From contig JAPKZD010000003.1 in assembly GCA_026393975.1 (NCBI GenBank), positions 161,814 to 225,813 of the forward strand: a stretch of DNA of 64,000 nucleotides. Reading direction: 5' to 3'. This document shows positions 1 to 64,000 of the stretch, one piece after another (position 1 is the first letter of the stretch; each line of letters opens with the position of its first letter). Below the pieces are notes generated by a model. The model worked only from the letters and a program-made list of their open reading frames with translations, searched no databases and was not told the origin of the DNA. This DNA comes from Candidatus Aminicenantes bacterium (GTDB lineage: Bacteria > Acidobacteriota > Aminicenantia > Aminicenantales > Saccharicenantaceae). The translations under genes and the position numbers were made by a program.

Positions 1-801
1 GCTGCCCCTGACGTCGACCGTCAAAGTCAGCCGGCCGTCCCTATAGCGCTCGTCGAGAGTCGGCCGGGCGTCATAATCGCGGATGCGAACCTTGGGCGCG
101 GCATAGAGGTAAACGTCACGCTCGATCCCGGCCAGACGCCAGAAGTCTTGGCATTCGAGGTAGGAGCCGTCCGACCAGCGGTAGACCTCGGCGGCCAGGA
201 CGTTCTCCCCGGGCTTGAGGAAGCGGGTGATGTTCCACTCGGCGGGCGTTTTGGAATCCTTGCTGAAGCCGACCTTCTCGCCGTTGAGCCAGACGTAGAA
301 AGCCGATTTGACGGCGTCGAAATGTAGGAAGACGTCCATCCCGGTCCAATCGTCTGGGACCGTGAACGACCGGCGATAGGAACCGACCGGGTTGTGGTCA
401 TGCGGGACGAAGGGCGGTTTCGGGTTGCGGGCAAACTCGTAGGACATGTTGACGTAGATCGGTATGTCATAGCCTTGGAACGTCCAGTCCGAGGGGACGG
501 GGATGTCTTTCCAGCCGCCTACGTCGGTCGACGGCTTCCAGAAATCGAGGGGCCGGTCCGCCGGACAGGGCGACCAGTGGAATTTCCACGGCCCGTTGAG
601 GGAACGGTACCGGGGCGATTCCTTCGGGCCGATCCGGAGCGCCGTAGCGGCGTCGGGGAAGGGGACGAAGGTCGCTCGGGGAGCCTCAGTATTGACGCTG
701 AGGACGCGCGGGTTCTCCCAATCCTCCCGCCCCGTCTGCGATGGGGCCGTGGAAACGGCCAGCAGGCTGAGGCAAGCGATCATGACCGCCGTTCTTTTCA
801 T
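1..801 (-). CDS. Glycoside hydrolase family 2 (beta-galactosidase-like), N-terminal part; gene continues past the window start
   Basis: Reverse-complement translation from ATG at 801 gives MKRTAVMIACLSLLAVSTAPSQTGREDWENPRVLSVNTEAPRATFVPF..., a signal peptide followed by the GH2 N-terminal DWENP...L..N motif. The frame runs to position 1 with no stop. It is absent from the ORF track because it is truncated. Confidence 0.6.
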   Translation of the reverse strand, partial: MKRTAVMIACLSLLAVSTAPSQTGREDWENPRVLSVNTEAPRATFVPFPDAATALRIGPKESPRYRSLNGPWKFHWSPCPADRPLDFWKPSTDVGGWKDIPVPSDWTFQGYDIPIYVNMSYEFARNPKPPFVPHDHNPVGSYRRSFTVPDDWTGMDVFLHFDAVKSAFYVWLNGEKVGFSKDSKTPAEWNITRFLKPGENVLAAEVYRWSDGSYLECQDFWRLAGIERDVYLYAAPKVRIRDYDARPTLDERYRDGRLTLTVDVRGS

Positions 802-821
802 GGCTTTTCCTTTCGCGCCGA

Positions 822-1745
822 TCACGCCCCGGACCAGAGGTCCCGGGGATAGACGCCCGCGTCGACGAGCCCGAGGATGGCAGTCCGGAAGGCGGGCCGG
901 TCCTCGGGGTAGGTCACTCCGAACCAGCGTTCCCGCGTGGGCAGGATCCGGACCCTGGCCCGGCCCTCGCGAAGCAAGGCGCCAACCACCTCGGGGATAA
1001 GGAACTCCGCCTTCAGGACGGACGCGGCCCTCGTTCGGAGGAACTCGGGGAAGAGGGCCTCGAGCTCGGCGAAGAGGCCGGGAGTGAAGCCCCAGAAATT
1101 CATAGACGTCCAGCTCTCCGGGTCGAGGCGGGCCCAATCGGCGTCGTTCTCCGTGTGCTCGACGGCGTCCCCGAACTTGCGGATCTTCAGGAGCTCGCGG
1201 ATGCCGACGAGATAGCCCTCGGCCGTGGCCGCGCAGACGCCCCGGGCGACCGTGCCGTGCACGGAGAGCGTGTTGGCCAGCCGGTAGCCGACCATGGCGA
1301 ATTCGTGGACGCCCTTCGTGCCGGCGTCCCGGCCGAGATACCCGGCCATGGCCTCGAAGGCCGTCCGGCCGTAGTAGTCGTCGGCGTTGATGGCCAGAAA
1401 AGGGGTCCGAACGGAATCCTTGCACGTCAGAATGGCCTGGGCCGTGCCCCAGGGCTTTTTCCGCCCCTCGGGAACGACGAACCCCGGCGGGACCTGGTCC
1501 AGGGACTGGAAGACGTAGGCCGTGTCCGCGGCCCGCTCGATGCGCCGGCCGATCTTCTCCCGGAAGGCCTCTTCGATGTCCTTGCGGATGATGAAGACGA
1601 CCCGGCCGAACCCCGCACGGAGGGCGTCGAACACCGAATAATCGAGCACAACCTCGCCGCTCGGGCCGACGGGGTCGATCTGCTTTAATCCGCCGTAGCG
1701 GCTGCCGATGCCGGCCGCCATGACTACCAGGGTCAAAGACGACAT
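822..1745 (-). CDS. Sugar-phosphate nucleotidyltransferase family protein
   Basis: 307-aa ORF. N-terminus VVMAAGIGSRYGGLKQ matches the G-x-G-x-R nucleotidyltransferase motif of NDP-sugar pyrophosphorylases. Confidence 0.6.
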   Translation of the reverse strand: MSSLTLVVMAAGIGSRYGGLKQIDPVGPSGEVVLDYSVFDALRAGFGRVVFIIRKDIEEAFREKIGRRIERAADTAYVFQSLDQVPPGFVVPEGRKKPWGTAQAILTCKDSVRTPFLAINADDYYGRTAFEAMAGYLGRDAGTKGVHEFAMVGYRLANTLSVHGTVARGVCAATAEGYLVGIRELLKIRKFGDAVEHTENDADWARLDPESWTSMNFWGFTPGLFAELEALFPEFLRTRAASVLKAEFLIPEVVGALLREGRARVRILPTRERWFGVTYPEDRPAFRTAILGLVDAGVYPRDLWSGA

Positions 1746-1887
1746 GGAGCCTCCTTATCGAGGGTCGTTTTTCCGTATCTTAATGAATCGTCCGTCCTAG
1801 GTCAAACGTCCCTGCGAACAGGGGGCGGCCGGCTTTACTTGTCCCCGCCTATCCTATATTATTATTGAATATAAAGAAGGTGCGTAC

Positions 1888-2415
1888 ATGATCCGTTCGA
1901 CGACCGTTATCTGCGTCCGGCACAAAGGAAAAACGGCCATGGCCGCCGACGGCCAGGTGACCATGGGCCAGACCATCCTCAAGCAGACGGCCCAGAAGAT
2001 CCGCCGCCTGGCCAAGGGGGACGTCCTGGCCGGGTTCGCCGGGGCGACGTCGGACGCGTTCGCCCTGTTCACCCGGTTTGAGATAAAGCTCGAGGAATAC
2101 CGCGGCAACCTCTCCCGGTCGGCCATCGAGCTGGCCAAGGATTGGCGCATGGAAAAATCGCTCCGCCAACTCGACGCGCTCCTCGTCGTGGCCAACGCGG
2201 AGAACTCGCTCCTCATCTCCGGCACCGGGGACGTCGTCGAGCCCGACGACGGCATCATCGCCATCGGCTCCGGCGGGCCGTACGCCCTGGCCGCGGCCCG
2301 GGCCGTCATCCGGCACACCGACCTCGGCGCGCGGGAGATCGCCGCCGAAGCCCTGGGGATAAGCGCCGGGATCTGCGTCTACACGAACAACGAGATCATG
2401 GTCGAGGAGCTCTGA
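1888..2415 (+). CDS. hslV: ATP-dependent protease subunit HslV (CodW-like, short N-terminal extension before the TT nucleophile)
   Basis: 175 aa. [27 protein letters not shown] resembles B. subtilis CodW (MSSFHATTIFAVQHKG...). RBS AAGAAGG lies upstream. The stop abuts the hslU ATG. Confidence 0.9.
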
Positions 2416-3807
2416 ATGCCCATCGTCCTCCCCGAGACGTTCGAAAGGCCCGCGGCCGATATCCCCGACGCGGAGCTCACCCCTCGGGAGATCGTGGCCG
2501 AGCTCGACAAGCACATCATCGGCCAAAAGGCGGCCAAGAAGGCCGTGGCCATCGCCCTGCGGAACCGTTTCCGCAGGCGCAAGCTGCCCCCCGCCCTGGC
2601 CGACGAGATCGCGCCCAAGAACATCCTCATGATCGGCCCCACCGGAGTCGGGAAAACGGAGATCAGCAGGCGGCTGGCTAAGTTGACCTCCTCGCCTTTC
2701 CTCAAGATCGAGGCCAGCAAGTTCACCGAGGTCGGCTATGTCGGCCGGGACGTCGAATCCATGATCCGGGACCTCGTCCGCATGTCCGTCGACATGGTCA
2801 AGCAGGAGAAGGTCGCCGAGATCGTGGAGAAAGCCAGGGCCAACGCCGAGGAAAAGCTCCTGGACATCCTCCTGTCTCCGCCCAAGAAGCGCGACGACGC
2901 GAACGGCGAGGAGGACGACTCGAAATTCCACGACACTCGGGAGAAATTGCGGGCCCAGCTCCGCGACGGGCTCCTCGAGGATCGGCCGGTCGACGTCGAG
3001 GTCAAGGAAAAGACAACGCCGCCCCTCGAGGTCGTTTCGAACTCCGGGGTCGAGGAGATCGGATTCCAGATCCAGGAGTTCCTCCCGGGCTTCCTGGGCG
3101 GCCGGATGAAGAGGCGGCGGATGAAGATCAAGGAAGCGCGGGAGGTCATCCTCGAGGAAGAGGAAAAGCGCCTCGTCGACATGGACCAGGTCTCCCGCCT
3201 GGCCATCGAGCGCGTCGAGCAGTCGGGCATCATCTTCCTCGACGAGGTCGACAAGATCGCCGGCCGGGAGTCCGGACACGGGCCCGACGTCAGCCGCGAG
3301 GGCGTCCAGCGCGACCTCCTGCCGATCATCGAGGGCACGACGGTCAACACGCGCTTCGGGCTCGTCCGGACCGACCACATCCTGTTCATCGGCGCCGGCG
3401 CCTTCCACGTCTCCAAGCCCTCCGACCTCATCCCCGAGCTCCAGGGCCGGTTCCCGATCCGCGTCGAGCTCACGCCGCTCGGCAAGGACGACTTCGTGCG
3501 CATCCTGACCGAGCCGCAGAACGCTTTGATCCGCCAGTACGAGGCCCTCATGGCCACGGAGGGTGTGACCGTCTCCTACACCCCGGATGCCGTCGACGAG
3601 ATCGCCGACGTTGCCGAAAAGGTCAACGCCGACGCCGAGAACATCGGGGCCCGCCGCCTCCACACCGTCGTCGAAAAAGTCATGGAGGACATCTCTTTCG
3701 CCGCCCCGGACATCGCCGAGAAGACCCTCCGGATCGACCGGGAGTACGTCCGGGAACACCTTAAAGACATCCTCGAAAACCAGGACCTGCGGCGTTTCAT
3801 CCTGTGA
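2416..3807 (+). CDS. hslU: ATP-dependent protease ATPase subunit HslU
   Basis: 463 aa. [20 protein letters not shown] and the Walker [11 protein letters not shown] are present. Confidence 0.95.
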
Positions 3808-4904
3808 TGGCCAGACCGTTCGCGACGCTCATCCTCGGTTTGTTGATCGTCGCCGGCTTGGCCTGCGGCCGGAAGGGGCCGCTCGAGGTCCCCGCGGGAC
3901 GTGAGCCCATGGCTGTCGAAGGATTGACGGCTCTCCAGCGCGGCCAGGTCGTATACTTGGAATGGACGAACCCGGTCAAGGCCGTCTCCGGCCGCCCCCT
4001 GACGGTCCTCGAAACCGTCGAGATCTGGGTCTTCGACCGGGGCCTTCCGCCCGGCGGCGGTGCTCTCCCCTCGGCCGAGGTCGAAAAAAAAGCCCGCCTG
4101 GCCCGGCGGATCCCCAAAGAGGAGTTCGGGAGTTTCCGAAGCCGTTCCGGCGCGCGCGAGTCCGGGATGAACTTTCCCTTCGTCTTCGACCCGGGCCCCG
4201 CAGGCCCGAAGAGCCTGGCCTTCGCCGTCCGGGTCATCGACTCCAAAAAGCGCGCCTCGGATTTCGCCGTGCCGGCCGCCGTGAACATCCGGGCCTGTCC
4301 GAAACCCCCGCGATCCGTAGACGTCCGCGTCTTTCCGGACTTCATCGAGGTCGGCTGGCTTGCCCCCGACTCGAACACCGACGGGACGCGGCCGGAGAAC
4401 GTGGGCGGCTACGCCGTCTACCGCTACGAAGGGGACGGTCCGAAACGCAAGCTGGCGCTCCTGCCCGCCGACGAGATCAGATTCGAAGACCGGGATTTCG
4501 AGTTCGGCAAAGCCTATGGCTATTTCGTCCGGGCCGTTGCCGCCGGGACGGAGGGCGCGGTCGAAAGCGGCGATTCGCATGCCGCGGAAATCGTTTCGCG
4601 CGACGTTTTTCCGCCCGCCGCGCCTACCGGCCTGGTCGCCCTCGCCGGCGAGGGCCTCGTCTCCCTGATCTGGTGTCCGGCGAAGGAGCGCGACCTCGAC
4701 GGCTACAGAGTCTGGAGAAAAGAGGCCGGCGGCCCGGCCTTCGGTGCCCTCGGCGGCGGACTCGTCCGGGAGAACACGTTCACCGACCGGTTGGCCGCGA
4801 AAGGCGTGTCCTATATCTACGCGGTCAGCGCCGTCGATCGGACTGGGAACGAGAGCCCGAAGTCGGAAGGATCGGCCGTCGTCGTGAAAGGAGCGAGGCC
4901 TTGA
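3807..4904 (+). CDS. Lipoprotein with Fn3-like repeats, unknown function
   Basis: ATG at 3807 overlaps the hslU TGA (TGATG). Lipobox LIVAGLAC. Two segments resemble fibronectin-III-like folds (..YLEWTNP.., ..YAVYRYEG.., ..LIWCP..YRVWRK..). Confidence 0.5.
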   Translation: MARPFATLILGLLIVAGLACGRKGPLEVPAGREPMAVEGLTALQRGQVVYLEWTNPVKAVSGRPLTVLETVEIWVFDRGLPPGGGALPSAEVEKKARLARRIPKEEFGSFRSRSGARESGMNFPFVFDPGPAGPKSLAFAVRVIDSKKRASDFAVPAAVNIRACPKPPRSVDVRVFPDFIEVGWLAPDSNTDGTRPENVGGYAVYRYEGDGPKRKLALLPADEIRFEDRDFEFGKAYGYFVRAVAAGTEGAVESGDSHAAEIVSRDVFPPAAPTGLVALAGEGLVSLIWCPAKERDLDGYRVWRKEAGGPAFGALGGGLVRENTFTDRLAAKGVSYIYAVSAVDRTGNESPKSEGSAVVVKGARP

Positions 4905-5680
4905 AGATCTACCGGTTCATGTACCGCAAGCGCATCCTCACCGGTATTTTGAAGGAGGAGTTCCTCTTCCCGATCGTCGGGTCGGTCTTCGGCGACTTCA
5001 AGATCGGGACGAGCCCCGTCCCCATCAGCGAAGTCCGGGTCTTGCCGCCGGTCCTGCCGACGAAGGTCATCGGCATCGGCCGCAACTATCGGGATCATGC
5101 CCAGGAATTGGGGAATCCCGTGCCCGAGGAGCCGCTGATTTTCCTCAAGCCGTCGACGGCCGTCATCGGCCATCTGGACAGGATCGTCCATCCGGCCATG
5201 GCCGGCCGCGTCGACTACGAAGGGGAGGTCGCCGTCGTCATCAAGAAAAAAGCCCGCGGGCTCGGCGACGACGCTCCCGTTTCCGACTTCATCCTGGGCT
5301 ACGCGTGTTTCAACGACGTCACGGCACGGGACCTACAGAAGAAGGATGTCCAGTTCACCCGGGCCAAGTCCTTCGACACGTTCGCCGCCCTCGGGCCCTG
5401 CGTGGCTACGGGCCTCGACCCGGCGGCGCTCCACCTGAAGACGTTCCTCAACGGCAAGCTGGTCCAAACGGGGAACACGGCCAACTTCATCTTTTCCGTC
5501 CCGTCCCTCGTCCGGTTCCTCTCCCGGGTCATGACCCTGAACCCCGGCGACATCATCGCCACGGGCACGCCCGCCGGGGTCGGCCCCATGACGCCCGGCG
5601 ACCGGGTGGACGTGCAGGTCGAGGGGATCGGCGTGCTCTCGAACACCTACGCCCGTTCAAGCGATAAGGAGGACACATGA
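4901..5680 (+). CDS. Fumarylacetoacetate hydrolase (FAH) family protein
   Basis: TTG at 4901 follows a GGAG RBS and overlaps the upstream stop (TTGA). An alternative ATG lies at 4919. FAH motifs [24 protein letters not shown] and [10 protein letters not shown] are present. Confidence 0.75.
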
Positions 5681-6321
5681 AGCTGTTCCTGGATTCAGCC
5701 AACCTGGAGGAGATCCGCGAAGTCGCGAGCTGGGGGGTCCTCGACGGGGTGACGACCAACCCGTCGCTCTGCTCCAAGGAGAATGCGACCTTCGAAGACA
5801 ACATCCGCGCCATCTGCGCCGTCTGCGCCGGACCCGTCAGCGCCGAGTGCGTCTCGCTCCGCGCCGACGAGATCGTCGTTGAGGGCCGCGGCCTGGCCCG
5901 GATCGCGCCCAACGTCGCGGTCAAGATCCCGATCTGCCTGGAGGGCCTCAAGGCGACGAAAACGCTACACGCCGAGGGCGTCCCGGTCAACATGACCCTC
6001 ATCTTCTCCGCGAGCCAGGCCCTCCTCGCCGCCAAGGCGGGGGCCCGCTTCGTCAGTCCCTTCATCGGGCGCCTTGATGACGCCTCCGAGGACGGCATGG
6101 CCCTCATCGAGGAGATCGTCCAGATCTTCGAGAACTACCGCTTCGAAACCGAGGTCATCGTGGCCAGCGTCCGCCACCCGCGGCACGTCGTCGAGGCGGC
6201 CCTCGTCGGGGCCGACATCGCTACGGTCCCTTACGGAGTCATGGAAAAGCTGGTCAAGCATCCGCTGACGGACATCGGTATCGAACGGTTCCTCGCCGAC
6301 TGGAGGAAGGTTAGGAAGTGA
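5677..6321 (+). CDS. tal: Transaldolase / fructose-6-phosphate aldolase (TalC/Fsa type)
   Basis: 214 aa. [13 protein letters not shown]...GVTTNPSL...VKIP matches the short transaldolase family. The ATG overlaps the upstream TGA. Confidence 0.85.
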
Positions 6322-9300
6322 GACTCCACTCCATCTTCCGGATCCGCGAACACGTCCGGGTCCTCGTCCAGAAAGTCTGGAGGGTCACGGTGTTCCTCCT
6401 CGTCCTGGGCGTCCTCTTCTCGAGTCTGGTTGTCGGCAAGAACGTCTTCCTGGGCGAAGTCCGCAAGGAGATCCGCAAGTCGTTCGCCTACGACAGCATG
6501 AAGCTGTCCTATTTTCCGCCCGCCCTTGTCCTCGAGAACGTCCGCTCCCTCGCCGGCCCGCCGACCTTCCGGGCCCGCCGGGTCAGGGTCGAGGTCCCGT
6601 ACCTCTCCCTCCTGCGGAACCGCAAGGTCCTGTCCGTCACTCTCGATTCTCCCGTGCTCCGTCTCGCTCCGGCGGCCCCTGGCGCGCCGCGTCCGAAAGC
6701 AGGAAGCCTGCGGTCCGCTTTCTCGCTTCCTTTCATTATTGAAAGGGGGCTCGTCGAGAACGGTTCGGTGTCCTTCGAAACCGGCGCGGCGACGGTCGAG
6801 GTCCGGGGGCTCCGGGCGCTCGTCACCCAGAGCGGCGAGGAGTTCACCGTCCGGGCGACGGCCGCGCGGAGCGGCTACTCGTCCCCCGCCCAAAACCTTG
6901 ACTTAGGCGGGGCCCTCACGGTCCTTCTCTCCGGCCGGGGCGAAACGGTGAAGATCGACCGGCTGACGGTCGAAGGGCCCGACGTCGCCCTCCAGGTGGA
7001 AGGCAGCATCCGGAATTTCCTTGACCCTGAGGTCGAGCTGGACGCCCGTTTCGATATCGAGAGCGCTTTTCTCGACGCGGCCCTCCGCATGCCCTTTGAA
7101 TGGAAAGGAAAGATCGGCGGGGAGGGGAAGCTTCGGCGCAGGAGCGGTGAGCTCACCTTCGAGACGAGCCTCGTCTCGGACGCCCTGGTGCTTTGCGGCT
7201 TGCCCATGGGTAAAATCCGGGGCCGCTTCGACTTCGCGCCCGGCACAGGCGGCCGGGTCGAGATCGCCATCCAGAAGCCCGGACTTCCCGCCGAGGGCTT
7301 GAGCCTGACCTTCCTTCATGGCCGGGTCGAGGGCCGGGCCGCCCCGATTTTCGTCGACCCGGTTTTCCGCGAGATCAAGATCCCCTGGCCTGTCAAATCT
7401 CCCGTCTGGGGGACCTTTACCCTCGAGAACCGCAAGCTCGCTGTCGACGCCGAATTCCGCGACACGTCGCTCGTGAGGCGGGGGGACCGGTTTTCCTTCC
7501 GGGGAGGCGCCAAGGTCGGCGTCGACTTCGCCACCCACAACGTTTCCGTCCAGACTCCCGGCCTCGAATCGAACTTCGGCCGTCTCGAAGCGTCTGCCGC
7601 AATCGACCTCGCCGGCGACATCGACGCGAGGATCCGGGGACAGGTCTTCGACGTCAAGGAGACGCGGGAATTCGTCTCCCTCGCCCTCAACCAGACGTTC
7701 GGCTTCGGCGAGATCCGGGGCGCGGGATACGCCGACGTCCGGCTCAGCGGAAGGTCCAATTCCCCGACCGTTTCTCTCAAGGGCACGCTGTCCCCCGGCG
7801 GCTTCGATCTCTTCGACGCCGCCTTCGTCGAGACGGACGCCGTCCTCTCGGGAGGCGGATTCGATGGGACGTTCGATATCGACGACCCCGAGCTCAAGGG
7901 CCGGGTCCGGGTCAGGACCGGAGGGGGGACGCTCGAGGTGGACGTCAAGGACGGGGAGGGGGAGCTGGCCAAGATCCTGCCCGCCCTGGAGGTTCCCGTT
8001 TCCCTCTCCGGCCGGGCTTCGGGCGATTTCCGGATGGTCCAAAATGCCGCCGGCCAGGAATTTTCGGGGAGCTTCACCAGCCCCGAGATCACGGGCTACA
8101 ACGAGAAGGCCGGCCGTGTATCAGGCCGCCTCGAGTGGAAGGACGGCATTCTGTCGTTCCCCGAGTTGGCCATGGATTTCTACGGTGGACGCTTTAACGG
8201 CCGGTTGCTCGTCGGGGTCGTCAACGGCGAGTTCGACTTCGACCTCCGCGGCGAGGAGCTCGATTTCCACCAGGTCGTCTCGGCGGCGAGCGGCCGGCTG
8301 TCCCTGTCCCTCGCCGGCCGCGGCGTCTTCGGCCGGGACAAGCTCGGCGGCCTATTCAACATCAAGGATATGCTCCTCTCTCCCCTTGAGAAGACGGAGG
8401 CCCGGGGCGATCTCCAGCTGGATGTCGCCGGCGGGCATGTCCTCCTCGGCCTCAAGGGCGGCCTCGTCCCGGGCGAAAACCCGTTCGAAGCCTCCTTTGA
8501 TTTCCCTCTTTCTGGCGGGCTTTACTCGGGGGTCGTCAAGGGCCGGATCGGCACTCTCGACCTCGTCTGGCCCTGGTACGGCGCCCAGGGGCGTTTGGAT
8601 TACACGGCCGACGTCAAGGAGACCGAAACAAAAGCGAAGGTCACCGTCACTCTCGACGTCGAGGCCCCGGTCATGCTTCTCCCGAAATTCGCCTATGCCA
8701 TAACCGATTTCACCGCCTCCGGGAACTACCGCGACGACGTCCTGACCATCACGTCGATCGGCGGCAAGCTTGGCGGGGGCGACGTCCGCGGCTCCGGCGA
8801 GGTCGGGATCGGCGACAACGGCATCGCCACGATGGACCTGCGCTTCGAGGGCAAGGACATGGTCCTCTCGCCCATGGAACGGATGCGGGCCCAGGTCGAC
8901 GCGACGCTCCGCCTGTTCAAGGACAAGAAGCGCTTTGTCACCGAAGGGGAGTTCCTGTTCAAGCGGCTGACCTGGCGTCGCGAGATCTACGAGGAGTTCG
9001 GATTCTACTCGACAGTCGAGCCGGTGGCGGACACGGGGCCCTCGTTTTTCGACGGCATGTCCCTGAACATCCGCCTCCGGGCCGACGAGAACATGGTCAT
9101 CGAGAACTCTCTGGGTAAGTTCAACGGCCGGTTCAACCTGACCGCGACCGGCGCTTTCGACTCGCCCGTCCTCCTCGGCGACATCGACCTCGTGAGCGGC
9201 GACTTTTATTTTCAGGACCGGAGCTTCCGGGTGATCAACGGACGCCTGAGCTTCGTCGACCCGATCAAGACGGAGCCCTACCTCGACTTCCGCGGCGAGA

Positions 9301-9812
9301 CCTACGTCAAGGACTACCGCGTGACCCTGAATATGAGCGGCCTGATCAGCCGTCTCAAGCCGGAGTTCTCCTCCTCGCCGCCCCTGCCGCCCGAGGAGAT
9401 AATGTCCCTGCTCGCCCTGGGCGAAGCCTTCAAGCGGACGTACTATTCCTATTCCGGCGACCGCAGCACGGCTATGAACACGGCCTCCCTCCTGACCTTT
9501 CAGATCGCCGACCAGGCCAGGAGAAGGACGTCCGGCGGCCTCTTCTCCTTGGACCGTTTCCGGATCGACCCCTACGTCCCGGAAAGCGCACCGGGCGGCA
9601 TCGCCGCCCGGATCACCGTGGGTAAGAAGATATCCCGGAACCTCATCTTCATCTATTCGACGATCCTGGCCAACTCCACCGTCATGGCCGAGATCGACGA
9701 AGTCCCGATCTTCCGCATGGAATGGGACATCAGCAGGAAGTTCTCGCTCGTCGGCGGGCGGGACGACCGGGGAAGGCTGAGTTTCGATGTCAAGTACCGT
9801 AAGCGCTTCTAG
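6318..9812 (+). CDS. tamB: TamB/AsmA-like translocation and assembly module protein
   Basis: 1164 aa. It has an N-terminal TM anchor, a long beta-rich body, and a DUF490-like C-terminus ending ..KYRKRF. The GTG start overlaps the tal stop (GTGA). Confidence 0.7.
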
Positions 9813-12576
9813 AGAACTCTGCCGGGGACGCGGTCCCGCCGCCGGGGCCGCCCTGGTGCTCGCGGCGGTCCTCGCTTTCGCCGGCGTCCGGACGGTCCGG
9901 GCCCAGGACGTCGGAGCCGCGGTCGTTGCCAAGGTCGCGGTCGAGGCCGACGGAAAGCCCGCCGAAAGGGGGCTCCTCGACCTCATCCCCATCAAGCCGG
10001 GTGATCCCTATTCGCCGCGGCTCGTGGACCAGGCCGTCAAACAGATCTTCCGCACGGGCCTCTTCGCCGACGTCAGGGTTCTGAAGAGCGGAGAGGACCG
10101 CGTCGAGCTCGTCTTCGCCCTCGTCAGGAACCTGTTCATCAACAACGTCTTTTTCCGCGGCTCGAAGGCTTCATCGGCGCGTCTGAGAGATAGTCTCGTC
10201 TCCCTTAGGCCGGGAGGCATCTTCCAGGAGGACCGATTGGCCGAAGCGGTCAAGGAGGTTCGGGAGGGGTTGAGGAAGGAGGGGTATTTCGGTGCCTCGG
10301 TCGACTGCGACGTCCAGCGGAAGGCCGGCGATACCACGGTCAACCTCGTCTTCCGGGCGTCCTCCTGGAAGACCTACCGCATCGGGGCGCTCGATATCGA
10401 GTGGAAGGCCGATATCCCCCAGCGGACACTTCTCGGGAAGATGAAAAGCCGGGTCGGCAAGGTTTACGTGCCCAGCCTCATCGAGGCCGACCTCGCGGCC
10501 TTGACCGCCGCCCTGGGCAAGCGGGGCTACCGGCGGGCCGAGGTCCGCCTGGCCGGCGAGGCTTTCGACGAGGAGAAGTCCCGAGTGGACCTCCGCGTCG
10601 AGATCTTGCCGCAGGAGAAGATCACTATCGTCGTCAACGGGGCGAAGGTCCCCTTGCGGCTCCTCGAACCGATTTGGGAGGAGCGGGTGTTCGAGCAGTG
10701 GGGGCTGGCCGAGGGCGAGGCCAGGGTCCTCAACCACGTCCGTAGGAAGGGCTACCTGTTTGCCTCCGTCAAGAGCCGGGTCGAAAGGGGGCCGGACGAG
10801 ATCCGTATCGTCCACGACGTCACCCCGGGCGGGAAATTCAACATCGAGGGCGTCGATTTCCGGGGCCTGACCGCGTTCACCGACCTGGACATGAAGAACC
10901 GGCTGGCCGTCAGTGCGGGAGTGCCTTTCTTCGGCCTCCTCGGTTACGACCGGCTGTTCTCCATCCCGCGGGAGGTCGAGGCCTTCTATAAGGAAAACGG
11001 CTTCGCCGACGTCCAGGTCCGGTTGGAACTGGTCAAGCAGAAGACGGGTGTCCGGGCCGTCTTCGACGTCCGGGAGGGGCCAAAGACGACCGTCGAAGCC
11101 ATCCGGCTCGAAGGGACGTCCCTTTTCCCCGCCGACGCCTTCATTCGCGAACTGGTCAGCCGGCAGGGCGGCCCGTACTATCCGCCCAATATCCAGAGCG
11201 ACGTCGGCCAGATCGAGAGCTTCTATCTCAACCGCGGTGTCCGCGGGACCGAGGTCGTCGCCCGCGTCGAGCCTGCGGCGGAGAACCGGGTTTCGCTCGT
11301 CTACGAGATCCAGGAAGGCGAAAAGGTCACCGTCCGGGACGTCTTCGTCACCGGGAACCGGACCACGAAAAACCGGGTCATCGGGAAGGAGTTGCGGATC
11401 GGGAAGGGCGACGAGGCCGACTATTCGAAGATTCAGGAGACGAAACGCCGGCTCGAACGCCTCGGCATCTTCTCCGAGGTCCGGGTGGATGAGGTCCGGA
11501 CCGGGCTCCGGGACGAGGTCGTGGTCGTCACCCTCCGGGAGGGGGAAAAGAACTACGCCGGCGCCGGCCTCGGGTTCGAATCCCTGACCCCGCTTAGCGG
11601 CTCTCTCGCCGCCTGGCCCAACGATTTCCGCCCCCGGGGCACGGCGGAGTACATCCGCAGCAACGTCTTCGGCCTCGGGGCGCAGGCCGGCCTCCTGGGC
11701 CAGCTCAGCACGGTCGAGAGACGGGCGATCGCCTCCTGGAACCAGCCCTACCTTTTCGGACTGGCCATGCCGACGACGCTGCTCGCCTGGGCCGAGAGGG
11801 AGGAGCGGGAGAGCTTCACCTACGACCGCCGCGGCGTCAGTCTGAGCACCGTCAAGTCTCTGAGCAAGGCCCGGCTCCTTCTGGTCTCATTGAGCTTGAC
11901 TCGGACGGCTCTGCCCAAGGTCGACCTTGAAAATCCCCCGCCCGATATTGACAGGCGCTTTCTCCCCTATTCGGCGGCGCTTGTTTCGTTCAGCCTGAGC
12001 TGGGAGAGACGGGACGACACGCTGAACCCCGAGAAGGGCTTCTTTTTCAGCGTTGCCGGCGAGTGGGGCGTTCCGGTCCTCGGGATGGAATCGGACTACC
12101 AGAAGCTCTTCTTCAAGTCCCAGATCTTTCGGCCTCTGCCCGGAGGTCTGAACCTCGGGCTGACGGCCAGGCTGGGGCTCGGGAACGGTCTGAGGCACCT
12201 GCCGGAGAGGTTCTTCGCCGGGGGGAGCAATACGTTCCGGGGGGAGGAGTTCGACATGCTCGGTCCCCTAGACACGACGACGCTCAAGCCTCTCGGGGGC
12301 GAGGCCGTCTTTCTGATCAACTCGGAGCTCGTCTTCGCCGTCGTTCCCTCGTGGAAGGAGCTCCGGCTGGCCGCCTTTCTCGACCTCGCCAACGTTTACA
12401 GCAGCCTGAGGCAATTCCGGCCTCTCGAACTCCAGGGGGCCGCTGGCGCGGGTATCCGCTACCGGACGCCGCTCGGACCTGTGCGCGTGGAGATCGCCTG
12501 GAAACTCTGGGGCATCGACGTTCAGGACAAGAAGGGGAAACCCCTCGTCTTCCTGACGATCGGAAATATCTTCTAG
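9787..12576 (+). CDS. bamA: Outer membrane protein assembly factor BamA (POTRA repeats plus Omp85 barrel)
   Basis: 929 aa. Signal peptide, repeated POTRA-like segments, and a C-terminal barrel ending ..TIGNIF with terminal Phe. The ATG at 9787 overlaps the tamB 3' end. A later start is possible. Confidence 0.85.
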   Translation: MSSTVSASRELCRGRGPAAGAALVLAAVLAFAGVRTVRAQDVGAAVVAKVAVEADGKPAERGLLDLIPIKPGDPYSPRLVDQAVKQIFRTGLFADVRVLKSGEDRVELVFALVRNLFINNVFFRGSKASSARLRDSLVSLRPGGIFQEDRLAEAVKEVREGLRKEGYFGASVDCDVQRKAGDTTVNLVFRASSWKTYRIGALDIEWKADIPQRTLLGKMKSRVGKVYVPSLIEADLAALTAALGKRGYRRAEVRLAGEAFDEEKSRVDLRVEILPQEKITIVVNGAKVPLRLLEPIWEERVFEQWGLAEGEARVLNHVRRKGYLFASVKSRVERGPDEIRIVHDVTPGGKFNIEGVDFRGLTAFTDLDMKNRLAVSAGVPFFGLLGYDRLFSIPREVEAFYKENGFADVQVRLELVKQKTGVRAVFDVREGPKTTVEAIRLEGTSLFPADAFIRELVSRQGGPYYPPNIQSDVGQIESFYLNRGVRGTEVVARVEPAAENRVSLVYEIQEGEKVTVRDVFVTGNRTTKNRVIGKELRIGKGDEADYSKIQETKRRLERLGIFSEVRVDEVRTGLRDEVVVVTLREGEKNYAGAGLGFESLTPLSGSLAAWPNDFRPRGTAEYIRSNVFGLGAQAGLLGQLSTVERRAIASWNQPYLFGLAMPTTLLAWAEREERESFTYDRRGVSLSTVKSLSKARLLLVSLSLTRTALPKVDLENPPPDIDRRFLPYSAALVSFSLSWERRDDTLNPEKGFFFSVAGEWGVPVLGMESDYQKLFFKSQIFRPLPGGLNLGLTARLGLGNGLRHLPERFFAGGSNTFRGEEFDMLGPLDTTTLKPLGGEAVFLINSELVFAVVPSWKELRLAAFLDLANVYSSLRQFRPLELQGAAGAGIRYRTPLGPVRVEIAWKLWGIDVQDKKGKPLVFLTIGNIF

Positions 12577-12589
12577 GGCGGGGACAACG

Positions 12590-13219
12590 ATGACGAAAAG
12601 GATCATGCTCCTGACATTTCTGGCGGCGGCCGCCGGCCTGGCCCAGACCGTCAACTGCCTGGTCGCGGTCGTCAACGGCGAGATCATCACTCTCCTCGAC
12701 GTCGAGGTCGCGGCCGAGTTCGGCCTGGGTCGCGAAGCCTCCGTCGAGACGGGGCGGGACCCGCGTCTCGCGGCCCTCGACGCGCTCATAGACAGGAAGG
12801 TCGTCCTGGACCTGGCCCAGGAGGCCCGGGGGATCGACCCGGAGGAGCTCGCCGCCGCGCTCGCCGACTTGCGCCGCGGGTTCGGCGAAAGCGCCTTCGC
12901 CTCGAAACTCGTCAAGTTCGGTCTCGCCGAGAAGGACCTCGAGCCCTATCTCCGGGACGGGCTCCTCTACGACAGGGCCCTGGCCCTGAGGTTCAGCGCC
13001 ACGATCCCCGTGTCGCTCACGGAGATCGAGAGGCATTACCGGGATAGCTACGTCCCGGAGCAGACCCGTCTCGGCAAGGCGGTCGAACCGCTCGAACGGG
13101 TCGCCGAGCGGATCGAATCGCTGCTGCGGGAGGAGAGGCGGACGAAGCAGACGGCCGACTGGGTCAGAGACCTGAGAAAGCGGGCTAATATCCAGCTCAA
13201 GAAAGACTGCCTGAAATGA
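12590..13219 (+). CDS. SurA N-terminal-domain-like periplasmic chaperone (no PPIase domain)
   Basis: 209 aa. Signal peptide, then LVAVVNGEIITLLDV.., typical of the SurA N-terminal chaperone domain. Sits directly after bamA. Confidence 0.55.
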   Translation: MTKRIMLLTFLAAAAGLAQTVNCLVAVVNGEIITLLDVEVAAEFGLGREASVETGRDPRLAALDALIDRKVVLDLAQEARGIDPEELAAALADLRRGFGESAFASKLVKFGLAEKDLEPYLRDGLLYDRALALRFSATIPVSLTEIERHYRDSYVPEQTRLGKAVEPLERVAERIESLLREERRTKQTADWVRDLRKRANIQLKKDCLK

Positions 13220-14145
13220 ACATCGCCTATCTTTTTCCGGGGCAGGGGTCCCAGGCCGTGGGCATGGGCAAGGACCTCTACGACAAGTCGCCCGAGGCCC
13301 GCGAGCTTTTTGAAACGGCCGACGAGGTCCTCGGCTTTCCCATTTCCAAGATATGTTTCGAGGGGCCCGAGGAGGAGCTCCGGCTGACCCGGAACACCCA
13401 GCCGGCCCTGCTCGTCGTCAGCACGGCCGCCTGCCGCCTGCTCGGCCGCGACCCCGCCGTGACCGCCGGCCACAGCCTGGGGGAATATTCGGCCCTCGTC
13501 GCCGCCGGCTGCCTTCGCTTCGAGGACGCCGTCCTTCTCGTCCACAAGAGAGGCCGCTACATGCAGGAAGCCGTTCCCGTCGGGATCGGGGGGATGGCCG
13601 CGATCCTCGGCGTTCCCGGCGACGTGGTCGAGGGACATCTCGCCGCCGTGCGCTCGGGCGTCGTCGAGATCGCCAACTGGAACAGCGACGACCAGATCGT
13701 CATCTCCGGCGAGAAGGCCGCTGTCGAGGAGGCCCTGGCCGCGATCAAGGCGCCGCGGTCGGTCATGCTGCCGGTCAGCGCGCCTTTCCATTCCCGGCTG
13801 ATGAAGCCGGCCGAAGAGAGGCTCGCCGCCGACCTCGACGCGGTCCCGTTCGCGGAGCCGCGCTTCCCGGTCATCACCAACGTCGACGCCCGGCTCATCC
13901 GGACGGCGGAGGAGGCTCGGGACGCCCTCAAACGGCAGGTCAGCCGCTCCGTCCTCTGGACAAAGTCCATGGGTCTTTTAAAAGAGATGGACATCGAAGT
14001 GTGCGTCGAGTGCGGGCCGGGGAAGGTCCTGGCCGGCCTGCTGAAGCGGGCGAGCCGGGGATGGTCCACGCCGCCGGCGGTCCACAACGTGGAGAACTGG
14101 GAAGGGCTGGAGAAGGCGAGGGCGGCCCTATTCGGCTTGCTGTGA
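13216..14145 (+). CDS. fabD: Malonyl CoA-ACP transacylase
   Basis: MNIAYLFPGQGSQAVGMG and the GHSLGEYSAL active-site motif. The ATG overlaps the upstream TGA. Confidence 0.9.
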   Translation: MNIAYLFPGQGSQAVGMGKDLYDKSPEARELFETADEVLGFPISKICFEGPEEELRLTRNTQPALLVVSTAACRLLGRDPAVTAGHSLGEYSALVAAGCLRFEDAVLLVHKRGRYMQEAVPVGIGGMAAILGVPGDVVEGHLAAVRSGVVEIANWNSDDQIVISGEKAAVEEALAAIKAPRSVMLPVSAPFHSRLMKPAEERLAADLDAVPFAEPRFPVITNVDARLIRTAEEARDALKRQVSRSVLWTKSMGLLKEMDIEVCVECGPGKVLAGLLKRASRGWSTPPAVHNVENWEGLEKARAALFGLL

Positions 14146-14673
14146 GATAACCCGGGGGCCGTAGCGCACGAAATATTCGACGGCCGAGGCGACGGCCAGG
14201 ACGAACACGAGCCAAAGCCCGACCTTGGCCGCGATGTAGAATTTCCCCAAATAGATCGGGCCCAGGACGAGGGCGCCGATGACCCAGGATTCACTGCCCA
14301 TCTTGGCCTTTCCGAAGGCCGAGGCGGGGATGTTGACCCCCTTGGACGAGGCCATGGCCCGGAAGCCGCTGACGGCGATCTCCCGCCCGATGATGACGAT
14401 GGCCGCCCAGGCCGGGACCCGGCCGAGCCCGACGAGGCAGATAAGGGCCGAGGCGATGAGGAGTTTGTCGGCCGTCGGGTCGAGGAGCTGGCCGAGGACG
14501 GTGACGAGCTCCTTCCGGCGGGCCAGCCAGCCGTCGAGCCAGTCCGTCAGGGATGCGAAGGTGAAGATGATCACGGCGACGAGGTCGTGGCCCTTGAAAT
14601 TCGTCAGCATCACGGCCACGAGGGCCGGGATGGCGAGAATCCTGGCCAGGCTGAGGTAATTGGGGACGTTCAC
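14128..14673 (-). CDS. pgsA: CDP-diacylglycerol--glycerol-3-phosphate 3-phosphatidyltransferase (CDP-alcohol phosphatidyltransferase)
   Basis: 181 aa. PNYLSLARI...D.LDG.LAR...G..LDP.AD motif. Convergent with fabD, overlapping by 18 bp. Confidence 0.8.
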   Translation of the reverse strand: MNVPNYLSLARILAIPALVAVMLTNFKGHDLVAVIIFTFASLTDWLDGWLARRKELVTVLGQLLDPTADKLLIASALICLVGLGRVPAWAAIVIIGREIAVSGFRAMASSKGVNIPASAFGKAKMGSESWVIGALVLGPIYLGKFYIAAKVGLWLVFVLAVASAVEYFVRYGPRVISQQAE

Positions 14674-14711
14674 GCCCCGAGATTACACTAGCTCCCCAGG
14701 ATGTGTCAATC

Positions 14712-14740
14712 TTGCAAAAACGGAGATCCCTCGCTATAGT
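14712..14740 (+). promoter_or_regulatory. Putative sigma70 promoter of mutS (TTGCAA-17-TATAGT)
   Basis: TTGCAA at 14712-14717, a 17-nt spacer, TATAGT at 14735-14740. The -10 ends 12 nt before the chosen mutS ATG, implying a very short leader. Confidence 0.4.
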
Positions 14741-14752
14741 GTGATTTCGCCC

Positions 14753-17392
14753 ATGGCCAACGACAGCTCCCTGACTCCGATGATGGAGCAGTATTTCCGG
14801 ATCAAGGAGCTCCACCGCGATGCCCTCCTCTTCTTCCGCCTCGGCGATTTCTACGAGATGTTCTACGACGACGCCAAGCTCGCCGCGCCCATCCTCGACA
14901 TCGCCCTGACTTCGCGGCAGAAGGTGCCGATGTGCGGCGTCCCGTACCACGCCGTCGGCTCTTATCTCCCGAAACTCCTGCGCCAGGGCCACAAGGTCGC
15001 TATCTGCGAGCAGGTCGAGGATCCCAAGGCGGCCAAGGGCGTCGTCAGGCGCGAGGTCATCAAGGTCTTAACGCCCGGAACCGCAGTCGAGTTCGAGACG
15101 GAGGACGCCAAGGAGAGCACGTTCATCGTCTCCCTGGCCCTCGAAGAGGATGGGTGGGGGATGGCTCTCGTCGACCTCGTCGCCGGCGAGGTCCGCGCCC
15201 TCCAGGGGGCCTGGCCCGAGGCCAAGCTCCTGGCCGACGAGATTTTCAAGTCGGCGCCCAAGGAGATCCTCTACCCGGAAGGGGCGGAGGACGCCCTGCA
15301 GCGCGTCCTTTCGCTCAGCGGGACGGCCGGCGTCGCTCTGAGCCCGGCTGAGGGTTGGCTCTTCGACCCGCCTCAGGCGGCCCGCGTCGTCCTCGAGCAC
15401 TTCGGCGCGCGCTCCCTCGCCGGGTTCGGCCTCGAGGATAAGCGTCTCGCGGTCGCCGCGGCCGGGGCCCTCATCGCCTACGTTAAGAAGGTCCGCCAGG
15501 ACTCCCTGTCCCTCGTCCACCGGATCTCCTACCTCCACAGCGGAAACCACCTCGTCCTCGACGCGACGACGGTCCGCAACTTGGAGCTCGTCCGCAATCT
15601 GCGCGAGGGCAAGGTCAAGGACACGCTCCTGGAAGTCATCGACTTCACCTTGACGGCTCCGGGCGGTCGACTCCTCCGCTCTTGGCTCCTGCGGCCCCTC
15701 TTCGACACGAAGGAGATCGCGGCGAGGCAGGACGGCGTCGCCGAGGCCCTCGGAGCGACCATCGGCCGCCGCGAGCTGCGCGAGGTCCTGAAAGGAGTTC
15801 ACGACCTGGAGCGACTGGCCGGGAAGATCGCCCTCGCCGCGGCCCATCCGCGGGACCTCGTCGCGCTCAAAAAATCCTTGGTTCCCTTGCCCCGGGTCCA
15901 GCGCGAGCTCGGCGCTTTTTCAGCCGAGATCTTCGGGACGATGTCCGGACGCTGGGACAATGCCGAGGACGTCGCCGGCCTCATCGAGAAGGCCATCCTC
16001 GACGAGCCGGCCTTCCTCCTGACCGAGGGCGGCATCGTCAAGGACGGCTGGAACGCCGAGCTCGACGACCTGCGCTCGGTCAGCCGGTCCGGGAAGTCCT
16101 TCATCGCCCAGCTCGAGAAACGCGAGCGGGAGCGGACGGGCATCGGCTCCCTCAAGGTCCGCTACAACAAGGTCTTCGGCTACTACATCGACGTGACGAA
16201 ACCCAACCTGCCCCAGGTCCCGGCCGACTACATGCGGAAGCAGACGCTCGTCAATTCCGAGCGTTTTCTGACGCCCGAGCTCAAGGAATACGAAGAGAAG
16301 GTCCTCCATGCCGAAGAGCGGATCGGGATCCTCGAGCACCGCCTCTTCCTCGAGGTCCGCGTGGACGTGGCCCGGGAAACCCGCCGCCTGCAAAAGATCG
16401 CGGCCGACATCGCCGCGATCGACGTCCTCCTGGCCCTGGCCGAGTGTGCGGCCCGGCGGAACTACGTCCGTCCCGCGGTCGACGAGGGGGACGCGCTCCG
16501 CATCGAGGCCGGACGCCACCCCGTCATCGAGACGGCCCAGGCGGAGCCCTTCATCCCCAACGATCTCGATCTCGACGCGGCCTCGAATCAGATCCTGATC
16601 ATCACCGGTCCGAACATGGGTGGGAAGTCGACCTTTCTGAGGCAGGCGGCGCTCATCTCCATCCTCGGCCAGATGGGCTCGTTCGTCCCGGCAAAATCCG
16701 CGGTGCTCGGACTCGTCGACCGCATCTTCACCCGGATCGGGGCCATGGATTTCCTCAGCGTCGGGCAGTCGACGTTCATGGTCGAGATGCTCGAAACGGC
16801 AAGCATCCTCCACAATGCCACGTCGCGCAGTCTCATCCTCCTCGACGAGGTCGGCCGGGGCACGAGCACGTTCGACGGCCTGAGCATCGCCTGGGCCGTG
16901 GCCGAGCGCCTCCACGAGCGCGAGGGTCTCCGGCCGAAGACGCTCTTCGCTACCCACTACCACGAGCTGACCGAGCTCGCTCTGACCCTGCCGAGGATCA
17001 AGAACTACCACGTTTCCGTCAGGGAATGGAAGGACGAGGTCGTCTTCCTGCGCAAGATCGTCCCCGGGCCTTCCGACCAGAGCTACGGCATCCACGTCGC
17101 CAAGCTGGCCGGCATCCCGAAGGACGTCATCGAGCGGGCCCGGGAGATCCTCTTCAACCTGGAGAAGCAGGAGCTCGACGAAGCCGGCCTGCCCCGGCTG
17201 GCCTACCGCGGCCGGGCGGCGAAGGACCGCAGCCAGCTCTTCCTTTTCGCCGAGGACCGGGAGTTCGCCCTTCTCCGCGAACTCAAGGAAGAAATCGAAG
17301 GCCTCGACCTCTCTTCGCTAACCCCCCTCGACGCCCTGAACCGTCTCGCCAAACTCAAGGGCCGGCTTGAGCCCGGCCCGTCCGGTCAATAA
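14753..17392 (+). CDS. mutS: DNA mismatch repair protein MutS
   Basis: TPMMEQYFRIKELH..LGDFYEMFYDDA aligns with the E. coli MutS N-terminus. Walker A TGPNMGGKST is present. ATG 14753 is chosen over 14660 because the promoter lies inside the longer ORF. Confidence 0.9.
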   Translation: MANDSSLTPMMEQYFRIKELHRDALLFFRLGDFYEMFYDDAKLAAPILDIALTSRQKVPMCGVPYHAVGSYLPKLLRQGHKVAICEQVEDPKAAKGVVRREVIKVLTPGTAVEFETEDAKESTFIVSLALEEDGWGMALVDLVAGEVRALQGAWPEAKLLADEIFKSAPKEILYPEGAEDALQRVLSLSGTAGVALSPAEGWLFDPPQAARVVLEHFGARSLAGFGLEDKRLAVAAAGALIAYVKKVRQDSLSLVHRISYLHSGNHLVLDATTVRNLELVRNLREGKVKDTLLEVIDFTLTAPGGRLLRSWLLRPLFDTKEIAARQDGVAEALGATIGRRELREVLKGVHDLERLAGKIALAAAHPRDLVALKKSLVPLPRVQRELGAFSAEIFGTMSGRWDNAEDVAGLIEKAILDEPAFLLTEGGIVKDGWNAELDDLRSVSRSGKSFIAQLEKRERERTGIGSLKVRYNKVFGYYIDVTKPNLPQVPADYMRKQTLVNSERFLTPELKEYEEKVLHAEERIGILEHRLFLEVRVDVARETRRLQKIAADIAAIDVLLALAECAARRNYVRPAVDEGDALRIEAGRHPVIETAQAEPFIPNDLDLDAASNQILIITGPNMGGKSTFLRQAALISILGQMGSFVPAKSAVLGLVDRIFTRIGAMDFLSVGQSTFMVEMLETASILHNATSRSLILLDEVGRGTSTFDGLSIAWAVAERLHEREGLRPKTLFATHYHELTELALTLPRIKNYHVSVREWKDEVVFLRKIVPGPSDQSYGIHVAKLAGIPKDVIERAREILFNLEKQELDEAGLPRLAYRGRAAKDRSQLFLFAEDREFALLRELKEEIEGLDLSSLTPLDALNRLAKLKGRLEPGPSGQ

Positions 17393-17739
17393 GTCTCGGA
17401 CTCGTCCTCGACCGAGAACCCTTCCTCGATATCCTCTTCCTCTTCCTCGTCTTCGTCCTCGTCGTAGGCCTTGCCCCCGTTGTCTTTGTGGGAAGCTTCC
17501 CCGTCGTCCTCTTTCCGTTCTTCCAGGGCCCTGTCGAACTCGTCACGGTCCTCGTAACGCCGGATGGTGTTCACGGCCGAGTCGCTGTAACAGAGCTCGA
17601 GAAAGTCCTCTTCGATGATACAAAATACGGACATGCTGTGGCCCGTTTGGAGGTTGCCGACGGTTTCGACGCTCTCGACGCTCTTCGACTTCTTGATCGC
17701 GTCGAGCGTCAGCCAGCTTGTCACTTCCATTTCTTCCAT
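17386..17739 (-). CDS. Hypothetical small acidic protein (117 aa, C-terminal poly-Asp/Glu tail)
   Basis: ORF with an AGGAG RBS 5 nt upstream and a near-consensus promoter upstream. The C-terminus is DEDEDEEEEEDIEEGFSVEDESETY. Convergent with mutS, overlapping by 7 nt. Confidence 0.5.
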   Translation of the reverse strand: MEEMEVTSWLTLDAIKKSKSVESVETVGNLQTGHSMSVFCIIEEDFLELCYSDSAVNTIRRYEDRDEFDRALEERKEDDGEASHKDNGGKAYDEDEDEEEEEDIEEGFSVEDESETY

Positions 17740-17759
17740 GACGCGCTCCTACCGACAAT

Positions 17760-17788
17760 AAATATTCATTTATTTTTGAATTGTCAAG
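17760..17788 (-). promoter_or_regulatory. Putative sigma70 promoter for the acidic-protein gene (TTGACA-17/18-ATATTT/TATTTA) overlapping an AATAAAT-ATTC-ATTTATT inverted repeat
   Basis: Reverse complement of 17783-17788 is TTGACA. The -10 is AT-rich. The palindrome at 17757-17774 sits in an AT-rich island unusual for this GC-rich genome. Confidence 0.4.
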
Positions 17789-17826
17789 GGGGGCGTCGAG
17801 TCCCGGCGGCATCGCCCCGCTGCGCC

Positions 17827-17855
17827 TTGACAGCCCCGGGTTCGGGGTCTTTAAT
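17827..17855 (+). promoter_or_regulatory. Putative sigma70 promoter of clpB (TTGACA-17-TTTAAT) with a hairpin-forming spacer
   Basis: TTGACA at 17827-17832, spacer gccccgggttcggggtc (self-complementary), TTTAAT at 17850-17855. Followed by GGGAGG, then ATG 17888. Confidence 0.45.
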
Positions 17856-17887
17856 AGTAAGGATATTCCTTCAGGGAGGTGCGTCCG

Positions 17888-20470
17888 ATGCGCTGGGATC
17901 AGTTCACCGTCATGTCCCAGGAAGCCGTCCAAAAGGCCCAGGGCCGGGCCGAGGAGATGGGCCATCAGGAGATCCGGCCCGAGCATCTGCTCTGGAGCTT
18001 TCTCGCCCAGGACGAGAATATCGTCAATTCCATTCTGGCCAAGATCGGCGCGCCGGCGGCGAAGATCCGGTCCGACATCGACGCAGCCCTCGACCGCCTG
18101 CCCAAGGTCAGTGGGGGAGGGGAAACCGCTCTCTCGCCGGCCCTGCGTCAGGTCCTGGACGCGGCCCGGAAGGAGGCCGAACAGCTCAAGGATGAGTACG
18201 TCTCGACCGAACATCTCTTCCTGGCCATGCTCAAGGAGGGGACAAGCGAGGCCGCCCGGATCCTCCGCGCCAACGGCGTCACCGAAGAGGTCGTCCTCAA
18301 AGCCTTGGCCTCGATCCGCGGCTCTCAGCGGGTGACGGACCCCGAACCCGAGGGCAAGTACCGGGTCCTCGAGAAATACGCCCGCGATCTCACAGCCATG
18401 GCCCGCCAGGGCAAGCTCGACCCGGTCATCGGCCGGGAGGACGAGATCCGCCGGGTCATCCAGGTCCTGTCGCGCCGGACGAAGAACAATCCCGTTCTCA
18501 TCGGCGAGGCTGGCGTCGGCAAGACGGCCGTCGTCGAAGGGCTGGCCCAGCGCATCGCCAACGGTGACGTTCCCCAGTCGCTGAAGAACAAGCGCCTCAT
18601 GGCCCTCGACATCGGGGCCCTCGTTGCCGGGACGAAGTTCCGGGGCGAGTTCGAGGACCGTCTCAAGGCCGTCCTCAAGGAGGTCGGCGAGGCCGGGGGC
18701 GACGTCGTCCTCTTCATCGATGAACTCCATACGATCATTGGCGCCGGCGCGGCCGAGGGCGCGGTCGACGCCTCGAACATGCTCAAGCCGGCCCTGGCCC
18801 GGGGCGAGCTCCGCTGCGTCGGGGCGACGACCCTCAACGAATATAAAAAGCACATCGAAAAGGATGCCGCGCTGGAGCGCCGTTTCCAGCAGGTCTACAT
18901 CGACGAGCCGACGGTCGAGGAGACGATCTCCATCCTCCGCGGCCTCAAGGAGAAATACGAGGTACACCATGGCGTCAGGATCAAGGACTCGGCCCTTGTC
19001 GCCGCGGCGACGCTGTCGTCGCGCTACATCACCAGCCGCTTCCTCCCGGACAAGGCCATCGACCTCGTCGACGAGGCCGCCGCGCGCATCCGCATCCAGA
19101 TCGACAGCCTGCCCGAGGAGCTCGACGAGCTCGACCGCCGCACCCTCCAGCTCGAGATCGAGCGCCAGGCCTTGAGGAAAGAGAAGGACCCGGCCTCGCG
19201 GGACAGGCTGGAGAAGATCGAGGAGGAGCTGGCCAACCTCAAGGAGCGGGCCGGTGCCCTGCGCGGCCGCTGGCAGAAGGAAAAGGAGACGATCGAGACC
19301 GGCGGACGTCTCAAGGAAAAACGCGACGCCCTCAAGGTCGAGGAGCAAAGCGCCGAGAGGCGCGGCGACCTGGAGAAGGCGGCCGAGATCCGCTACGGCA
19401 AGCTTATCGAGCTTCAGAAGGAGATGGACAAGGCCGCGGCCGCCCTGGCCGCCATCCAGGCCAAGGGCCGGATGCTCAAAGAGGAGGTCGACGAGGAGGA
19501 CGTGGCCCAGGTCGTCTCCAAGTGGACCGGGATCCCCGTCGTCAAGATGCTCGAGGGCGAAGTCGACCGGCTCATCCGCATGGAGGAGATCCTGGGGAAG
19601 CGGGTCATCGGCCAGGAGACGGCCATCCGGGCCGTCGCCGCGACCGTCAGGCGCTCCCGGGCCGGTATCCAGGAAGCTGGCCGGCCCATCGGCTCGTTCA
19701 TCTTCCTCGGGCCGACGGGTGTCGGCAAGACGGAGCTGGCCCGGGCCCTGGCCGAGTTCCTGTTCGACGACGAGAAGGCCATGGTCCGGCTGGACATGTC
19801 CGAATACATGGAGAAGCACACGGTCAGCCGTCTCGTCGGCGCGCCGCCGGGCTACGTCGGATACGAGGAAGGCGGCCAGCTGACCGAGGCCGTCAAGCGC
19901 CGGCCCTACGCGCTCGTCCTCCTCGACGAGATCGAGAAGGCCCACCCCGACGTCTTCAACGTCTTGCTCCAGATCCTCGAGGACGGCCGGCTGACGGACG
20001 GCAAGGGCCGGACGGTCGACTTCAAGAACACGCTGATCATCATGACCTCGAACCTCGGCGGCCCGGTCATCAAGGAGCTCAGTGGCGATTACGGAGCCAT
20101 GGAGAAAGAGGTCCTGAAAATTCTCGAAGCCCAGTTCAAGCCCGAGTTCCTCAACCGCATCGACGAGGTCATCATCTTCAGGCCGCTGGGGAAGGACGCC
20201 ATCCTCGAGATCGTTGGGCTCCAGCTAGAGCTCCTGGGCAAAAGGCTGGCCGACCGCAAGATCGGCCTGGAAGTCTCAAAGGCGGCCAAGGAGCTCCTGG
20301 CGGAGAGGGGCTTCGACCCCGTCTATGGCGCACGCCCCCTCAAACGGACGATCCAGAGAGAGGTCCAGAACCCCCTGGCAATGAAGATCCTGGCCGGGGA
20401 GTTCGGGGAGGGCGACACGGTCGCGATCGGCGTCGACAAGAAGGGGGAGCTCATCTTCAAGAAAAACTAG
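17888..20470 (+). CDS. clpB: Chaperone ClpB (Hsp100 disaggregase)
   Basis: Two AAA+ modules ([15 protein letters not shown] and [11 protein letters not shown]), a coiled-coil middle domain, and a Clp N-domain. An ATG after GGGAGG is chosen over the GTG at 17879. Confidence 0.95.
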
Positions 20471-20520
20471 CCGGCCGAGCGGCCGGCCCGCATGCCCTCG
20501 TATATAGGGGAATAAAAAAA

Positions 20521-20593
20521 TGGCTAGGGGCGGAATCGAACCGTCGACGCAAGGATTTTCAGTCCTTCGCTCTACCGACTGAGCTACCTAGCC
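20521..20593 (-). tRNA. tRNA-Phe (anticodon GAA), CCA not encoded
   Basis: The reverse complement folds as a cloverleaf. Acceptor GGCTAGG/CCTAGCC, D-arm GCTC/GAGC, anticodon stem AAGGA/TCCTT with loop CTGAAAA (GAA), T-loop TTCGATT. There is one A.C mismatch in the T-stem. A consensus promoter sits upstream on the minus strand. Confidence 0.85.
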
Positions 20594-20626
20594 ATTGACG
20601 TCCGGCCGGGCCGAACAGCCCAACCA

Positions 20627-20654
20627 GTATATAAACCCGGTCTCTCAAAGTCAA
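20627..20654 (-). promoter_or_regulatory. Putative promoter of tRNA-Phe (TTGACT-16-TATACT on the minus strand)
   Basis: Reverse complement of 20649-20654 is TTGACT and of 20627-20632 is TATACT. About 30 nt lie between it and the tRNA 5' end. Confidence 0.45.
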
Positions 20655-20766
20655 CATTCCCCGCCCATGAAGAACGGGGATACGGACAGGAGGTCTCTGT
20701 CCCTCCAATGGCCAGAGCCGAAGTGTCGAGCGAGCTCAAGGGCGAACGAGACAACCGCTGAACCCG

Positions 20767-20903
20767 GAGCCGAGGGGTGTCGCCGGAGGGAGCATAAAGC
20801 GGTGATTTAGACTTCCTGCGCCGGATACGCGGACTCCTCCCATCGGATCCGGCGCGGGAAGGCGTTAAAAATCAGCGCAGCGAACGAAGACGACCCCCGA
20901 GGC
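20767..20903 (+). repeat. Structured intergenic repeat, copy A (plus orientation)
   Basis: gAGCCGAGGGGTGTCGCCGGAGGGAGCATAAAGCGGTGATTTAG...GCGCCGGAT[ACGCGGACTCCTCCCATCGG]ATCCGGCGC...GTTAAAAATCAGCGCAGCGAACGAAGACGACCCCCGAGGC. Shares about 85% identity with copies C and D. It is immediately followed by TTGAAA-17-TATTCT. Confidence 0.8.
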
Positions 20904-20907
20904 GAAA

Positions 20908-20936
20908 TTGAAAAGGGGCGGTCGATATGTTATTCT
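20908..20936 (+). promoter_or_regulatory. Putative promoter of the DUF465 gene (TTGAAA-17-TATTCT) abutting repeat copy A
   Basis: TTGAAA at 20908-20913 and TATTCT at 20931-20936. GGAGGA RBS, then ATG 20959. Confidence 0.4.
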
Positions 20937-20958
20937 GGCCACTGGAGGAACCGGCCGG

Positions 20959-21180
20959 ATGGAAGAAAAGGAACTCAAGGAGCTTCTCCTCAGGGAAAAC
21001 GCCGAATTCCGAAGGGCCCACGGTGACCACCAGGAGTGCGAAAAGGCCCTCGACGCGATCCGCGGCAAGACCCATCTCTCGGCCGCCGAGGTTGACGAGG
21101 AGCGGGAACTCAAGAAAAAGAAGCTCGCCCTCAAGGACCGGATGTACCGGCTCATGTCGGACTACCTCAGGACGCCCTAG
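20959..21180 (+). CDS. DUF465 (YdcH-like) small protein
   Basis: ..LLRENAEFRRAHGDHQECEKALDAIRGK...LSAAEVDEERELKKKKLALKDRMYRLMSDY matches the DUF465 pattern (H-x-x-L-D..I..L... E.LKK.KL.LKDEI). The internal ATG with an RBS is chosen over the ORF-track start at 20908. Confidence 0.6.
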   Translation: MEEKELKELLLRENAEFRRAHGDHQECEKALDAIRGKTHLSAAEVDEERELKKKKLALKDRMYRLMSDYLRTP

Positions 21181-21188
21181 GGACCTCG

Positions 21189-22217
21189 ATGGCCCAAGCC
21201 AAGTCCCGGAAACCCCGCCTGGCCCTGGTCGGCCCGGAATCGCTCAAAGGCAAGGAGATCCTCGGTGTCCTCAACGCCAAGAAGTTCCCGCTCGCCTCGT
21301 TCGAGTTCTACGACCCCGACGTCGAGCAGGAGTATAGCAAGCTCGGCCAGTTCCGGGACGAAGCGAAGGTCATCCATGCCCTGACTCCGGCATCGCTCGA
21401 AGGTCTGGACCTCGTTTTTCTGGCCGCGGATGCCAAGACCAACCTTCAATACGGGCGCCTGGCCGCCGATAAGGACTACCGGGCGGTCGACTTGGGCGAG
21501 ACCTTCAATGCCGACGCCGAGGTCCCGCTCATCGTCGCCGGCGTCAACGACGCCGCGATCCGGAAAACGAAACCGGCGCTCATCGCCAACCCGAACCCGG
21601 CGACGATCATGCTGTCGCATCTCCTTCATTCTTTACGGGCCGACTTCGGCGTCGCCAAAGCCATCGCCTTCGTTCTCGAACCGGTCTCGGCCTACGCGGA
21701 GGAGGGGATCCAGGAGCTGGCCGAGCAGAGCTACGCCCTCCTCGGCAGCACGGCTATGTGCAAAAAGGTCTTTCCCGACCAGGTCGCCTTCAACCTGCTG
21801 TCGGGGACGGCCAAGCCCGAAAAGAACGGCTTCTCGGCCCTGGAGAACCGGGTCCTCGCCGAGGTCCGGCGGGTCCTCGGCCCGGCGGATATTTCCCTCT
21901 CCCTGTCGATCGTCCTCGCCCCTGTCTTCCATACCTACGCGATCATGTCCTATGTCGAAATCGGGCGGGAGGCCTCGGCCCCCGACCTTGAAGCCTGTCT
22001 CAAGAAAAACGATATCTTCCGGTTCCCGGTCGCCGGCGACACCGGCGTCGTCTCCCCGGTGACGGCTGCCGGGAAAGACCGGATCTTCGTCGGTCCGATC
22101 AAGAAGGATACGGCCATCCCCCGGGGATTCTGGATATGGATCGTCGCCGACAACCTGACCGTGGGCTCGGCCCTCAACGCCTACGGCATCGCCCGGGCCC
22201 TGTTCGGGGAGCCTTGA
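21189..22217 (+). CDS. Aspartate-semialdehyde dehydrogenase (Asd) family paralog lacking the catalytic Cys; probable pseudoenzyme
   Basis: 342 aa. Collinear with Gram-positive-type Asd (LIANPNPATIMLS vs IIANPNCSTIQMV; GFWIWIVADNL vs GFHLWVVSDNL). The Cys nucleophile is Pro, the substrate Arg of the VRVP motif is Leu (IVLAPVFH), and the GxxGxxG is degenerate (GPESLKG). Confidence 0.75.
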   Translation: MAQAKSRKPRLALVGPESLKGKEILGVLNAKKFPLASFEFYDPDVEQEYSKLGQFRDEAKVIHALTPASLEGLDLVFLAADAKTNLQYGRLAADKDYRAVDLGETFNADAEVPLIVAGVNDAAIRKTKPALIANPNPATIMLSHLLHSLRADFGVAKAIAFVLEPVSAYAEEGIQELAEQSYALLGSTAMCKKVFPDQVAFNLLSGTAKPEKNGFSALENRVLAEVRRVLGPADISLSLSIVLAPVFHTYAIMSYVEIGREASAPDLEACLKKNDIFRFPVAGDTGVVSPVTAAGKDRIFVGPIKKDTAIPRGFWIWIVADNLTVGSALNAYGIARALFGEP

Positions 22218-22260
22218 CCGAGAACGCAAAACGCGTCGCGAATAACGAGGAGCTCATCTC

Positions 22261-23139
22261 ATGATACTAGGCATGACCGGCTTCGCCGAAAGGAATTTCG
22301 CCTCTCCCACCCTTCGGCTGAAGATCAGCATCAAGACCCTTAACCACCGCTTCTTCGACTGGTCGTACAAGGGCGTCCCCCTCGGCGAGGCCGAAAGCCG
22401 CCTCCGGGCCCTCTGCCAGAAACGGATCCGCCGGGGACGGGTGGAGGTCTTCCTGGAGCTCGTTTCGTTCAGCCCCGAAAGCTGGAATTTCACGTTGAAC
22501 GAAGGGCTCCTCGAGAAGATCCTGGCCGCCCTCGACCGCGTCTCCCGCCGGACGGGCCGCCGCCTTGAGATCTCCCTCGACGGCCTCTTCCGCGTACCCC
22601 AGCTCGTCGAGGTCGGCCGGAAGGCCTTCGGCCCCAAGGAAGCCGCCTTCCTCGGGCGGAGTTTTTCCAGGACCCTGGACGACGTTCTGGCGCTGCGACG
22701 CCGGGAAGGGAAGGAGACCGCCCGCCAGCTCCGGACCCACGTCGACGCCGTGCGGCGCTGTGTCGCCCGGATCGAAGGGCGGTTCAGGCGCCAGCCGGCC
22801 CTCCTCCAGGAGAAGCTCAAAAAGCGGCTGAGAGACCTCAACGGCGGCTCGCACGTCTCGGAAGGCAAGCTGGCCGAGGAAGCGTCTTTCCTGGCCCAGC
22901 GCTACGACCTGGCCGAAGAGATCGGCCGGCTCAAGACCCACCTTGACTCCTTCGAGGCGCTCATCTCGCCCAAGGTCGGCGACCCCGTCGGCAGACAGCT
23001 CGATTTTCTGGCCCAGGAGCTCAACCGCGAGGCCAACACCCTGGCCTCGAAATCCCAGGACATTCACATCACCCGGGAGAGCCTGGCCATCAAGAACGAG
23101 CTCGAGAGCATCCGTCAGCACGTCCAGAATATCGAATAG
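22261..23139 (+). CDS. yicC: YicC-family stress-induced protein
   Basis: 292 aa. MTGF..., YicC N-terminal and C-terminal DUF1732-like regions. Classic yicC-gmk neighbourhood. Confidence 0.8.
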   Translation: MILGMTGFAERNFASPTLRLKISIKTLNHRFFDWSYKGVPLGEAESRLRALCQKRIRRGRVEVFLELVSFSPESWNFTLNEGLLEKILAALDRVSRRTGRRLEISLDGLFRVPQLVEVGRKAFGPKEAAFLGRSFSRTLDDVLALRRREGKETARQLRTHVDAVRRCVARIEGRFRRQPALLQEKLKKRLRDLNGGSHVSEGKLAEEASFLAQRYDLAEEIGRLKTHLDSFEALISPKVGDPVGRQLDFLAQELNREANTLASKSQDIHITRESLAIKNELESIRQHVQNIE

Positions 23140-23152
23140 GGGAGCGAACGAC

Positions 23153-23761
23153 ATGCTCTTCGTCATCAGCGGGCCATCGGGTTGCGGCAAGTCGACCCTC
23201 ATCAGGAAAGTGCGGCGGAGCCTGGGCGATCTCGAATTCTCGGTCTCCCACACGACGCGGCCGCGCCGACCTTCGGAAAAGGACGGCGTCGATTACCATT
23301 TCGTCCCGGCCAAGACCTTCGAGCGAATGGTCCGGGAGAAGCGTTTCGTCGAATGGGCCCGCGTCCACGGCCATCTCTACGGCACATCCCGGGCCGAGAT
23401 CGAGCGAAAAGGCCGCCGCGGCGACGTCGTCCTCGACATCGACGTCCAGGGCGCCCGCCAGGTCCGTACGCGCTTCCCCGGGGCCGTCCACATCTTTATT
23501 ATGCCCCCGGTCGCCGGCGAGCTCCGGCGGAGGCTCGTGCGGCGGCGCGAGGACAGCCCGGAGGCCGTGGAACGGCGCCTGCGGAATGCCCGGGCCGAAA
23601 TCCGGGCTTACGACGAGTTCGACTACGTCGTCGTCAACGACGACCTCGCCAAGGCCGCGGCCGACCTCAAGGCCGTCATCGTCGCCTCTCGCCACAAGGC
23701 CTGTGTCATGGCCGAGAGGCTCAAACCCGTCCTGCGGAGCTTTCAGAAAGGCCGTCCATGA
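23153..23761 (+). CDS. gmk: Guanylate kinase
   Basis: ISGPSGCGKSTL P-loop. RBS AGGGGAG, then ATG 23153. Confidence 0.9.
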   Translation: MLFVISGPSGCGKSTLIRKVRRSLGDLEFSVSHTTRPRRPSEKDGVDYHFVPAKTFERMVREKRFVEWARVHGHLYGTSRAEIERKGRRGDVVLDIDVQGARQVRTRFPGAVHIFIMPPVAGELRRRLVRRREDSPEAVERRLRNARAEIRAYDEFDYVVVNDDLAKAAADLKAVIVASRHKACVMAERLKPVLRSFQKGRP

Positions 23762-24954
23762 AAAAAGTCGCCCTGGGGGTTTCTTCGTCCATCGGGATCT
23801 ACAAGGCCTGCGAGGTCGTCCGGGGATTCCAGAAAAACGGCGTCGAGGTCCAGGTCGTCATGACGCCCAACGCCGCCCGGCTCATCTCGCCGCTCCTCTT
23901 CAGCGGCCTGTCGGGGACGACGACCATCGTCGGCCTCTTCGAGGAGCCCATGGCCCGGGCCGTCGGCCATATTTCGCTGGCCAAGGAGATCGCTCTCCTC
24001 TGCGTCGCCCCGGCCACGGCCAACGTCATCGGCAAGTTCTCGGGCGGCGTCGCCGACGATTTTCTGTCGACGCTCTTCCTAGCGTCGCGCGCGCCGGTCC
24101 TCATCGCCCCGGCCATGAACGAGGCCATGTATCTCCACCCCCAGACCCAGGCCAACATTGCCCGCCTCCGGGCCCTGGGGGTCGAATTCGTCGAGCCGGA
24201 AAAGGGCTACCTCGCCTGCGGCGACGAAGGCTGGGGACGCCTGGCCGAGCCAGAAGCTATAGTCAAGGAAGGGTTGCGGCTCATCGGCCGGACGGCGAGC
24301 CTCAAGGGGAAAACAGTCCTGGTCACCGCGGGCCCGACCCGGGAGCCCCTCGACCCCGTCCGTTTCCTCTCCAACCCGTCGTCGGGAAAGATGGGTTATG
24401 CGCTGGCTCGGGAGGCGGTCGCCCGGGGGGCGGAGGTCGTCCTTGTCTCCGGCCCGACCTCGCTCGTCCCTCCGGCCGGGGCGCGGACAGAATTCGTCCA
24501 GACCGCGGCCGAGATGCAGGAGGCCTGCCTGCGGGCCTTCCCCAAGGCGGACATCGTGGTCATGGCCGCTGCCGTCTCCGACTTCCGCTTCAAAGAAGTC
24601 CGACCGCGCAAGGCCGCGAAGGCCGAGGTCGGTCCCGCCCTGGCCATCGAGAAGACGCCGGACGTCCTGGCCCTGCTCGGCGGGAAGAAGCGCCCGGGCC
24701 AGCTCCGCGTCGGTTTCGCCGCGGAGACGCATGACATCCTGGCCCACGCCCGGAAGAAGCTGGCGGCGAAGAACGCCGACCTCATGGTCGCCAATGCTGT
24801 CGGCGAGGGCAAGGGGTTCGGGACCGACGACAACGCCGTCCGGATCATCGCCGCCTCCGGGCCCGTCCAGGAGACGGGTCTCCTGAGCAAGCGGGAGACG
24901 AGCCGGGTCATTTTCGACCGCATCGAGGCCGCCCTTGAAAAAAAGCGCCGCTGA
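23758..24954 (+). CDS. coaBC: Bifunctional phosphopantothenoylcysteine decarboxylase / phosphopantothenate-cysteine ligase
   Basis: An N-terminal flavoprotein domain (GVSSSIGIYKA..) and a C-terminal CoaB domain (GKTVLVTAGPTREPLDPVRFLSNPSSGKMG). ATGA overlap with gmk. Confidence 0.9.
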   Translation: MKKVALGVSSSIGIYKACEVVRGFQKNGVEVQVVMTPNAARLISPLLFSGLSGTTTIVGLFEEPMARAVGHISLAKEIALLCVAPATANVIGKFSGGVADDFLSTLFLASRAPVLIAPAMNEAMYLHPQTQANIARLRALGVEFVEPEKGYLACGDEGWGRLAEPEAIVKEGLRLIGRTASLKGKTVLVTAGPTREPLDPVRFLSNPSSGKMGYALAREAVARGAEVVLVSGPTSLVPPAGARTEFVQTAAEMQEACLRAFPKADIVVMAAAVSDFRFKEVRPRKAAKAEVGPALAIEKTPDVLALLGGKKRPGQLRVGFAAETHDILAHARKKLAAKNADLMVANAVGEGKGFGTDDNAVRIIAASGPVQETGLLSKRETSRVIFDRIEAALEKKRR

Positions 24955-25765
24955 CATCTGGGATGACCTCAAGGGCCAGGTCGATTTCCTGACTGAGGCC
25001 GGGGTCGGGTTCGTCCTCAAGCCGGCCAAGGGGAGAAGCGCTGGGGATTCGTCACGGAGCGTCCCTCCGGCCCTCCGGCAGACGGCTTTCCGCCCCGCCG
25101 CCGCGGCTTCCGTCCGGGCCCAGGCCCGCGACATCAAGCCCCTGCCGCCCGCCGCTCCCCCTTTGCCGTCTCTCGCCGGCCTCCCCGCGCAGACGGCCGC
25201 CGAGAAGCGATCCCTCGAAGAGATCGACAAGCAAGTCCTCGTCTGCAGGCTCTGCCCCCTCCACAAGCTCAGGACGCACGCCGTGCCCGGCGAGGGCAGC
25301 CGGTCGGCCGAGCTGATGTTCATCGGCGAAGCCCCGGGCCGGGACGAAGACGCCCAGGGCCGGCCGTTCGTCGGCCGGGCCGGCCAGCTCCTCCGGAAGA
25401 TCATCGCGGCCATGAAGTTCCGCGAAGACGAGGTCTACATCACCAACATCGTCAAGTGCCGCCCGCCCGACAACCGCGTCCCCCACCGCGAGGAGGAGGA
25501 GGCTTGCTCGCCTTACCTCGTCCGCCAGATCGAGCTCATCCGGCCGCGCGTCATCGTCACCTTGGGGAAGACGCCGACGGATTATTTCGTCCCCGGCCGC
25601 GAAGGCATGACGGCCCGGCGCGGGAATTTCGGGGACTACCGAGGCATTCCGGTCATGCCGACCTTCCACCCCTCCTATCTCGTCCGCAACGAAGGCAACC
25701 GGGAGCTCAAGCGCATGGTCTGGGAGGACATGCAGAAGGTCATGGCCCTTCTCGGCGGAAAATGA
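24935..25765 (+). CDS. Uracil-DNA glycosylase family 4 (Fe-S) with ~95-aa Pro/Ala-rich N-terminal extension
   Basis: CRLCPL...MFIGEAPG...VYITNIVKCRPP...HPS motifs. The only in-frame start is TTG at 24935, 20 nt inside coaBC. Confidence 0.75.
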   Translation: MKKSAADIWDDLKGQVDFLTEAGVGFVLKPAKGRSAGDSSRSVPPALRQTAFRPAAAASVRAQARDIKPLPPAAPPLPSLAGLPAQTAAEKRSLEEIDKQVLVCRLCPLHKLRTHAVPGEGSRSAELMFIGEAPGRDEDAQGRPFVGRAGQLLRKIIAAMKFREDEVYITNIVKCRPPDNRVPHREEEEACSPYLVRQIELIRPRVIVTLGKTPTDYFVPGREGMTARRGNFGDYRGIPVMPTFHPSYLVRNEGNRELKRMVWEDMQKVMALLGGK

Positions 25766-27936
25766 CCGTCTTCGCCCGGGTCGTTTTCGCTCTTCCTTTC
25801 GACCAGTCCTTTCTTTACGCCGTCCCGGAGGAGTTCCTGGCCGCCGCCCAGCCGGGTTCGCGGGTGGTCGCTCCGCTCGGAACGAGACGGCAGAACGGTT
25901 TCATCGTCAGCCTGACGATCGAACCTCCGGCCGCCGGGATCAAGGTCAAGGAACTCGTCCAGGTCCTCGACGACAGGCCGTTCCGGGACGAGCGCTTCCT
26001 CGAATTCACGGGCCGGCTGAGCGCGGAATTCCTTTCGTCCTGGGGCGAGGTGCTCCAGGCGTCCCTGCCGCCTTCACTCGCTCTCAAGACGAAAACGATC
26101 GTCTGCCTAACCGAACCCGGCCGGGCTGGACTCGGGAAAAAGGGACTCGGTCCCAAGGAACGCGTCCTGGCGGCCGTCCTGGCCGAAGCCCCCAAGGGGC
26201 GGAGCCCTCTTTTCCTCCGGAGGAAGACGGGCGGGAAGGACGTTTCCGGGCTCATCGCCCGGATGGAGAAGAAAGGGCTCGTCGAGGTACGGAAATTAAC
26301 CGAAAGAACGCCGCGGCCGCCGAAGTCCGGAGGACCTGACGCGTCCGTACAGCTCGGCTTGGCCTTCCCCGAGAGCCTGGGCGACGCCAGCCTTCTTGCC
26401 CCGGTCGAGAAGGACATCGACGAAGGGCGTTTTGGCGCCTGGTACCTCTTCGGGTCTTTGGTATCCCGGAGAGCGGCCTTCCAGTCCCTGGTCCGACGGG
26501 TCGTCGGCTCGGGGGGCCGCGTTCTTTATCTTTTTCCCGAGGTCGCGCCGACCGAAGAGCTCGTCGCCGGATTCATCAAGGATTACGGCCGGACGGCCGT
26601 CGTCTTCCATAGCCGGATGACCGAGAGACAGAAAGAGGACGCCTGGCGGACCCTGAAGAGCGGCCGCGCCGCGCTCGTCGCCGGGACGCGTTCGGCCCTT
26701 TTCCTCGAAACGGGGCCTCTGCGCCTTATCGTCGTCGACGAAGAGCAGGAGGAGTCGTATGTCCAGGCCGAGAGCCCGTCCTACGACGCCCGGCGCGGCG
26801 CGTGGCTTCGGGCCCGGTCTGAAGGTGCGGTCGTCGCTTACGGGTCGTCGCGGCCGACCGTGGAAGGCTACTCCGAGGCTTGGCGGCAGGGGATGCTCAT
26901 CGAGCTCGGCACGGAGCCGCGGCGGACCCGGGTCACCTTGGTCGACCACTCCCGGGACATCCCTCTCATCTCCCGGGAACTCGAACAAAAGCTCCGGGCG
27001 AACCTGGCGAAAGGGGAGGCCGCCATCCTCTTCCTCAACCGGCGCGGTTATGCCTCCCAGCTCGCTTGCTCCGGGTGCGGCCGCGTTCCCCGCTGTCCTC
27101 GCTGCGACATCCCCCTCGTCTTCCATAAGACCGAGAGCCGCCTCGTCTGCCATTACTGCAACCATGCCGAGGACATCCGGAAGGCCTGCTCCGGCTGCGG
27201 CGGCGAAGTCGTCCTCAGGCGCGGTGCCGGGACGCAGGCCGTCGAGGAGGAACTCGGTCGGCTCTTCCCCCAGGTCCGGGTGGGGCGTTTCGACGCGGAC
27301 ACGGCCGGGGGACCGGAGGAGAGGGCCGATATCATCGCCGGCTTCGTCAAGGGAAAAGTCCCCCTCCTCGTCGGCACTCAGCTCCTCGTCCATCAGCCGG
27401 GCGTTCCGAGGGTCCGGCTCGTCGGCATCCTCCGGCCCGAGGCGCTCCTGGGCTTTTCCGATTATCGGGCCGGCCAAAAGACCTTCGAGGCGGTCTCGGC
27501 CATGCTGGACTTCTGCCGCGACGCGCCGGACGCGGAGGCGGTCATCCAGACGACAGCACCGGCCCACTTCAGCATCGAGGCGGCCGCGGCGGGCGACTAC
27601 CGGGCCTTCTACGACAAGGAGATCGAGTTCCGGCGCGTCCTGAACTACCCGCCGTTCACATCCCTGGCCGAAGTCCTCCTCCAGGGCCGTGACGTCAGAA
27701 TTCTCGGAGCCAAGTCGCGGGAGCTGCGCGCGCTCCTCCAAAAATACGCGCCCGGCCTCGAAGTCCTCGGCCCGGCCTTCGCCTCTGTCGCCCGCGTCCG
27801 GGACGTCTCCCGTGTCCAGTTCATCCTCAAAGCCGCCGAGCGGGAGACGATCGACCGGGCTCTCCGCGAATCCCTGCCCAAGATCCGCCTCAAGAGGTCA
27901 GTCGTCTTCTCTTATTCGCCTTTCCGCGGAGCATAA
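25762..27936 (+). CDS. priA: Primosomal protein N' (replication restart helicase PriA)
   Basis: 3'-DNA-binding N-domain, DExH helicase core, Cys-rich zinc region (CSGCGRVPRCPRCD..CHYCNH..CSGCGG). ATGA overlap with udg. Confidence 0.9.
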   Translation: MTVFARVVFALPFDQSFLYAVPEEFLAAAQPGSRVVAPLGTRRQNGFIVSLTIEPPAAGIKVKELVQVLDDRPFRDERFLEFTGRLSAEFLSSWGEVLQASLPPSLALKTKTIVCLTEPGRAGLGKKGLGPKERVLAAVLAEAPKGRSPLFLRRKTGGKDVSGLIARMEKKGLVEVRKLTERTPRPPKSGGPDASVQLGLAFPESLGDASLLAPVEKDIDEGRFGAWYLFGSLVSRRAAFQSLVRRVVGSGGRVLYLFPEVAPTEELVAGFIKDYGRTAVVFHSRMTERQKEDAWRTLKSGRAALVAGTRSALFLETGPLRLIVVDEEQEESYVQAESPSYDARRGAWLRARSEGAVVAYGSSRPTVEGYSEAWRQGMLIELGTEPRRTRVTLVDHSRDIPLISRELEQKLRANLAKGEAAILFLNRRGYASQLACSGCGRVPRCPRCDIPLVFHKTESRLVCHYCNHAEDIRKACSGCGGEVVLRRGAGTQAVEEELGRLFPQVRVGRFDADTAGGPEERADIIAGFVKGKVPLLVGTQLLVHQPGVPRVRLVGILRPEALLGFSDYRAGQKTFEAVSAMLDFCRDAPDAEAVIQTTAPAHFSIEAAAAGDYRAFYDKEIEFRRVLNYPPFTSLAEVLLQGRDVRILGAKSRELRALLQKYAPGLEVLGPAFASVARVRDVSRVQFILKAAERETIDRALRESLPKIRLKRSVVFSYSPFRGA

Positions 27937-27970
27937 AAAAAAGGGCTCTTCCCGGAGGAAGAGCCCCGTG
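27937..27970. terminator. Rho-independent terminator, mainly for the minus-strand pil operon; also the priA 3' end
   Basis: A8-GGGCTCTTCC-CGGA-GGAAGAGCCC: a perfect 10-bp stem. It is followed by a T8 tract on the minus strand, and preceded by the priA stop on the plus strand. Confidence 0.7.
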
Positions 27971-27988
27971 ATCAGCGTGCGTGCGGGC

Positions 27989-28603
27989 TTACCGCTTGGG
28001 AGCGGAGACTACCGCTTCCGGGTAGTCCGCGAAATAGATCGTCAGGTAGCCGGTTGCCGTGACGGGCTTGTCCATCAGGTCGTGGCCGAAGAGCTCGATC
28101 TTGGCCTTGGTTTCGATGACCGTGGTCGTCCCGACCAGCCCGACGAGCGGCGCGGCCAGCTTGGCCGCTTCGAGGACGACCACGAACGGCACGGCGGTCG
28201 ACATGTCGGCCTGGCAGAGGACCGTGGTGGAGGCGTCGAAGGGGAGCGGGACGTCGACGCCCGGCGTGCCGGGGCTGGTGGGCAGCTCGAAGGTCACCCG
28301 GTAGTTCGTCAGGACGACGTCGTTGAACTGCGACGGGCCGTTGAGGGGCGCGGGATTGATCAGCCGGACCATAATGTTGGCCGTGGCCACGTCCGCCGCG
28401 ACGTAGGTTCCCGAGGTGCCGTTCCTCTGGATATCGGACTGGAGGAAGGGCACGACATCGCCTTCCGTCGTCGTTCCCGTTATGCTTTCGATGATGAGCA
28501 TGCTGCTCGATTGGGCCTCGCGCGACACGTTGTTGCAACCGGACAAGGCCAGGAAGGCGGCCGCTACCGCCAGGACCTTAAGAGTCGGTTTGGTCTTTTT
28601 CAT
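27989..28603 (-). CDS. Lipoprotein (Thr/Val-rich, beta-strand type), last gene of the pilMNOPQ operon
   Basis: 204 aa. Lipobox LALSGC. 16 nt downstream of pilQ and immediately before the terminator. Confidence 0.55.
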   Translation of the reverse strand: MKKTKPTLKVLAVAAAFLALSGCNNVSREAQSSSMLIIESITGTTTEGDVVPFLQSDIQRNGTSGTYVAADVATANIMVRLINPAPLNGPSQFNDVVLTNYRVTFELPTSPGTPGVDVPLPFDASTTVLCQADMSTAVPFVVVLEAAKLAAPLVGLVGTTTVIETKAKIELFGHDLMDKPVTATGYLTIYFADYPEAVVSAPKR

Positions 28604-28619
28604 GGTTCGTGCTCTCCTG

Positions 28620-30917
28620 TTACTTGATGATCCTGGGCGTGATGAAGATCAGCAGCTCCCGGCTCTGCTTCGTTCGGGCGAAGTTCTTGAAGAGGGAGCC
28701 CAGTATCGGGATCTGGTGGAGGAAGGGCACCCGCTCGCGGGTGACCGAGTCCTCCGTCCGGTAGATGCCGCCAATGACCGTCGTGCCGCCGTCGGGGACC
28801 ATGACCGTCGTCTTGGCGCTCTGCATCGTGATCGGCGGGATGCCGTTGACGAGGTTGGCGAAGTCGGCTGCGTTGTTCTGGATCTCGATGGTCATGATGA
28901 TCGTCCCCTCGGCCGTGATCTGCGGCGTCGCTCTCAGCTCGAGGGCGGCGTTGACGTACCGGGTCGTAACGGTGAAGTTGGCCACCGTCTGGACAGGGAT
29001 CTGGCGGCCCTGGATGATCTCGGCCTGCTGGTTGTTCTGGGTGACCACGGACGGCCGGGAGATGATCTTCCCGTCGCCGCTCGTCTCTAGGGCGGACAGG
29101 GCGACGTCGACCCGGAACGTGTCGAGGACGTTAGCGAAGGAGAAGCCCAGGGCCGTGCTGAAGGCCGGGGCGGGCAGGTTGACGGCGTAGCCGCCGAGGG
29201 GCCCGCCGATGCCCTTGGTCACTTCACCCTGGGGAATCACGGCGCCGTTGACAAGGACGCTGTTGGGGAACTGGAGGGAGGTCGGGTTCCCGTGGAACGG
29301 GTCGGCGATGCCCTTGAAGCCCCACTGGATGCCCAGGTTGCGGACGAAGGTGGTCGTGGCCTCGACGACGCGGGCCTCGATGGAGACCTGGGGCGTCGGC
29401 GTGTCGACGACGGTGATGAGCTTTTCGAGGAGGTCGAGCTTGTCCCGGACCTCGGAGACGATCAGCGTGTTGGTCCGGTCGTCGACGATCATCTCGCCGC
29501 GCGTCGAGATCTTGGAACGGAGGAGGGCGGCGACGTCCTTGGCCTTCGAGTAGGACAGGGTGATCGTCTTGACCATGACCGGCCCGGCCAGCTCCTTGCT
29601 CTCCGTGAGCCGCCGCTGGTCCTCCTCCTCGCGGGTCAGGACGCTGACGGGTGCGATGCGCAGGATGTTGCCCTCGATCGTCTTGCCCATCTTGTTCTGC
29701 TTGAGGATGATATCCAGGACCTGGTCCCAGGGGACGAGCTGGAGGTTGACGGTGACGGTGCCCCGGACGTCCGGGTCGAAGACGACGTTCAGGCCGGCGA
29801 ACTCGGCTAGGTAGAGGATGACGTCCCTGAGGTCGGAGTCCTTAAGCTTGAGGCTGATGATGTCTCCGGAGTATTTTTCCTCTTCGCCGGAGATCGTTTT
29901 AGGCTTGAATTTTCCCTGCTGGTCCTGGGCCGCGGCGGCCTTGGGATCCTGCGTCGGAGCGGCGACTTTGCGCGGCGCGAAGAGGGGTTCGGGGGTTATG
30001 GTCTTGGCTTCGGCCTTCGGTTCGATCTTCGGGGCGGCCGTCGGCTCGGACTTGGTCGGGGTCGGCACGGGGGCGGGGGCCGGCGGCGGAGCCGGTTGGA
30101 CGACGCTCACCGCGACCGCGGCGGCCGGGTAGAACGAAACGACAAGTCCGTCCGTCCGGGAATCCATGGCGTAGAGCCCCGCTTCCTTAAGGTCGAAGAC
30201 CATGCGGGTGATCGGCCGCGGAGCGGCGCCCTGGAACTGGGCGACCCGAACCCTCTGGACCGTGGACCGCGGGTCGTTGATCGGCCAGGCATCGGACTTG
30301 GCGGTAAGGACGGTGTCGAAGAGGTCGACGACCAGCCGGGGCGGGTTCTCAAGGGCGAACACCTGGGTGACGGCCGGCCCGGTCAAGTTGGCCTTGACGG
30401 AAACGCTCTCCGCGCCGACGGTCGTATCCAGCTTGTTCAAGAGGATCTCACTCTTGGCCTTGCGGTCGAGCTCAGACTGGGTGGCGGCGTCGATGAGGTA
30501 GCTCCCCTGGGCCCTCTGGATCCGGTTGAGCTCGACGACCGTCCGGCCGGTCTCGGCGATGACGCGGGCCGGAACGCGCTCGCTCAGCCGGATGAGGAGG
30601 CGCAGGTCCTGAGTTCCGGATTTCTGGACTTGGATATCCCGGATGAACGCGGCTTCGGAGGAGGGGACGATCGGCGCCGAGGCCGTCTGGGCGTCGGCGA
30701 TGTCAAGGACGAGAGTCTGGGGGGATTCGGCCAGGTAATACGCCCTCTGGACGTAAAGTAAGCCGTCGGTTTCCATGACCAGTTTCGTCGCCAGCGTGCC
30801 CGGCTGGACCTGGATCTTGCTGATATTTACGGCGGGGCCCGGCCCCTGGGCGTGCACGACGGAGAAAAGGAGTACGCACAGGCCGGTGATTACGGCTGGC
30901 AGGATTCTCTTTTTCAT
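28620..30917 (-). CDS. pilQ: Type IV pilus secretin PilQ (N-terminal AMIN-like domains)
   Basis: 765 aa. Signal peptide, a Pro/Ala-rich linker, and a secretin C-domain ending ..LLIFITPRIIK. Confidence 0.9.
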   Translation of the reverse strand: MKKRILPAVITGLCVLLFSVVHAQGPGPAVNISKIQVQPGTLATKLVMETDGLLYVQRAYYLAESPQTLVLDIADAQTASAPIVPSSEAAFIRDIQVQKSGTQDLRLLIRLSERVPARVIAETGRTVVELNRIQRAQGSYLIDAATQSELDRKAKSEILLNKLDTTVGAESVSVKANLTGPAVTQVFALENPPRLVVDLFDTVLTAKSDAWPINDPRSTVQRVRVAQFQGAAPRPITRMVFDLKEAGLYAMDSRTDGLVVSFYPAAAVAVSVVQPAPPPAPAPVPTPTKSEPTAAPKIEPKAEAKTITPEPLFAPRKVAAPTQDPKAAAAQDQQGKFKPKTISGEEEKYSGDIISLKLKDSDLRDVILYLAEFAGLNVVFDPDVRGTVTVNLQLVPWDQVLDIILKQNKMGKTIEGNILRIAPVSVLTREEEDQRRLTESKELAGPVMVKTITLSYSKAKDVAALLRSKISTRGEMIVDDRTNTLIVSEVRDKLDLLEKLITVVDTPTPQVSIEARVVEATTTFVRNLGIQWGFKGIADPFHGNPTSLQFPNSVLVNGAVIPQGEVTKGIGGPLGGYAVNLPAPAFSTALGFSFANVLDTFRVDVALSALETSGDGKIISRPSVVTQNNQQAEIIQGRQIPVQTVANFTVTTRYVNAALELRATPQITAEGTIIMTIEIQNNAADFANLVNGIPPITMQSAKTTVMVPDGGTTVIGGIYRTEDSVTRERVPFLHQIPILGSLFKNFARTKQSRELLIFITPRIIK

Positions 30918-30918
30918 G

Positions 30919-31371
30919 TTACAGCTCCTCCGTGATTTCTTTGATGATGTCTCTCGGCCTTATGAGGGGGATTCCCCGCTCGTGGGTTTTCCGCAAGACC
31001 ACCTGCGATTCGGTGATGGATAGGACGTACCCGTCCGTGAACTTATCGCCGACGTTGACGAACATGGGGAAGCCTTGGGGCATGCCGATCATGGCGGTGT
31101 AGGTTTTTTTATTCTTGACGATCCCGAAGAGGATGAGGTCGTCGATGAACACCTGGGGTTCGCCGATGGCCGTCTTCTCCCGCATGTCGCGCCCGGTCAG
31201 GAGGTCCTTGAAGGGGTCACGGCGGCCTTCAGGATTGTAGGTGAACCCGGTCGGCGGTGCGACCGTTTGCGCGGCCTCGGGCGGCGGCGCGGCGGTCGTC
31301 TCCTGGGCGAGGAGAGGGATAAGTCCCGTCAAACTGACGACGAGGAGGAGGATGAAGGCTGATTTTTTCAT
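30919..31371 (-). CDS. pilP: Type IV pilus pilotin/assembly protein PilP
   Basis: MKKSAFILLLVVSLTG.. lipoprotein-type signal. LILFGIVKNKKTYTAMIGMPQGFPMFVNVGDKF..GYVLSITESQVVL is a PilP beta-domain. Confidence 0.75.
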   Translation of the reverse strand: MKKSAFILLLVVSLTGLIPLLAQETTAAPPPEAAQTVAPPTGFTYNPEGRRDPFKDLLTGRDMREKTAIGEPQVFIDDLILFGIVKNKKTYTAMIGMPQGFPMFVNVGDKFTDGYVLSITESQVVLRKTHERGIPLIRPRDIIKEITEEL

Positions 31372-31381
31372 CGTATTGGCC

Positions 31382-31948
31382 TCACTTTTTTTTGGCCGGG
31401 GTGGCGACCGGCGCCTCGGCAAAGAAGTAGGTCTTGGCCGTCCAGTCGGCGGAGACCGTGTTCAGCTCCGTCTGGGGGGTCAGGGACTTGATGGTGAAGT
31501 TTTCGATCGTGAACACCCGGGCGAACTTGCTCAGGTGGTCGAAGAACAGTCCCAGGTTGTGGTAGCTGCCCGAGACCTGGATGGGGATAGGCCACTCGGA
31601 GTAGAACTCTTTGTCGATCTCGGCCCCCGGCGCGAAGCTGAGGACGTCGAGGCGGGAATCATAGGCCAGGGTCTGGATCTGCCGCAGGATGTCCGCCGTT
31701 TCCTTCCTCTGGGGGATGTTGACCTCCAGGGTCTTGAGCTTGGTGGTCATGGTGGCGATGTCGGCTACGATCTTGTCCAGTTCCCGCTTCTTCTGCTTCA
31801 GGTTCTGGACCTCCTGCTCGATCCTGACCCGTTCGGCCTTCAGCGCCGTGAGCTTGGTATTCTGAGGTTTGAAGTAAAAAAGGAAGGCCAGGGCGAAGAG
31901 GAGGGCGGCGAAGAGGACGTATCCGTACCAAGGCCAGTTTTTCATCAC
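31382..31948 (-). CDS. pilO: Type IV pilus assembly protein PilO
   Basis: N-terminal TM helix, coiled coil, PilO C-domain. Confidence 0.8.
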   Translation of the reverse strand: MMKNWPWYGYVLFAALLFALAFLFYFKPQNTKLTALKAERVRIEQEVQNLKQKKRELDKIVADIATMTTKLKTLEVNIPQRKETADILRQIQTLAYDSRLDVLSFAPGAEIDKEFYSEWPIPIQVSGSYHNLGLFFDHLSKFARVFTIENFTIKSLTPQTELNTVSADWTAKTYFFAEAPVATPAKKK

Positions 31949-32586
31949 TTCTCCCCTTTCTTGTCAGCGGGTTTCGCGGCGGGTTCCGCTTTCGCGGGAG
32001 CGGGAACGGGCTCCGGCTTCTTCTCGATCACGGCCCGGAGGGCGAACTCCAGGAACTGGTCCCCTTGGCCGGTTCTCTGTGTCGAAGAGACGAGGTTGAC
32101 GTTCATGATTTGGGGGCTGGCCTCGAGGCTGGAGATATAGTCCGCGACGAGGTTGTTCGACAGGGCCCGTCCCTTGATCTGGATGCCCTTGTCGTCGTAG
32201 ATCACTTCGCTCAGCCAGACCCAATCCGGGAGGCGGCGGCTCAGCTCGTCCATGAGGCGGGGGGCCAGGTCGCGCTGGGCGTTGAGGCTCTCGATGAGGG
32301 TGATCTTCCTGTCCAGGGATTCCCGGGCTTGCCGCTGCTCCTCGAGCTTGGCCTCGACGTACTGGAGCTGGCTTTTCTCTTGGCGGGCGAGACCGAGGAG
32401 TGTGTTTTCCCTGTCGAACGCCTTTTGCTGGAAGAAATAGAACAGGCCGAGCCCGATGACGAGGAGGAGGAAGACCAGGTTCCCGAGGCTCGTGCCCTTC
32501 TTGCTTCCTTCCTCGGATATCCCGGGGACGGCGACCGTTTCCCTGATGTCCTTGGTTTCCGGCTTGAGGAGGTTGATCCGTATCAT
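31945..32586 (-). CDS. pilN: Type IV pilus assembly protein PilN
   Basis: MIRINLLKPE.. then a TM helix and coiled coil. Overlaps the pilO start by 4 nt. Confidence 0.8.
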   Translation of the reverse strand: MIRINLLKPETKDIRETVAVPGISEEGSKKGTSLGNLVFLLLVIGLGLFYFFQQKAFDRENTLLGLARQEKSQLQYVEAKLEEQRQARESLDRKITLIESLNAQRDLAPRLMDELSRRLPDWVWLSEVIYDDKGIQIKGRALSNNLVADYISSLEASPQIMNVNLVSSTQRTGQGDQFLEFALRAVIEKKPEPVPAPAKAEPAAKPADKKGEK

Positions 32587-32588
32587 GG

Positions 32589-33668
32589 TTACTTCTCCAC
32601 CTTTCGGGTTGCCAAACCGACGGCGACACCGAAGATCGGCGCCATGTCGCTGAAGTAGACCGCGTCGAACTTCTTGTCATCGACCCGGATATTGCGGAAG
32701 GGATTGAGGATCTCCGTCTTGATCCTGAACTTGGTCTCGAAGGCGCTGACCATGCTCATGACGTTGGCCAGTCCGCCGCTGAGGACGATCTGATCGATCT
32801 TCCTCTCCCGCTTCTCCGAAGCCTCGTAGAAGGAGAAGGTCTTCTCGATCTCGTCGAGGAGGTCGCGGACGTTCATCGACAGGAGCGTCGCGAATTGTTC
32901 CGGGGTCGTCGATTTCCCGGGGATGCCCTTGAGGAGCTTTTCCGCCTCTTCGAACGAGATGCTGAGCTCCTTGCGGATGTTCTCGGTGAAGAAAAAGCCG
33001 CCCAGGGACAGGTCACGGAAGAGCTGGGGCGTGCCCCGCTCGACGATAACGACGTTGGTGATGTTGGCCCCGACGTTGATGAGGGCGATCGTCTTTTCGG
33101 CAAAGATTTCGGGGTAGCTGACTTCGAGGGCGTTCTGGAGGGCGAAGACGTCGACCTCGATGCTCTGGAGGTTCTTTCGGGCCTGGTTGATGATATTGCT
33201 GTAGTTGGCGATCTTGTCTTTCTTGGCGGCTACGAGCAGGATGTCGAGGTTTTTCTCGTCGGTCGAGCGCGCCGGCTTGAGGATGGCGTAATCGACGTTC
33301 GTCTCCTCGTAAGGGTAGGGGATGTTGTGTTTCGCCTCCCAGATGATGGACTCGGCTAGTTCCTGCTTTTCCATGACCGGGAGGGAGATCTTTTTGATGA
33401 TGACGGAGTTGCCGGAGATGGAGATGGCCACGTCCTTGTTGGAGATCTTGTTCTCATCGAAGACCAGGCGGATGGTCTCGACGACGGCGGCCGAGTCGAT
33501 GATGGTCCCCTCCACGATGGCGTCGTGAGGCAACGGCTCGTAACCGATTTTCACCACCTCGTAGGCCTCTTCCGCGCCCTTCTTCCGGGGGCGGAGTTCG
33601 ACGGCCTTGATGGAATAGGAACCGATATCCAGCCCGACCACGCTTTTTTCTCGAGAGATACCGAACAT
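32589..33668 (-). CDS. pilM: Type IV pilus assembly ATPase-fold protein PilM
   Basis: VGLDIGSYSIKAVEL.. actin-like fold. It is 12 nt downstream of the coaD stop. Confidence 0.9.
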   Translation of the reverse strand: MFGISREKSVVGLDIGSYSIKAVELRPRKKGAEEAYEVVKIGYEPLPHDAIVEGTIIDSAAVVETIRLVFDENKISNKDVAISISGNSVIIKKISLPVMEKQELAESIIWEAKHNIPYPYEETNVDYAILKPARSTDEKNLDILLVAAKKDKIANYSNIINQARKNLQSIEVDVFALQNALEVSYPEIFAEKTIALINVGANITNVVIVERGTPQLFRDLSLGGFFFTENIRKELSISFEEAEKLLKGIPGKSTTPEQFATLLSMNVRDLLDEIEKTFSFYEASEKRERKIDQIVLSGGLANVMSMVSAFETKFRIKTEILNPFRNIRVDDKKFDAVYFSDMAPIFGVAVGLATRKVEK

Positions 33669-33680
33669 GTTTCCCTGCCT

Positions 33681-34187
33681 TTATGAAGATTGGACTTTTT
33701 TAGACTTTTTGATCTTGTCCCTGAGCTTGCGGGCTACCAACCCGGGCACGAGGCCCTCGACGGAGCCGCCCAGCGCGGCGACTTCGCGGACCAGGTTCGA
33801 GCTGAGGAACGAATAATTGACGTTGGGCATCATGAAAAACGTCTCGATGTCCGGGGCCAGGTTCCTGTTCATCAGGGCCATCTGGAATTCGTACTCGAAG
33901 TCCGAAATGGCCCTCAGACCGCGCATGACGACCCCCGTCCCCCGGGCCCGGGCGAAATCGACCAGGAGTCCGTCGAAGGCCCGGACTTCGACCTCCTTTT
34001 TCGAGGCAAAAATATCTTGAATCATTCTTACTCTCTCTTTAGTCGTGAAGAGAGGGGCTTTTTTGGGATTTTCGAGGACGGCGACGACGATTCGGTCGAA
34101 AACCCTAAGGCCGCGCTCGATGATGTCCACATGCCCGTTCGTGATGGGGTCAAAAGACCCGGGGTACAGGGCGCTCGTTTCCGGCAT
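33681..34187 (-). CDS. coaD: Phosphopantetheine adenylyltransferase
   Basis: LYPGSFDPITNGHVDII (the H/T-x-G-H motif). Confidence 0.9.
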   Translation of the reverse strand: MPETSALYPGSFDPITNGHVDIIERGLRVFDRIVVAVLENPKKAPLFTTKERVRMIQDIFASKKEVEVRAFDGLLVDFARARGTGVVMRGLRAISDFEYEFQMALMNRNLAPDIETFFMMPNVNYSFLSSNLVREVAALGGSVEGLVPGLVARKLRDKIKKSKKVQSS

Positions 34188-34337
34188 TTGGACTCCCAGT
34201 TAACTCCTCAATGTGATTTACTATCCAAATATCAAAAAAAAAGGGGCGTGTCAATGAAAATTCTCGGGGAAAGGGGGTCCGGGAGGACTTCGCGCCGGAC
34301 CCGGCTTGTGTCATAATATAGGGAGGAAGGAGGGCCG

Positions 34338-35123
34338 GTGAGAAAAACGGCGGGGGAGGGGAGCCGGGGAGGGGGCCTTTGGGCGTCGCGGCCGCCTAGC
34401 CTGTTGTTACCGCTAAGGGTGATCCTTCTTGCCCTGGGACTTGCCGCCGCAGCGGGATCCGTCGGTCTTCAGGACGACGCGACCTTCGCCCGAAGGCGGC
34501 AGGAGATGGTCTCATCCCAGGTCGCGGCCCGGGGTATCCACGACCCGCGGGTCCTAAAGGCCCTGGCCGGCGTCCCCCGACATCTTTTTGTCCTTCCAGC
34601 CGATAGTGACCAGGCCTACGAGGACCATCCCCTGCCGATCGCCGAGGGGCAGACGATCTCCCAGCCCTATATCGTGGCCCTCATGACCGAGTGCCTAGCC
34701 TTGAAAATAAGCGACAAGGTGCTCGAAATAGGGACCGGTTCCGGCTACCAGGCGGCTGTGCTCAGCCTGATCGTCGACCGCGTTTTCACGGTCGAGATTC
34801 ACGACACGCTAGCCCGCCGGGCGGCGGAGACGCTCGAGCGCCTGGGCTTCCGGAACGTCCGGATCCGCTCCGGCGACGGCTTCTTCGGCTGGCCCGAGGA
34901 GGCGCCCTTCGACGGCGTCATCGTCACCTGCGCCGTCCCCGAGGTCCCGCCGGCCCTCTTCGCCCAGCTCGCGGAAGGCGGACGCCTAGTCATCCCCCTC
35001 GGCGAAACCCTCACTTATCAACGCCTGACCGTTATCACCAAGAAGGCCGGAAAACCCAGCGTCCAGCAAGTCCTCGATGTCCGCTTCGTCCCCATGACCG
35101 GCGAAGCGTTAAAGAAAAAATAG
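34338..35123 (+). CDS. pcm: Protein-L-isoaspartate O-methyltransferase with N-terminal signal/TM segment
   Basis: GQTISQPYIVALMTE..LEIGTGSGYQAAVL SAM-MTase motifs. GTG start after AGGAGG. Hydrophobic N-terminal segment LLLPLRVILLALGLAAAAG. Confidence 0.8.
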   Translation: MRKTAGEGSRGGGLWASRPPSLLLPLRVILLALGLAAAAGSVGLQDDATFARRRQEMVSSQVAARGIHDPRVLKALAGVPRHLFVLPADSDQAYEDHPLPIAEGQTISQPYIVALMTECLALKISDKVLEIGTGSGYQAAVLSLIVDRVFTVEIHDTLARRAAETLERLGFRNVRIRSGDGFFGWPEEAPFDGVIVTCAVPEVPPALFAQLAEGGRLVIPLGETLTYQRLTVITKKAGKPSVQQVLDVRFVPMTGEALKKK

Positions 35124-35147
35124 TCCGAGTTTTTTTCTTCCTATTTG

Positions 35148-35262
35148 GGCCGAGGGGCATCGTTGACGGTAGCATAAAGCGGGGATTTAGCCGTCATGGG
35201 ATGGGGCAGGCCCATGACGACGTTAAAAATCCACGCGCGGACGGAGACGATACCCTGAGGCC
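35148..35262 (+). repeat. Structured intergenic repeat, copy B (plus orientation; variant central hairpin)
   Basis: GGCCGAGGGGCATCGTTGACGGTAGCATAAAGCGGGGATTTAGCC-[GTCATGGGatggggcaggCCCATGAC]-GACGTTAAAAATCCACGCGCGGACGGAGACGATACCCTGAGGCC. The ends are conserved with A, C and D; the middle is replaced by a different perfect 8-bp hairpin. Confidence 0.7.
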
Positions 35263-35304
35263 CATACGTTGCTTTTGACCGGCGACTGTGCTACTTTTTA
35301 GGCG

Positions 35305-36708
35305 ATGATGATCCGATTCGGCACCTCCGGCTGGCGGGGGGTCATGGGAGAGGAATTCACCTTCCACAACGTCCGGGTCGTCGTCCAGGCCATCGCCAAC
35401 CACCTCCGGAAAAGGTACGGGGACGGGCCGATCTCCGTGGTCGTCGGCTTCGATACGCGGTTTCTGTCGGAGCGTTACGCCTTCGAAGCGGCCAAACTCC
35501 TGGCCCGGAACCGGATCGAGGTCTTCCTGGCCGAACGGGACGCCCCGTCCCAGGCCCTGGCTTACCAGGTCATCAAGAGGAAATGCCAGGGCGGGATCAA
35601 CTTCACCGCCTCCTTCAACCCGCCGCGCTACAACGGCCTCAAGTTCAACGTCGAAACCGGCGCCCCGGCCCTCCCGGAAGTGACGGACGCCATCGAAGAG
35701 GAGATCCGGCAGCTGATGCCCGGCTTCTCCACCCTGGCCACCCACGCCCCGGGCGAATCCGTCTCCCGCATCGACTTCCAGGCGGACTATCTGGCTTTTC
35801 TCCAGGGCAAGATCGATTTCGGCGTCATGCGGACCGCGAAGCTGCGTGTCGCCGCGGACCTGCTTTATGGCACGAGCCGCGAATACCTCGACGAGATCCT
35901 CGAGGAGAACGGCGTCGAGGTCGAGAGCATCCACGGCTACGTCGACCCCTACTTCGGCGGTGTCAGCCCCTCCTGCACGGAGGAGAACCTGACCGAGCTC
36001 AAGGCCCATGTCCTCGAGACGAAGTGCCACCTCGGGGTGGCCACGGACGCGGATGGTGACCGGTTCGGCATCGTCGATGAAAAGGGGGCCTTCGTCCATC
36101 CGAACATCATCTTGGCCCTGCTTCTCAACTACCTCGCCAGGGTCAAGGGCTGGCGCGGTGGCGTCGCCCGGTCTGTCACCACGACCCATCTCATCGACCG
36201 CATCGCCCGCAAGCACGACCTGCCGCTGACCAAGACGAAGGTCGGCTTCAAATACATGGCCGACCTGTTCCTCAAGGGCCGGATCATGTTTGGCGGGGAG
36301 GAGAGCGCCTGCATCGCCGTCAAGGACCACCTCCCCGAAAAAGACGGGATCTTTGCCGGGCTCTTGGTCGCAGAGATGATCGCCGCCACCGGCCGTAGCC
36401 TGGGCGGGCTTCGCGAGGCCCTTTTCAAGGAATACGGAGAAATGGTTAGCGGTGAGCGCAACCTGCCCCTGACCCCGGAGCGGGCAAAGAGGCTGAAGGC
36501 GCTCATCCAGGATCCTCCGTCGAAGCTGGGCCGCCGGAAGGTCGTCTCCGTCGAGACGATCGACGGCCTCAAGCTCGATTTCGACGAGGACCGCTGGATC
36601 GTCCTCCGCCTGTCCGGGACCCAGCCGCTCATCCGCTGCTACGCCGAAGCCGAGACGCGCGAGGAGGTCGAGGCCCTCTTGAAAAAGGGGCTGGAGGCGG
36701 TCAGGTGA
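35305..36708 (+). CDS. Phosphoglucomutase/phosphomannomutase (alpha-D-phosphohexomutase) family protein
   Basis: 467 aa. FGTSGWRG N-terminus. The active-site loop reads TASFNPPRYNGLKF, where the canonical motif is [ST]ASHNPP.YNG.K. A metal-binding DADGDR loop is present. Confidence 0.85.
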   Translation: MMIRFGTSGWRGVMGEEFTFHNVRVVVQAIANHLRKRYGDGPISVVVGFDTRFLSERYAFEAAKLLARNRIEVFLAERDAPSQALAYQVIKRKCQGGINFTASFNPPRYNGLKFNVETGAPALPEVTDAIEEEIRQLMPGFSTLATHAPGESVSRIDFQADYLAFLQGKIDFGVMRTAKLRVAADLLYGTSREYLDEILEENGVEVESIHGYVDPYFGGVSPSCTEENLTELKAHVLETKCHLGVATDADGDRFGIVDEKGAFVHPNIILALLLNYLARVKGWRGGVARSVTTTHLIDRIARKHDLPLTKTKVGFKYMADLFLKGRIMFGGEESACIAVKDHLPEKDGIFAGLLVAEMIAATGRSLGGLREALFKEYGEMVSGERNLPLTPERAKRLKALIQDPPSKLGRRKVVSVETIDGLKLDFDEDRWIVLRLSGTQPLIRCYAEAETREEVEALLKKGLEAVR

Positions 36709-36995
36709 AGAAAAAAATTTTCATCCTCGGCATCGCCTGCTTCTTTCTGATCCTGATCGTCACTTCGCTCTTCGGGAAGAAGGGCGTCCTCGACCTTCGC
36801 CGGGCCCACCGGAACTTGGCGGCGTTCGAAACCCGGGTCCGGGTCCTCGAAGCGGAGAAGGTCCGACTAGAGGCGGAGATAGACCGGCTCGAAAAGGACC
36901 CCCGGGCCGTCGAAAAGCCGGCCCGGGAGAAGCTGGGACTCGTCAAACCCGGCGAGAAGGTCGTCGTCATCCCCGCCCCGCCGGTCAAGAAATAA
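36705..36995 (+). CDS. ftsB: Septum formation initiator FtsB/DivIC-like
   Basis: 96 aa. TM helix, coiled coil, then DP.AVEK.AREKLGLVKPGEKVV. GTGA overlap with the upstream gene. Confidence 0.7.
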   Translation: MKKKIFILGIACFFLILIVTSLFGKKGVLDLRRAHRNLAAFETRVRVLEAEKVRLEAEIDRLEKDPRAVEKPAREKLGLVKPGEKVVVIPAPPVKK

Positions 36996-39926
36996 ATGCC
37001 CCGGTCCCCCAAGCTCGAAGGGCCCTCGGAGGAGGTGGCCCTCGTCGAGAACCTCAACCCGGCGCAGCGCCGGGCGGTCCTCCATGGCGGCGGGCCGCTC
37101 CTCATCATCGCCGGCGCGGGGACGGGGAAGACCAAGGTCATCACCCATCGGATCGCCCGGCTGATCGCCTCGAAGGCGGCCCGGCCGGACGAGATCCTGG
37201 CCGTGACCTTCACTGAAAAGGCGGCCAACGAGATGGAGGCTCGGGTCGACGTCCTCGTCCCCTACACGTCGTCTTTCGCCGAGATCAGCACGTTCAATTC
37301 CTTCGGCGAAAGGGTCCTGCGCGACTACGCCCTCGACGTCGGCTATCCGCCGGACTTTCGCCTGCTCGACGACGTCGAGCAGGCCATCTTCTTCCGCGAA
37401 CACCTCTTCCGCCTGCCGCTCGATTATTACCGGCCGCTCGGCCAGCCGACGCGCCACATCCAGGAGCTCCTTGGGGCCATCCGCAGGCTGAAACAGGAGG
37501 ACGTCCGCCCCGAAGACTACGCCCGCTACGCGGAAGGGCTCGGGGAACGGGTGTCGAACGAGAGCGAGAAGGAGACGGCCCGGAAGCACCTCGAGATCGC
37601 CCGGGTCTTCGCGGAATACCAGACTCTCCTCCGGACGCAGGGCCTGATCGACTTCGAGGACCAGGTGACCCTCGTCGTCGACCTCTTCCGGCGGCGGCCC
37701 TCCGTCCTCGAGGAATTCCGGCGGCGATACCGGTACATCCTCGTCGACGAGTTCCAGGACACGAACTACATCCAGTTCGAGCTCCTCAAGATGCTCGCCG
37801 CCGGGCACAGGAACCTGACCGTGGTCGGGGATGACGACCAGAGCATCTTCCGCTTCCGAGGCGCCTCGCTCAGCAACATCCTCGGCTTCGAGGAGGTCTA
37901 CCCCGAGGCCAAAAGGATCGTCCTGACGCGGAACTACCGGTCGACCCAGCCCATCCTCGACGCTTCCTATCGGCTCATCCAGCACAACAACCCGAACCGG
38001 CTCGAGTTCAAGTACCGGGTCGACAAGCGCCTGAAGGCGGACGTCCGCGGCTCCGGGAAGAGCATCCACATGCTCCAGCTCGACACGCTCTTCCACGAGG
38101 CCGACGACGTGGCCGACCGTGTCCTCGACATCCACGGCCGCGGGGCGGCCTGGAAGGACATTGCCGTCCTCGTCCGCCGGAACGCCGACGCCGACCCCTA
38201 CCTGCGGTCCTTCAACGTGAAACAGATCCCCTTCCGGTTCTCGGGCAGCCGGGGGCTCTACCAGCAGGAGGAGGTCAAAGTCCTCGTCGCCTTCATCCGG
38301 ACCCTGACGGATTTCGACAACAGCCGCGATCTCTTCTACCTCGCCCTTTCGGACGTCTACAAGGCCAGCCCTTACGACATGACCCGGATCGCCGGGCACG
38401 CCGAGAAGAAGAACCTGTCCCTCCACAGCGTCTTCAAGACGATCGCCGAAGGCTCGAGCCCCGTGGAGATCGCCAAGGAGACGGAGGAGACGGTCAAGAG
38501 GATCTTCGCCGACATCCTCGCGTTCGTCGATCTCGCCGGGGCGAAGAATGTCGGGGCGGTCGTCTACGCCTTCCTCGAAAAAAGCGGCTACCTCAAGTCC
38601 CTGATCAGCCCGATGAACCTCGAGTCGGAGGTCCGGATCAAGAACATCCGCCTCTTTTTCGACAAGATCAAAGGGTTCTCCGATCTCGTCGACAACGACT
38701 CCATCCGCTCCTTCGCCCGTTACCTCGACCTGCTCCGCGAGGTCGGCGACAACCCGGCCACCTCGGAGGCGGAACTCGACGAGGACGCCGTCAATGTTCT
38801 AACGGTTCACAAGGCCAAGGGGCTCGAGTTCGGGACGGTCTTTCTCGTCGGCCTCATCGAGGACCGCTTTCCCGGCCGGGAGCGGCGGGAGAAGATCCCG
38901 GTCCCGGACGGGATCCTCAAGGAGCGCCTGCCGGGGCGGGAGAACTATCTCCAGGAGGAGAGGCGGCTCTTCTACGTGGCCATGACCCGCGCCCGCCGGG
39001 CCCTCTATCTGACCTGGGCCAGGGACTACGGACTCAAGCGCCTGAAGAAGGTCAGCCCCTTCGTCCTCGAGGCCCTGGACATCCCCAAGATGCCGGAAGA
39101 AGTCCTGCGGGCCTCCGTCCTCGAGGAGATCCGGCGCTACGCCCTGTCCGACAGCCGGCCGAAGGCCCCGGCCGTGGCCCGGCCGACGGGGACGCTGCGG
39201 CTGAGCCACGTCCAGGTCGAGGACTACCTCATCTGCCCGCTCAAGTACAGGTTCCGCCACGTCATGCGCGTGCCCGTCCTGCCCCACCACTCGCTCGTCT
39301 TCGGCCGCGTCCTTCACGCCGCGATCCACGCCTTTCTCAAGCAGAGGATGAAGGGCAAGCGCCCTGCCGAACAGGACGTCATCGATGAATACGGTAAGAA
39401 TTGGGTCAACGAAGGCTTCCTCAGCCGGGAGCACGAAGAGTTGCGCAAAGCGGCGGGCGAGCAGGCCCTTCGCCTCTTTTACCGGCGGGAGGAGGAGTCG
39501 GGGCGCCTGCCGGCTTTCCTCGAAAAGCCTTTCCGCTGGCAGGAGGGCGGCGTCCGCTTTTCGGGACGCTATGACCGCGTCGATTTCGAGGCGGACGGCC
39601 CGGTTATCATCGATTTCAAGACGACCGAGGCGTCCTCCCAGAAGGAAGCCGACCGCCGGACGGCCGACAGCCTGCAGATGGACGTCTACGCCCTATCCTT
39701 TTTAAAGACGGAGGGGATGCTTCCGGTCGAGACGCGCCTCCATTTCCTGGAGTCCGACATCGTTGGACATGCCACGAAGGGGGAGAAAGAGTTGCGCCGG
39801 GCGGCGGAGAAGATCCGTCAAGCAGCAGAAGGCGTCCGCGGCGGGGATTTCACGGCCCGGCCGGACTGGCATAACTGTTCGATCTGCGAATTCAAGACGA
39901 TCTGCCCCTCATCGTTTGCTTATTGA
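36996..39926 (+). CDS. UvrD/PcrA-family SF1 helicase fused to a C-terminal PD-(D/E)XK Cas4/AddB-like Fe-S nuclease domain
   Basis: 976 aa. LNPAQRRAV, GAGTGKTKVITHRIA, VDEFQDTN helicase motifs. C-terminal ~230 aa with Cys..(D)..IIDFKT..(Q..DVY)..C-x2-C-x5-C (LICPL ... CSICEFKTICP). ATG directly after the ftsB TAA. Confidence 0.8.
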   Translation: MPRSPKLEGPSEEVALVENLNPAQRRAVLHGGGPLLIIAGAGTGKTKVITHRIARLIASKAARPDEILAVTFTEKAANEMEARVDVLVPYTSSFAEISTFNSFGERVLRDYALDVGYPPDFRLLDDVEQAIFFREHLFRLPLDYYRPLGQPTRHIQELLGAIRRLKQEDVRPEDYARYAEGLGERVSNESEKETARKHLEIARVFAEYQTLLRTQGLIDFEDQVTLVVDLFRRRPSVLEEFRRRYRYILVDEFQDTNYIQFELLKMLAAGHRNLTVVGDDDQSIFRFRGASLSNILGFEEVYPEAKRIVLTRNYRSTQPILDASYRLIQHNNPNRLEFKYRVDKRLKADVRGSGKSIHMLQLDTLFHEADDVADRVLDIHGRGAAWKDIAVLVRRNADADPYLRSFNVKQIPFRFSGSRGLYQQEEVKVLVAFIRTLTDFDNSRDLFYLALSDVYKASPYDMTRIAGHAEKKNLSLHSVFKTIAEGSSPVEIAKETEETVKRIFADILAFVDLAGAKNVGAVVYAFLEKSGYLKSLISPMNLESEVRIKNIRLFFDKIKGFSDLVDNDSIRSFARYLDLLREVGDNPATSEAELDEDAVNVLTVHKAKGLEFGTVFLVGLIEDRFPGRERREKIPVPDGILKERLPGRENYLQEERRLFYVAMTRARRALYLTWARDYGLKRLKKVSPFVLEALDIPKMPEEVLRASVLEEIRRYALSDSRPKAPAVARPTGTLRLSHVQVEDYLICPLKYRFRHVMRVPVLPHHSLVFGRVLHAAIHAFLKQRMKGKRPAEQDVIDEYGKNWVNEGFLSREHEELRKAAGEQALRLFYRREEESGRLPAFLEKPFRWQEGGVRFSGRYDRVDFEADGPVIIDFKTTEASSQKEADRRTADSLQMDVYALSFLKTEGMLPVETRLHFLESDIVGHATKGEKELRRAAEKIRQAAEGVRGGDFTARPDWHNCSICEFKTICPSSFAY

Positions 39927-39944
39927 GGGACTGTCCCTCTTTTG

Positions 39945-41660
39945 CTATTGCGGCTTGACCCAGAAGGGCATGACCGCCCAGATCTTCGTCCGGTTCATCA
40001 TGCGGACCGTGTCCAGGATCTTTTCCCGGCCGGCCGCGCTCTTGATATCGAGCCCGATCCCGGAACGGCTGAAAACGGCCTGCCAGAACGAGCGCTTTTT
40101 GGGCCAGACGTCGAAACGGACTTCCTCGTCGGCGTCGATTCCGGCCTCCTTTTTAGCCAGGCCGACGGCCATGGTCAGGCCGCCGAGCTCGTCCACGAGC
40201 TTGCGGTCCTTGGCCTGGCGTCCCGTCCAAATGCGGCCCTTGCCGACGGCGTCGACCTCATCCCGGGTGAGGCCCCGCCCCTCCGCGGCCTTGGACAGGA
40301 ACTGCTCGTAGGTCCACAGGATCTCTTCCTTGAGGACTTTCCGCTCGTCGGGAGTGAACGGCCGGAAGGGCGAGAAGATGTCGGCCTTTTCGCCGAAGGC
40401 GAGCTTCTCCGAGGTAATGCCCAGTTTCCCGAGAAGGCCGTCGATGCTGAACTTTCCGGCCAGGACGCCGATTGACCCGGTCAGGGTCTGCGGCTGGGCG
40501 ACGATCTTCGTCGCGGCCATGGCGATCCAGTACCCGCCCGAGCCGGCCACGTCCGACATGGACACGACGACGGGCTTCACCTTTTTGGCCAAGGCGACCT
40601 CGCGCCAGATGACGTCTGACCCGACCGACGACCCTCCCGGGCTGTCGATGCGGAGGACGATAGCTTTGACCGATCCATCGTTGCGGGCGGTCCGTATCCA
40701 CCGGGCCACGGTCGACCCGCCCATGACCTGGGGCAGGCTTTCGCCGGTCATGATCGTCCCAACGGCGTAGAGGAGGGCGACCGTGCGGCCCGTTTCGAGG
40801 CCGACCGAGGACGGCTTGACCTTCGTGTAGTCGTCGAACCTGACTTGGGCCGGCGCCCGGCCGTCCTGCCGCAGGAGCGCCTGGATCTCGTCCTCGTAGA
40901 GGCAGTCGTCGACGAGCCCCGCCGCCTTGGCCCGCTCGCCCTGGAAGAAGCTGCGGTCGACGAGGGCCCGGAATTCGGCTTCGGTCTTACCGCGGGCCTT
41001 GGCCGCCGTAGCCACGTACTGGGCGAAGAGGTCGGAATAAAGGGATTCCATCTCTTCCCGGTGGGCCGGTGTGAAGCCCTTTTCCGTGAACATGTTAGCC
41101 GCGGTCTTGTATTCCTCGACGTGTTCGAACTCGGCCCGGACGCCGAGCTTGTCGAGCGCGCCCTTCAAGAACGGAACATAGCCGCCGATGCCGTTGATGC
41201 CCAGCCAGCCCAGGGGGTGGAGGATGATCCGGTCGCAGGCCGTGGCCACGAAATATTCCATGTCGAAATCAGGGGCCTCCTCGATCACGGCGTAGACCTT
41301 CTTGCCCGAGCGGCGGAAATCGAGGATGGCCTCGCGCATCTCGTTGGCCTTGGCCCAGTCGCACTGGAGGAGGCCGAGCCGCAGGAGGACGGCCTGGATG
41401 CGGCCGTCGACCTTGGCCTTGCGCAGGTTCATCCAGAAATCGTACATGGCCAGCGGCTTCGCCCCGAGGAGGAGCGAGCTGAGGGAGTCCGGCGCGGCGA
41501 CCTCGGAAACGGTGCCCGAGAGCGGGACCTCGAGATAGCCGCGGGCGGGCATGTCCACGGCCGTCCCGCCGATGTCCATGACGACCAGGAAGAACGTGCC
41601 GGCGGCGGCCAGCAGGAAAAAGAACAGGAAGATCATCCCGACATAGGCGGATTTTCTCAT
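39945..41660 (-). CDS. sppA: Signal peptide peptidase SppA (67K type)
   Basis: Two tandem ClpP/crotonase-like S49 domains (IVLRIDSPGGS...). N-terminal TM. Internal ATG at 41660 with GAGGAG RBS chosen. Confidence 0.85.
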   Translation of the reverse strand: MRKSAYVGMIFLFFFLLAAAGTFFLVVMDIGGTAVDMPARGYLEVPLSGTVSEVAAPDSLSSLLLGAKPLAMYDFWMNLRKAKVDGRIQAVLLRLGLLQCDWAKANEMREAILDFRRSGKKVYAVIEEAPDFDMEYFVATACDRIILHPLGWLGINGIGGYVPFLKGALDKLGVRAEFEHVEEYKTAANMFTEKGFTPAHREEMESLYSDLFAQYVATAAKARGKTEAEFRALVDRSFFQGERAKAAGLVDDCLYEDEIQALLRQDGRAPAQVRFDDYTKVKPSSVGLETGRTVALLYAVGTIMTGESLPQVMGGSTVARWIRTARNDGSVKAIVLRIDSPGGSSVGSDVIWREVALAKKVKPVVVSMSDVAGSGGYWIAMAATKIVAQPQTLTGSIGVLAGKFSIDGLLGKLGITSEKLAFGEKADIFSPFRPFTPDERKVLKEEILWTYEQFLSKAAEGRGLTRDEVDAVGKGRIWTGRQAKDRKLVDELGGLTMAVGLAKKEAGIDADEEVRFDVWPKKRSFWQAVFSRSGIGLDIKSAAGREKILDTVRMMNRTKIWAVMPFWVKPQ

Positions 41661-41827
41661 GGCGGCTCCTCGTTTTTGCCCGGTCACGCGGCCCGTGTCC
41701 GGGCCACCCAACTATAGCAGAAATGAGCTTGATTTCAATCTTCGAAATATGGACAATAAATCCTCATCCCGCCGCGTCCTTCCCGCAGCGGGGCCGGCGA
41801 TGGCGGGAGAGACAGGAGGTATTCTGA

Positions 41828-42136
41828 ATGTCTTTTCAAAAGCTTTATGTCGGTAACCTCAATTACAAGACCACGGAAGAGACGCTGAAGGAGCTGTTCG
41901 CGCAGTTCGGCGAGGTTACCTCGGTCAACATCCTGCAGGGCCGCGGCTTCGGCTTCGTCGAGATGGCCACGCCGGAAGCGGCGCAGGATGCCAAGGGCAA
42001 GCTGAACAGTACCGAGTTCGACGGCCGCAAGCTCATCGTCAACGATGCCCGCCCGCAGGCCGAAAGACCCCGGACCGATCGCGATCGGCGCCCGGGCGGA
42101 CCCGAGGGCGATAGACGAGGATTCTCCAAGTTCTGA
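41828..42136 (+). CDS. RRM-type RNA-binding protein (RNP-1/RNP-2) with Arg/Gly/Asp-rich tail
   Basis: KLYVGNLNY (RNP-2) and RGFGFVEM (RNP-1). 102 aa. Confidence 0.85.
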   Translation: MSFQKLYVGNLNYKTTEETLKELFAQFGEVTSVNILQGRGFGFVEMATPEAAQDAKGKLNSTEFDGRKLIVNDARPQAERPRTDRDRRPGGPEGDRRGFSKF

Positions 42137-42162
42137 CCCCTGAGGACCCGCCCCCGCAGCGG

Positions 42163-42299
42163 GGCCTCGGGGATCGTCTCCGTCCGCTGCGGTGATTCTT
42201 AACGCTATCCCGGGCCGGATTCGATGGGGGGAGTCCGCGTATCCGGCCCGAGCTAGCTAAATCACCGCTTTATGCTCCCTCCGACGATTCCCCTCGGCC
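42163..42299 (-). repeat. Structured intergenic repeat, copy C (minus orientation), in the 3' region of the RRM-protein gene
   Basis: The reverse complement aligns with copies A and D: GGCCGAGGGGAATCGTCGGAGGGAGCATAAAGCGGTGATTTAGC..GGGCCGGAT[ACGCGGACTCCCCCATCGA]ATCCGGCCC..GCGTTAAGAATCACCGCAGCGGACGGAGACGATCCCCGAGGCC. Confidence 0.8.
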
Positions 42300-42327
42300 C
42301 CGATTTCTGCGGTGTCGGGCTATTAGA

Positions 42328-42362
42328 GGGGACATGCCTTCCCAGTACGTGTCCCCCTTTTT
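42328..42362 (+). terminator. Rho-independent terminator downstream of the RRM-protein gene and repeat C
   Basis: GGGGACA-(15-nt loop)-TGTCCCC followed by TTTTT. Confidence 0.55.
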
Positions 42363-42681
42363 CATCTCCCCTCTGCGTCAAAAGGCACTCCATTCCATTG
42401 GCTGCAATGCTTTCTGTGTCGCAAGACGCCACCCGGGCTGAGACAGGGACCGTCCAGAGCCCCCGTAGCGGAGGGGGACCCATCGGCTTGCCGATGGGGG
42501 AACCGCCGGGACTGGTTCCCAGGGGGGCCGGGGGATATGGATGGTCCCTGTTTCAGCCTAAAAGGGTGGCGCCAGCGATTCTTGCCTGTTCCTGGGGTGA
42601 ACCTTTGGTCATCTCGCTTCGTTGTACCCAGTGAAGTCCCAGGAGAGGAGTTTAGAAGTGTCGGACCGGCTGAGTGTTCCC

Positions 42682-42710
42682 TTGACCGCCGGATGGCAAC
42701 GTCATACAGT
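42682..42710 (+). promoter_or_regulatory. Putative promoter of the ECF sigma gene (TTGACC-17-TACAGT)
   Basis: Hexamers spaced 17 nt apart, ~78 nt upstream of ATG 42788. The sequence contains GGCAAC/GTC elements but no clear ECF-type consensus. Confidence 0.35.
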
Positions 42711-42787
42711 TCCCTTGGGGCACAGCTAGGACCAGGCGGCGGATCGAGGAACGGACACACGTGGACGAACGAAGGGACCCCGGAACG

Positions 42788-43354
42788 ATGGCCGAGCCGA
42801 CCGAGATCGCCTCTCTCTTGGAGCGGATCCAGGACGGAGACCGGGAAGCTTTCATGACGATCATCCGGCTCTACCAGCAGAAAGTGTTCGTTATGGCCTA
42901 CTCCATTCTCCGCAACCGCGAAGACGCGCTCGACGCCGTCCAGGAAACGTTCCTCAGGCTCTATCAGAAGGCCGGCCTCTACAAGCCCGGCAATTCGTTC
43001 CAAGGCTGGCTCCTCCAGATGGCCAAGAACATCAGCATCGACAGCTACCGGAAACACCAACGGAAGCGGCGGGAATGGGAGACTTCGAAGCCGCTCGAGG
43101 AAATCCCCATCGCGGTCGAGGACAGGGCCTCGGACTCGGCCGCGTCGGACCTTCGGAGCACTTTTGCGCGGTCCGTCGACAAGCTGGCCAAGAGGCAGAA
43201 GATGGTCTTCGTCATGAGGCACTACAACGAGCTTCAATTCAACGAGATCTCCGAAGCCATGCGGATCTCGGTCGGGACGGCCAAGTCGCTCCATTTCAAG
43301 GCCGTCCAGAATCTCAGGAAGTGGCTGACACCGGATTTGGGGATGCAACGATGA
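42788..43354 (+). CDS. ECF-subfamily RNA polymerase sigma factor
   Basis: sigma70 region 2 (..RLYQQKVFVMAYSILRNREDALDAVQETFLRLY..) and region 4 (..LQFNEISEAMRISVGTAKS..). Confidence 0.85.
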   Translation: MAEPTEIASLLERIQDGDREAFMTIIRLYQQKVFVMAYSILRNREDALDAVQETFLRLYQKAGLYKPGNSFQGWLLQMAKNISIDSYRKHQRKRREWETSKPLEEIPIAVEDRASDSAASDLRSTFARSVDKLAKRQKMVFVMRHYNELQFNEISEAMRISVGTAKSLHFKAVQNLRKWLTPDLGMQR

Positions 43355-44148
43355 ACAAATGCGCGCTGAACAGGGACGATTGGGCGGCCTTCCTCTCGGG
43401 CGACCTGGAGGAAGGAAGGAGAACGACGATGGCCGAACATTTCGAAAAGTGCCCGAAATGCCGGGCCGAGGCCGATGAGATGCGAAGGGTCCTGGCGAAG
43501 ACCGACGCCGTCAAGGCCGAGATCCGCGAGGCGGTCGCGTCTGTCGACTGGGAGAAGTTTCCCGCCGTGATCGCCGACCGCGCCGTCGCCGCGTCCCGAA
43601 AGCCCGAGGGCGTTTTGCCGGCCGCGCGGCCGTGGGTCTGGCTATTCCCCCTCCGGATGAAACCGGCCCTGGCCGGGCTCGCCGCCGGCCTCGTCGTCGG
43701 CGCGGTGGCCATGTACTTCGCCCTGAAGGCCCCCGGGCCCCGTCCCGGGCTGGGCACGGGATATTATGCCTCCGGCGAGTTCCTAGACCGGGCCGAACTC
43801 GCCATGGCCCGCCGGAACACACTGGACTACCTCGAAAAGAGCCAGTACGTCCTCCTCGACGTCTTCGAATCGGCCGGGGAAGGGGCCGGGGTGCCGGCTG
43901 CATTCAGCTCGGAACAAGCTCGGGACCTCCTCTCGAAGAAAAAGTACCTCAACGCCCAGCTCGAGAAGTTCCAGATGGCCAAGGCCAAGGCCATCTGCGA
44001 CCAGATCGAGATGCTCTTCCTCGAGCTCGCCCAAATCAGCGACAAGCTGCCCGCTGCCGAGCTCGGCAGGATCCGGGGCTTCGTCGAGGAGCGCCAGCTC
44101 CTCCTGAAGATCAACCTGGTCAAAAAAGAACTGCAAAGTGAGATCTGA
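43351..44148 (+). CDS. Zinc-finger (zf-HC2) transmembrane anti-sigma factor
   Basis: ATGA overlap with the sigma gene. HFEKCPKCRAEADE (H-x3-C-x2-C). A single TM helix (ALAGLAAGLVVGAVAMYFAL). Periplasmic coiled-coil C-terminus. Confidence 0.75.
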   Translation: MNKCALNRDDWAAFLSGDLEEGRRTTMAEHFEKCPKCRAEADEMRRVLAKTDAVKAEIREAVASVDWEKFPAVIADRAVAASRKPEGVLPAARPWVWLFPLRMKPALAGLAAGLVVGAVAMYFALKAPGPRPGLGTGYYASGEFLDRAELAMARRNTLDYLEKSQYVLLDVFESAGEGAGVPAAFSSEQARDLLSKKKYLNAQLEKFQMAKAKAICDQIEMLFLELAQISDKLPAAELGRIRGFVEERQLLLKINLVKKELQSEI

Positions 44149-44149
44149 C

Positions 44150-44998
44150 ATGAAAAAATTCACCGCCATCGTCGGCCTGTTTTTCGTCCTTTTGGCTGGG
44201 CCGGGTCTTTACGCCCAGACGACCCCGGACGAAACGCTCTTCAGGGAGGCCAAGCTCCTCGTCTTCGACAAGAGCTGGGAGGCCGCCTTGATCAAGCTCG
44301 ACGACCTCCGCGAGAAATTCCCCAACGGCCCCTATGCCGGCCAGGCCCTCTTTTATAAGGGAGAGTGCCTGAGCGGTCTCGACGGCCGGGAGAGGGACGC
44401 CCTGCGGGCCTACAAGGACTATATCCAGCTTGCCGACGCCAAGCCCAGCCTCGTCGAGGAATCCGAAGGCTCGATCATCGATCTGGCTTTCGCGCTCTAT
44501 GAAAAGGGCGACGCGTCCGCGCTCCGGGACATCGAAGGCCGGCTCGAACACGGCAACAAGGTCGTCCGCTACTACGCGGCCTACAAGCTGAGTCTTGTCC
44601 AGGATAAGAAGTTGGCCGCCAAGGCCGCGCCCGTCCTCATGAAGATCGTCGAGTCCGAGAAGGACCCGGAGCTCCTCGACCGGGCCCGGATCGCCCTCCT
44701 CCGCGTTTCTCCCGAGAGCCTGAAATCCGTCGAGGACAGGAAGCCCGCGTCCAACTCCCCCCGGATGCTCAAGATCCGGATCTGGAATAAAGGCCAAAAA
44801 GAACCCGCATTCTCGCTCAACATCCCCTGGGCCCTGGCCGACCTGGCCCTGGGCGCCATGGACGAGGAAGACAAGGCGGCCATCCGGAAGAAAGGTTACG
44901 ACCTGACCAAGATCGTGAACGAGTTGGCTAAGTCCAAGGAGAGCATCCTCCGGATCGTGGGCGACGACGGCTCGGTCATCGAGATCTGGATCGAATGA
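44150..44998 (+). CDS. Secreted protein with TPR/HEAT-like N-region and a conserved C-terminal domain ending DDGSVIEIWIE
   Basis: Starts 1 nt after the anti-sigma TGA. Signal peptide (FFVLLAGPGLYAQ). HEAT-like VVRYYAAYKL...LLDRARIAL. The C-terminal ~80 aa are paralogous to the next gene. Confidence 0.6.
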   Translation: MKKFTAIVGLFFVLLAGPGLYAQTTPDETLFREAKLLVFDKSWEAALIKLDDLREKFPNGPYAGQALFYKGECLSGLDGRERDALRAYKDYIQLADAKPSLVEESEGSIIDLAFALYEKGDASALRDIEGRLEHGNKVVRYYAAYKLSLVQDKKLAAKAAPVLMKIVESEKDPELLDRARIALLRVSPESLKSVEDRKPASNSPRMLKIRIWNKGQKEPAFSLNIPWALADLALGAMDEEDKAAIRKKGYDLTKIVNELAKSKESILRIVGDDGSVIEIWIE

Positions 44999-45020
44999 TA
45001 AAGGAAAGAGGAGAAGAGAC

Positions 45021-45404
45021 ATGAAAAAAATAGCGCTCGTCATCTTAGGTGTCTTCTGTCTGGGAATTCTTGCCGCCCCGGCCGCCGCGGCCAACCACAA
45101 CGACTTCAAGGTCATTCAAAAAGCCGTCAAGCAGAACCCGGCCTACGAGGAGGGCAAGGAAGTCAAGTGGTTCAAGGTCCTCATCACGGACGGCAAGACG
45201 AATGACGCCAAGGTCAAGGTGACCCTGCCCATCGCGCTCGTGGAGGTCCTCATCAACTGCACCGACAGCCGGCACTTCAAAATCGACGACGGGGACTGCG
45301 ACATCGACCTCAAGGCCGTCTGGGCCGCGCTGAAGCAGGCCGGTCCCATGGCCCTCATCGAAATCCGCGACGACGGCGCCCTCATCAAGGTCTGGCTGGA
45401 ATAA
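45021..45404 (+). CDS. Small secreted protein; paralog of the C-terminal domain of the preceding gene (ends DDGALIKVWLE)
   Basis: 127 aa. Signal peptide (LGILAAPAAA). Shares ..K(I/V)-I..G...(I/L)P-AL..L....D(L/I).K(I/A)V..L...L..I.DDG..I..W.E with 44150..44998. GAGGAG RBS. Confidence 0.6.
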   Translation: MKKIALVILGVFCLGILAAPAAAANHNDFKVIQKAVKQNPAYEEGKEVKWFKVLITDGKTNDAKVKVTLPIALVEVLINCTDSRHFKIDDGDCDIDLKAVWAALKQAGPMALIEIRDDGALIKVWLE

Positions 45405-45436
45405 GAGAGAAAAACTCTTCTTTCCACTAATTATAG

Positions 45437-45574
45437 GGCCGAGGGGTGTCGTCGGCGGAAGCATAAAGCGGTGATTTAGCCTGCCCGGGACGGAGACGCG
45501 GACTCCTCCCATCGACTTCGGACCGGGAAGGCGTTAAGAATCACCGCAGCGGACGGGGACGATATCCCGAGGCC
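45437..45574 (+). repeat. Structured intergenic repeat, copy D (plus orientation), abutting the leuC promoter
   Basis: GGCCGAGGGGTGTCGTCGGCGGAAGCATAAAGCGGTGATTTAGCCTGCCCGGGACGGAGACGCGGACTCCTCCCATCGACTTCGGACCGGGAAGGCGTTAAGAATCACCGCAGCGGACGGGGACGATATCCCGAGGCC. Confidence 0.8.
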
Positions 45575-45577
45575 ACG

Positions 45578-45606
45578 TTGACAAGGCCTCCGGGCCCCCA
45601 TAAAAT
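45578..45606 (+). promoter_or_regulatory. Putative sigma70 promoter of leuCDB (TTGACA-17-TAAAAT)
   Basis: Consensus -35 at 45578-45583, a 17-nt spacer (aggcctccgggccccca, self-complementary), -10 at 45601-45606. AGGAGG RBS, then TTG start at 45627. Confidence 0.5.
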
Positions 45607-45626
45607 GGGGGAGCCAGGAGGTATAT

Positions 45627-46880
45627 TTGGGCAAAACGCTGACGGAGAAGGTCCTCGGCCGCAAGGCGGGGAAGGACGTCCAAGCCGGAGAAGTCATCAC
45701 GATTTCCCCGGACGTCATCCTCTCCCACGATAATTCGGCGGCCATCATCCAGGAGTTCCGCAAGCTCGGCGTCAAGAAGGTCAGGGCGCCCGAGAAGATC
45801 GTTATCGTCCTCGACCACATCGTCCCCGCCTCCGACGAAAAGTACGCCCAGAACCACAAGTCCATTCGTGAGTTCGTCGCCGAGCAGGGGATCCCCAATT
45901 TCTTCGACATCAACGCCGGCATCTGTCACCAGGTCCTGCCCGAACAGGGATTCGCCCTTCCCGGCAAGGTCATCGTTGGCAGCGACTCCCACACGCCGAG
46001 CTATGGCGCGCTCGGGGCCTTCGCCACCGGCATCGGCCGGACCGAGACCGCCTGCACGTGGGCCACGGACGAGATCTGGCTCCGGGTGCCGGAAACCATG
46101 CGCATCGACCTCTCGGGTCGTTTCCGGGCCGGAGTATTCGCCAAGGACCTCAGCCTGAAGCTCATCGGGGACCACGGCGCCGAGATGGCCAACTACAGGG
46201 CCGTCGAGTTCGCCGGGCCCGCGGCCGGCGATTTCAGCGTCGGGGCCCGGCTGACCCTGGCCAACATGTCCGCCGAGATGGGCGCCAAGAACGGCTATTT
46301 TGCCCCGGACGCGAAGACCCTGAAATGGCTCGAAGGCCGGGCCCGAGGGCCTTTCGTCGTCGCCTCGTCGGACCCGGACGCCCGCTTCGAATCCATCCTC
46401 GCCTACGACCTCGATGCGCTCGAGCCCCAGGTCGCCTGCCCGCACACGGTCGACAACGTCAAGCCCATCGGGGCCGTCGCCGGCAAGCCCGTCAACCAGG
46501 TCCTCATCGGTACGTGCACCAACGGGCGCCTCGAAGACCTCGAGGCCGCCGCGGCTATTTTCAAGGGCCGCAAGGTCCATTCGGGCGTGCGCTGCCTCGT
46601 CATTCCCGCCTCGTGGGAAGTCTACCGGGAGGCGCTCAAAAGCGGCGCCCTCGCCATTCTGGCCGATGCCGGATGCGTCATCCTCAACTCGGGCTGCGGG
46701 CCGTGCCTCGGCGCCCACGAGGGCATCATGGCCGCGGGCGAGATCTGCCTCAGCACGTCGAACCGCAACTTCCGGGGCCGCATGGGCCACCGCGATTCGG
46801 AGATCTACCTGGCCTCGCCGGCTACGGCCGCGGCCACCGCTGTCGCGGGCAAGATCGCCGACCCGAGGGAATTCGCATGA
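45627..46880 (+). CDS. leuC: 3-isopropylmalate dehydratase large subunit (short, LeuC type-2 / aconitase family)
   Basis: 417 aa. Aconitase-family Cys ligands ([17 protein letters not shown]). TTG start. Confidence 0.9.
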
Positions 46881-47368
46881 GCCAAGGAAAAGTCTGGAAA
46901 TACGGCGACAACGTCAACACGGACGTCATCTTCCCCGGCCGCTACACCTACCAGATCATGCCGCCCGAGGAGATGGCCAAGCACGCCCTCGAGGACCTCG
47001 ATCCGGAGTTCGCCGGGAGCGTCCGGCCGGGCGACATCATCGTGGCCGGTAAGAACTTCGGCTGCGGCTCGTCCCGGGAACAGGCGGCGGCCTGCCTCAA
47101 GGGCGCGGGCGTCCGGGCCGTCGTGGCCCGGTCCTTCGCCCGTATCTATTTCCGCAACGCCATCAACCTCGGCCTGGCCGTCCTCCAGTGCGACGAGGCC
47201 GTCGAGGCTCTGGAGAAGGGCGACGCCGTCGATCTCGATCTCGCCAAGGGCGAGATCCGCTCTGCCAAGGGCACCTTTCGCTTCCTGCCTCTCCCGGATT
47301 CCGTCATCGGCATCCTCGACGCCGGCGGCCTGCTCGAATACACCAAGAAGAAACTCGCAAAGGAGTGA
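46877..47368 (+). CDS. leuD: 3-isopropylmalate dehydratase small subunit
   Basis: [23 protein letters not shown].. aconitase swivel domain. ATGA overlap with leuC. Confidence 0.9.
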
Positions 47369-47370
47369 CC

Positions 47371-48486
47371 ATGTCCAAGTACAAGATCGCCATCCTCCCC
47401 GGGGACGGGGTAGGGAAGGACGTCGTCGAAGCGACGATGATCGTCCTCGCCAAGGTCGGCCTCGACGCCGAGTACATCTATGGGGACATCGGCTGGGAAT
47501 TCTGGTGCGCCGAAGGGAACCCCCTGCCCGACCGGACGCTCAGGCTCCTCCGTGAAACCGACGCCTGCCTTTTCGGGGCCATCACCTCAAAGCCCAGGGA
47601 GGACGCCGCGGCTGAGCTCGCGCCCGCCCTGAAGGGAAAGGGCCTGTCTTACTTCAGCCCGATCGTCCGTTTGCGCCAGGAATTCGACCTCTACCAGAAC
47701 CTCCGGCCCTGCAAGGCCTACTCGGGCAATCCTCTGAATTATAAGGAAGGGATCGACCTCGTCATCTTCCGGGAGAACACCGAGGGGATGTACGCGGGCG
47801 TCGAATTCCTGCCCCTGCCCCAGGTCGTCCGGGACGCCCTCCTCATCCATCCCAAGATGAAGCGCTTCAAGGACGTCCCGGCGAACGAGATCGCCGTGTC
47901 GACCCGCATCATGACCAAGTCCGCCTGCGCCCGGATCGTCCGGGCCGCCTTCGAGTTCGCCCGCAAGTACGGCCGCAAATCGGTCACCCTCATCGAGAAA
48001 CCGAACGTCCTCCGCGAGACGGGCGGCCTGATGCTCGACACGGCCCGGGCCGTGGCCAAGGATTACCCGGAGATCCGGTTCTGGGACGCCAACGTCGACG
48101 CCATATGCATGTGGCTCCTCAAGAACCCCCACGACTACGACGTCCTCGTCGCCGAGAACCTCTTTGGCGACATCGTCTCGGACCTCGCCGCCCAGCTTGT
48201 CGGCGGACTGGGTTTCGCCTGCAGCGGCAATATCGGCGACACGTACGCCGTCTTCGAGCCGACGCACGGCTCGGCGCCCAAGTACTCGGGCATGTACAAA
48301 GTCAACCCTATCGCCACCATCCTCGCGGCCAAGATGATGCTCGACTGGATCGGCGAGACGGACAAAGGGCGGGCGATCGAGGCCGCGATCGCTGAAGTCA
48401 TCCTGGAAGGGAAGGAGCGGACCTACGACATGGGCGGACACTCGACGAGCCTCGACATGGGCCGGGCCGTCGCCGCCAAGCTCTAG
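47371..48486 (+). CDS. leuB: 3-isopropylmalate dehydrogenase (isocitrate/isopropylmalate dehydrogenase family; homoisocitrate DH not excluded)
   Basis: IAILPGDGVGKDV.. and NLFGDIVSDLAAQLVGGLG motifs. AGGAG RBS. Confidence 0.8.
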   Translation: MSKYKIAILPGDGVGKDVVEATMIVLAKVGLDAEYIYGDIGWEFWCAEGNPLPDRTLRLLRETDACLFGAITSKPREDAAAELAPALKGKGLSYFSPIVRLRQEFDLYQNLRPCKAYSGNPLNYKEGIDLVIFRENTEGMYAGVEFLPLPQVVRDALLIHPKMKRFKDVPANEIAVSTRIMTKSACARIVRAAFEFARKYGRKSVTLIEKPNVLRETGGLMLDTARAVAKDYPEIRFWDANVDAICMWLLKNPHDYDVLVAENLFGDIVSDLAAQLVGGLGFACSGNIGDTYAVFEPTHGSAPKYSGMYKVNPIATILAAKMMLDWIGETDKGRAIEAAIAEVILEGKERTYDMGGHSTSLDMGRAVAAKL

Positions 48487-48509
48487 GCGCCGAACCGACG
48501 GGCGGATAC

Positions 48510-49196
48510 ATGCTCATCCTCGCGGTCGACACGACGACGCCCAGCGGCTCCGTGGCCCTTCTCGAGGACGACGTCCTCCTCGGCGAGGCCAACATCGAGT
48601 CGGCCGCGACCCATTCGGCGCGTCTCCTCCGGTCTGTCGATTTCCTGCTCGGGACGCACGGCCGGGACGTCAAGGACGTCGGCGCCTTCGCCGTGGCCGC
48701 GGGCCCGGGGTCTTTCACCGGCATCCGCATCGGCGTCGGCGCCGTCAAGTCCCTGGCCTTCGCCTCGGGGAAGCCCGTCGCGCCCGTGTCGACGCTCCTG
48801 GCCTTGGCCGTGAAGTTAGCCGCCGATGGGCCCCGCCTCGTCTGCCCTCTCCTCGACGCGAAAAAAGAAGAGATCTACGCCGGCCTGTTCGAAGCCCGGA
48901 AGGCCGGCCTGGCCGAGCTCATCCCCCAAGGCGCCTACGCCCCGGACGCTTTTTTCGCCCGGCTCCCCGCCCGGCGGGTCATCGCCTTCGCCGGGAGCGG
49001 TCTGGCTACTTACCGCGCGAGACTCCTGCCCTACGTCCGGGACAAGGCCCGCTTCCCGCGCCGGTCCTCGTTCCTCGCGGCCGAAGTCGGCCGTATCGGC
49101 TGCGGCATGATCCGCGAGGGGAAGGGGGTCGACGCCGCGTCGCTCGAGCCCTTCTATTTCCGGAGGTCGCAGGCCGAGGAAAAATGTCGACTTTGA
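48510..49196 (+). CDS. tsaB: tRNA threonylcarbamoyladenosine biosynthesis protein TsaB (YeaZ)
   Basis: MLILAVDTTTPSGSVALL.. ASKH-fold. Confidence 0.85.
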   Translation: MLILAVDTTTPSGSVALLEDDVLLGEANIESAATHSARLLRSVDFLLGTHGRDVKDVGAFAVAAGPGSFTGIRIGVGAVKSLAFASGKPVAPVSTLLALAVKLAADGPRLVCPLLDAKKEEIYAGLFEARKAGLAELIPQGAYAPDAFFARLPARRVIAFAGSGLATYRARLLPYVRDKARFPRRSSFLAAEVGRIGCGMIREGKGVDAASLEPFYFRRSQAEEKCRL

Positions 49197-49663
49197 TCGA
49201 GGGCGATAGCCGCCATTTCATCCGACGGATGCAGGAGGGCGACCTCCCCGCGGTCCGGGCCATCGAAGCCCTATCCTTTTCCAATCCCTGGAGCGACAAC
49301 ACATTCCGCGGCGAGATCCAGAACACGGCCATATCCTTCCCCTTCGTCGTCGTCCGGCGGCCGGGGAATGAGGTCGTCGCTTACATCGTCTTCTGGCAGA
49401 TCCGGGACGACGTCCAGGTCAACAACATCGCTGTCCACCCCGACTGCCGCGGCCTGGGCATCGGCGAAGCCTTGATGCGATTCGCCGTCGCCAAGGTCCG
49501 TAAAGAGGGCGCGGCCTTCATGACCCTCGAGGTCCGGCCGTCGAACACTGCGGCCGTCACCCTCTACCAGAAGCTCGGCTTCGAGGTCTTGGGCACGCGG
49601 GAAAACTATTATACGAAGCCCGACGAGGATGCCTTCGTCATGGGCCTCGTCCTGGATCAGTAA
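49184..49663 (+). CDS. rimI: Ribosomal-protein-alanine N-acetyltransferase RimI (GNAT)
   Basis: GNAT motifs (QVNNIAVHPDCRGLGIGEAL). Canonical tsaB-rimI pairing. Confidence 0.85.
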   Translation: MSTLIEGDSRHFIRRMQEGDLPAVRAIEALSFSNPWSDNTFRGEIQNTAISFPFVVVRRPGNEVVAYIVFWQIRDDVQVNNIAVHPDCRGLGIGEALMRFAVAKVRKEGAAFMTLEVRPSNTAAVTLYQKLGFEVLGTRENYYTKPDEDAFVMGLVLDQ

Positions 49664-50385
49664 TCGACGCGGACGAGCGTCAGGCCCTTGGCGGCGGCCG
49701 TCGGTCCGGCGAGCGTCCTGTCCTTGCGGCGGAAGATCTCCTCCACCTGGCCGGGCGGGATTCTGCCCCGGCCGACCTCGATGAGCGTCCCGACGATCGT
49801 CCGGACCATGTAGCGGAGGAAGCCCCCGGCTTCGATGGTATAGACGATCTCGGGTCCGGTCTTCCGGATCTCCGACCGGACCACGGTCCTCACCGGCGAG
49901 CGGTCGCGGTTGGATGAGAAAGCCGTGAAATCGTCGGTCCGAACGAACAAGCGGGCCGCCTGACGCATGGCCCTCAGGTCGAGGGGATAGGGCCAGTGGA
50001 GGACGTAGCGCCGGTCGAGGGGGCTCGGCTGGGGCGCGTGGACGATGCGATAGCGGTAGACTTTAGAGCGGGCCGATTTTCGGGCGTGGAAACCGGCTGG
50101 GACTTCGCCGAGGGAGAAGACACGGACGTCGGCGGGGAGGACGGCGTTGAGCGCCCGGAAAAGGTCGGAGTCGGCCAGCCGGAAGGCGCCGCGGAAACTG
50201 GCCACCTGGCCGAGTGCGTGGACGCCCGCGTCGGTCCGGCCCGCCCCGTGGACCACGGCTATTTTCTGGGTGACCTTGCGGACCGCCTCCTCGATGACGC
50301 CTTGGACCGTACGGCCGTCCGGCTGGCGCTGCCAGCCGCGGAAATCCGTGCCGTCGTAGGCGAGGACGATCCTGTAGTTCTTCAT
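49657..50385 (-). CDS. truA: tRNA pseudouridine(38-40) synthase TruA
   Basis: MKNYRIVLAYDGTDFRGWQRQ.. The internal ATG at 50385 is chosen over the longer ORF. Confidence 0.9.
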   Translation of the reverse strand: MKNYRIVLAYDGTDFRGWQRQPDGRTVQGVIEEAVRKVTQKIAVVHGAGRTDAGVHALGQVASFRGAFRLADSDLFRALNAVLPADVRVFSLGEVPAGFHARKSARSKVYRYRIVHAPQPSPLDRRYVLHWPYPLDLRAMRQAARLFVRTDDFTAFSSNRDRSPVRTVVRSEIRKTGPEIVYTIEAGGFLRYMVRTIVGTLIEVGRGRIPPGQVEEIFRRKDRTLAGPTAAAKGLTLVRVDY

Positions 50386-50386
50386 C

Positions 50387-50854
50387 TCAGGAAGAGAGGC
50401 CCTCGAGGGCCAGCCGGACAGCTTCCTCCGCGGTTTCCGCGACGGTGACGCCCCGGACATCCCAGGTCCGGAGGCCGACGACCTTCTTTCCGTGGATCAG
50501 GCCGTAGGCGATCTCCGAGAGCGTGCCGTACTCGCCGTCGACGGCGATGATCGCGTCGGCGTTCATGACGACCAGGGAATTGCGGGTGTAGCCGAGGCCC
50601 GTAGCGACGGGGATGTCGACCCAGGCGTTAGCGTCCGCCGGAGAATTTCCGGGCAGGATACCGACGACGAGGCCGCCCTCTTCGCGGGCCCCGCGCGCGG
50701 CCGCTTCCATGACCCCGCCGAGCCCGCCGCAGACGACGACCGCACCGGAGCGGGCGATGAGCCGGCCGACCTCGAGGGCCGTGTCCAGGGCCTGCCGGCC
50801 GGGCCGGCTGCCGCCGATGACGGCGATGCGGATTCTCTTCCGGATGTCTTTCAT
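50387..50854 (-). CDS. LOG/TIGR00725-family Rossmann-fold protein
   Basis: 155 aa. CGGLGGVMEAA and DGEYGTLSEIAYGL resemble the LOG PGGxGTxxE motif. Confidence 0.7.
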   Translation of the reverse strand: MKDIRKRIRIAVIGGSRPGRQALDTALEVGRLIARSGAVVVCGGLGGVMEAAARGAREEGGLVVGILPGNSPADANAWVDIPVATGLGYTRNSLVVMNADAIIAVDGEYGTLSEIAYGLIHGKKVVGLRTWDVRGVTVAETAEEAVRLALEGLSS

Positions 50855-50983
50855 GGGGCGTCCTTTCCTGCCGTTTCCGGCCTCATTCTATCACAGCCGC
50901 GGCGTTTCCGGGGCGTCCGCCCTTTATTGACTTCAAGCGGCGAGTATGCTAAAGAATGAGATAAATACCAGGATGTACGCGGT

Positions 50984-51757
50984 ATGTCATTCATAAACTA
51001 TGCGACAAAAACGATTGCTATCAAGATCGTCTACTACGGCCCCGGGCTGAGCGGGAAGACGACCAATCTCCGCTACATCTACTTGAAACTGGACAGCGCC
51101 TACCGGGGGGATCTCGTCTGCCTCGAGACCGACACCGACCGGACCTATTTCTTCGACCTCCTGCCCATCCGGGCCGGGATGATCGGCGAATTCAAGGTCC
51201 ACTTCCAACTCATGACGGTCCCGGGCCAGGTGTTCTACGAGGCCTCCCGCAAGAGCGTCCTCCGCGGTTCCGACGGCATCATCTTCGTCGCCGACTCCCA
51301 AATCCCGCTCCTCGACGCCAATCTGGAGAGCTTCGACGGCCTCCGTCGCAACTGCCTCCAGCACGACATCGACCTGATGAAGATTCCGCTCGTCTTTCAG
51401 TACAACAAGCGGGACCTCAGTTACCTCATCCCGGTCGAGACCTTCAATAACCTCCTCAACCCCCGCCACTCGCCCTGGGTCGAGGCCGTGGCCACAAACG
51501 GCGTCGGCGTCTTCGAATCGCTCCGCGAGATCTCGAAGCTCTCCGTCCCCATCGTCCGGGAGAAGCTCTTCGGGGAGAAACCGCACCGGGACTCCGACGC
51601 GAGCCAGTTCTCCGCCCGGGATCTCGAAGGCCTCCAGGAAAAGGGGCCGGAGGCGGGCGAGGCGAGGCCCGGGCAGTTGACCCAGGTCAAGGTCAAGTCC
51701 AGGCAGGAGGTCGAGGACGAACTCGACAAGCTGTCCAAGGAATACTTAAGGGAGTAA
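50984..51757 (+). CDS. mglA: MglA-family Ras-like small GTPase with ~65-aa charged C-terminal extension
   Basis: Near-collinear with Myxococcus MglA: KIVYYGPGLSGKTTNL (P-loop), ETDTDRTYFFDLLP (switch I Thr), TVPGQVFY (PGQ switch II), KIPLVFQYNKRDL (NKxD). Confidence 0.8.
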   Translation: MSFINYATKTIAIKIVYYGPGLSGKTTNLRYIYLKLDSAYRGDLVCLETDTDRTYFFDLLPIRAGMIGEFKVHFQLMTVPGQVFYEASRKSVLRGSDGIIFVADSQIPLLDANLESFDGLRRNCLQHDIDLMKIPLVFQYNKRDLSYLIPVETFNNLLNPRHSPWVEAVATNGVGVFESLREISKLSVPIVREKLFGEKPHRDSDASQFSARDLEGLQEKGPEAGEARPGQLTQVKVKSRQEVEDELDKLSKEYLRE

Positions 51758-51759
51758 AG

Positions 51760-51800
51760 GCCGGCCTCCCGGCCGGCGAGCAACTTTCTTTTTCCTCCTG
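51760..51800 (+). terminator. Possible terminator after the mglA-like gene
   Basis: GCCGGCC-TCCC-GGCCGGC hairpin 3 nt after the stop, then CTTTCTTTTTCC. Confidence 0.4.
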
Positions 51801-51842
51801 TGACACAAACACGGGGTGCGTTCGTCCTTATTATCGGGCCCC

Positions 51843-53363
51843 ATGCTGTTCAAGATCACGAGCGCCGCTCTCCAAGGGATCGAGGCTTTTCCCGTCGAGG
51901 TCGAGGTCGACATCTGCCCCGGCTTTCCGACGTTCGTCACGGTCGGCCTGCCCGACGCCGCCGTCCGGGAGAGCAAGGAACGTGTCCGGGCCGCTCTCAA
52001 GAACTGCGGCTACGACATGGAGTCGAAGAGGATCACCATCAACCTCGCCCCCGCCGACAGGCGGAAGGAGGGCTCGGCCTTCGACCTGCCCATCGCCCTC
52101 GGCTTTCTGGCCTACCTGGAGGTCGTCCCGGCGGCCCGCCTGCGTGACTATCTCTTCGCCGGCGAACTGGCTCTCGACGGGCGCCTCAAACCCGTGCGCG
52201 GCGTCCTGCCCGTCGCCCTGCTGGCCAAGAAAGCCGGGTTTCCGGGGATCGTCGTTCCGGTGGCGAACGCCCGGGAGGCGGCACTCGTCCGCGACCTCAA
52301 TGTTTACGGCCTCGAGGACCTCGTCCGGGTCGTCCGGCTTCTCCGCGATCCCGAAGAAGTCATGCCCTGCCGCTTCGATCCGCGGGAACTCGTTTCCGCG
52401 GCCAGCTACGCCGTGGATTTCGAGGACGTCAAAGGACAGCAGCACGTCAAGCGGGCGCTCGAAGTGGCCGCGGCCGGCTCCCACAACGTCCTCCTCGTCG
52501 GGCCGCCGGGCGCCGGCAAGACGATGCTGGCCCGGCGACTGCCGACCATTCTGCCCGAGATGACCTACGACGAGATGATCGAGGTCACCCGGGTCTACAG
52601 TGCGGCCGGGCTGCTCGCGGGTTCGGGACCGGTCAGCGCGCGGCCTTTCCGCTCCCCCCATCACACGGTGACCGACGCCGGGCTCGTCGGCGGGGGCAGC
52701 GTCCCCAAGCCGGGCGAAGTGAGCCTGGCCCATCACGGCCTCCTCTTCCTCGACGAGCTCCCCGAATTCCGACGCCGCGTCCTCGAGGACTTGCGTCAGC
52801 CCGTCGAGGACGGCCGGGTCACCGTATCGCGTTCGGGCTATTCCGTCACTTTCCCCGCGTCCTTTATGCTCGTCGCGGCCATGAACCCCTGTGCCGACGT
52901 TTTCCGGGGCGTCGTCTCGAAGGGGTCCGATTGCACGGACAGCGAAAAGGCCAGGTACTACTCCAAGATCTCCGGGCCGCTCCTCGACCGCATCGACATC
53001 CAGCTCGAGGTGCCCGAGGTCAAGTTCCGGGACATCGTTTCACGGACGCCGGCCGAGAGCTCGACGGCCATCCGGGCCAGGGTGACCCGGGCGAGGGAGC
53101 GGCAGATCGACCGGTTCGCCGGGCGTCGCGTCTTCGCCAACGCCCAGATGGGTCCCCGGGACGTCAAGCTCTTCTGCCCCATCCCGGCCGAGGCCGAGAA
53201 GCTCTTGGAGATGGCCGTGACCAAGCTCGGTTTCAGCGCCCGGGCGTTCGACCGCGTGCTCAAGGTCGCCCGGACGATCGCCGACCTCGACGGCAAGGAC
53301 GCGATCGAAACGCCCCACGTCTCCGAGGCCATCCAGTACCGGATGATGGACAGGTTCCGCTGA
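51843..53363 (+). CDS. comM: Mg-chelatase-like AAA+ ATPase ComM/YifB
   Basis: N-terminal Lon-like domain, AAA+ core (LLVGPPGAGKTMLARR), C-terminal ChlI domain. Confidence 0.85.
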   Translation: MLFKITSAALQGIEAFPVEVEVDICPGFPTFVTVGLPDAAVRESKERVRAALKNCGYDMESKRITINLAPADRRKEGSAFDLPIALGFLAYLEVVPAARLRDYLFAGELALDGRLKPVRGVLPVALLAKKAGFPGIVVPVANAREAALVRDLNVYGLEDLVRVVRLLRDPEEVMPCRFDPRELVSAASYAVDFEDVKGQQHVKRALEVAAAGSHNVLLVGPPGAGKTMLARRLPTILPEMTYDEMIEVTRVYSAAGLLAGSGPVSARPFRSPHHTVTDAGLVGGGSVPKPGEVSLAHHGLLFLDELPEFRRRVLEDLRQPVEDGRVTVSRSGYSVTFPASFMLVAAMNPCADVFRGVVSKGSDCTDSEKARYYSKISGPLLDRIDIQLEVPEVKFRDIVSRTPAESSTAIRARVTRARERQIDRFAGRRVFANAQMGPRDVKLFCPIPAEAEKLLEMAVTKLGFSARAFDRVLKVARTIADLDGKDAIETPHVSEAIQYRMMDRFR

Positions 53364-53443
53364 TTTTTATTTCCAGTTGCCGTTTTCGTCGGCGCTTGAT
53401 AGAATTCCCCGCAATGAATTCGATTCGCGAAAGGAGAGAGCCC

Positions 53444-54823
53444 ATGGAACAAGATGTGAAAACCTGTCCTGCCGTCGATAGAACGAAAATCGCCCTGCCC
53501 CGGGTCCTGAGCCTATGGGACGTCATCATGATCGTCGTCGGCGGCGTCGTCGGCTCGGGTATCTTCCTGTCCCCGTCCGAGATCGCCGCGGCCGTGCCCG
53601 CCCCGCTGCTGATGCTGGCCGTCTGGGTCATCGGGGGCATGTTCAGCTTCTTCGGTGCCGTGGCCTTCGCCGAGCTCGGCGCGGCCATGCCCGAAGCCGG
53701 CGGCATCTACATCTACCTCAGGGAAGCCTATGGCCCGCTCATCTCATTCCTCTTCGGCTGGACCCTCTTCCTGGTCATCGACTCGGGCTCGATCGCGACC
53801 CTGGCCGTCGCCTTCTCCCATAACATCCTGCCGCGCTTCGTCGAGATGACGCCGCTCGTGAAGAAGCTCATCGCGGCCGCCTTCGTCGCCTTCCTCGGGG
53901 CCGTCAACTACGTCGGCCTCAAGTGGGGCTCCCGGCTCCAGAACTGGACGACCTATCTCAAGACGGGCGCCATCGGCATCATCGTCATCGGCGTCTTCTT
54001 CTTCACCAAGGGCCATGGCGCTGTCCGGAACTTCGTCGAGCCGAGCCCCGGCCCGTTCAACCTGCCTCTTCTCGGAGCGTTCGGCATCGGCCTGGTCGCC
54101 TCGCTCTGGGCCTACAAGGGCTGGGAGGCCGCGACCTACAGCGCCGGCGAGGTCAAGAACCCGAAGAAAAACCTGCCCCTCGGCATCCTCATCGGCACGA
54201 TGACCGTCATCGTCCTCTACCTCCTGGCTAACCTGGCCTACCTCTACATCATGCCGGTCGGCAAGATCGCCGCTTCCGAAGGCCGGGTGGCCCTCGACGT
54301 CATGCAGGTCATCGGGGGTCCGTTCCTGGCCTCGCTCATTACCTTCCTCATCCTCTTCTCCATCCTCGGCGCGGCCAACCAGAACATGCTCACCTCGCCC
54401 CGCGTCTACTTCGCCATGGCCCGTGACGGCATGTTCTTCAAGAAGATCGCCGAATGCCACCCGAAATTCCTGACCCCCCACGTCTCCATCATCGCCATCA
54501 CGGTCTGGAGCATCATCCTGACCCTGACCGGGACGTTCAAGCAGCTTTTCACTTATGTCATTTTCGGCGAATGGATCTTCTTCGGCATGACCGTGGCCGC
54601 GGTCATCGTCCTGCGAAAGAAACGGCCGGACCTCGACAGGCCCTACAAGACCTGGGGCTATCCGATCACGCCGATCATTTTCGTGCTGGCCGCGCTTTAT
54701 GTCGCCGTGGCCGCGCTCCTCAGCGCCTTCTGGAACGCCCTTGCCGGGCTGGGTATCATCTGCCTCGGCATCCCCGCCTACCTCTACTGGAAGGGCAAGC
54801 TGAATAAGGGCGGGGCCGTCTGA
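53444..54823 (+). CDS. Amino acid permease (APC superfamily)
   Basis: 12 predicted TM segments. LSLWDVIMIVVGGVVGSGIF consensus. AAGGAGAG RBS before ATG 53444. Confidence 0.8.
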   Translation: MEQDVKTCPAVDRTKIALPRVLSLWDVIMIVVGGVVGSGIFLSPSEIAAAVPAPLLMLAVWVIGGMFSFFGAVAFAELGAAMPEAGGIYIYLREAYGPLISFLFGWTLFLVIDSGSIATLAVAFSHNILPRFVEMTPLVKKLIAAAFVAFLGAVNYVGLKWGSRLQNWTTYLKTGAIGIIVIGVFFFTKGHGAVRNFVEPSPGPFNLPLLGAFGIGLVASLWAYKGWEAATYSAGEVKNPKKNLPLGILIGTMTVIVLYLLANLAYLYIMPVGKIAASEGRVALDVMQVIGGPFLASLITFLILFSILGAANQNMLTSPRVYFAMARDGMFFKKIAECHPKFLTPHVSIIAITVWSIILTLTGTFKQLFTYVIFGEWIFFGMTVAAVIVLRKKRPDLDRPYKTWGYPITPIIFVLAALYVAVAALLSAFWNALAGLGIICLGIPAYLYWKGKLNKGGAV

Positions 54824-54885
54824 CCGCGTTTAGGGACGATATCGGAAGGACAAAGGACGGGACGAAGGACGCAATAGCGGGGACA

Positions 54886-56166
54886 TCAGCGGGCGGCTAC
54901 CCTCCGGCCGTCCGCGACGGCGACGCGGCCGTTCTTGATGACCGTGTGGACGGGGTTCCGACCGGCGTCGTAAGCCAGCGACACGTGATCCGGGATATCG
55001 CAAAGAAGAAGGTCCATCTTTTTTCCCGGCTCGAGGCTGCCGACCGTTCCGTGCCGGCCGACGGCGTAGGCGGCGTTTCCCGTGCAGGCGTTGACGGCCT
55101 CTTCGACCGTCATCCCCAGGGTGAAGACGCCGAGTTGGAGGACGAAAAGCATCGAGCTCAGGTGCGAGCTCCCCGGATTGAAATCCGTGGCCAGGGCGAC
55201 GGCCGCCCCGGCGTCGATGAGGCGCCGGGCCGGGGCGCGCTTGTCCATCATCAGGAAGAAGGACACGCCCGGCAGGAGAATGGCTGCCGTGTCGCTCGCC
55301 GCCAAGCGGGCGATGCCTTCTTCGGAGACGGCGATGAGGTGCTCAGCCGACGCGGCCCCGACCTCCGCGGCGAGCTCAGCCCCGCCCAGGGTGACGAACT
55401 CGTCGGCGTGGACCTTGATCTTGAAGCCGGCGGCCTTAGCCGCCTGAACGAGCGCCCGCGTCTCCTCGACCGAGAAAACACCGGGCTCGCAGAAGACGTC
55501 GAAGAACTCGGCCAGGCCCCGCCGGCTCACTTCCGGGATCAGCGTGTCGACGAGAAGCTGGATGTATTCTTCCCGCCGGTCGCGGTATTCCGGCGGGACG
55601 TCGTGGGCGCCCATGAACGTCGGGACGATGTCCACGGGGTGGAAGGCGCCGAGGTCGCGCAGGGCCTCGAGCTGTTTCACTTCGTCCTCGAGGTTGAGGC
55701 CGTAGCCGCTCTTGGCCTCGACGGTCGTCGTGCCCGTGAGGAGCATCCGGTCGAGCCGGCGGAGGCAAAGGGCGAGGAGGTCGTCCAGGCTGGCCGCGCG
55801 CGTCGCCTTGACCGTCGTTTGGATGCCCATGCCCCGTTCGGCCAGCTGTTGGTAGGTCCAACCCTGGATTCTCAGACCGAATTCCCGGGCCCGGTTTCCG
55901 GCGAAGGGGAGATGGGTGTGGGCGTCGACGAAACCGGGCAGAGCGACCATGCTCCGTCCGTCGATCGTGACCGTGCCCGGCTCGGGCGAGACCTGGGCCA
56001 GGAATTCGTCTTCGGTCCCGACGAAGACGATGATGCCTTTCGAAGAAGCGACCCAGCCGTTCTCGATGACGCCGAGGTCCCGCAGAGCCTCCTTGCGCTT
56101 GGGCAGGGGTCCGGCGCAAGTCAGGAGCTCCCGACAGCCGGCGACGACGCAATCAGCTGATGTCAT
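54886..56166 (-). CDS. hutI: Imidazolonepropionase (HutI-type amidohydrolase)
   Basis: [35 protein letters not shown] and [11 protein letters not shown] motifs. Start overlaps the ftsZ stop by 14 nt. No hutH, hutU or hutG in the window. Confidence 0.8.
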
Positions 56167-57364
56167 GAGGCGTTTTTTTCAAGGAGGAGTGTTTCGTCCT
56201 GCGGATGAACGAGGGCGTTTCGTAGGACTCCCATTGCCTGTCGGAGACCGAGGGCTCCCAGGCCGGCGCTCCGCCCTTGCTCTCGAAGATATAGGACGGC
56301 GTTTCCTGGAACACGGGGAAAGGCTGGGGCGTTTTCCGGGCGGCCGGCCGAGGGGCTTCCTCGGCCGGGGCCAGCGTCTGAGCCGGATTCTGGTCGAAGC
56401 CGGTGGCGATGACTGTCACCTTGACCGTGTCCTTCATGCTCTCGTCGATGACCGTTCCGAAAATGATGTTCGCGTCCGGGTCGGCCAGGCTGTGGATGAG
56501 CTGGGAGGCCTTGGAGACCTCGTGGAGGGTCATGGTCTTGCCGCCGGTGATGTTGATGAGGACGCCGTGCGCGCCTTCGATGGAGGTGTCGATGAGAAGC
56601 GGGCTGGAGATGGCCTTCTCGGCGGCCTCCAGGGCCCGGTTCTCGCCCGAGGCCAGGCCCGTCCCCATGAAGGCCATGCCCATGCCCTTCATGACCGATT
56701 TGACATCGGCGAAATCCAGGTTGATCAGCCCGGGCTTGGTGATAAGATCGGAGATGCCCTGGGCCGCCTGCCGCAGGATGTCGTCGGCGAGGCGGAAAGC
56801 GTCCTGGATGGACGTGTTCAGGTTGACCGTCTGGAGGAGCCTCTCGTTGGGGATGGCGATGACCGTGTCCACGGCCGACTTAAGCTCCTTGAGGCCTTCC
56901 TCGGCTTGCTTGGCCCGCACCCGGCCCTCGAACTCGAAGGGCAGGGTGACGATGGCGATGACCAGGATGTCGAGCTCGGCGGCGATGTTGGCGATGATCG
57001 GGGTTGCACCTGTGCCGGTCCCGCCGCCCAGGCCCGTGGTCAGGAAGATCATGTCGGCGCCCTCGAGGATCTCGAGGAGCCGCTCCGTGTCCTCCATGGC
57101 CGCCTGCTTGCCCACCTCCGGGCGGCCGCCGGAGCCCAGCCCTTTTGTCAGCTGGCTCCCGATCTGTATCTTCGTCCGGGCCCGGTTGCTGTTGAGGGCC
57201 TGGAGGTCGGTGTTGACGGCGATGAACTCGACGCCCTGGACGCCGTGCTCGATCATCCGGTTGACGGCGTTGCCGCCGCCGCCGCCGAGGCCGATGACCT
57301 TGATCTTGGCCCCGAGGTGCTCCTCGACGAGGTGGAATTTCAGCCGGTTCGATTCGTCGCTCAT
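56153..57364 (-). CDS. ftsZ: Cell division GTPase FtsZ
   Basis: [11 protein letters not shown] tubulin signature. The ATG at 57364 after AGGAGAG is chosen. Confidence 0.95.
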
Positions 57365-57375
57365 GTGTTCTCTCC

Positions 57376-58599
57376 TTATCCTTCCTTGAACCAATCTTTG
57401 AATTTGGACCAACCGTTCTTTTTTCTGTCCCTGGCGAGACCCCTGTTCTGCCAGATATGAAAACCGTAGAGGATGAGTCCCACCGATGTGGAGAAGTCCG
57501 GGGTCGAAACGCGGTCGACGAGGCCGCCGACGCCGCCCGGGTCGCCTCGCCGTACGGGGAGGTCAAAGATCTCCTCGGCGACCTCCTCCAGGCCCTCGAG
57601 AAGGGCCGTGCCGCCGGTGAGGACGATGCCCGAGTTCAGCGACTTGTCGTAGCCCATGCGCTTGATGTCGGAGTCGACCAGCCGGAAGATCTCCTCGGCC
57701 CGGGGCTGGATGATGTCGGCTAGGAGCTGGCGCGACAGGACCCGCGGCTTGCGGCCCTTGCCGACCGAGGGAACCTCGATCGTCTCCTGGTCCTCGACCG
57801 GGGGCCCGGCGATGCAGCCGAACTTCTTCTTGATCCGCTCGGCCTCGGGGATGGGCGTCCGCAGGCCGACGGCGATGTCGTTGGTGAAGTTGTCGCCGCC
57901 GATGGGGATGGTCGAGGTGTACCACAAGCTACCGCGCTCGTAGATGGCCACCTCGGTCGTGCCCGCGCCGATGTCGATCTGCCCGACGCCGAGCTCCCGC
58001 TCGTCCTGGGTCAGGACGGACTGGGCCGTGGCGATCTGGTTGAGGACGACCTCCTCGACGCCGATCCCGGCCCGCCCGACGCAGCTCTTCAGGTTCTGGA
58101 GCGAGGTCAGGGCGGCCGTGATGATGTGGACGTTGACCTCGAGCTTGATGCCGCTCATCCCGGCCGGGTCCTTGATCCCGTCCTGATCGTCGACGATGAA
58201 CTCCTGGGGGATGATGTGGATGATGTCCCGGTCCGGGGGGATGGGGATGGCCTTGGACTGGTCGATGACCCGTTTCACGTCCTCGCGGGTGATGATCCGG
58301 TTCTTGCCCGAGACGGCGACGACGCCGCGGCTGTTGAAGCTCTTGATATGGGAGCCGGAGATGCCGAAGAAAGCCGAATCGATCTCGACGCCGGCCATGA
58401 GCTCGGCTTCTTCCTGGGCCTTCTTGATGGCCGTTGTTGTCGCGTCGAGGTCGACGACGACGCCCTTGCGCAGGCCGCGCGAGTCGGCCGTGCCGATGCC
58501 GATGATCTCGACCTTGCGCTCCTCGGTGACTTCACCGATGACGGCGACGACCTTCCGCGTCCCGATGTCGAACCCGACGATGTAGTTGTTCTTGGGCAT
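57376..58599 (-). CDS. ftsA: Cell division protein FtsA
   Basis: Actin-like: [11 protein letters not shown] ... [10 protein letters not shown]. Confidence 0.9.
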
Positions 58600-59468
58600 T
58601 ACTCAGTCTCCTTTGTCAGGTTGGGGACGGCGTCCCCGGCCGGCTCGGCGGCCCTCAAGTAGACCCGGCTGTCATAGCACATGTTGACGGCGGCCAGGGG
58701 GCCGAAAAGGCGTTCCCACTCCGGCCGCCGGCGCCGGAAGAGGGCTAGGTTTTCGACCGGCGATTCGCGGTCCACGACGACCCGGACGGGGTCGTCCTTG
58801 AAGATAAGTTCGAGCGACCCGTAGTCGCCGCAGCGGACGCCGGCGAGGCGGTCCCGCTCGGCGCGCGGCAGGGTCTCGAGGCAGCGCCTGGCCGCCTCCC
58901 ATTTCTCGAGGAAGTTCGAGGCGAACCCGTTCTCGTCGGAGATGACAGGCAGGCGGTACTCCTCGAGTGAATAGACCCTTTCGAGGACCCGCCCTTCCTC
59001 GTCCGCAAGGAGGAGCCCGTCCCGTTCGAGGACAGCGAAGGGCGTCCTCTCGACGACCGTGATGCGCAGCTCGGAGGGGAAGACCTTCTGGATGCTGACG
59101 TCCTTGATCCAGGCCAGGCGCCGGATGTCGCCGCGCAGGGCCTGGATGTCGCAGAGGAGAATGTTGCCCAGATGCGGAACGGCGAAGTAGTTCTCCAGGG
59201 TCTGCCGCAGGTTGTCTTTGGCGCAGACGACCTCGACCTTGCGGATGGCCAGCTGGTCCCAGGTGATGAGGAAGAGATAGGCACCGCGGACGGCCAGGAA
59301 GAATCCGGCCTGGAGCCCGAGCAGGACGAGGACGTGCTTGAGGCGGAGCGCCCGGCGGCGCTTGTTCTTCTGGAGGGGGAGGTCCCGCTCTCCCGGCCGG
59401 AGGAACGGGCGGCGGGCGAAGAGGGGCCTGCTTTTTTCCCGCCCCAACTCGCCAATCACCGTCGCCAT
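58599..59468 (-). CDS. ftsQ: Cell division protein FtsQ/DivIB
   Basis: TM helix followed by a POTRA domain. The TAA overlaps the ftsA ATG by 1 nt. Confidence 0.75.
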   Translation of the reverse strand: MATVIGELGREKSRPLFARRPFLRPGERDLPLQKNKRRRALRLKHVLVLLGLQAGFFLAVRGAYLFLITWDQLAIRKVEVVCAKDNLRQTLENYFAVPHLGNILLCDIQALRGDIRRLAWIKDVSIQKVFPSELRITVVERTPFAVLERDGLLLADEEGRVLERVYSLEEYRLPVISDENGFASNFLEKWEAARRCLETLPRAERDRLAGVRCGDYGSLELIFKDDPVRVVVDRESPVENLALFRRRRPEWERLFGPLAAVNMCYDSRVYLRAAEPAGDAVPNLTKETE

Positions 59469-59469
59469 G

Positions 59470-60815
59470 TCAGCCTTTCGCCTCCAGCCCGGCGATGATG
59501 TCCGGGATCGTCCGGTTGATGTTCCCCGCCCCGAGGACGAGGACGATGTCGTCCGGGGCCAGGATCTTTTGAAGGACGGCCCCGATCTTCTTCAGGTCGG
59601 GCTCGAAGAAGACGTGCTTGTGGCCGAAATGGGGTCCTCTCCGGCCGGGTAGATCTCGGTCAGGACGAGGACGTCGGCCTGGTTGAAAGCGGTCGCGAAC
59701 GCCGTCATGAGCTTGGCGAGCCGGGTGTAGCGGTGGGGTTGGAAGACGACCACGACGCGGCGCGGCCAGCCTCTTTTCGCGGCCTCGAGCGTCGCCTTGA
59801 TCTCGGTCGGGTGATGGGCGTAGTCCTCGACGACCATGACCCCGCCGACGGTCTTGCGCAGCTCGAAGCGGCGGCCCGTCCCGGTGTAACTCTCCAGGGC
59901 CTCGAGGATCGTCCTGGCGGGCATGTCCAGGTCGAGGCCTACGGCCGCCGCGGCCATGGCGTTGAGGATGTTGTGCATGCCGGGGACCTGGAGCTTCAGC
60001 GTCCCGAGCTGCTTGCCCTTGGCGAAGAGGACCGACGCGCTGCGGAATCCGTCGAAGGCGAAGTCGCGGGCGAAAATGTCGGATTGAGCGGAAAAGCCGT
60101 AGGTGATGACCCGGCGCTCGATCTCGGGGAGGATGCTCTGGAGGTTGGGGTCGTCGAGGCAAAGGATGACCGGGCAGTAGAACGGCACCTTGTTGGCGAA
60201 GTTGACGAAGGTCTTCTTGAGCTCGTCGAGGCTCTGGTACTGGTCGAGGTGCTCCTCGTCGATGTTGGTCAGGACGGCGATGAAGGGGGAGAGGCAGAGA
60301 AAGGAACGGTCGCTCTCGTCGGCTTCGGCCACGATGAAGTCCCCGGCGCCGAGCTTGGCGTTGGCCCCGATCGTGTTCAGGCGGCCGCCGACGATGATCG
60401 TCGGGTCGAACCCGCCGGCCTCGAGGACGAGGGCGGTCATGGATGTCGTCGTCGTCTTGCCGTGCGAGCCGGCCACGGCGATGCCGTACTTCATTCGCAT
60501 CAGCTCGGCCAGCATCTCGGCCCGGGGGATGACCGGGATGAGGCGGGCCCGGGCCTTCTGGACTTCGATGTTGTCCTCGTGGACGGCCGAGGAGATGACG
60601 ACGACGTCGGCATCCTTGAGGTTCTCGGCCCGATGGCCGATGGCGACGTCGGCGCCGAGCTTGGCCAGCCGGCGGGTGGCGTCGTTCTCCTGAATGTCGG
60701 AGCCGGAGACCTTGTAACCCAGGTTGAGCAGGACCTCGGCGATGCCGTTCATGCCCGTCCCGCCGATGCCGACCATGTGGATGTGGTTGAGCTTGCGGTA
60801 GCCTTTCTTGGTCAC
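59470..60815 (-). CDS. murC: UDP-N-acetylmuramate--L-alanine ligase MurC; reading frame disrupted near 59,600-59,650 (frameshift plus ~20-25 missing codons); pseudogene or assembly error
   Basis: N-terminal frame 59592..60815 ([14 protein letters not shown] .. [11 protein letters not shown] ..) ends ..[20 protein letters not shown]. The authentic C-terminus ([50 protein letters not shown]) is in another frame (ORF 59470..60162). Confidence 0.75.
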
Positions 60816-61912
60816 GACGTGGCCTCCTTCGGAGCGGGCTTCATCAGGGACAGGCAGAGCTCGGCGATGCGGCCGGCCGGGCCGGGGAACTGGAGCCGGG
60901 CCAGGTTCTGCTCCATCGCCTCGAGCTCCCCGGCATGGTCGAGGTAGTGGAGGATGCGGGCGGCCAGGGTTTCGGGCGTGGCCTTGTCCTCGGGCAGGAC
61001 CTCGGCCGCGCCGGCGGCCTCGAGTTCGCGGGCGTTCGCGGATTGGTGGTCTTCCGAAGCCCCGGCGAAGGGGACGAGCAGGGCGGCCCGCCTCGCGGCG
61101 ATGATCTCGGCAAGGGTCGTCGCCCCGGCCCGGCTGACGATGAGGTCGGCCCGGCCGAAATAAGCGGCCATGCCGGGGAAGTAGGCGGCGACTTCGGCCC
61201 CGTCAAATCCGTTCGCCCGATAGGCGTCGCGGACGCGCTCCAGGTCGTTCGTTCCGGTCTGGTGCTTCATCCGGAGCCGGCCCTTGGCGGCGGCGAGAAG
61301 CGGCAGGGCGGCCGTGACTCGGTCGTTGAGGAAGCGCGATCCCTGACTGCCGCCGAAGACGAGGACGTCGAGCGTCCCCGTCCGCTTTTTCGCCGGGAGG
61401 GCGTAGAAATCCTCCCGGACGGGGTTGCCGAGGACGACGCCCTTGCCCTTGAAAGCCGGGAGCGTCGAGGGGAAGGCAACGACGGCCCGGCTGACCCAGC
61501 GGGCGAGCAGGCGGTTGGTGAAGCCGGGCCGGGCGTTCTGTTCGAGGATGACGGTCGGGACGCGGAACCACGAAGCCAGGAGGACGATCGGGCCCGAGCT
61601 GTAGCCGCCGACGCCGATAACCAGGCCGGGCCGGGTCCGGATCAAGATGGCCAGCGAATGGATGAAGGCGAGCGGAAGGATGATGAGGGCCCGCAGGCTT
61701 TTCAGGCCGCGGCCTTTGAGCCCTTCGATGCGCATGGGGATGAACTTGACGCCGTGCTCGGCCATGATCCTCTGTTCGACATCCCGGCGCGTCCCGACGT
61801 AGGTCAGGCCGAGGCCGGGCTCCATGGCCAAAAGCCTCCGGCCGACGACGAGGGCGGGGTAGAGATGGCCCCCCGTGCCTCCGCCGCTGATGACAACGCT
61901 GCGCTTCTTCAT
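60812..61912 (-). CDS. murG: UDP-N-acetylglucosamine--N-acetylmuramyl-(pentapeptide) pyrophosphoryl-undecaprenol GlcNAc transferase MurG
   Basis: [17 protein letters not shown].. GT28 family. Confidence 0.9.
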
Positions 61913-63027
61913 ATCCTCACCGCGGTCCCGCTGTCCCCTTTTTTCTGGCTGATATGGAGCAGCAGGCCGATCGCGGCCAGCGTGCAGATGAGAGAAGACC
62001 GGCCGTAGGAGAGCAGGGGGAGGGGGGTCCCCTTGGCCGGGCCGAGCCCGAGCACGATCGAGATGTTCATCAAGGCCTGGACGACGATGGCGAAGGTGAC
62101 ACCCGCGGCGATCATCTTGTACGTCGGGTTGGGCGCCGCCGTGGCGATCTTCAAGCCCCTCCAGAGGAAGAGGAGGTACAGGGCGAGGGTGACGATCGTC
62201 CCCAGGAGCCCTGTCTCCTCGCCCAGAATGGCGAAGATGAAATCGGTGTGAGCGAAGGGCAGGAAGTAGAGCTTTTGTGTGCTCTGGCCGAGGCCGACGC
62301 CGACGAGCCCGCCCGAACCCAAGGCCAGCTTGGATTGGTCGACCTGGTAGCCCGAGCCGAGGACGTTCTTTTGCGAGGAGAAGAAGCCCTGGAGCCGCTC
62401 GACCCGGTAGTCGGCCTGGAAGAGGTAGAAGGCGAACAGGGCGGCGAAGAGACTTCCGGCGATGATGAAATAGCGGACCTTGACCCCGCCGATGTAGAGC
62501 ATCATCGCCGCCAGCACCGCGATTAAGACCGCGGTGCCGAAATCGGGCTCGAGAAGGACGAGGACGACCGTGACGACGAGCACGGCCAAGGGTATGGCCA
62601 GGGTCTTCATCTCGTTGAGCTTGTCCTTTTTACTTTCGATGTACGTGGCTAGGAAGAGGATGAGGCTGATCTTGGCCAGCTCCGACGGCTGGAAACGAAA
62701 GCCCATGAGGACGATCCAGCGGTTGGTCCTGGCTACGGTCGGCATGGCCAGGCAGAGCATCAGCAGGAAGACCGTCAGGGCGAGGAGCCCGTAGACGAAA
62801 GCGGGCTGGAGGAAAAAGGGCTTTTTGACCGAGACGAGGAAGGCGACGATGACCAGCCCGGCCACGGCTCCCAGGATCTGCTGGGCCATGAAATGGAAGG
62901 ACTGGTTGTACTTGTCCCTGGCCATGAAGCTCGACGAACTGAAGACGAAGAAGATACCGATCGCCACGAGGAAGAGGGTGATCACGAACAGGGGCACGTC
63001 GAAGCCGAACCGTCTGCGGCCGATCAT
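61909..63027 (-). CDS. ftsW: Lipid II flippase / SEDS glycosyltransferase FtsW
   Basis: 10-TM SEDS protein. Sits in the dcw position between murD and murG. Confidence 0.9.
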   Translation of the reverse strand: MIGRRRFGFDVPLFVITLFLVAIGIFFVFSSSSFMARDKYNQSFHFMAQQILGAVAGLVIVAFLVSVKKPFFLQPAFVYGLLALTVFLLMLCLAMPTVARTNRWIVLMGFRFQPSELAKISLILFLATYIESKKDKLNEMKTLAIPLAVLVVTVVLVLLEPDFGTAVLIAVLAAMMLYIGGVKVRYFIIAGSLFAALFAFYLFQADYRVERLQGFFSSQKNVLGSGYQVDQSKLALGSGGLVGVGLGQSTQKLYFLPFAHTDFIFAILGEETGLLGTIVTLALYLLFLWRGLKIATAAPNPTYKMIAAGVTFAIVVQALMNISIVLGLGPAKGTPLPLLSYGRSSLICTLAAIGLLLHISQKKGDSGTAVRI

Positions 63028-64000
63028 GTCCGGGCCTCTTTCTTCCGCAGGCCCGCGGCGAGGAGGCGCACTTCGCGCTTGAAGGTCCGGCCGCGCTCCT
63101 CGAAGTCCTTGAACATGTCCCAGCTCGTGCAGGCCGGGGCCAGGAGGACGACGTCGCCGCGAACGGCCCGTTCGAAGGCCCTGCGGACGACGTCGCGATA
63201 ATTCGAAACCCGGTCGACGGGCACGACACCGCCGAGCGCCGTTTCGATCTTGTCGGCCGCCTCCCCGACGAGGACGACCGACCGCACTCTCTTGCTGACC
63301 CCGCCGCGGAGGGGCGAGAAGTCCCCGCCCTTGCCGCGCCCGCCCAGGATGAGGACCACCGGACGGTCGAAGCTGGATAGGGCCTTGAGGGTCGCATCCA
63401 CGGTCGTCGCTTTGGAATCGTTGACGAAGCGGACGCCCTTGACCCGGAGGACGTCCTCGAGCCGGTGCTCGAGCCCCCGGAAGGCGAGGATCGAGCGGCG
63501 GAGCGCCGGCGCCGGGACGCCCAGAAGGTGGCCGATGAGCGCGGCGGCCAGGACGTTCTCCTGGTTGTGGGTGCCCGGGAGCGTGATCCGTGAGGTCGGC
63601 AGGATCCTCTCGGGCTTCCCGTCGCGGACGACGACCCAGTCATCTTCGACGAACGCGCCCCGGCGGAGGCGCCTCTTGCGGCTGAAGCCGTAGACCTCGG
63701 ATGCCGCTTCCCCGGCCAGGCTCCAGACGAGCGGGTTGTCGCGGTTGAGGACGGCCTTGCCCTCCCGGCCCTGCCGGAGGACGAGCTTTTTTTTGGCCCC
63801 GAAATAGTTGTCGAAGGTCTTATGCCAATCGATGTGGTTCTCGGAGACGTTGAGGATGGCCGCGACCGCGGGGGTGAACCTCTCGGTGTATTCGAGCTGG
63901 AAGCTCGAGATCTCGGTCACGTAGATGTGATCGTCGCGGCTCTTGTCGACGAAGGAGACGAGAGGGGTGCCGATATTCCCGGCCAGGCGGGCCTTGAGCC
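63024..64000 (-). CDS. murD: UDP-N-acetylmuramoylalanine--D-glutamate ligase MurD (C-terminal part; continues beyond the window)
   Basis: Mur ligase middle and C domains (..LPGTHNQENVLAAAL.. ..VNDSKATTVDAT..). Frame is open to position 64000. Confidence 0.85.
   Translation of the reverse strand, partial: LKARLAGNIGTPLVSFVDKSRDDHIYVTEISSFQLEYTERFTPAVAAILNVSENHIDWHKTFDNYFGAKKKLVLRQGREGKAVLNRDNPLVWSLAGEAASEVYGFSRKRRLRRGAFVEDDWVVVRDGKPERILPTSRITLPGTHNQENVLAAALIGHLLGVPAPALRRSILAFRGLEHRLEDVLRVKGVRFVNDSKATTVDATLKALSSFDRPVVLILGGRGKGGDFSPLRGGVSKRVRSVVLVGEAADKIETALGGVVPVDRVSNYRDVVRRAFERAVRGDVVLLAPACTSWDMFKDFEERGRTFKREVRLLAAGLRKKEART

Follow-up and report, generated by a model that had tools for sequence, protein, structure and literature searches.

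Upstream of leuC in the 64,000-nt stretch of Candidatus Aminicenantes DNA analysed here (the window), a long imperfect palindrome ends a few nucleotides before the −35 box of a promoter, and two further copies on the same strand end similarly close to other promoters. This raises the question of whether the repeat is a working part of these promoters or occupies DNA that happens to stop where they begin.

The window holds four copies of the repeat, an imperfect palindrome of 120-160 nt, within 25 kb; copies A, B and D lie on the plus strand and copy C on the minus strand (Table 1). A repeat finder, a 17-nt core pattern and a covariance model agree on the same four copies and on no others, the core pattern giving exactly four matches in the window against 0.33 expected, and the covariance model exactly four copies with sense scores of 104-159 bits. 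All fold as long rods (−60 to −84 kcal/mol, z of −3.8 to −6.2), and their reverse complements fold less well. Copy A displays a 5′ outer arm, ACCGCTGAAC, followed by the core GCCGAGGGG...CCCCGAGGCG, and sits between a divergent tRNA promoter and the promoter of a DUF465 gene. Copy B is a short-apex variant without an outer stem. Copy C includes an outer stem, CCGCAG/CTGCGG, and is antisense to both adjoining genes; its 3′ end lies 17 nt (outer-stem end, 42154) or 23 nt (model-match end, 42160) from the stop codon of the gene for an RRM protein. Copy D has no outer stem and starts 31 nt past the stop codon of the upstream 127-aa gene. The 3′ outer arm is absent from A, B and D.

Table 1. Repeat copies, promoters and neighbouring features, in window coordinates.
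Feature	Position	Strand	Details
tRNA gene	20521-20593	-	
tRNA promoter	20654-20626	-	TTGACT-17-TATACT; divergent from the DUF465 promoter
Copy A	20754-20904	+	model match 20765-20907, 148.5 bits; fold −67 kcal/mol, z = −3.8
DUF465 (YdcH) promoter	20908-20936	+	TTGAAA-17-TATTCT, TG extension, 9/12 matches; 3-nt gap after copy A end 20904
Copy B	35147-35263	+	model match 35145-35264, 103.7 bits; fold −60.4 kcal/mol, z = −5.6
PGM/PMM promoter	35269-35297	+	TTGCTT-17-TGcTACTTT by phylogenetic footprint; 5 nt after copy B
Copy C	42154-42312	-	model match 42160-42302, 159.2 bits
Hairpin before CTTTTTC	42328-42362	+	GGGGACA...TGTCCCC
Second long-hairpin repeat family	42428-42571		unrelated, ~145 nt, next to copy C; BLAST of upstream flanks 80-91% identity to L006, L007, L077, L083
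Copy D (flagged)	45436-45574	+	139-nt imperfect palindrome; model match 45434-45576, 154 bits
leuC promoter	45578-45606	+	TTGACA-17-TAAAAT, 11/12 matches vs 0.0 expected in shuffles; 3-nt gap (ACG) after copy D end 45574
leuC −10 inverted repeat	45578-45615		GGCCCCC-ATAAAAT-GGGGG(A/G)GCC, −10 TAAAAT as loop; extends into the ribosome-binding site

The earlier note had described the plus-strand copies as ending 1-5 nt before a −35 box, and this is true of A (3 nt), D (3 nt) and, with a corrected hexamer, B (5 nt). The promoters that it had placed after copy A, for the DUF465 gene, and after copy D, for leuC, were both found as TTGAAA-17-TATTCT and TTGACA-17-TAAAAT. The hexamer TTGACC, which it had taken for the −35 box beside copy B, must be replaced: it lies at 35275-35280, 11 nt off, has no usable −10, fails the promoter scan and is TTGGCC or TTGGAC in relatives. 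TTGCTT (35269-35274) is conserved instead, paired with TGcTACTTT at 35289-35297, a promoter that scores below the threshold of the scan. The PGM ATG at 35305 lies 7 nt after the −10 end, which leaves no space for a ribosome-binding site; judged by this spacing, the PGM mRNA is probably leaderless. The aconitase-family gene leuC has a TTG start at 45627. The inverted repeat around its −10 is kept in relatives, both arms having changed together in L160 (CCTCC-ATAGAAT-GGAGG; numbers with the prefix L denote loci beyond the window), and it could be an operator or a structure controlling leuC expression.

Comparison of orthologous intergenic regions for presence or absence of the repeat, a check suggested with the initial proposal of a regulatory role, revealed that the leuC, PGM and DUF465 promoters all persist without it. 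At leuC, 80 metagenome loci were compared (LeuC 69-96% identical), and TTGAC[AG]-N16-18-TAnAAT occupies the same place in all 42 that have LeuC at least 85% identical and enough upstream sequence; the majority of these 42 are without the repeat. The model finds a match upstream of leuC in 10 of the 80 loci, comprising four forward copies flush with the promoter (L124, L125, L131 and L129, the last broken up by other repeats), five reverse copies (L118, L119, L127, L155 and L145) and one foldback remnant. In L118 and L119, the closest leuC relatives (96%), ~125 nt separate the reverse copy from the gene. The conserved leuC block starts at CGTTGACA, upstream of which the sequence differs among lineages: L121 displays a solo GGGGCCGAGGTCC, L130 a bare GAGGCC only, and the other loci different repeat families or nothing, with L132 having just 6 nt from stop codon to −35. 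In L128 (~2890-2950) a perfect foldback, comprising the 3′ arm and its own reverse complement, was observed as a decay product of the repeat.

The PGM and DUF465 regions present the same picture. The PGM block ACGTTGCTTTTGG...TAyTTTTT is conserved in L199-L202 and the promoter in L198-L202, repeat present or absent; L201 and L202 lack the repeat in a 60-nt intergenic region, L200 holds a repeat fragment, and L199 (1448-1458) holds a solo GGCCGAGGCCC precisely at the site of copy B. The DUF465 block AAATTGAAAAGG...TATTCT and the divergent tRNA promoter are kept in L203-L209, and AAATTGAAAAGGxGxGGTCGATATGxTATTCTGG is conserved in L203, L204, L207, L208 and L209 with other sequence, or nothing, upstream of it. 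Between the two promoters, L203-L209 have a different small hairpin, another repeat family together with a decayed 3′ arm of the repeat, or 51 nt of unique sequence. The divergent promoter pair is itself conserved in relatives, ~50 nt apart where the repeat is absent (L209).

The DNA just upstream of the promoters thereby varies between the repeat in either orientation, remnants, solo scars, other hairpin repeats and nothing, while the orthologues at all three loci bear out the view that the promoter hexamers lie outside the repeat. Since they are conserved in repeat-free relatives, the comparison shows the putative leuC, PGM and DUF465 promoters to be older than the insertions and independent of the repeat. 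The space from the upstream boundary to the −35 in repeat-free relatives is ~6 nt in L132, ~21 nt in L201 and ~51 nt in L209. Because only ~6-50 nt are found there, the closeness of the repeat to the −35 is in large part imposed on D and B, and for A it is no more than mildly unexpected. Repeat families unrelated to this one end at the same promoter edge, 2-3 nt upstream of the −35, and an edge shared by different repeats is what purifying selection on the promoter would be expected to produce.

These observations make it probable that the element is not a promoter component but a structured, MITE/REPIN-like repeat, old and persistent, which intergenic DNA can accommodate only where it is non-essential and which abuts promoters for that reason. 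Together with other hairpin repeat families, it would gather in the dispensable part of short intergenic regions. In compact regions the only dispensable DNA would be that between the −35 and whatever bounds the region upstream, be it a stop codon or a divergent promoter, and the repeat would end at the −35 because no other dispensable DNA is available there; selection would fix the edge of variable DNA 2-3 nt upstream of the box. The repeat would be selfish or near-neutral and would propagate as a folded single strand, namely the sense strand, in the form of RNA or ssDNA. In relatives, copies have been interrupted or replaced by other hairpin repeats, and some have been removed, most simply through deletion between the short direct repeats, CCGAGG, at the base of the hairpin.

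Solo GGCCGAGG(C/T)CC scars occur in L199 and in L121, just upstream of leuC. A search for intergenic solo motifs of the GGCCGAGGCC type found the L199 scar only, the second, in L121, having been seen by eye. Site-specific insertion into a palindrome of this type was considered and rejected: the motif is common in coding DNA, and the CCGAGG end motifs vary as base-pair partners (TTGAGG with CCGAAG in L053) and not as identical duplicates. The co-varying ends and the commonness of the motif therefore make deletion simpler than site-specific insertion, and the solo scars would most simply derive from deletion between CCGAGG direct repeats at the hairpin base.

The family extends well beyond the window. 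One genome per species was scanned with the pattern GCATAAAGCGGNGATTT, which gave at least 117 listed loci; with 16 specified bases the pattern is too loose, and about two-thirds of the 117 listed loci are chance matches and were filtered out. The listed matches include at least ~40 true copies, nearly all in Candidatus Aminicenantes assemblies, several of which have at least 3-7 copies each. Including metagenome copies upstream of leuC, at least ~45 copies exist beyond the window. Many copies are borne by assemblies labelled "uncultured Eubacteriales" (CAZGJS, CAZZCH and CAZIQR, with L005, L018, L023, L025, L054, L060, L100, L106, L110 and L112); their gene neighbourhoods are common to Aminicenantes assemblies, and the label is probably wrong. 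Within the sample the family does not extend beyond Candidatus Aminicenantes, in which the PGM and DUF465 homologues also place the window.

None of the window copies, which are 84-88% alike, has its nearest relative among the others, while orthologous copies (C/L006, L004/L102/L107, L117/L026, L080/L106, and D/L124/L125 with forward copies in L124 and L125) are 83-97% alike. These values and the orthologous sets mark the family as old and as passed on vertically, with some losses. Rfam 15 returned only the tRNA in the whole window at gathering score, and permissive Rfam scans of D, B and C gave nothing or hairpin noise far below threshold. A core 20-mer had no matches in viral contigs, and the searchable literature held nothing relevant for the sequence or for Aminicenantes repeats and ncRNA motifs. 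Given the lack of an Rfam or literature match, the family appears to be undescribed to date.

Other repeats lie beside the copies and inside them. Next to copy C is a member of a second, unrelated long-hairpin family (Table 1), which gave only hairpin-type noise in Rfam. This family also occurs near leuC or DUF465 in L123 and L207, and upstream of the studied repeat in L006, L007, L077 and L083; its position beside copy C indicates that intergenic regions collect several repeat families. A third family, agatatttaccagaa..gcggctccgag..cgctccgccgcacttctg..cgctccctgccgc, is often found beside or inside copies of the studied repeat, with loci upstream of leuC in L120, L123, L129, L136, L142 and L148 and in the 5′ flank of L107. 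In L107 (~2617-2864, minus strand) and L112 (15-153, minus strand) one and the same insert breaks the repeat at an identical point, after GCGTGAAGAAT/ACGTTAAGAAT; the insert begins AAACCCATTCGACTCCCCGGCCTTAAGCCCGGGG and spans ~95 nt in L107. Two different assemblies thus share a small element nested at a specific site. The hairpin at 42328-42362, similar to GGGGACAyGT hairpins in L120, L122, L125, L144 and L203, is likely to be the terminator of the RRM-protein gene, in which case copy C would be transcribed antisense within the RRM 3′ UTR.

The fold of the repeat was described with a model, R1, comprising 31 aligned copies, 143 positions and 35 base pairs. In this alignment, which leans towards its own structure, 96.2% of cells pair and 16 of the 35 pairs present changes on both sides, values that none of 500 shuffles reached; with slid partners as controls, pairing falls to 30-48%. 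The core of ~143 nt grows to 165 nt or more with outer stems. Its ends, GGGGCCGAGGGG... and ...CCCCGAGGCCCC, pair mutually, making the whole element one imperfect palindrome with terminal inverted repeats, while the arms are not palindromes themselves and the internal loops are asymmetric. Many copies outside the window have extra outer stems, either GGCCGCnGA.../...TCnGCGGCC or GGCGATGCC.../...GGCATCGC, plus further complementary flanks.

Conservation is concentrated at the base of the rod, where GGGGCC-GA-GGGG pairs with CCCC-GA-GGCCCC and two purine-rich internal loops occur. The conserved parts comprise a tandem G-A base, two purine loops of the GGA/GGA type, the invariant helix GCGGUGAUU/AAUCACCGC, and AUAAA and UUUAG/GCGUnAAGA bulges; the highest values fall in unpaired or non-canonical segments (AGCAUAAAGCGG, GAUUUAG, GCGUnAAGAAUC and CGCAGCGRACGGAGA). 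The apical stem, on the other hand, is interchangeable between subfamilies, which display a standard form, an "MFD-type" form, the short form of copy B or a conserved ~90-nt insert. G-U cells outnumber A-C cells by 59 to 14, and 41 of 42 copies fold more stably as the sense strand (means of −73.8 vs −62.7 kcal/mol). The G-U excess and the stability of the sense strand therefore indicate that selection on the fold acted on one strand.

Changes between orthologous copies were also sorted by their effect on pairing. C and L006 differ by three compensatory changes, two one-sided changes that keep the pair and one broken pair; for D and L131 the corresponding values are five, three and one, and for L080 and L106 two, two and four. 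D differs from L124 and L125 by no compensatory change and by a single one-sided change each that keeps the pair, one pair being broken in L125 only. The pattern, which is not uniform, suggests that selection may act on the fold in place, and possibly on a function.

A functional structured RNA is accordingly the first alternative to be weighed. The hairpin might stabilise or end the upstream transcript from a 3′ UTR or intergenic position and shield the next promoter from read-through, or it might be a multi-copy small or protein-binding RNA. The covariation and G-U asymmetry fit a sense-strand RNA fold, the orthologous compensatory changes point the same way, and a conserved base with variable apical stems is typical of functional RNAs; moreover, B and D lie 21-31 nt past a co-directional stop codon with no other terminator there. 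Against this, orientation relative to co-directional genes is random (11 vs 12), and for the nine copies flanked by divergent genes there is no incoming read-through. Within 150 nt, 22 promoter-like sites point away from the element and only three into it, and among 37 copies a single one is preceded, within 150 nt, by a promoter-like site in the sense direction. Close relatives have repeatedly lost the repeat with no compensation to be seen, and the family has no Rfam match. We regard this explanation as doubtful. As an intrinsic terminator the element was rejected: it has the hairpin, but only 9 of 42 copies in sense and 8 of 42 in antisense have a T-run in the 30 nt after it, and D has none.

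A related reading takes the conserved hairpin base for a strand-specific folded nucleic acid bound by a dedicated protein. The repeat would then be either a new ssDNA- or RNA-mobilised palindromic element kept for very long across Aminicenantes, or a multi-copy functional RNA with swappable apical domains, and the outward placement of its 3′ end would reflect the mechanism. We put this forward only tentatively.

Gene context was assigned with a simple codon-score finder made for this analysis, which is not a validated predictor, to 43 copies: 11 lie between two genes in the orientation of the element (+,+), 12 between two genes opposed to it (−,−), nine between divergent genes (−,+) and none between convergent genes (+,−), 11 being unclassifiable. 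The 32 classified copies thus include 23 in co-directional regions without orientation bias. Convergent regions make up 14.5% of those in repeat loci by number and 8.7% by length; on these crude gene calls, 0 of 32 is a modest depletion (P of ~0.007 by number to ~0.05 by length) that is weaker still when orthologous duplicates are removed. The flush end of the element, against a promoter or stop codon, is the 3′ and not the 5′ end (medians of ~30-65 nt vs ~280-400 nt). Two intergenic regions hold copies in opposite orientations in different lineages, and short-form copies in large intergenic regions (A, L038 and L069) adjoin a TTGA(C/A) hexamer within 1-4 nt. Flush short-form copies, 3′-end placement, regions occupied in both orientations and the absence of convergent copies are some signs of more than passive tolerance.

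These same signs bear on the explanation that a mobile repeat actively targets DNA upstream of the −35, or hairpin or palindrome centres near gene ends, for which it may be added that outer palindromes of at least two kinds (GGCCGCnGA... and GGCGATGCC...) surround the core. Yet no common flanking target motif was found around the copies, no direct repeats of the kind left by target-site duplication flank A, B, D or copies outside the window, and a search for "empty" outer palindromes found the L199 scar only; the edge shared with unrelated repeat families points to selection instead. A 5′ CTAAT motif shared by the lineages of C and D is not general (3 of 43 copies). ORF clustering in 36 repeat-bearing loci (8-kb pieces) gave no recurrent transposase-like gene, only syntenic orthologues. 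Active targeting of promoter-upstream DNA is possible but not needed, and we consider it improbable. The proposal of the earlier note that the repeat is a mobile element at promoter-proximal sites is broadly supported: multiple copies, varying presence, nesting and 0 of 32 convergent copies agree with mobility, but proximity to promoters comes mostly from the sites that are tolerated, and no transposition signature was found. The apparent mobility is read only from the distribution of the copies.

Two further candidates were rejected. A replication-strand bias finds no echo in orientation relative to local GC skew, which divides 19 to 19, and a composite transposon of head-to-head pairs does not agree with the unrelated spacers of such pairs in L005, L054 and L023.

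The dedicated upstream promoter module originally proposed, whether an activator platform, a UP-like or curved segment, a cruciform tuning the adjacent promoter or an insulator, is very unlikely. Copies A, B and D do end 3-5 nt from a −35, as do the short-form copies L038 and L069, and the invariant internal loops could bind a protein. However, the leuC, PGM and DUF465 promoters are conserved without the repeat, the closest leuC relatives bear it reversed and ~125 nt away, and across the family anything from 0 to ~95 nt separates the core end from the next promoter-like site downstream, long-form copies being the variable ones. In addition, 12 of 32 copies are antisense to both neighbours and mostly abut a stop codon and not a promoter, the 58-69% G+C of the repeat is not UP-like, and a one-strand fold preference is unneeded for a double-stranded cruciform. 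It is scarcely credible that the repeat supplies its own outward −35 and so makes hybrid promoters, in the manner of certain insertion sequences and of the Correia elements of Neisseria. In five short-form copies, TTGA(C/A) or TTGC does appear within 1-5 nt of the repeat end, with TAnnnT 17 nt later, but the hexamers differ between copies (TTGAAA, TTGCTT, TTGACA) and both boxes at A, B and D are conserved in repeat-free relatives, a comparison by which this reading is refuted for A, B and D.

Set beside known systems, the preferred reading of an old, tolerated structured repeat finds its closest parallels in the REP, BIME and REPIN sequences of proteobacteria. These are likewise extragenic, multi-copy, G+C-rich imperfect palindromes that fold as hairpins, cluster with other modules, are inherited vertically and kept at orthologous sites over long times, and form lineage-specific subfamilies. 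In contrast with REPs, which are short (20-40 nt) inverted pairs, the Aminicenantes unit is a single hairpin of ~145 nt (~143 nt in the core) with asymmetric invariant loops and a swappable apex, and the head-to-head pairs in L005, L054 and L023 are not REP doublets, given their unrelated spacers. No GTAG-type head was found in the repeat, no gene for a REP-associated tyrosine transposase (RAYT) was seen near it in the 8-kb pieces, and the phylum is a different, uncultured one.

Correia/NEMIS elements of Neisseria, ERIC, RUP and BOX resemble the repeat in being non-coding and 100-200 nt long, with complementary ends, intergenic and often beside promoters or UTRs, foldable as RNA, and nested or decayed in places. 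The repeat is small, non-coding and multi-copy and possesses terminal inverted repeats, as MITEs do; it differs from them in that no target-site duplication was found and that conservation lies in internal loops and one inner helix, not only in the terminal inverted repeats, and the ORF clusters of the 36 repeat-bearing loci included no parent insertion sequence. Here the promoter boxes belong to the host, −35 and −10 being conserved in relatives without the element, in contrast with promoter-creating MITEs of the Correia type. Nor does it behave as a UP element or activator site, there being no co-conservation with the promoter, no fixed distance and no single orientation, in addition to its high G+C.

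Integron attC sites and the ends of IS200/IS605-type elements share with the repeat an imperfect palindrome, structure on one strand and conserved unpaired bases, and the last two properties suggest recognition as a folded single strand. The base of the repeat, however, is GGGGCCGAGGGG/CCCCGAGGCCCC without RYYYAAC/GTTRRRY boxes; the stretch that resembles GTTAAGA lies inside the element and varies (GTGAAGA, GTAAGAA, GTTTCAA). The copies are dispersed, in both orientations, and form no cassette arrays, and no integrase or TnpA lies nearby.

The finding carries a caution, in that a repeat may end at a −35 without being regulatory: in a compact genome the promoter edge is where dispensable DNA and repeat debris stop. 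The same boundary between variable and conserved sequence serves as a phylogenetic footprint that locates three promoters of an uncultured phylum with single-nucleotide precision. Because of its orthologous persistence, one-strand fold and invariant loops, the repeat is a reasonable candidate through which to study the biology of REPIN-like elements in a phylum without cultured members, and it may serve as a marker for Aminicenantes lineages.
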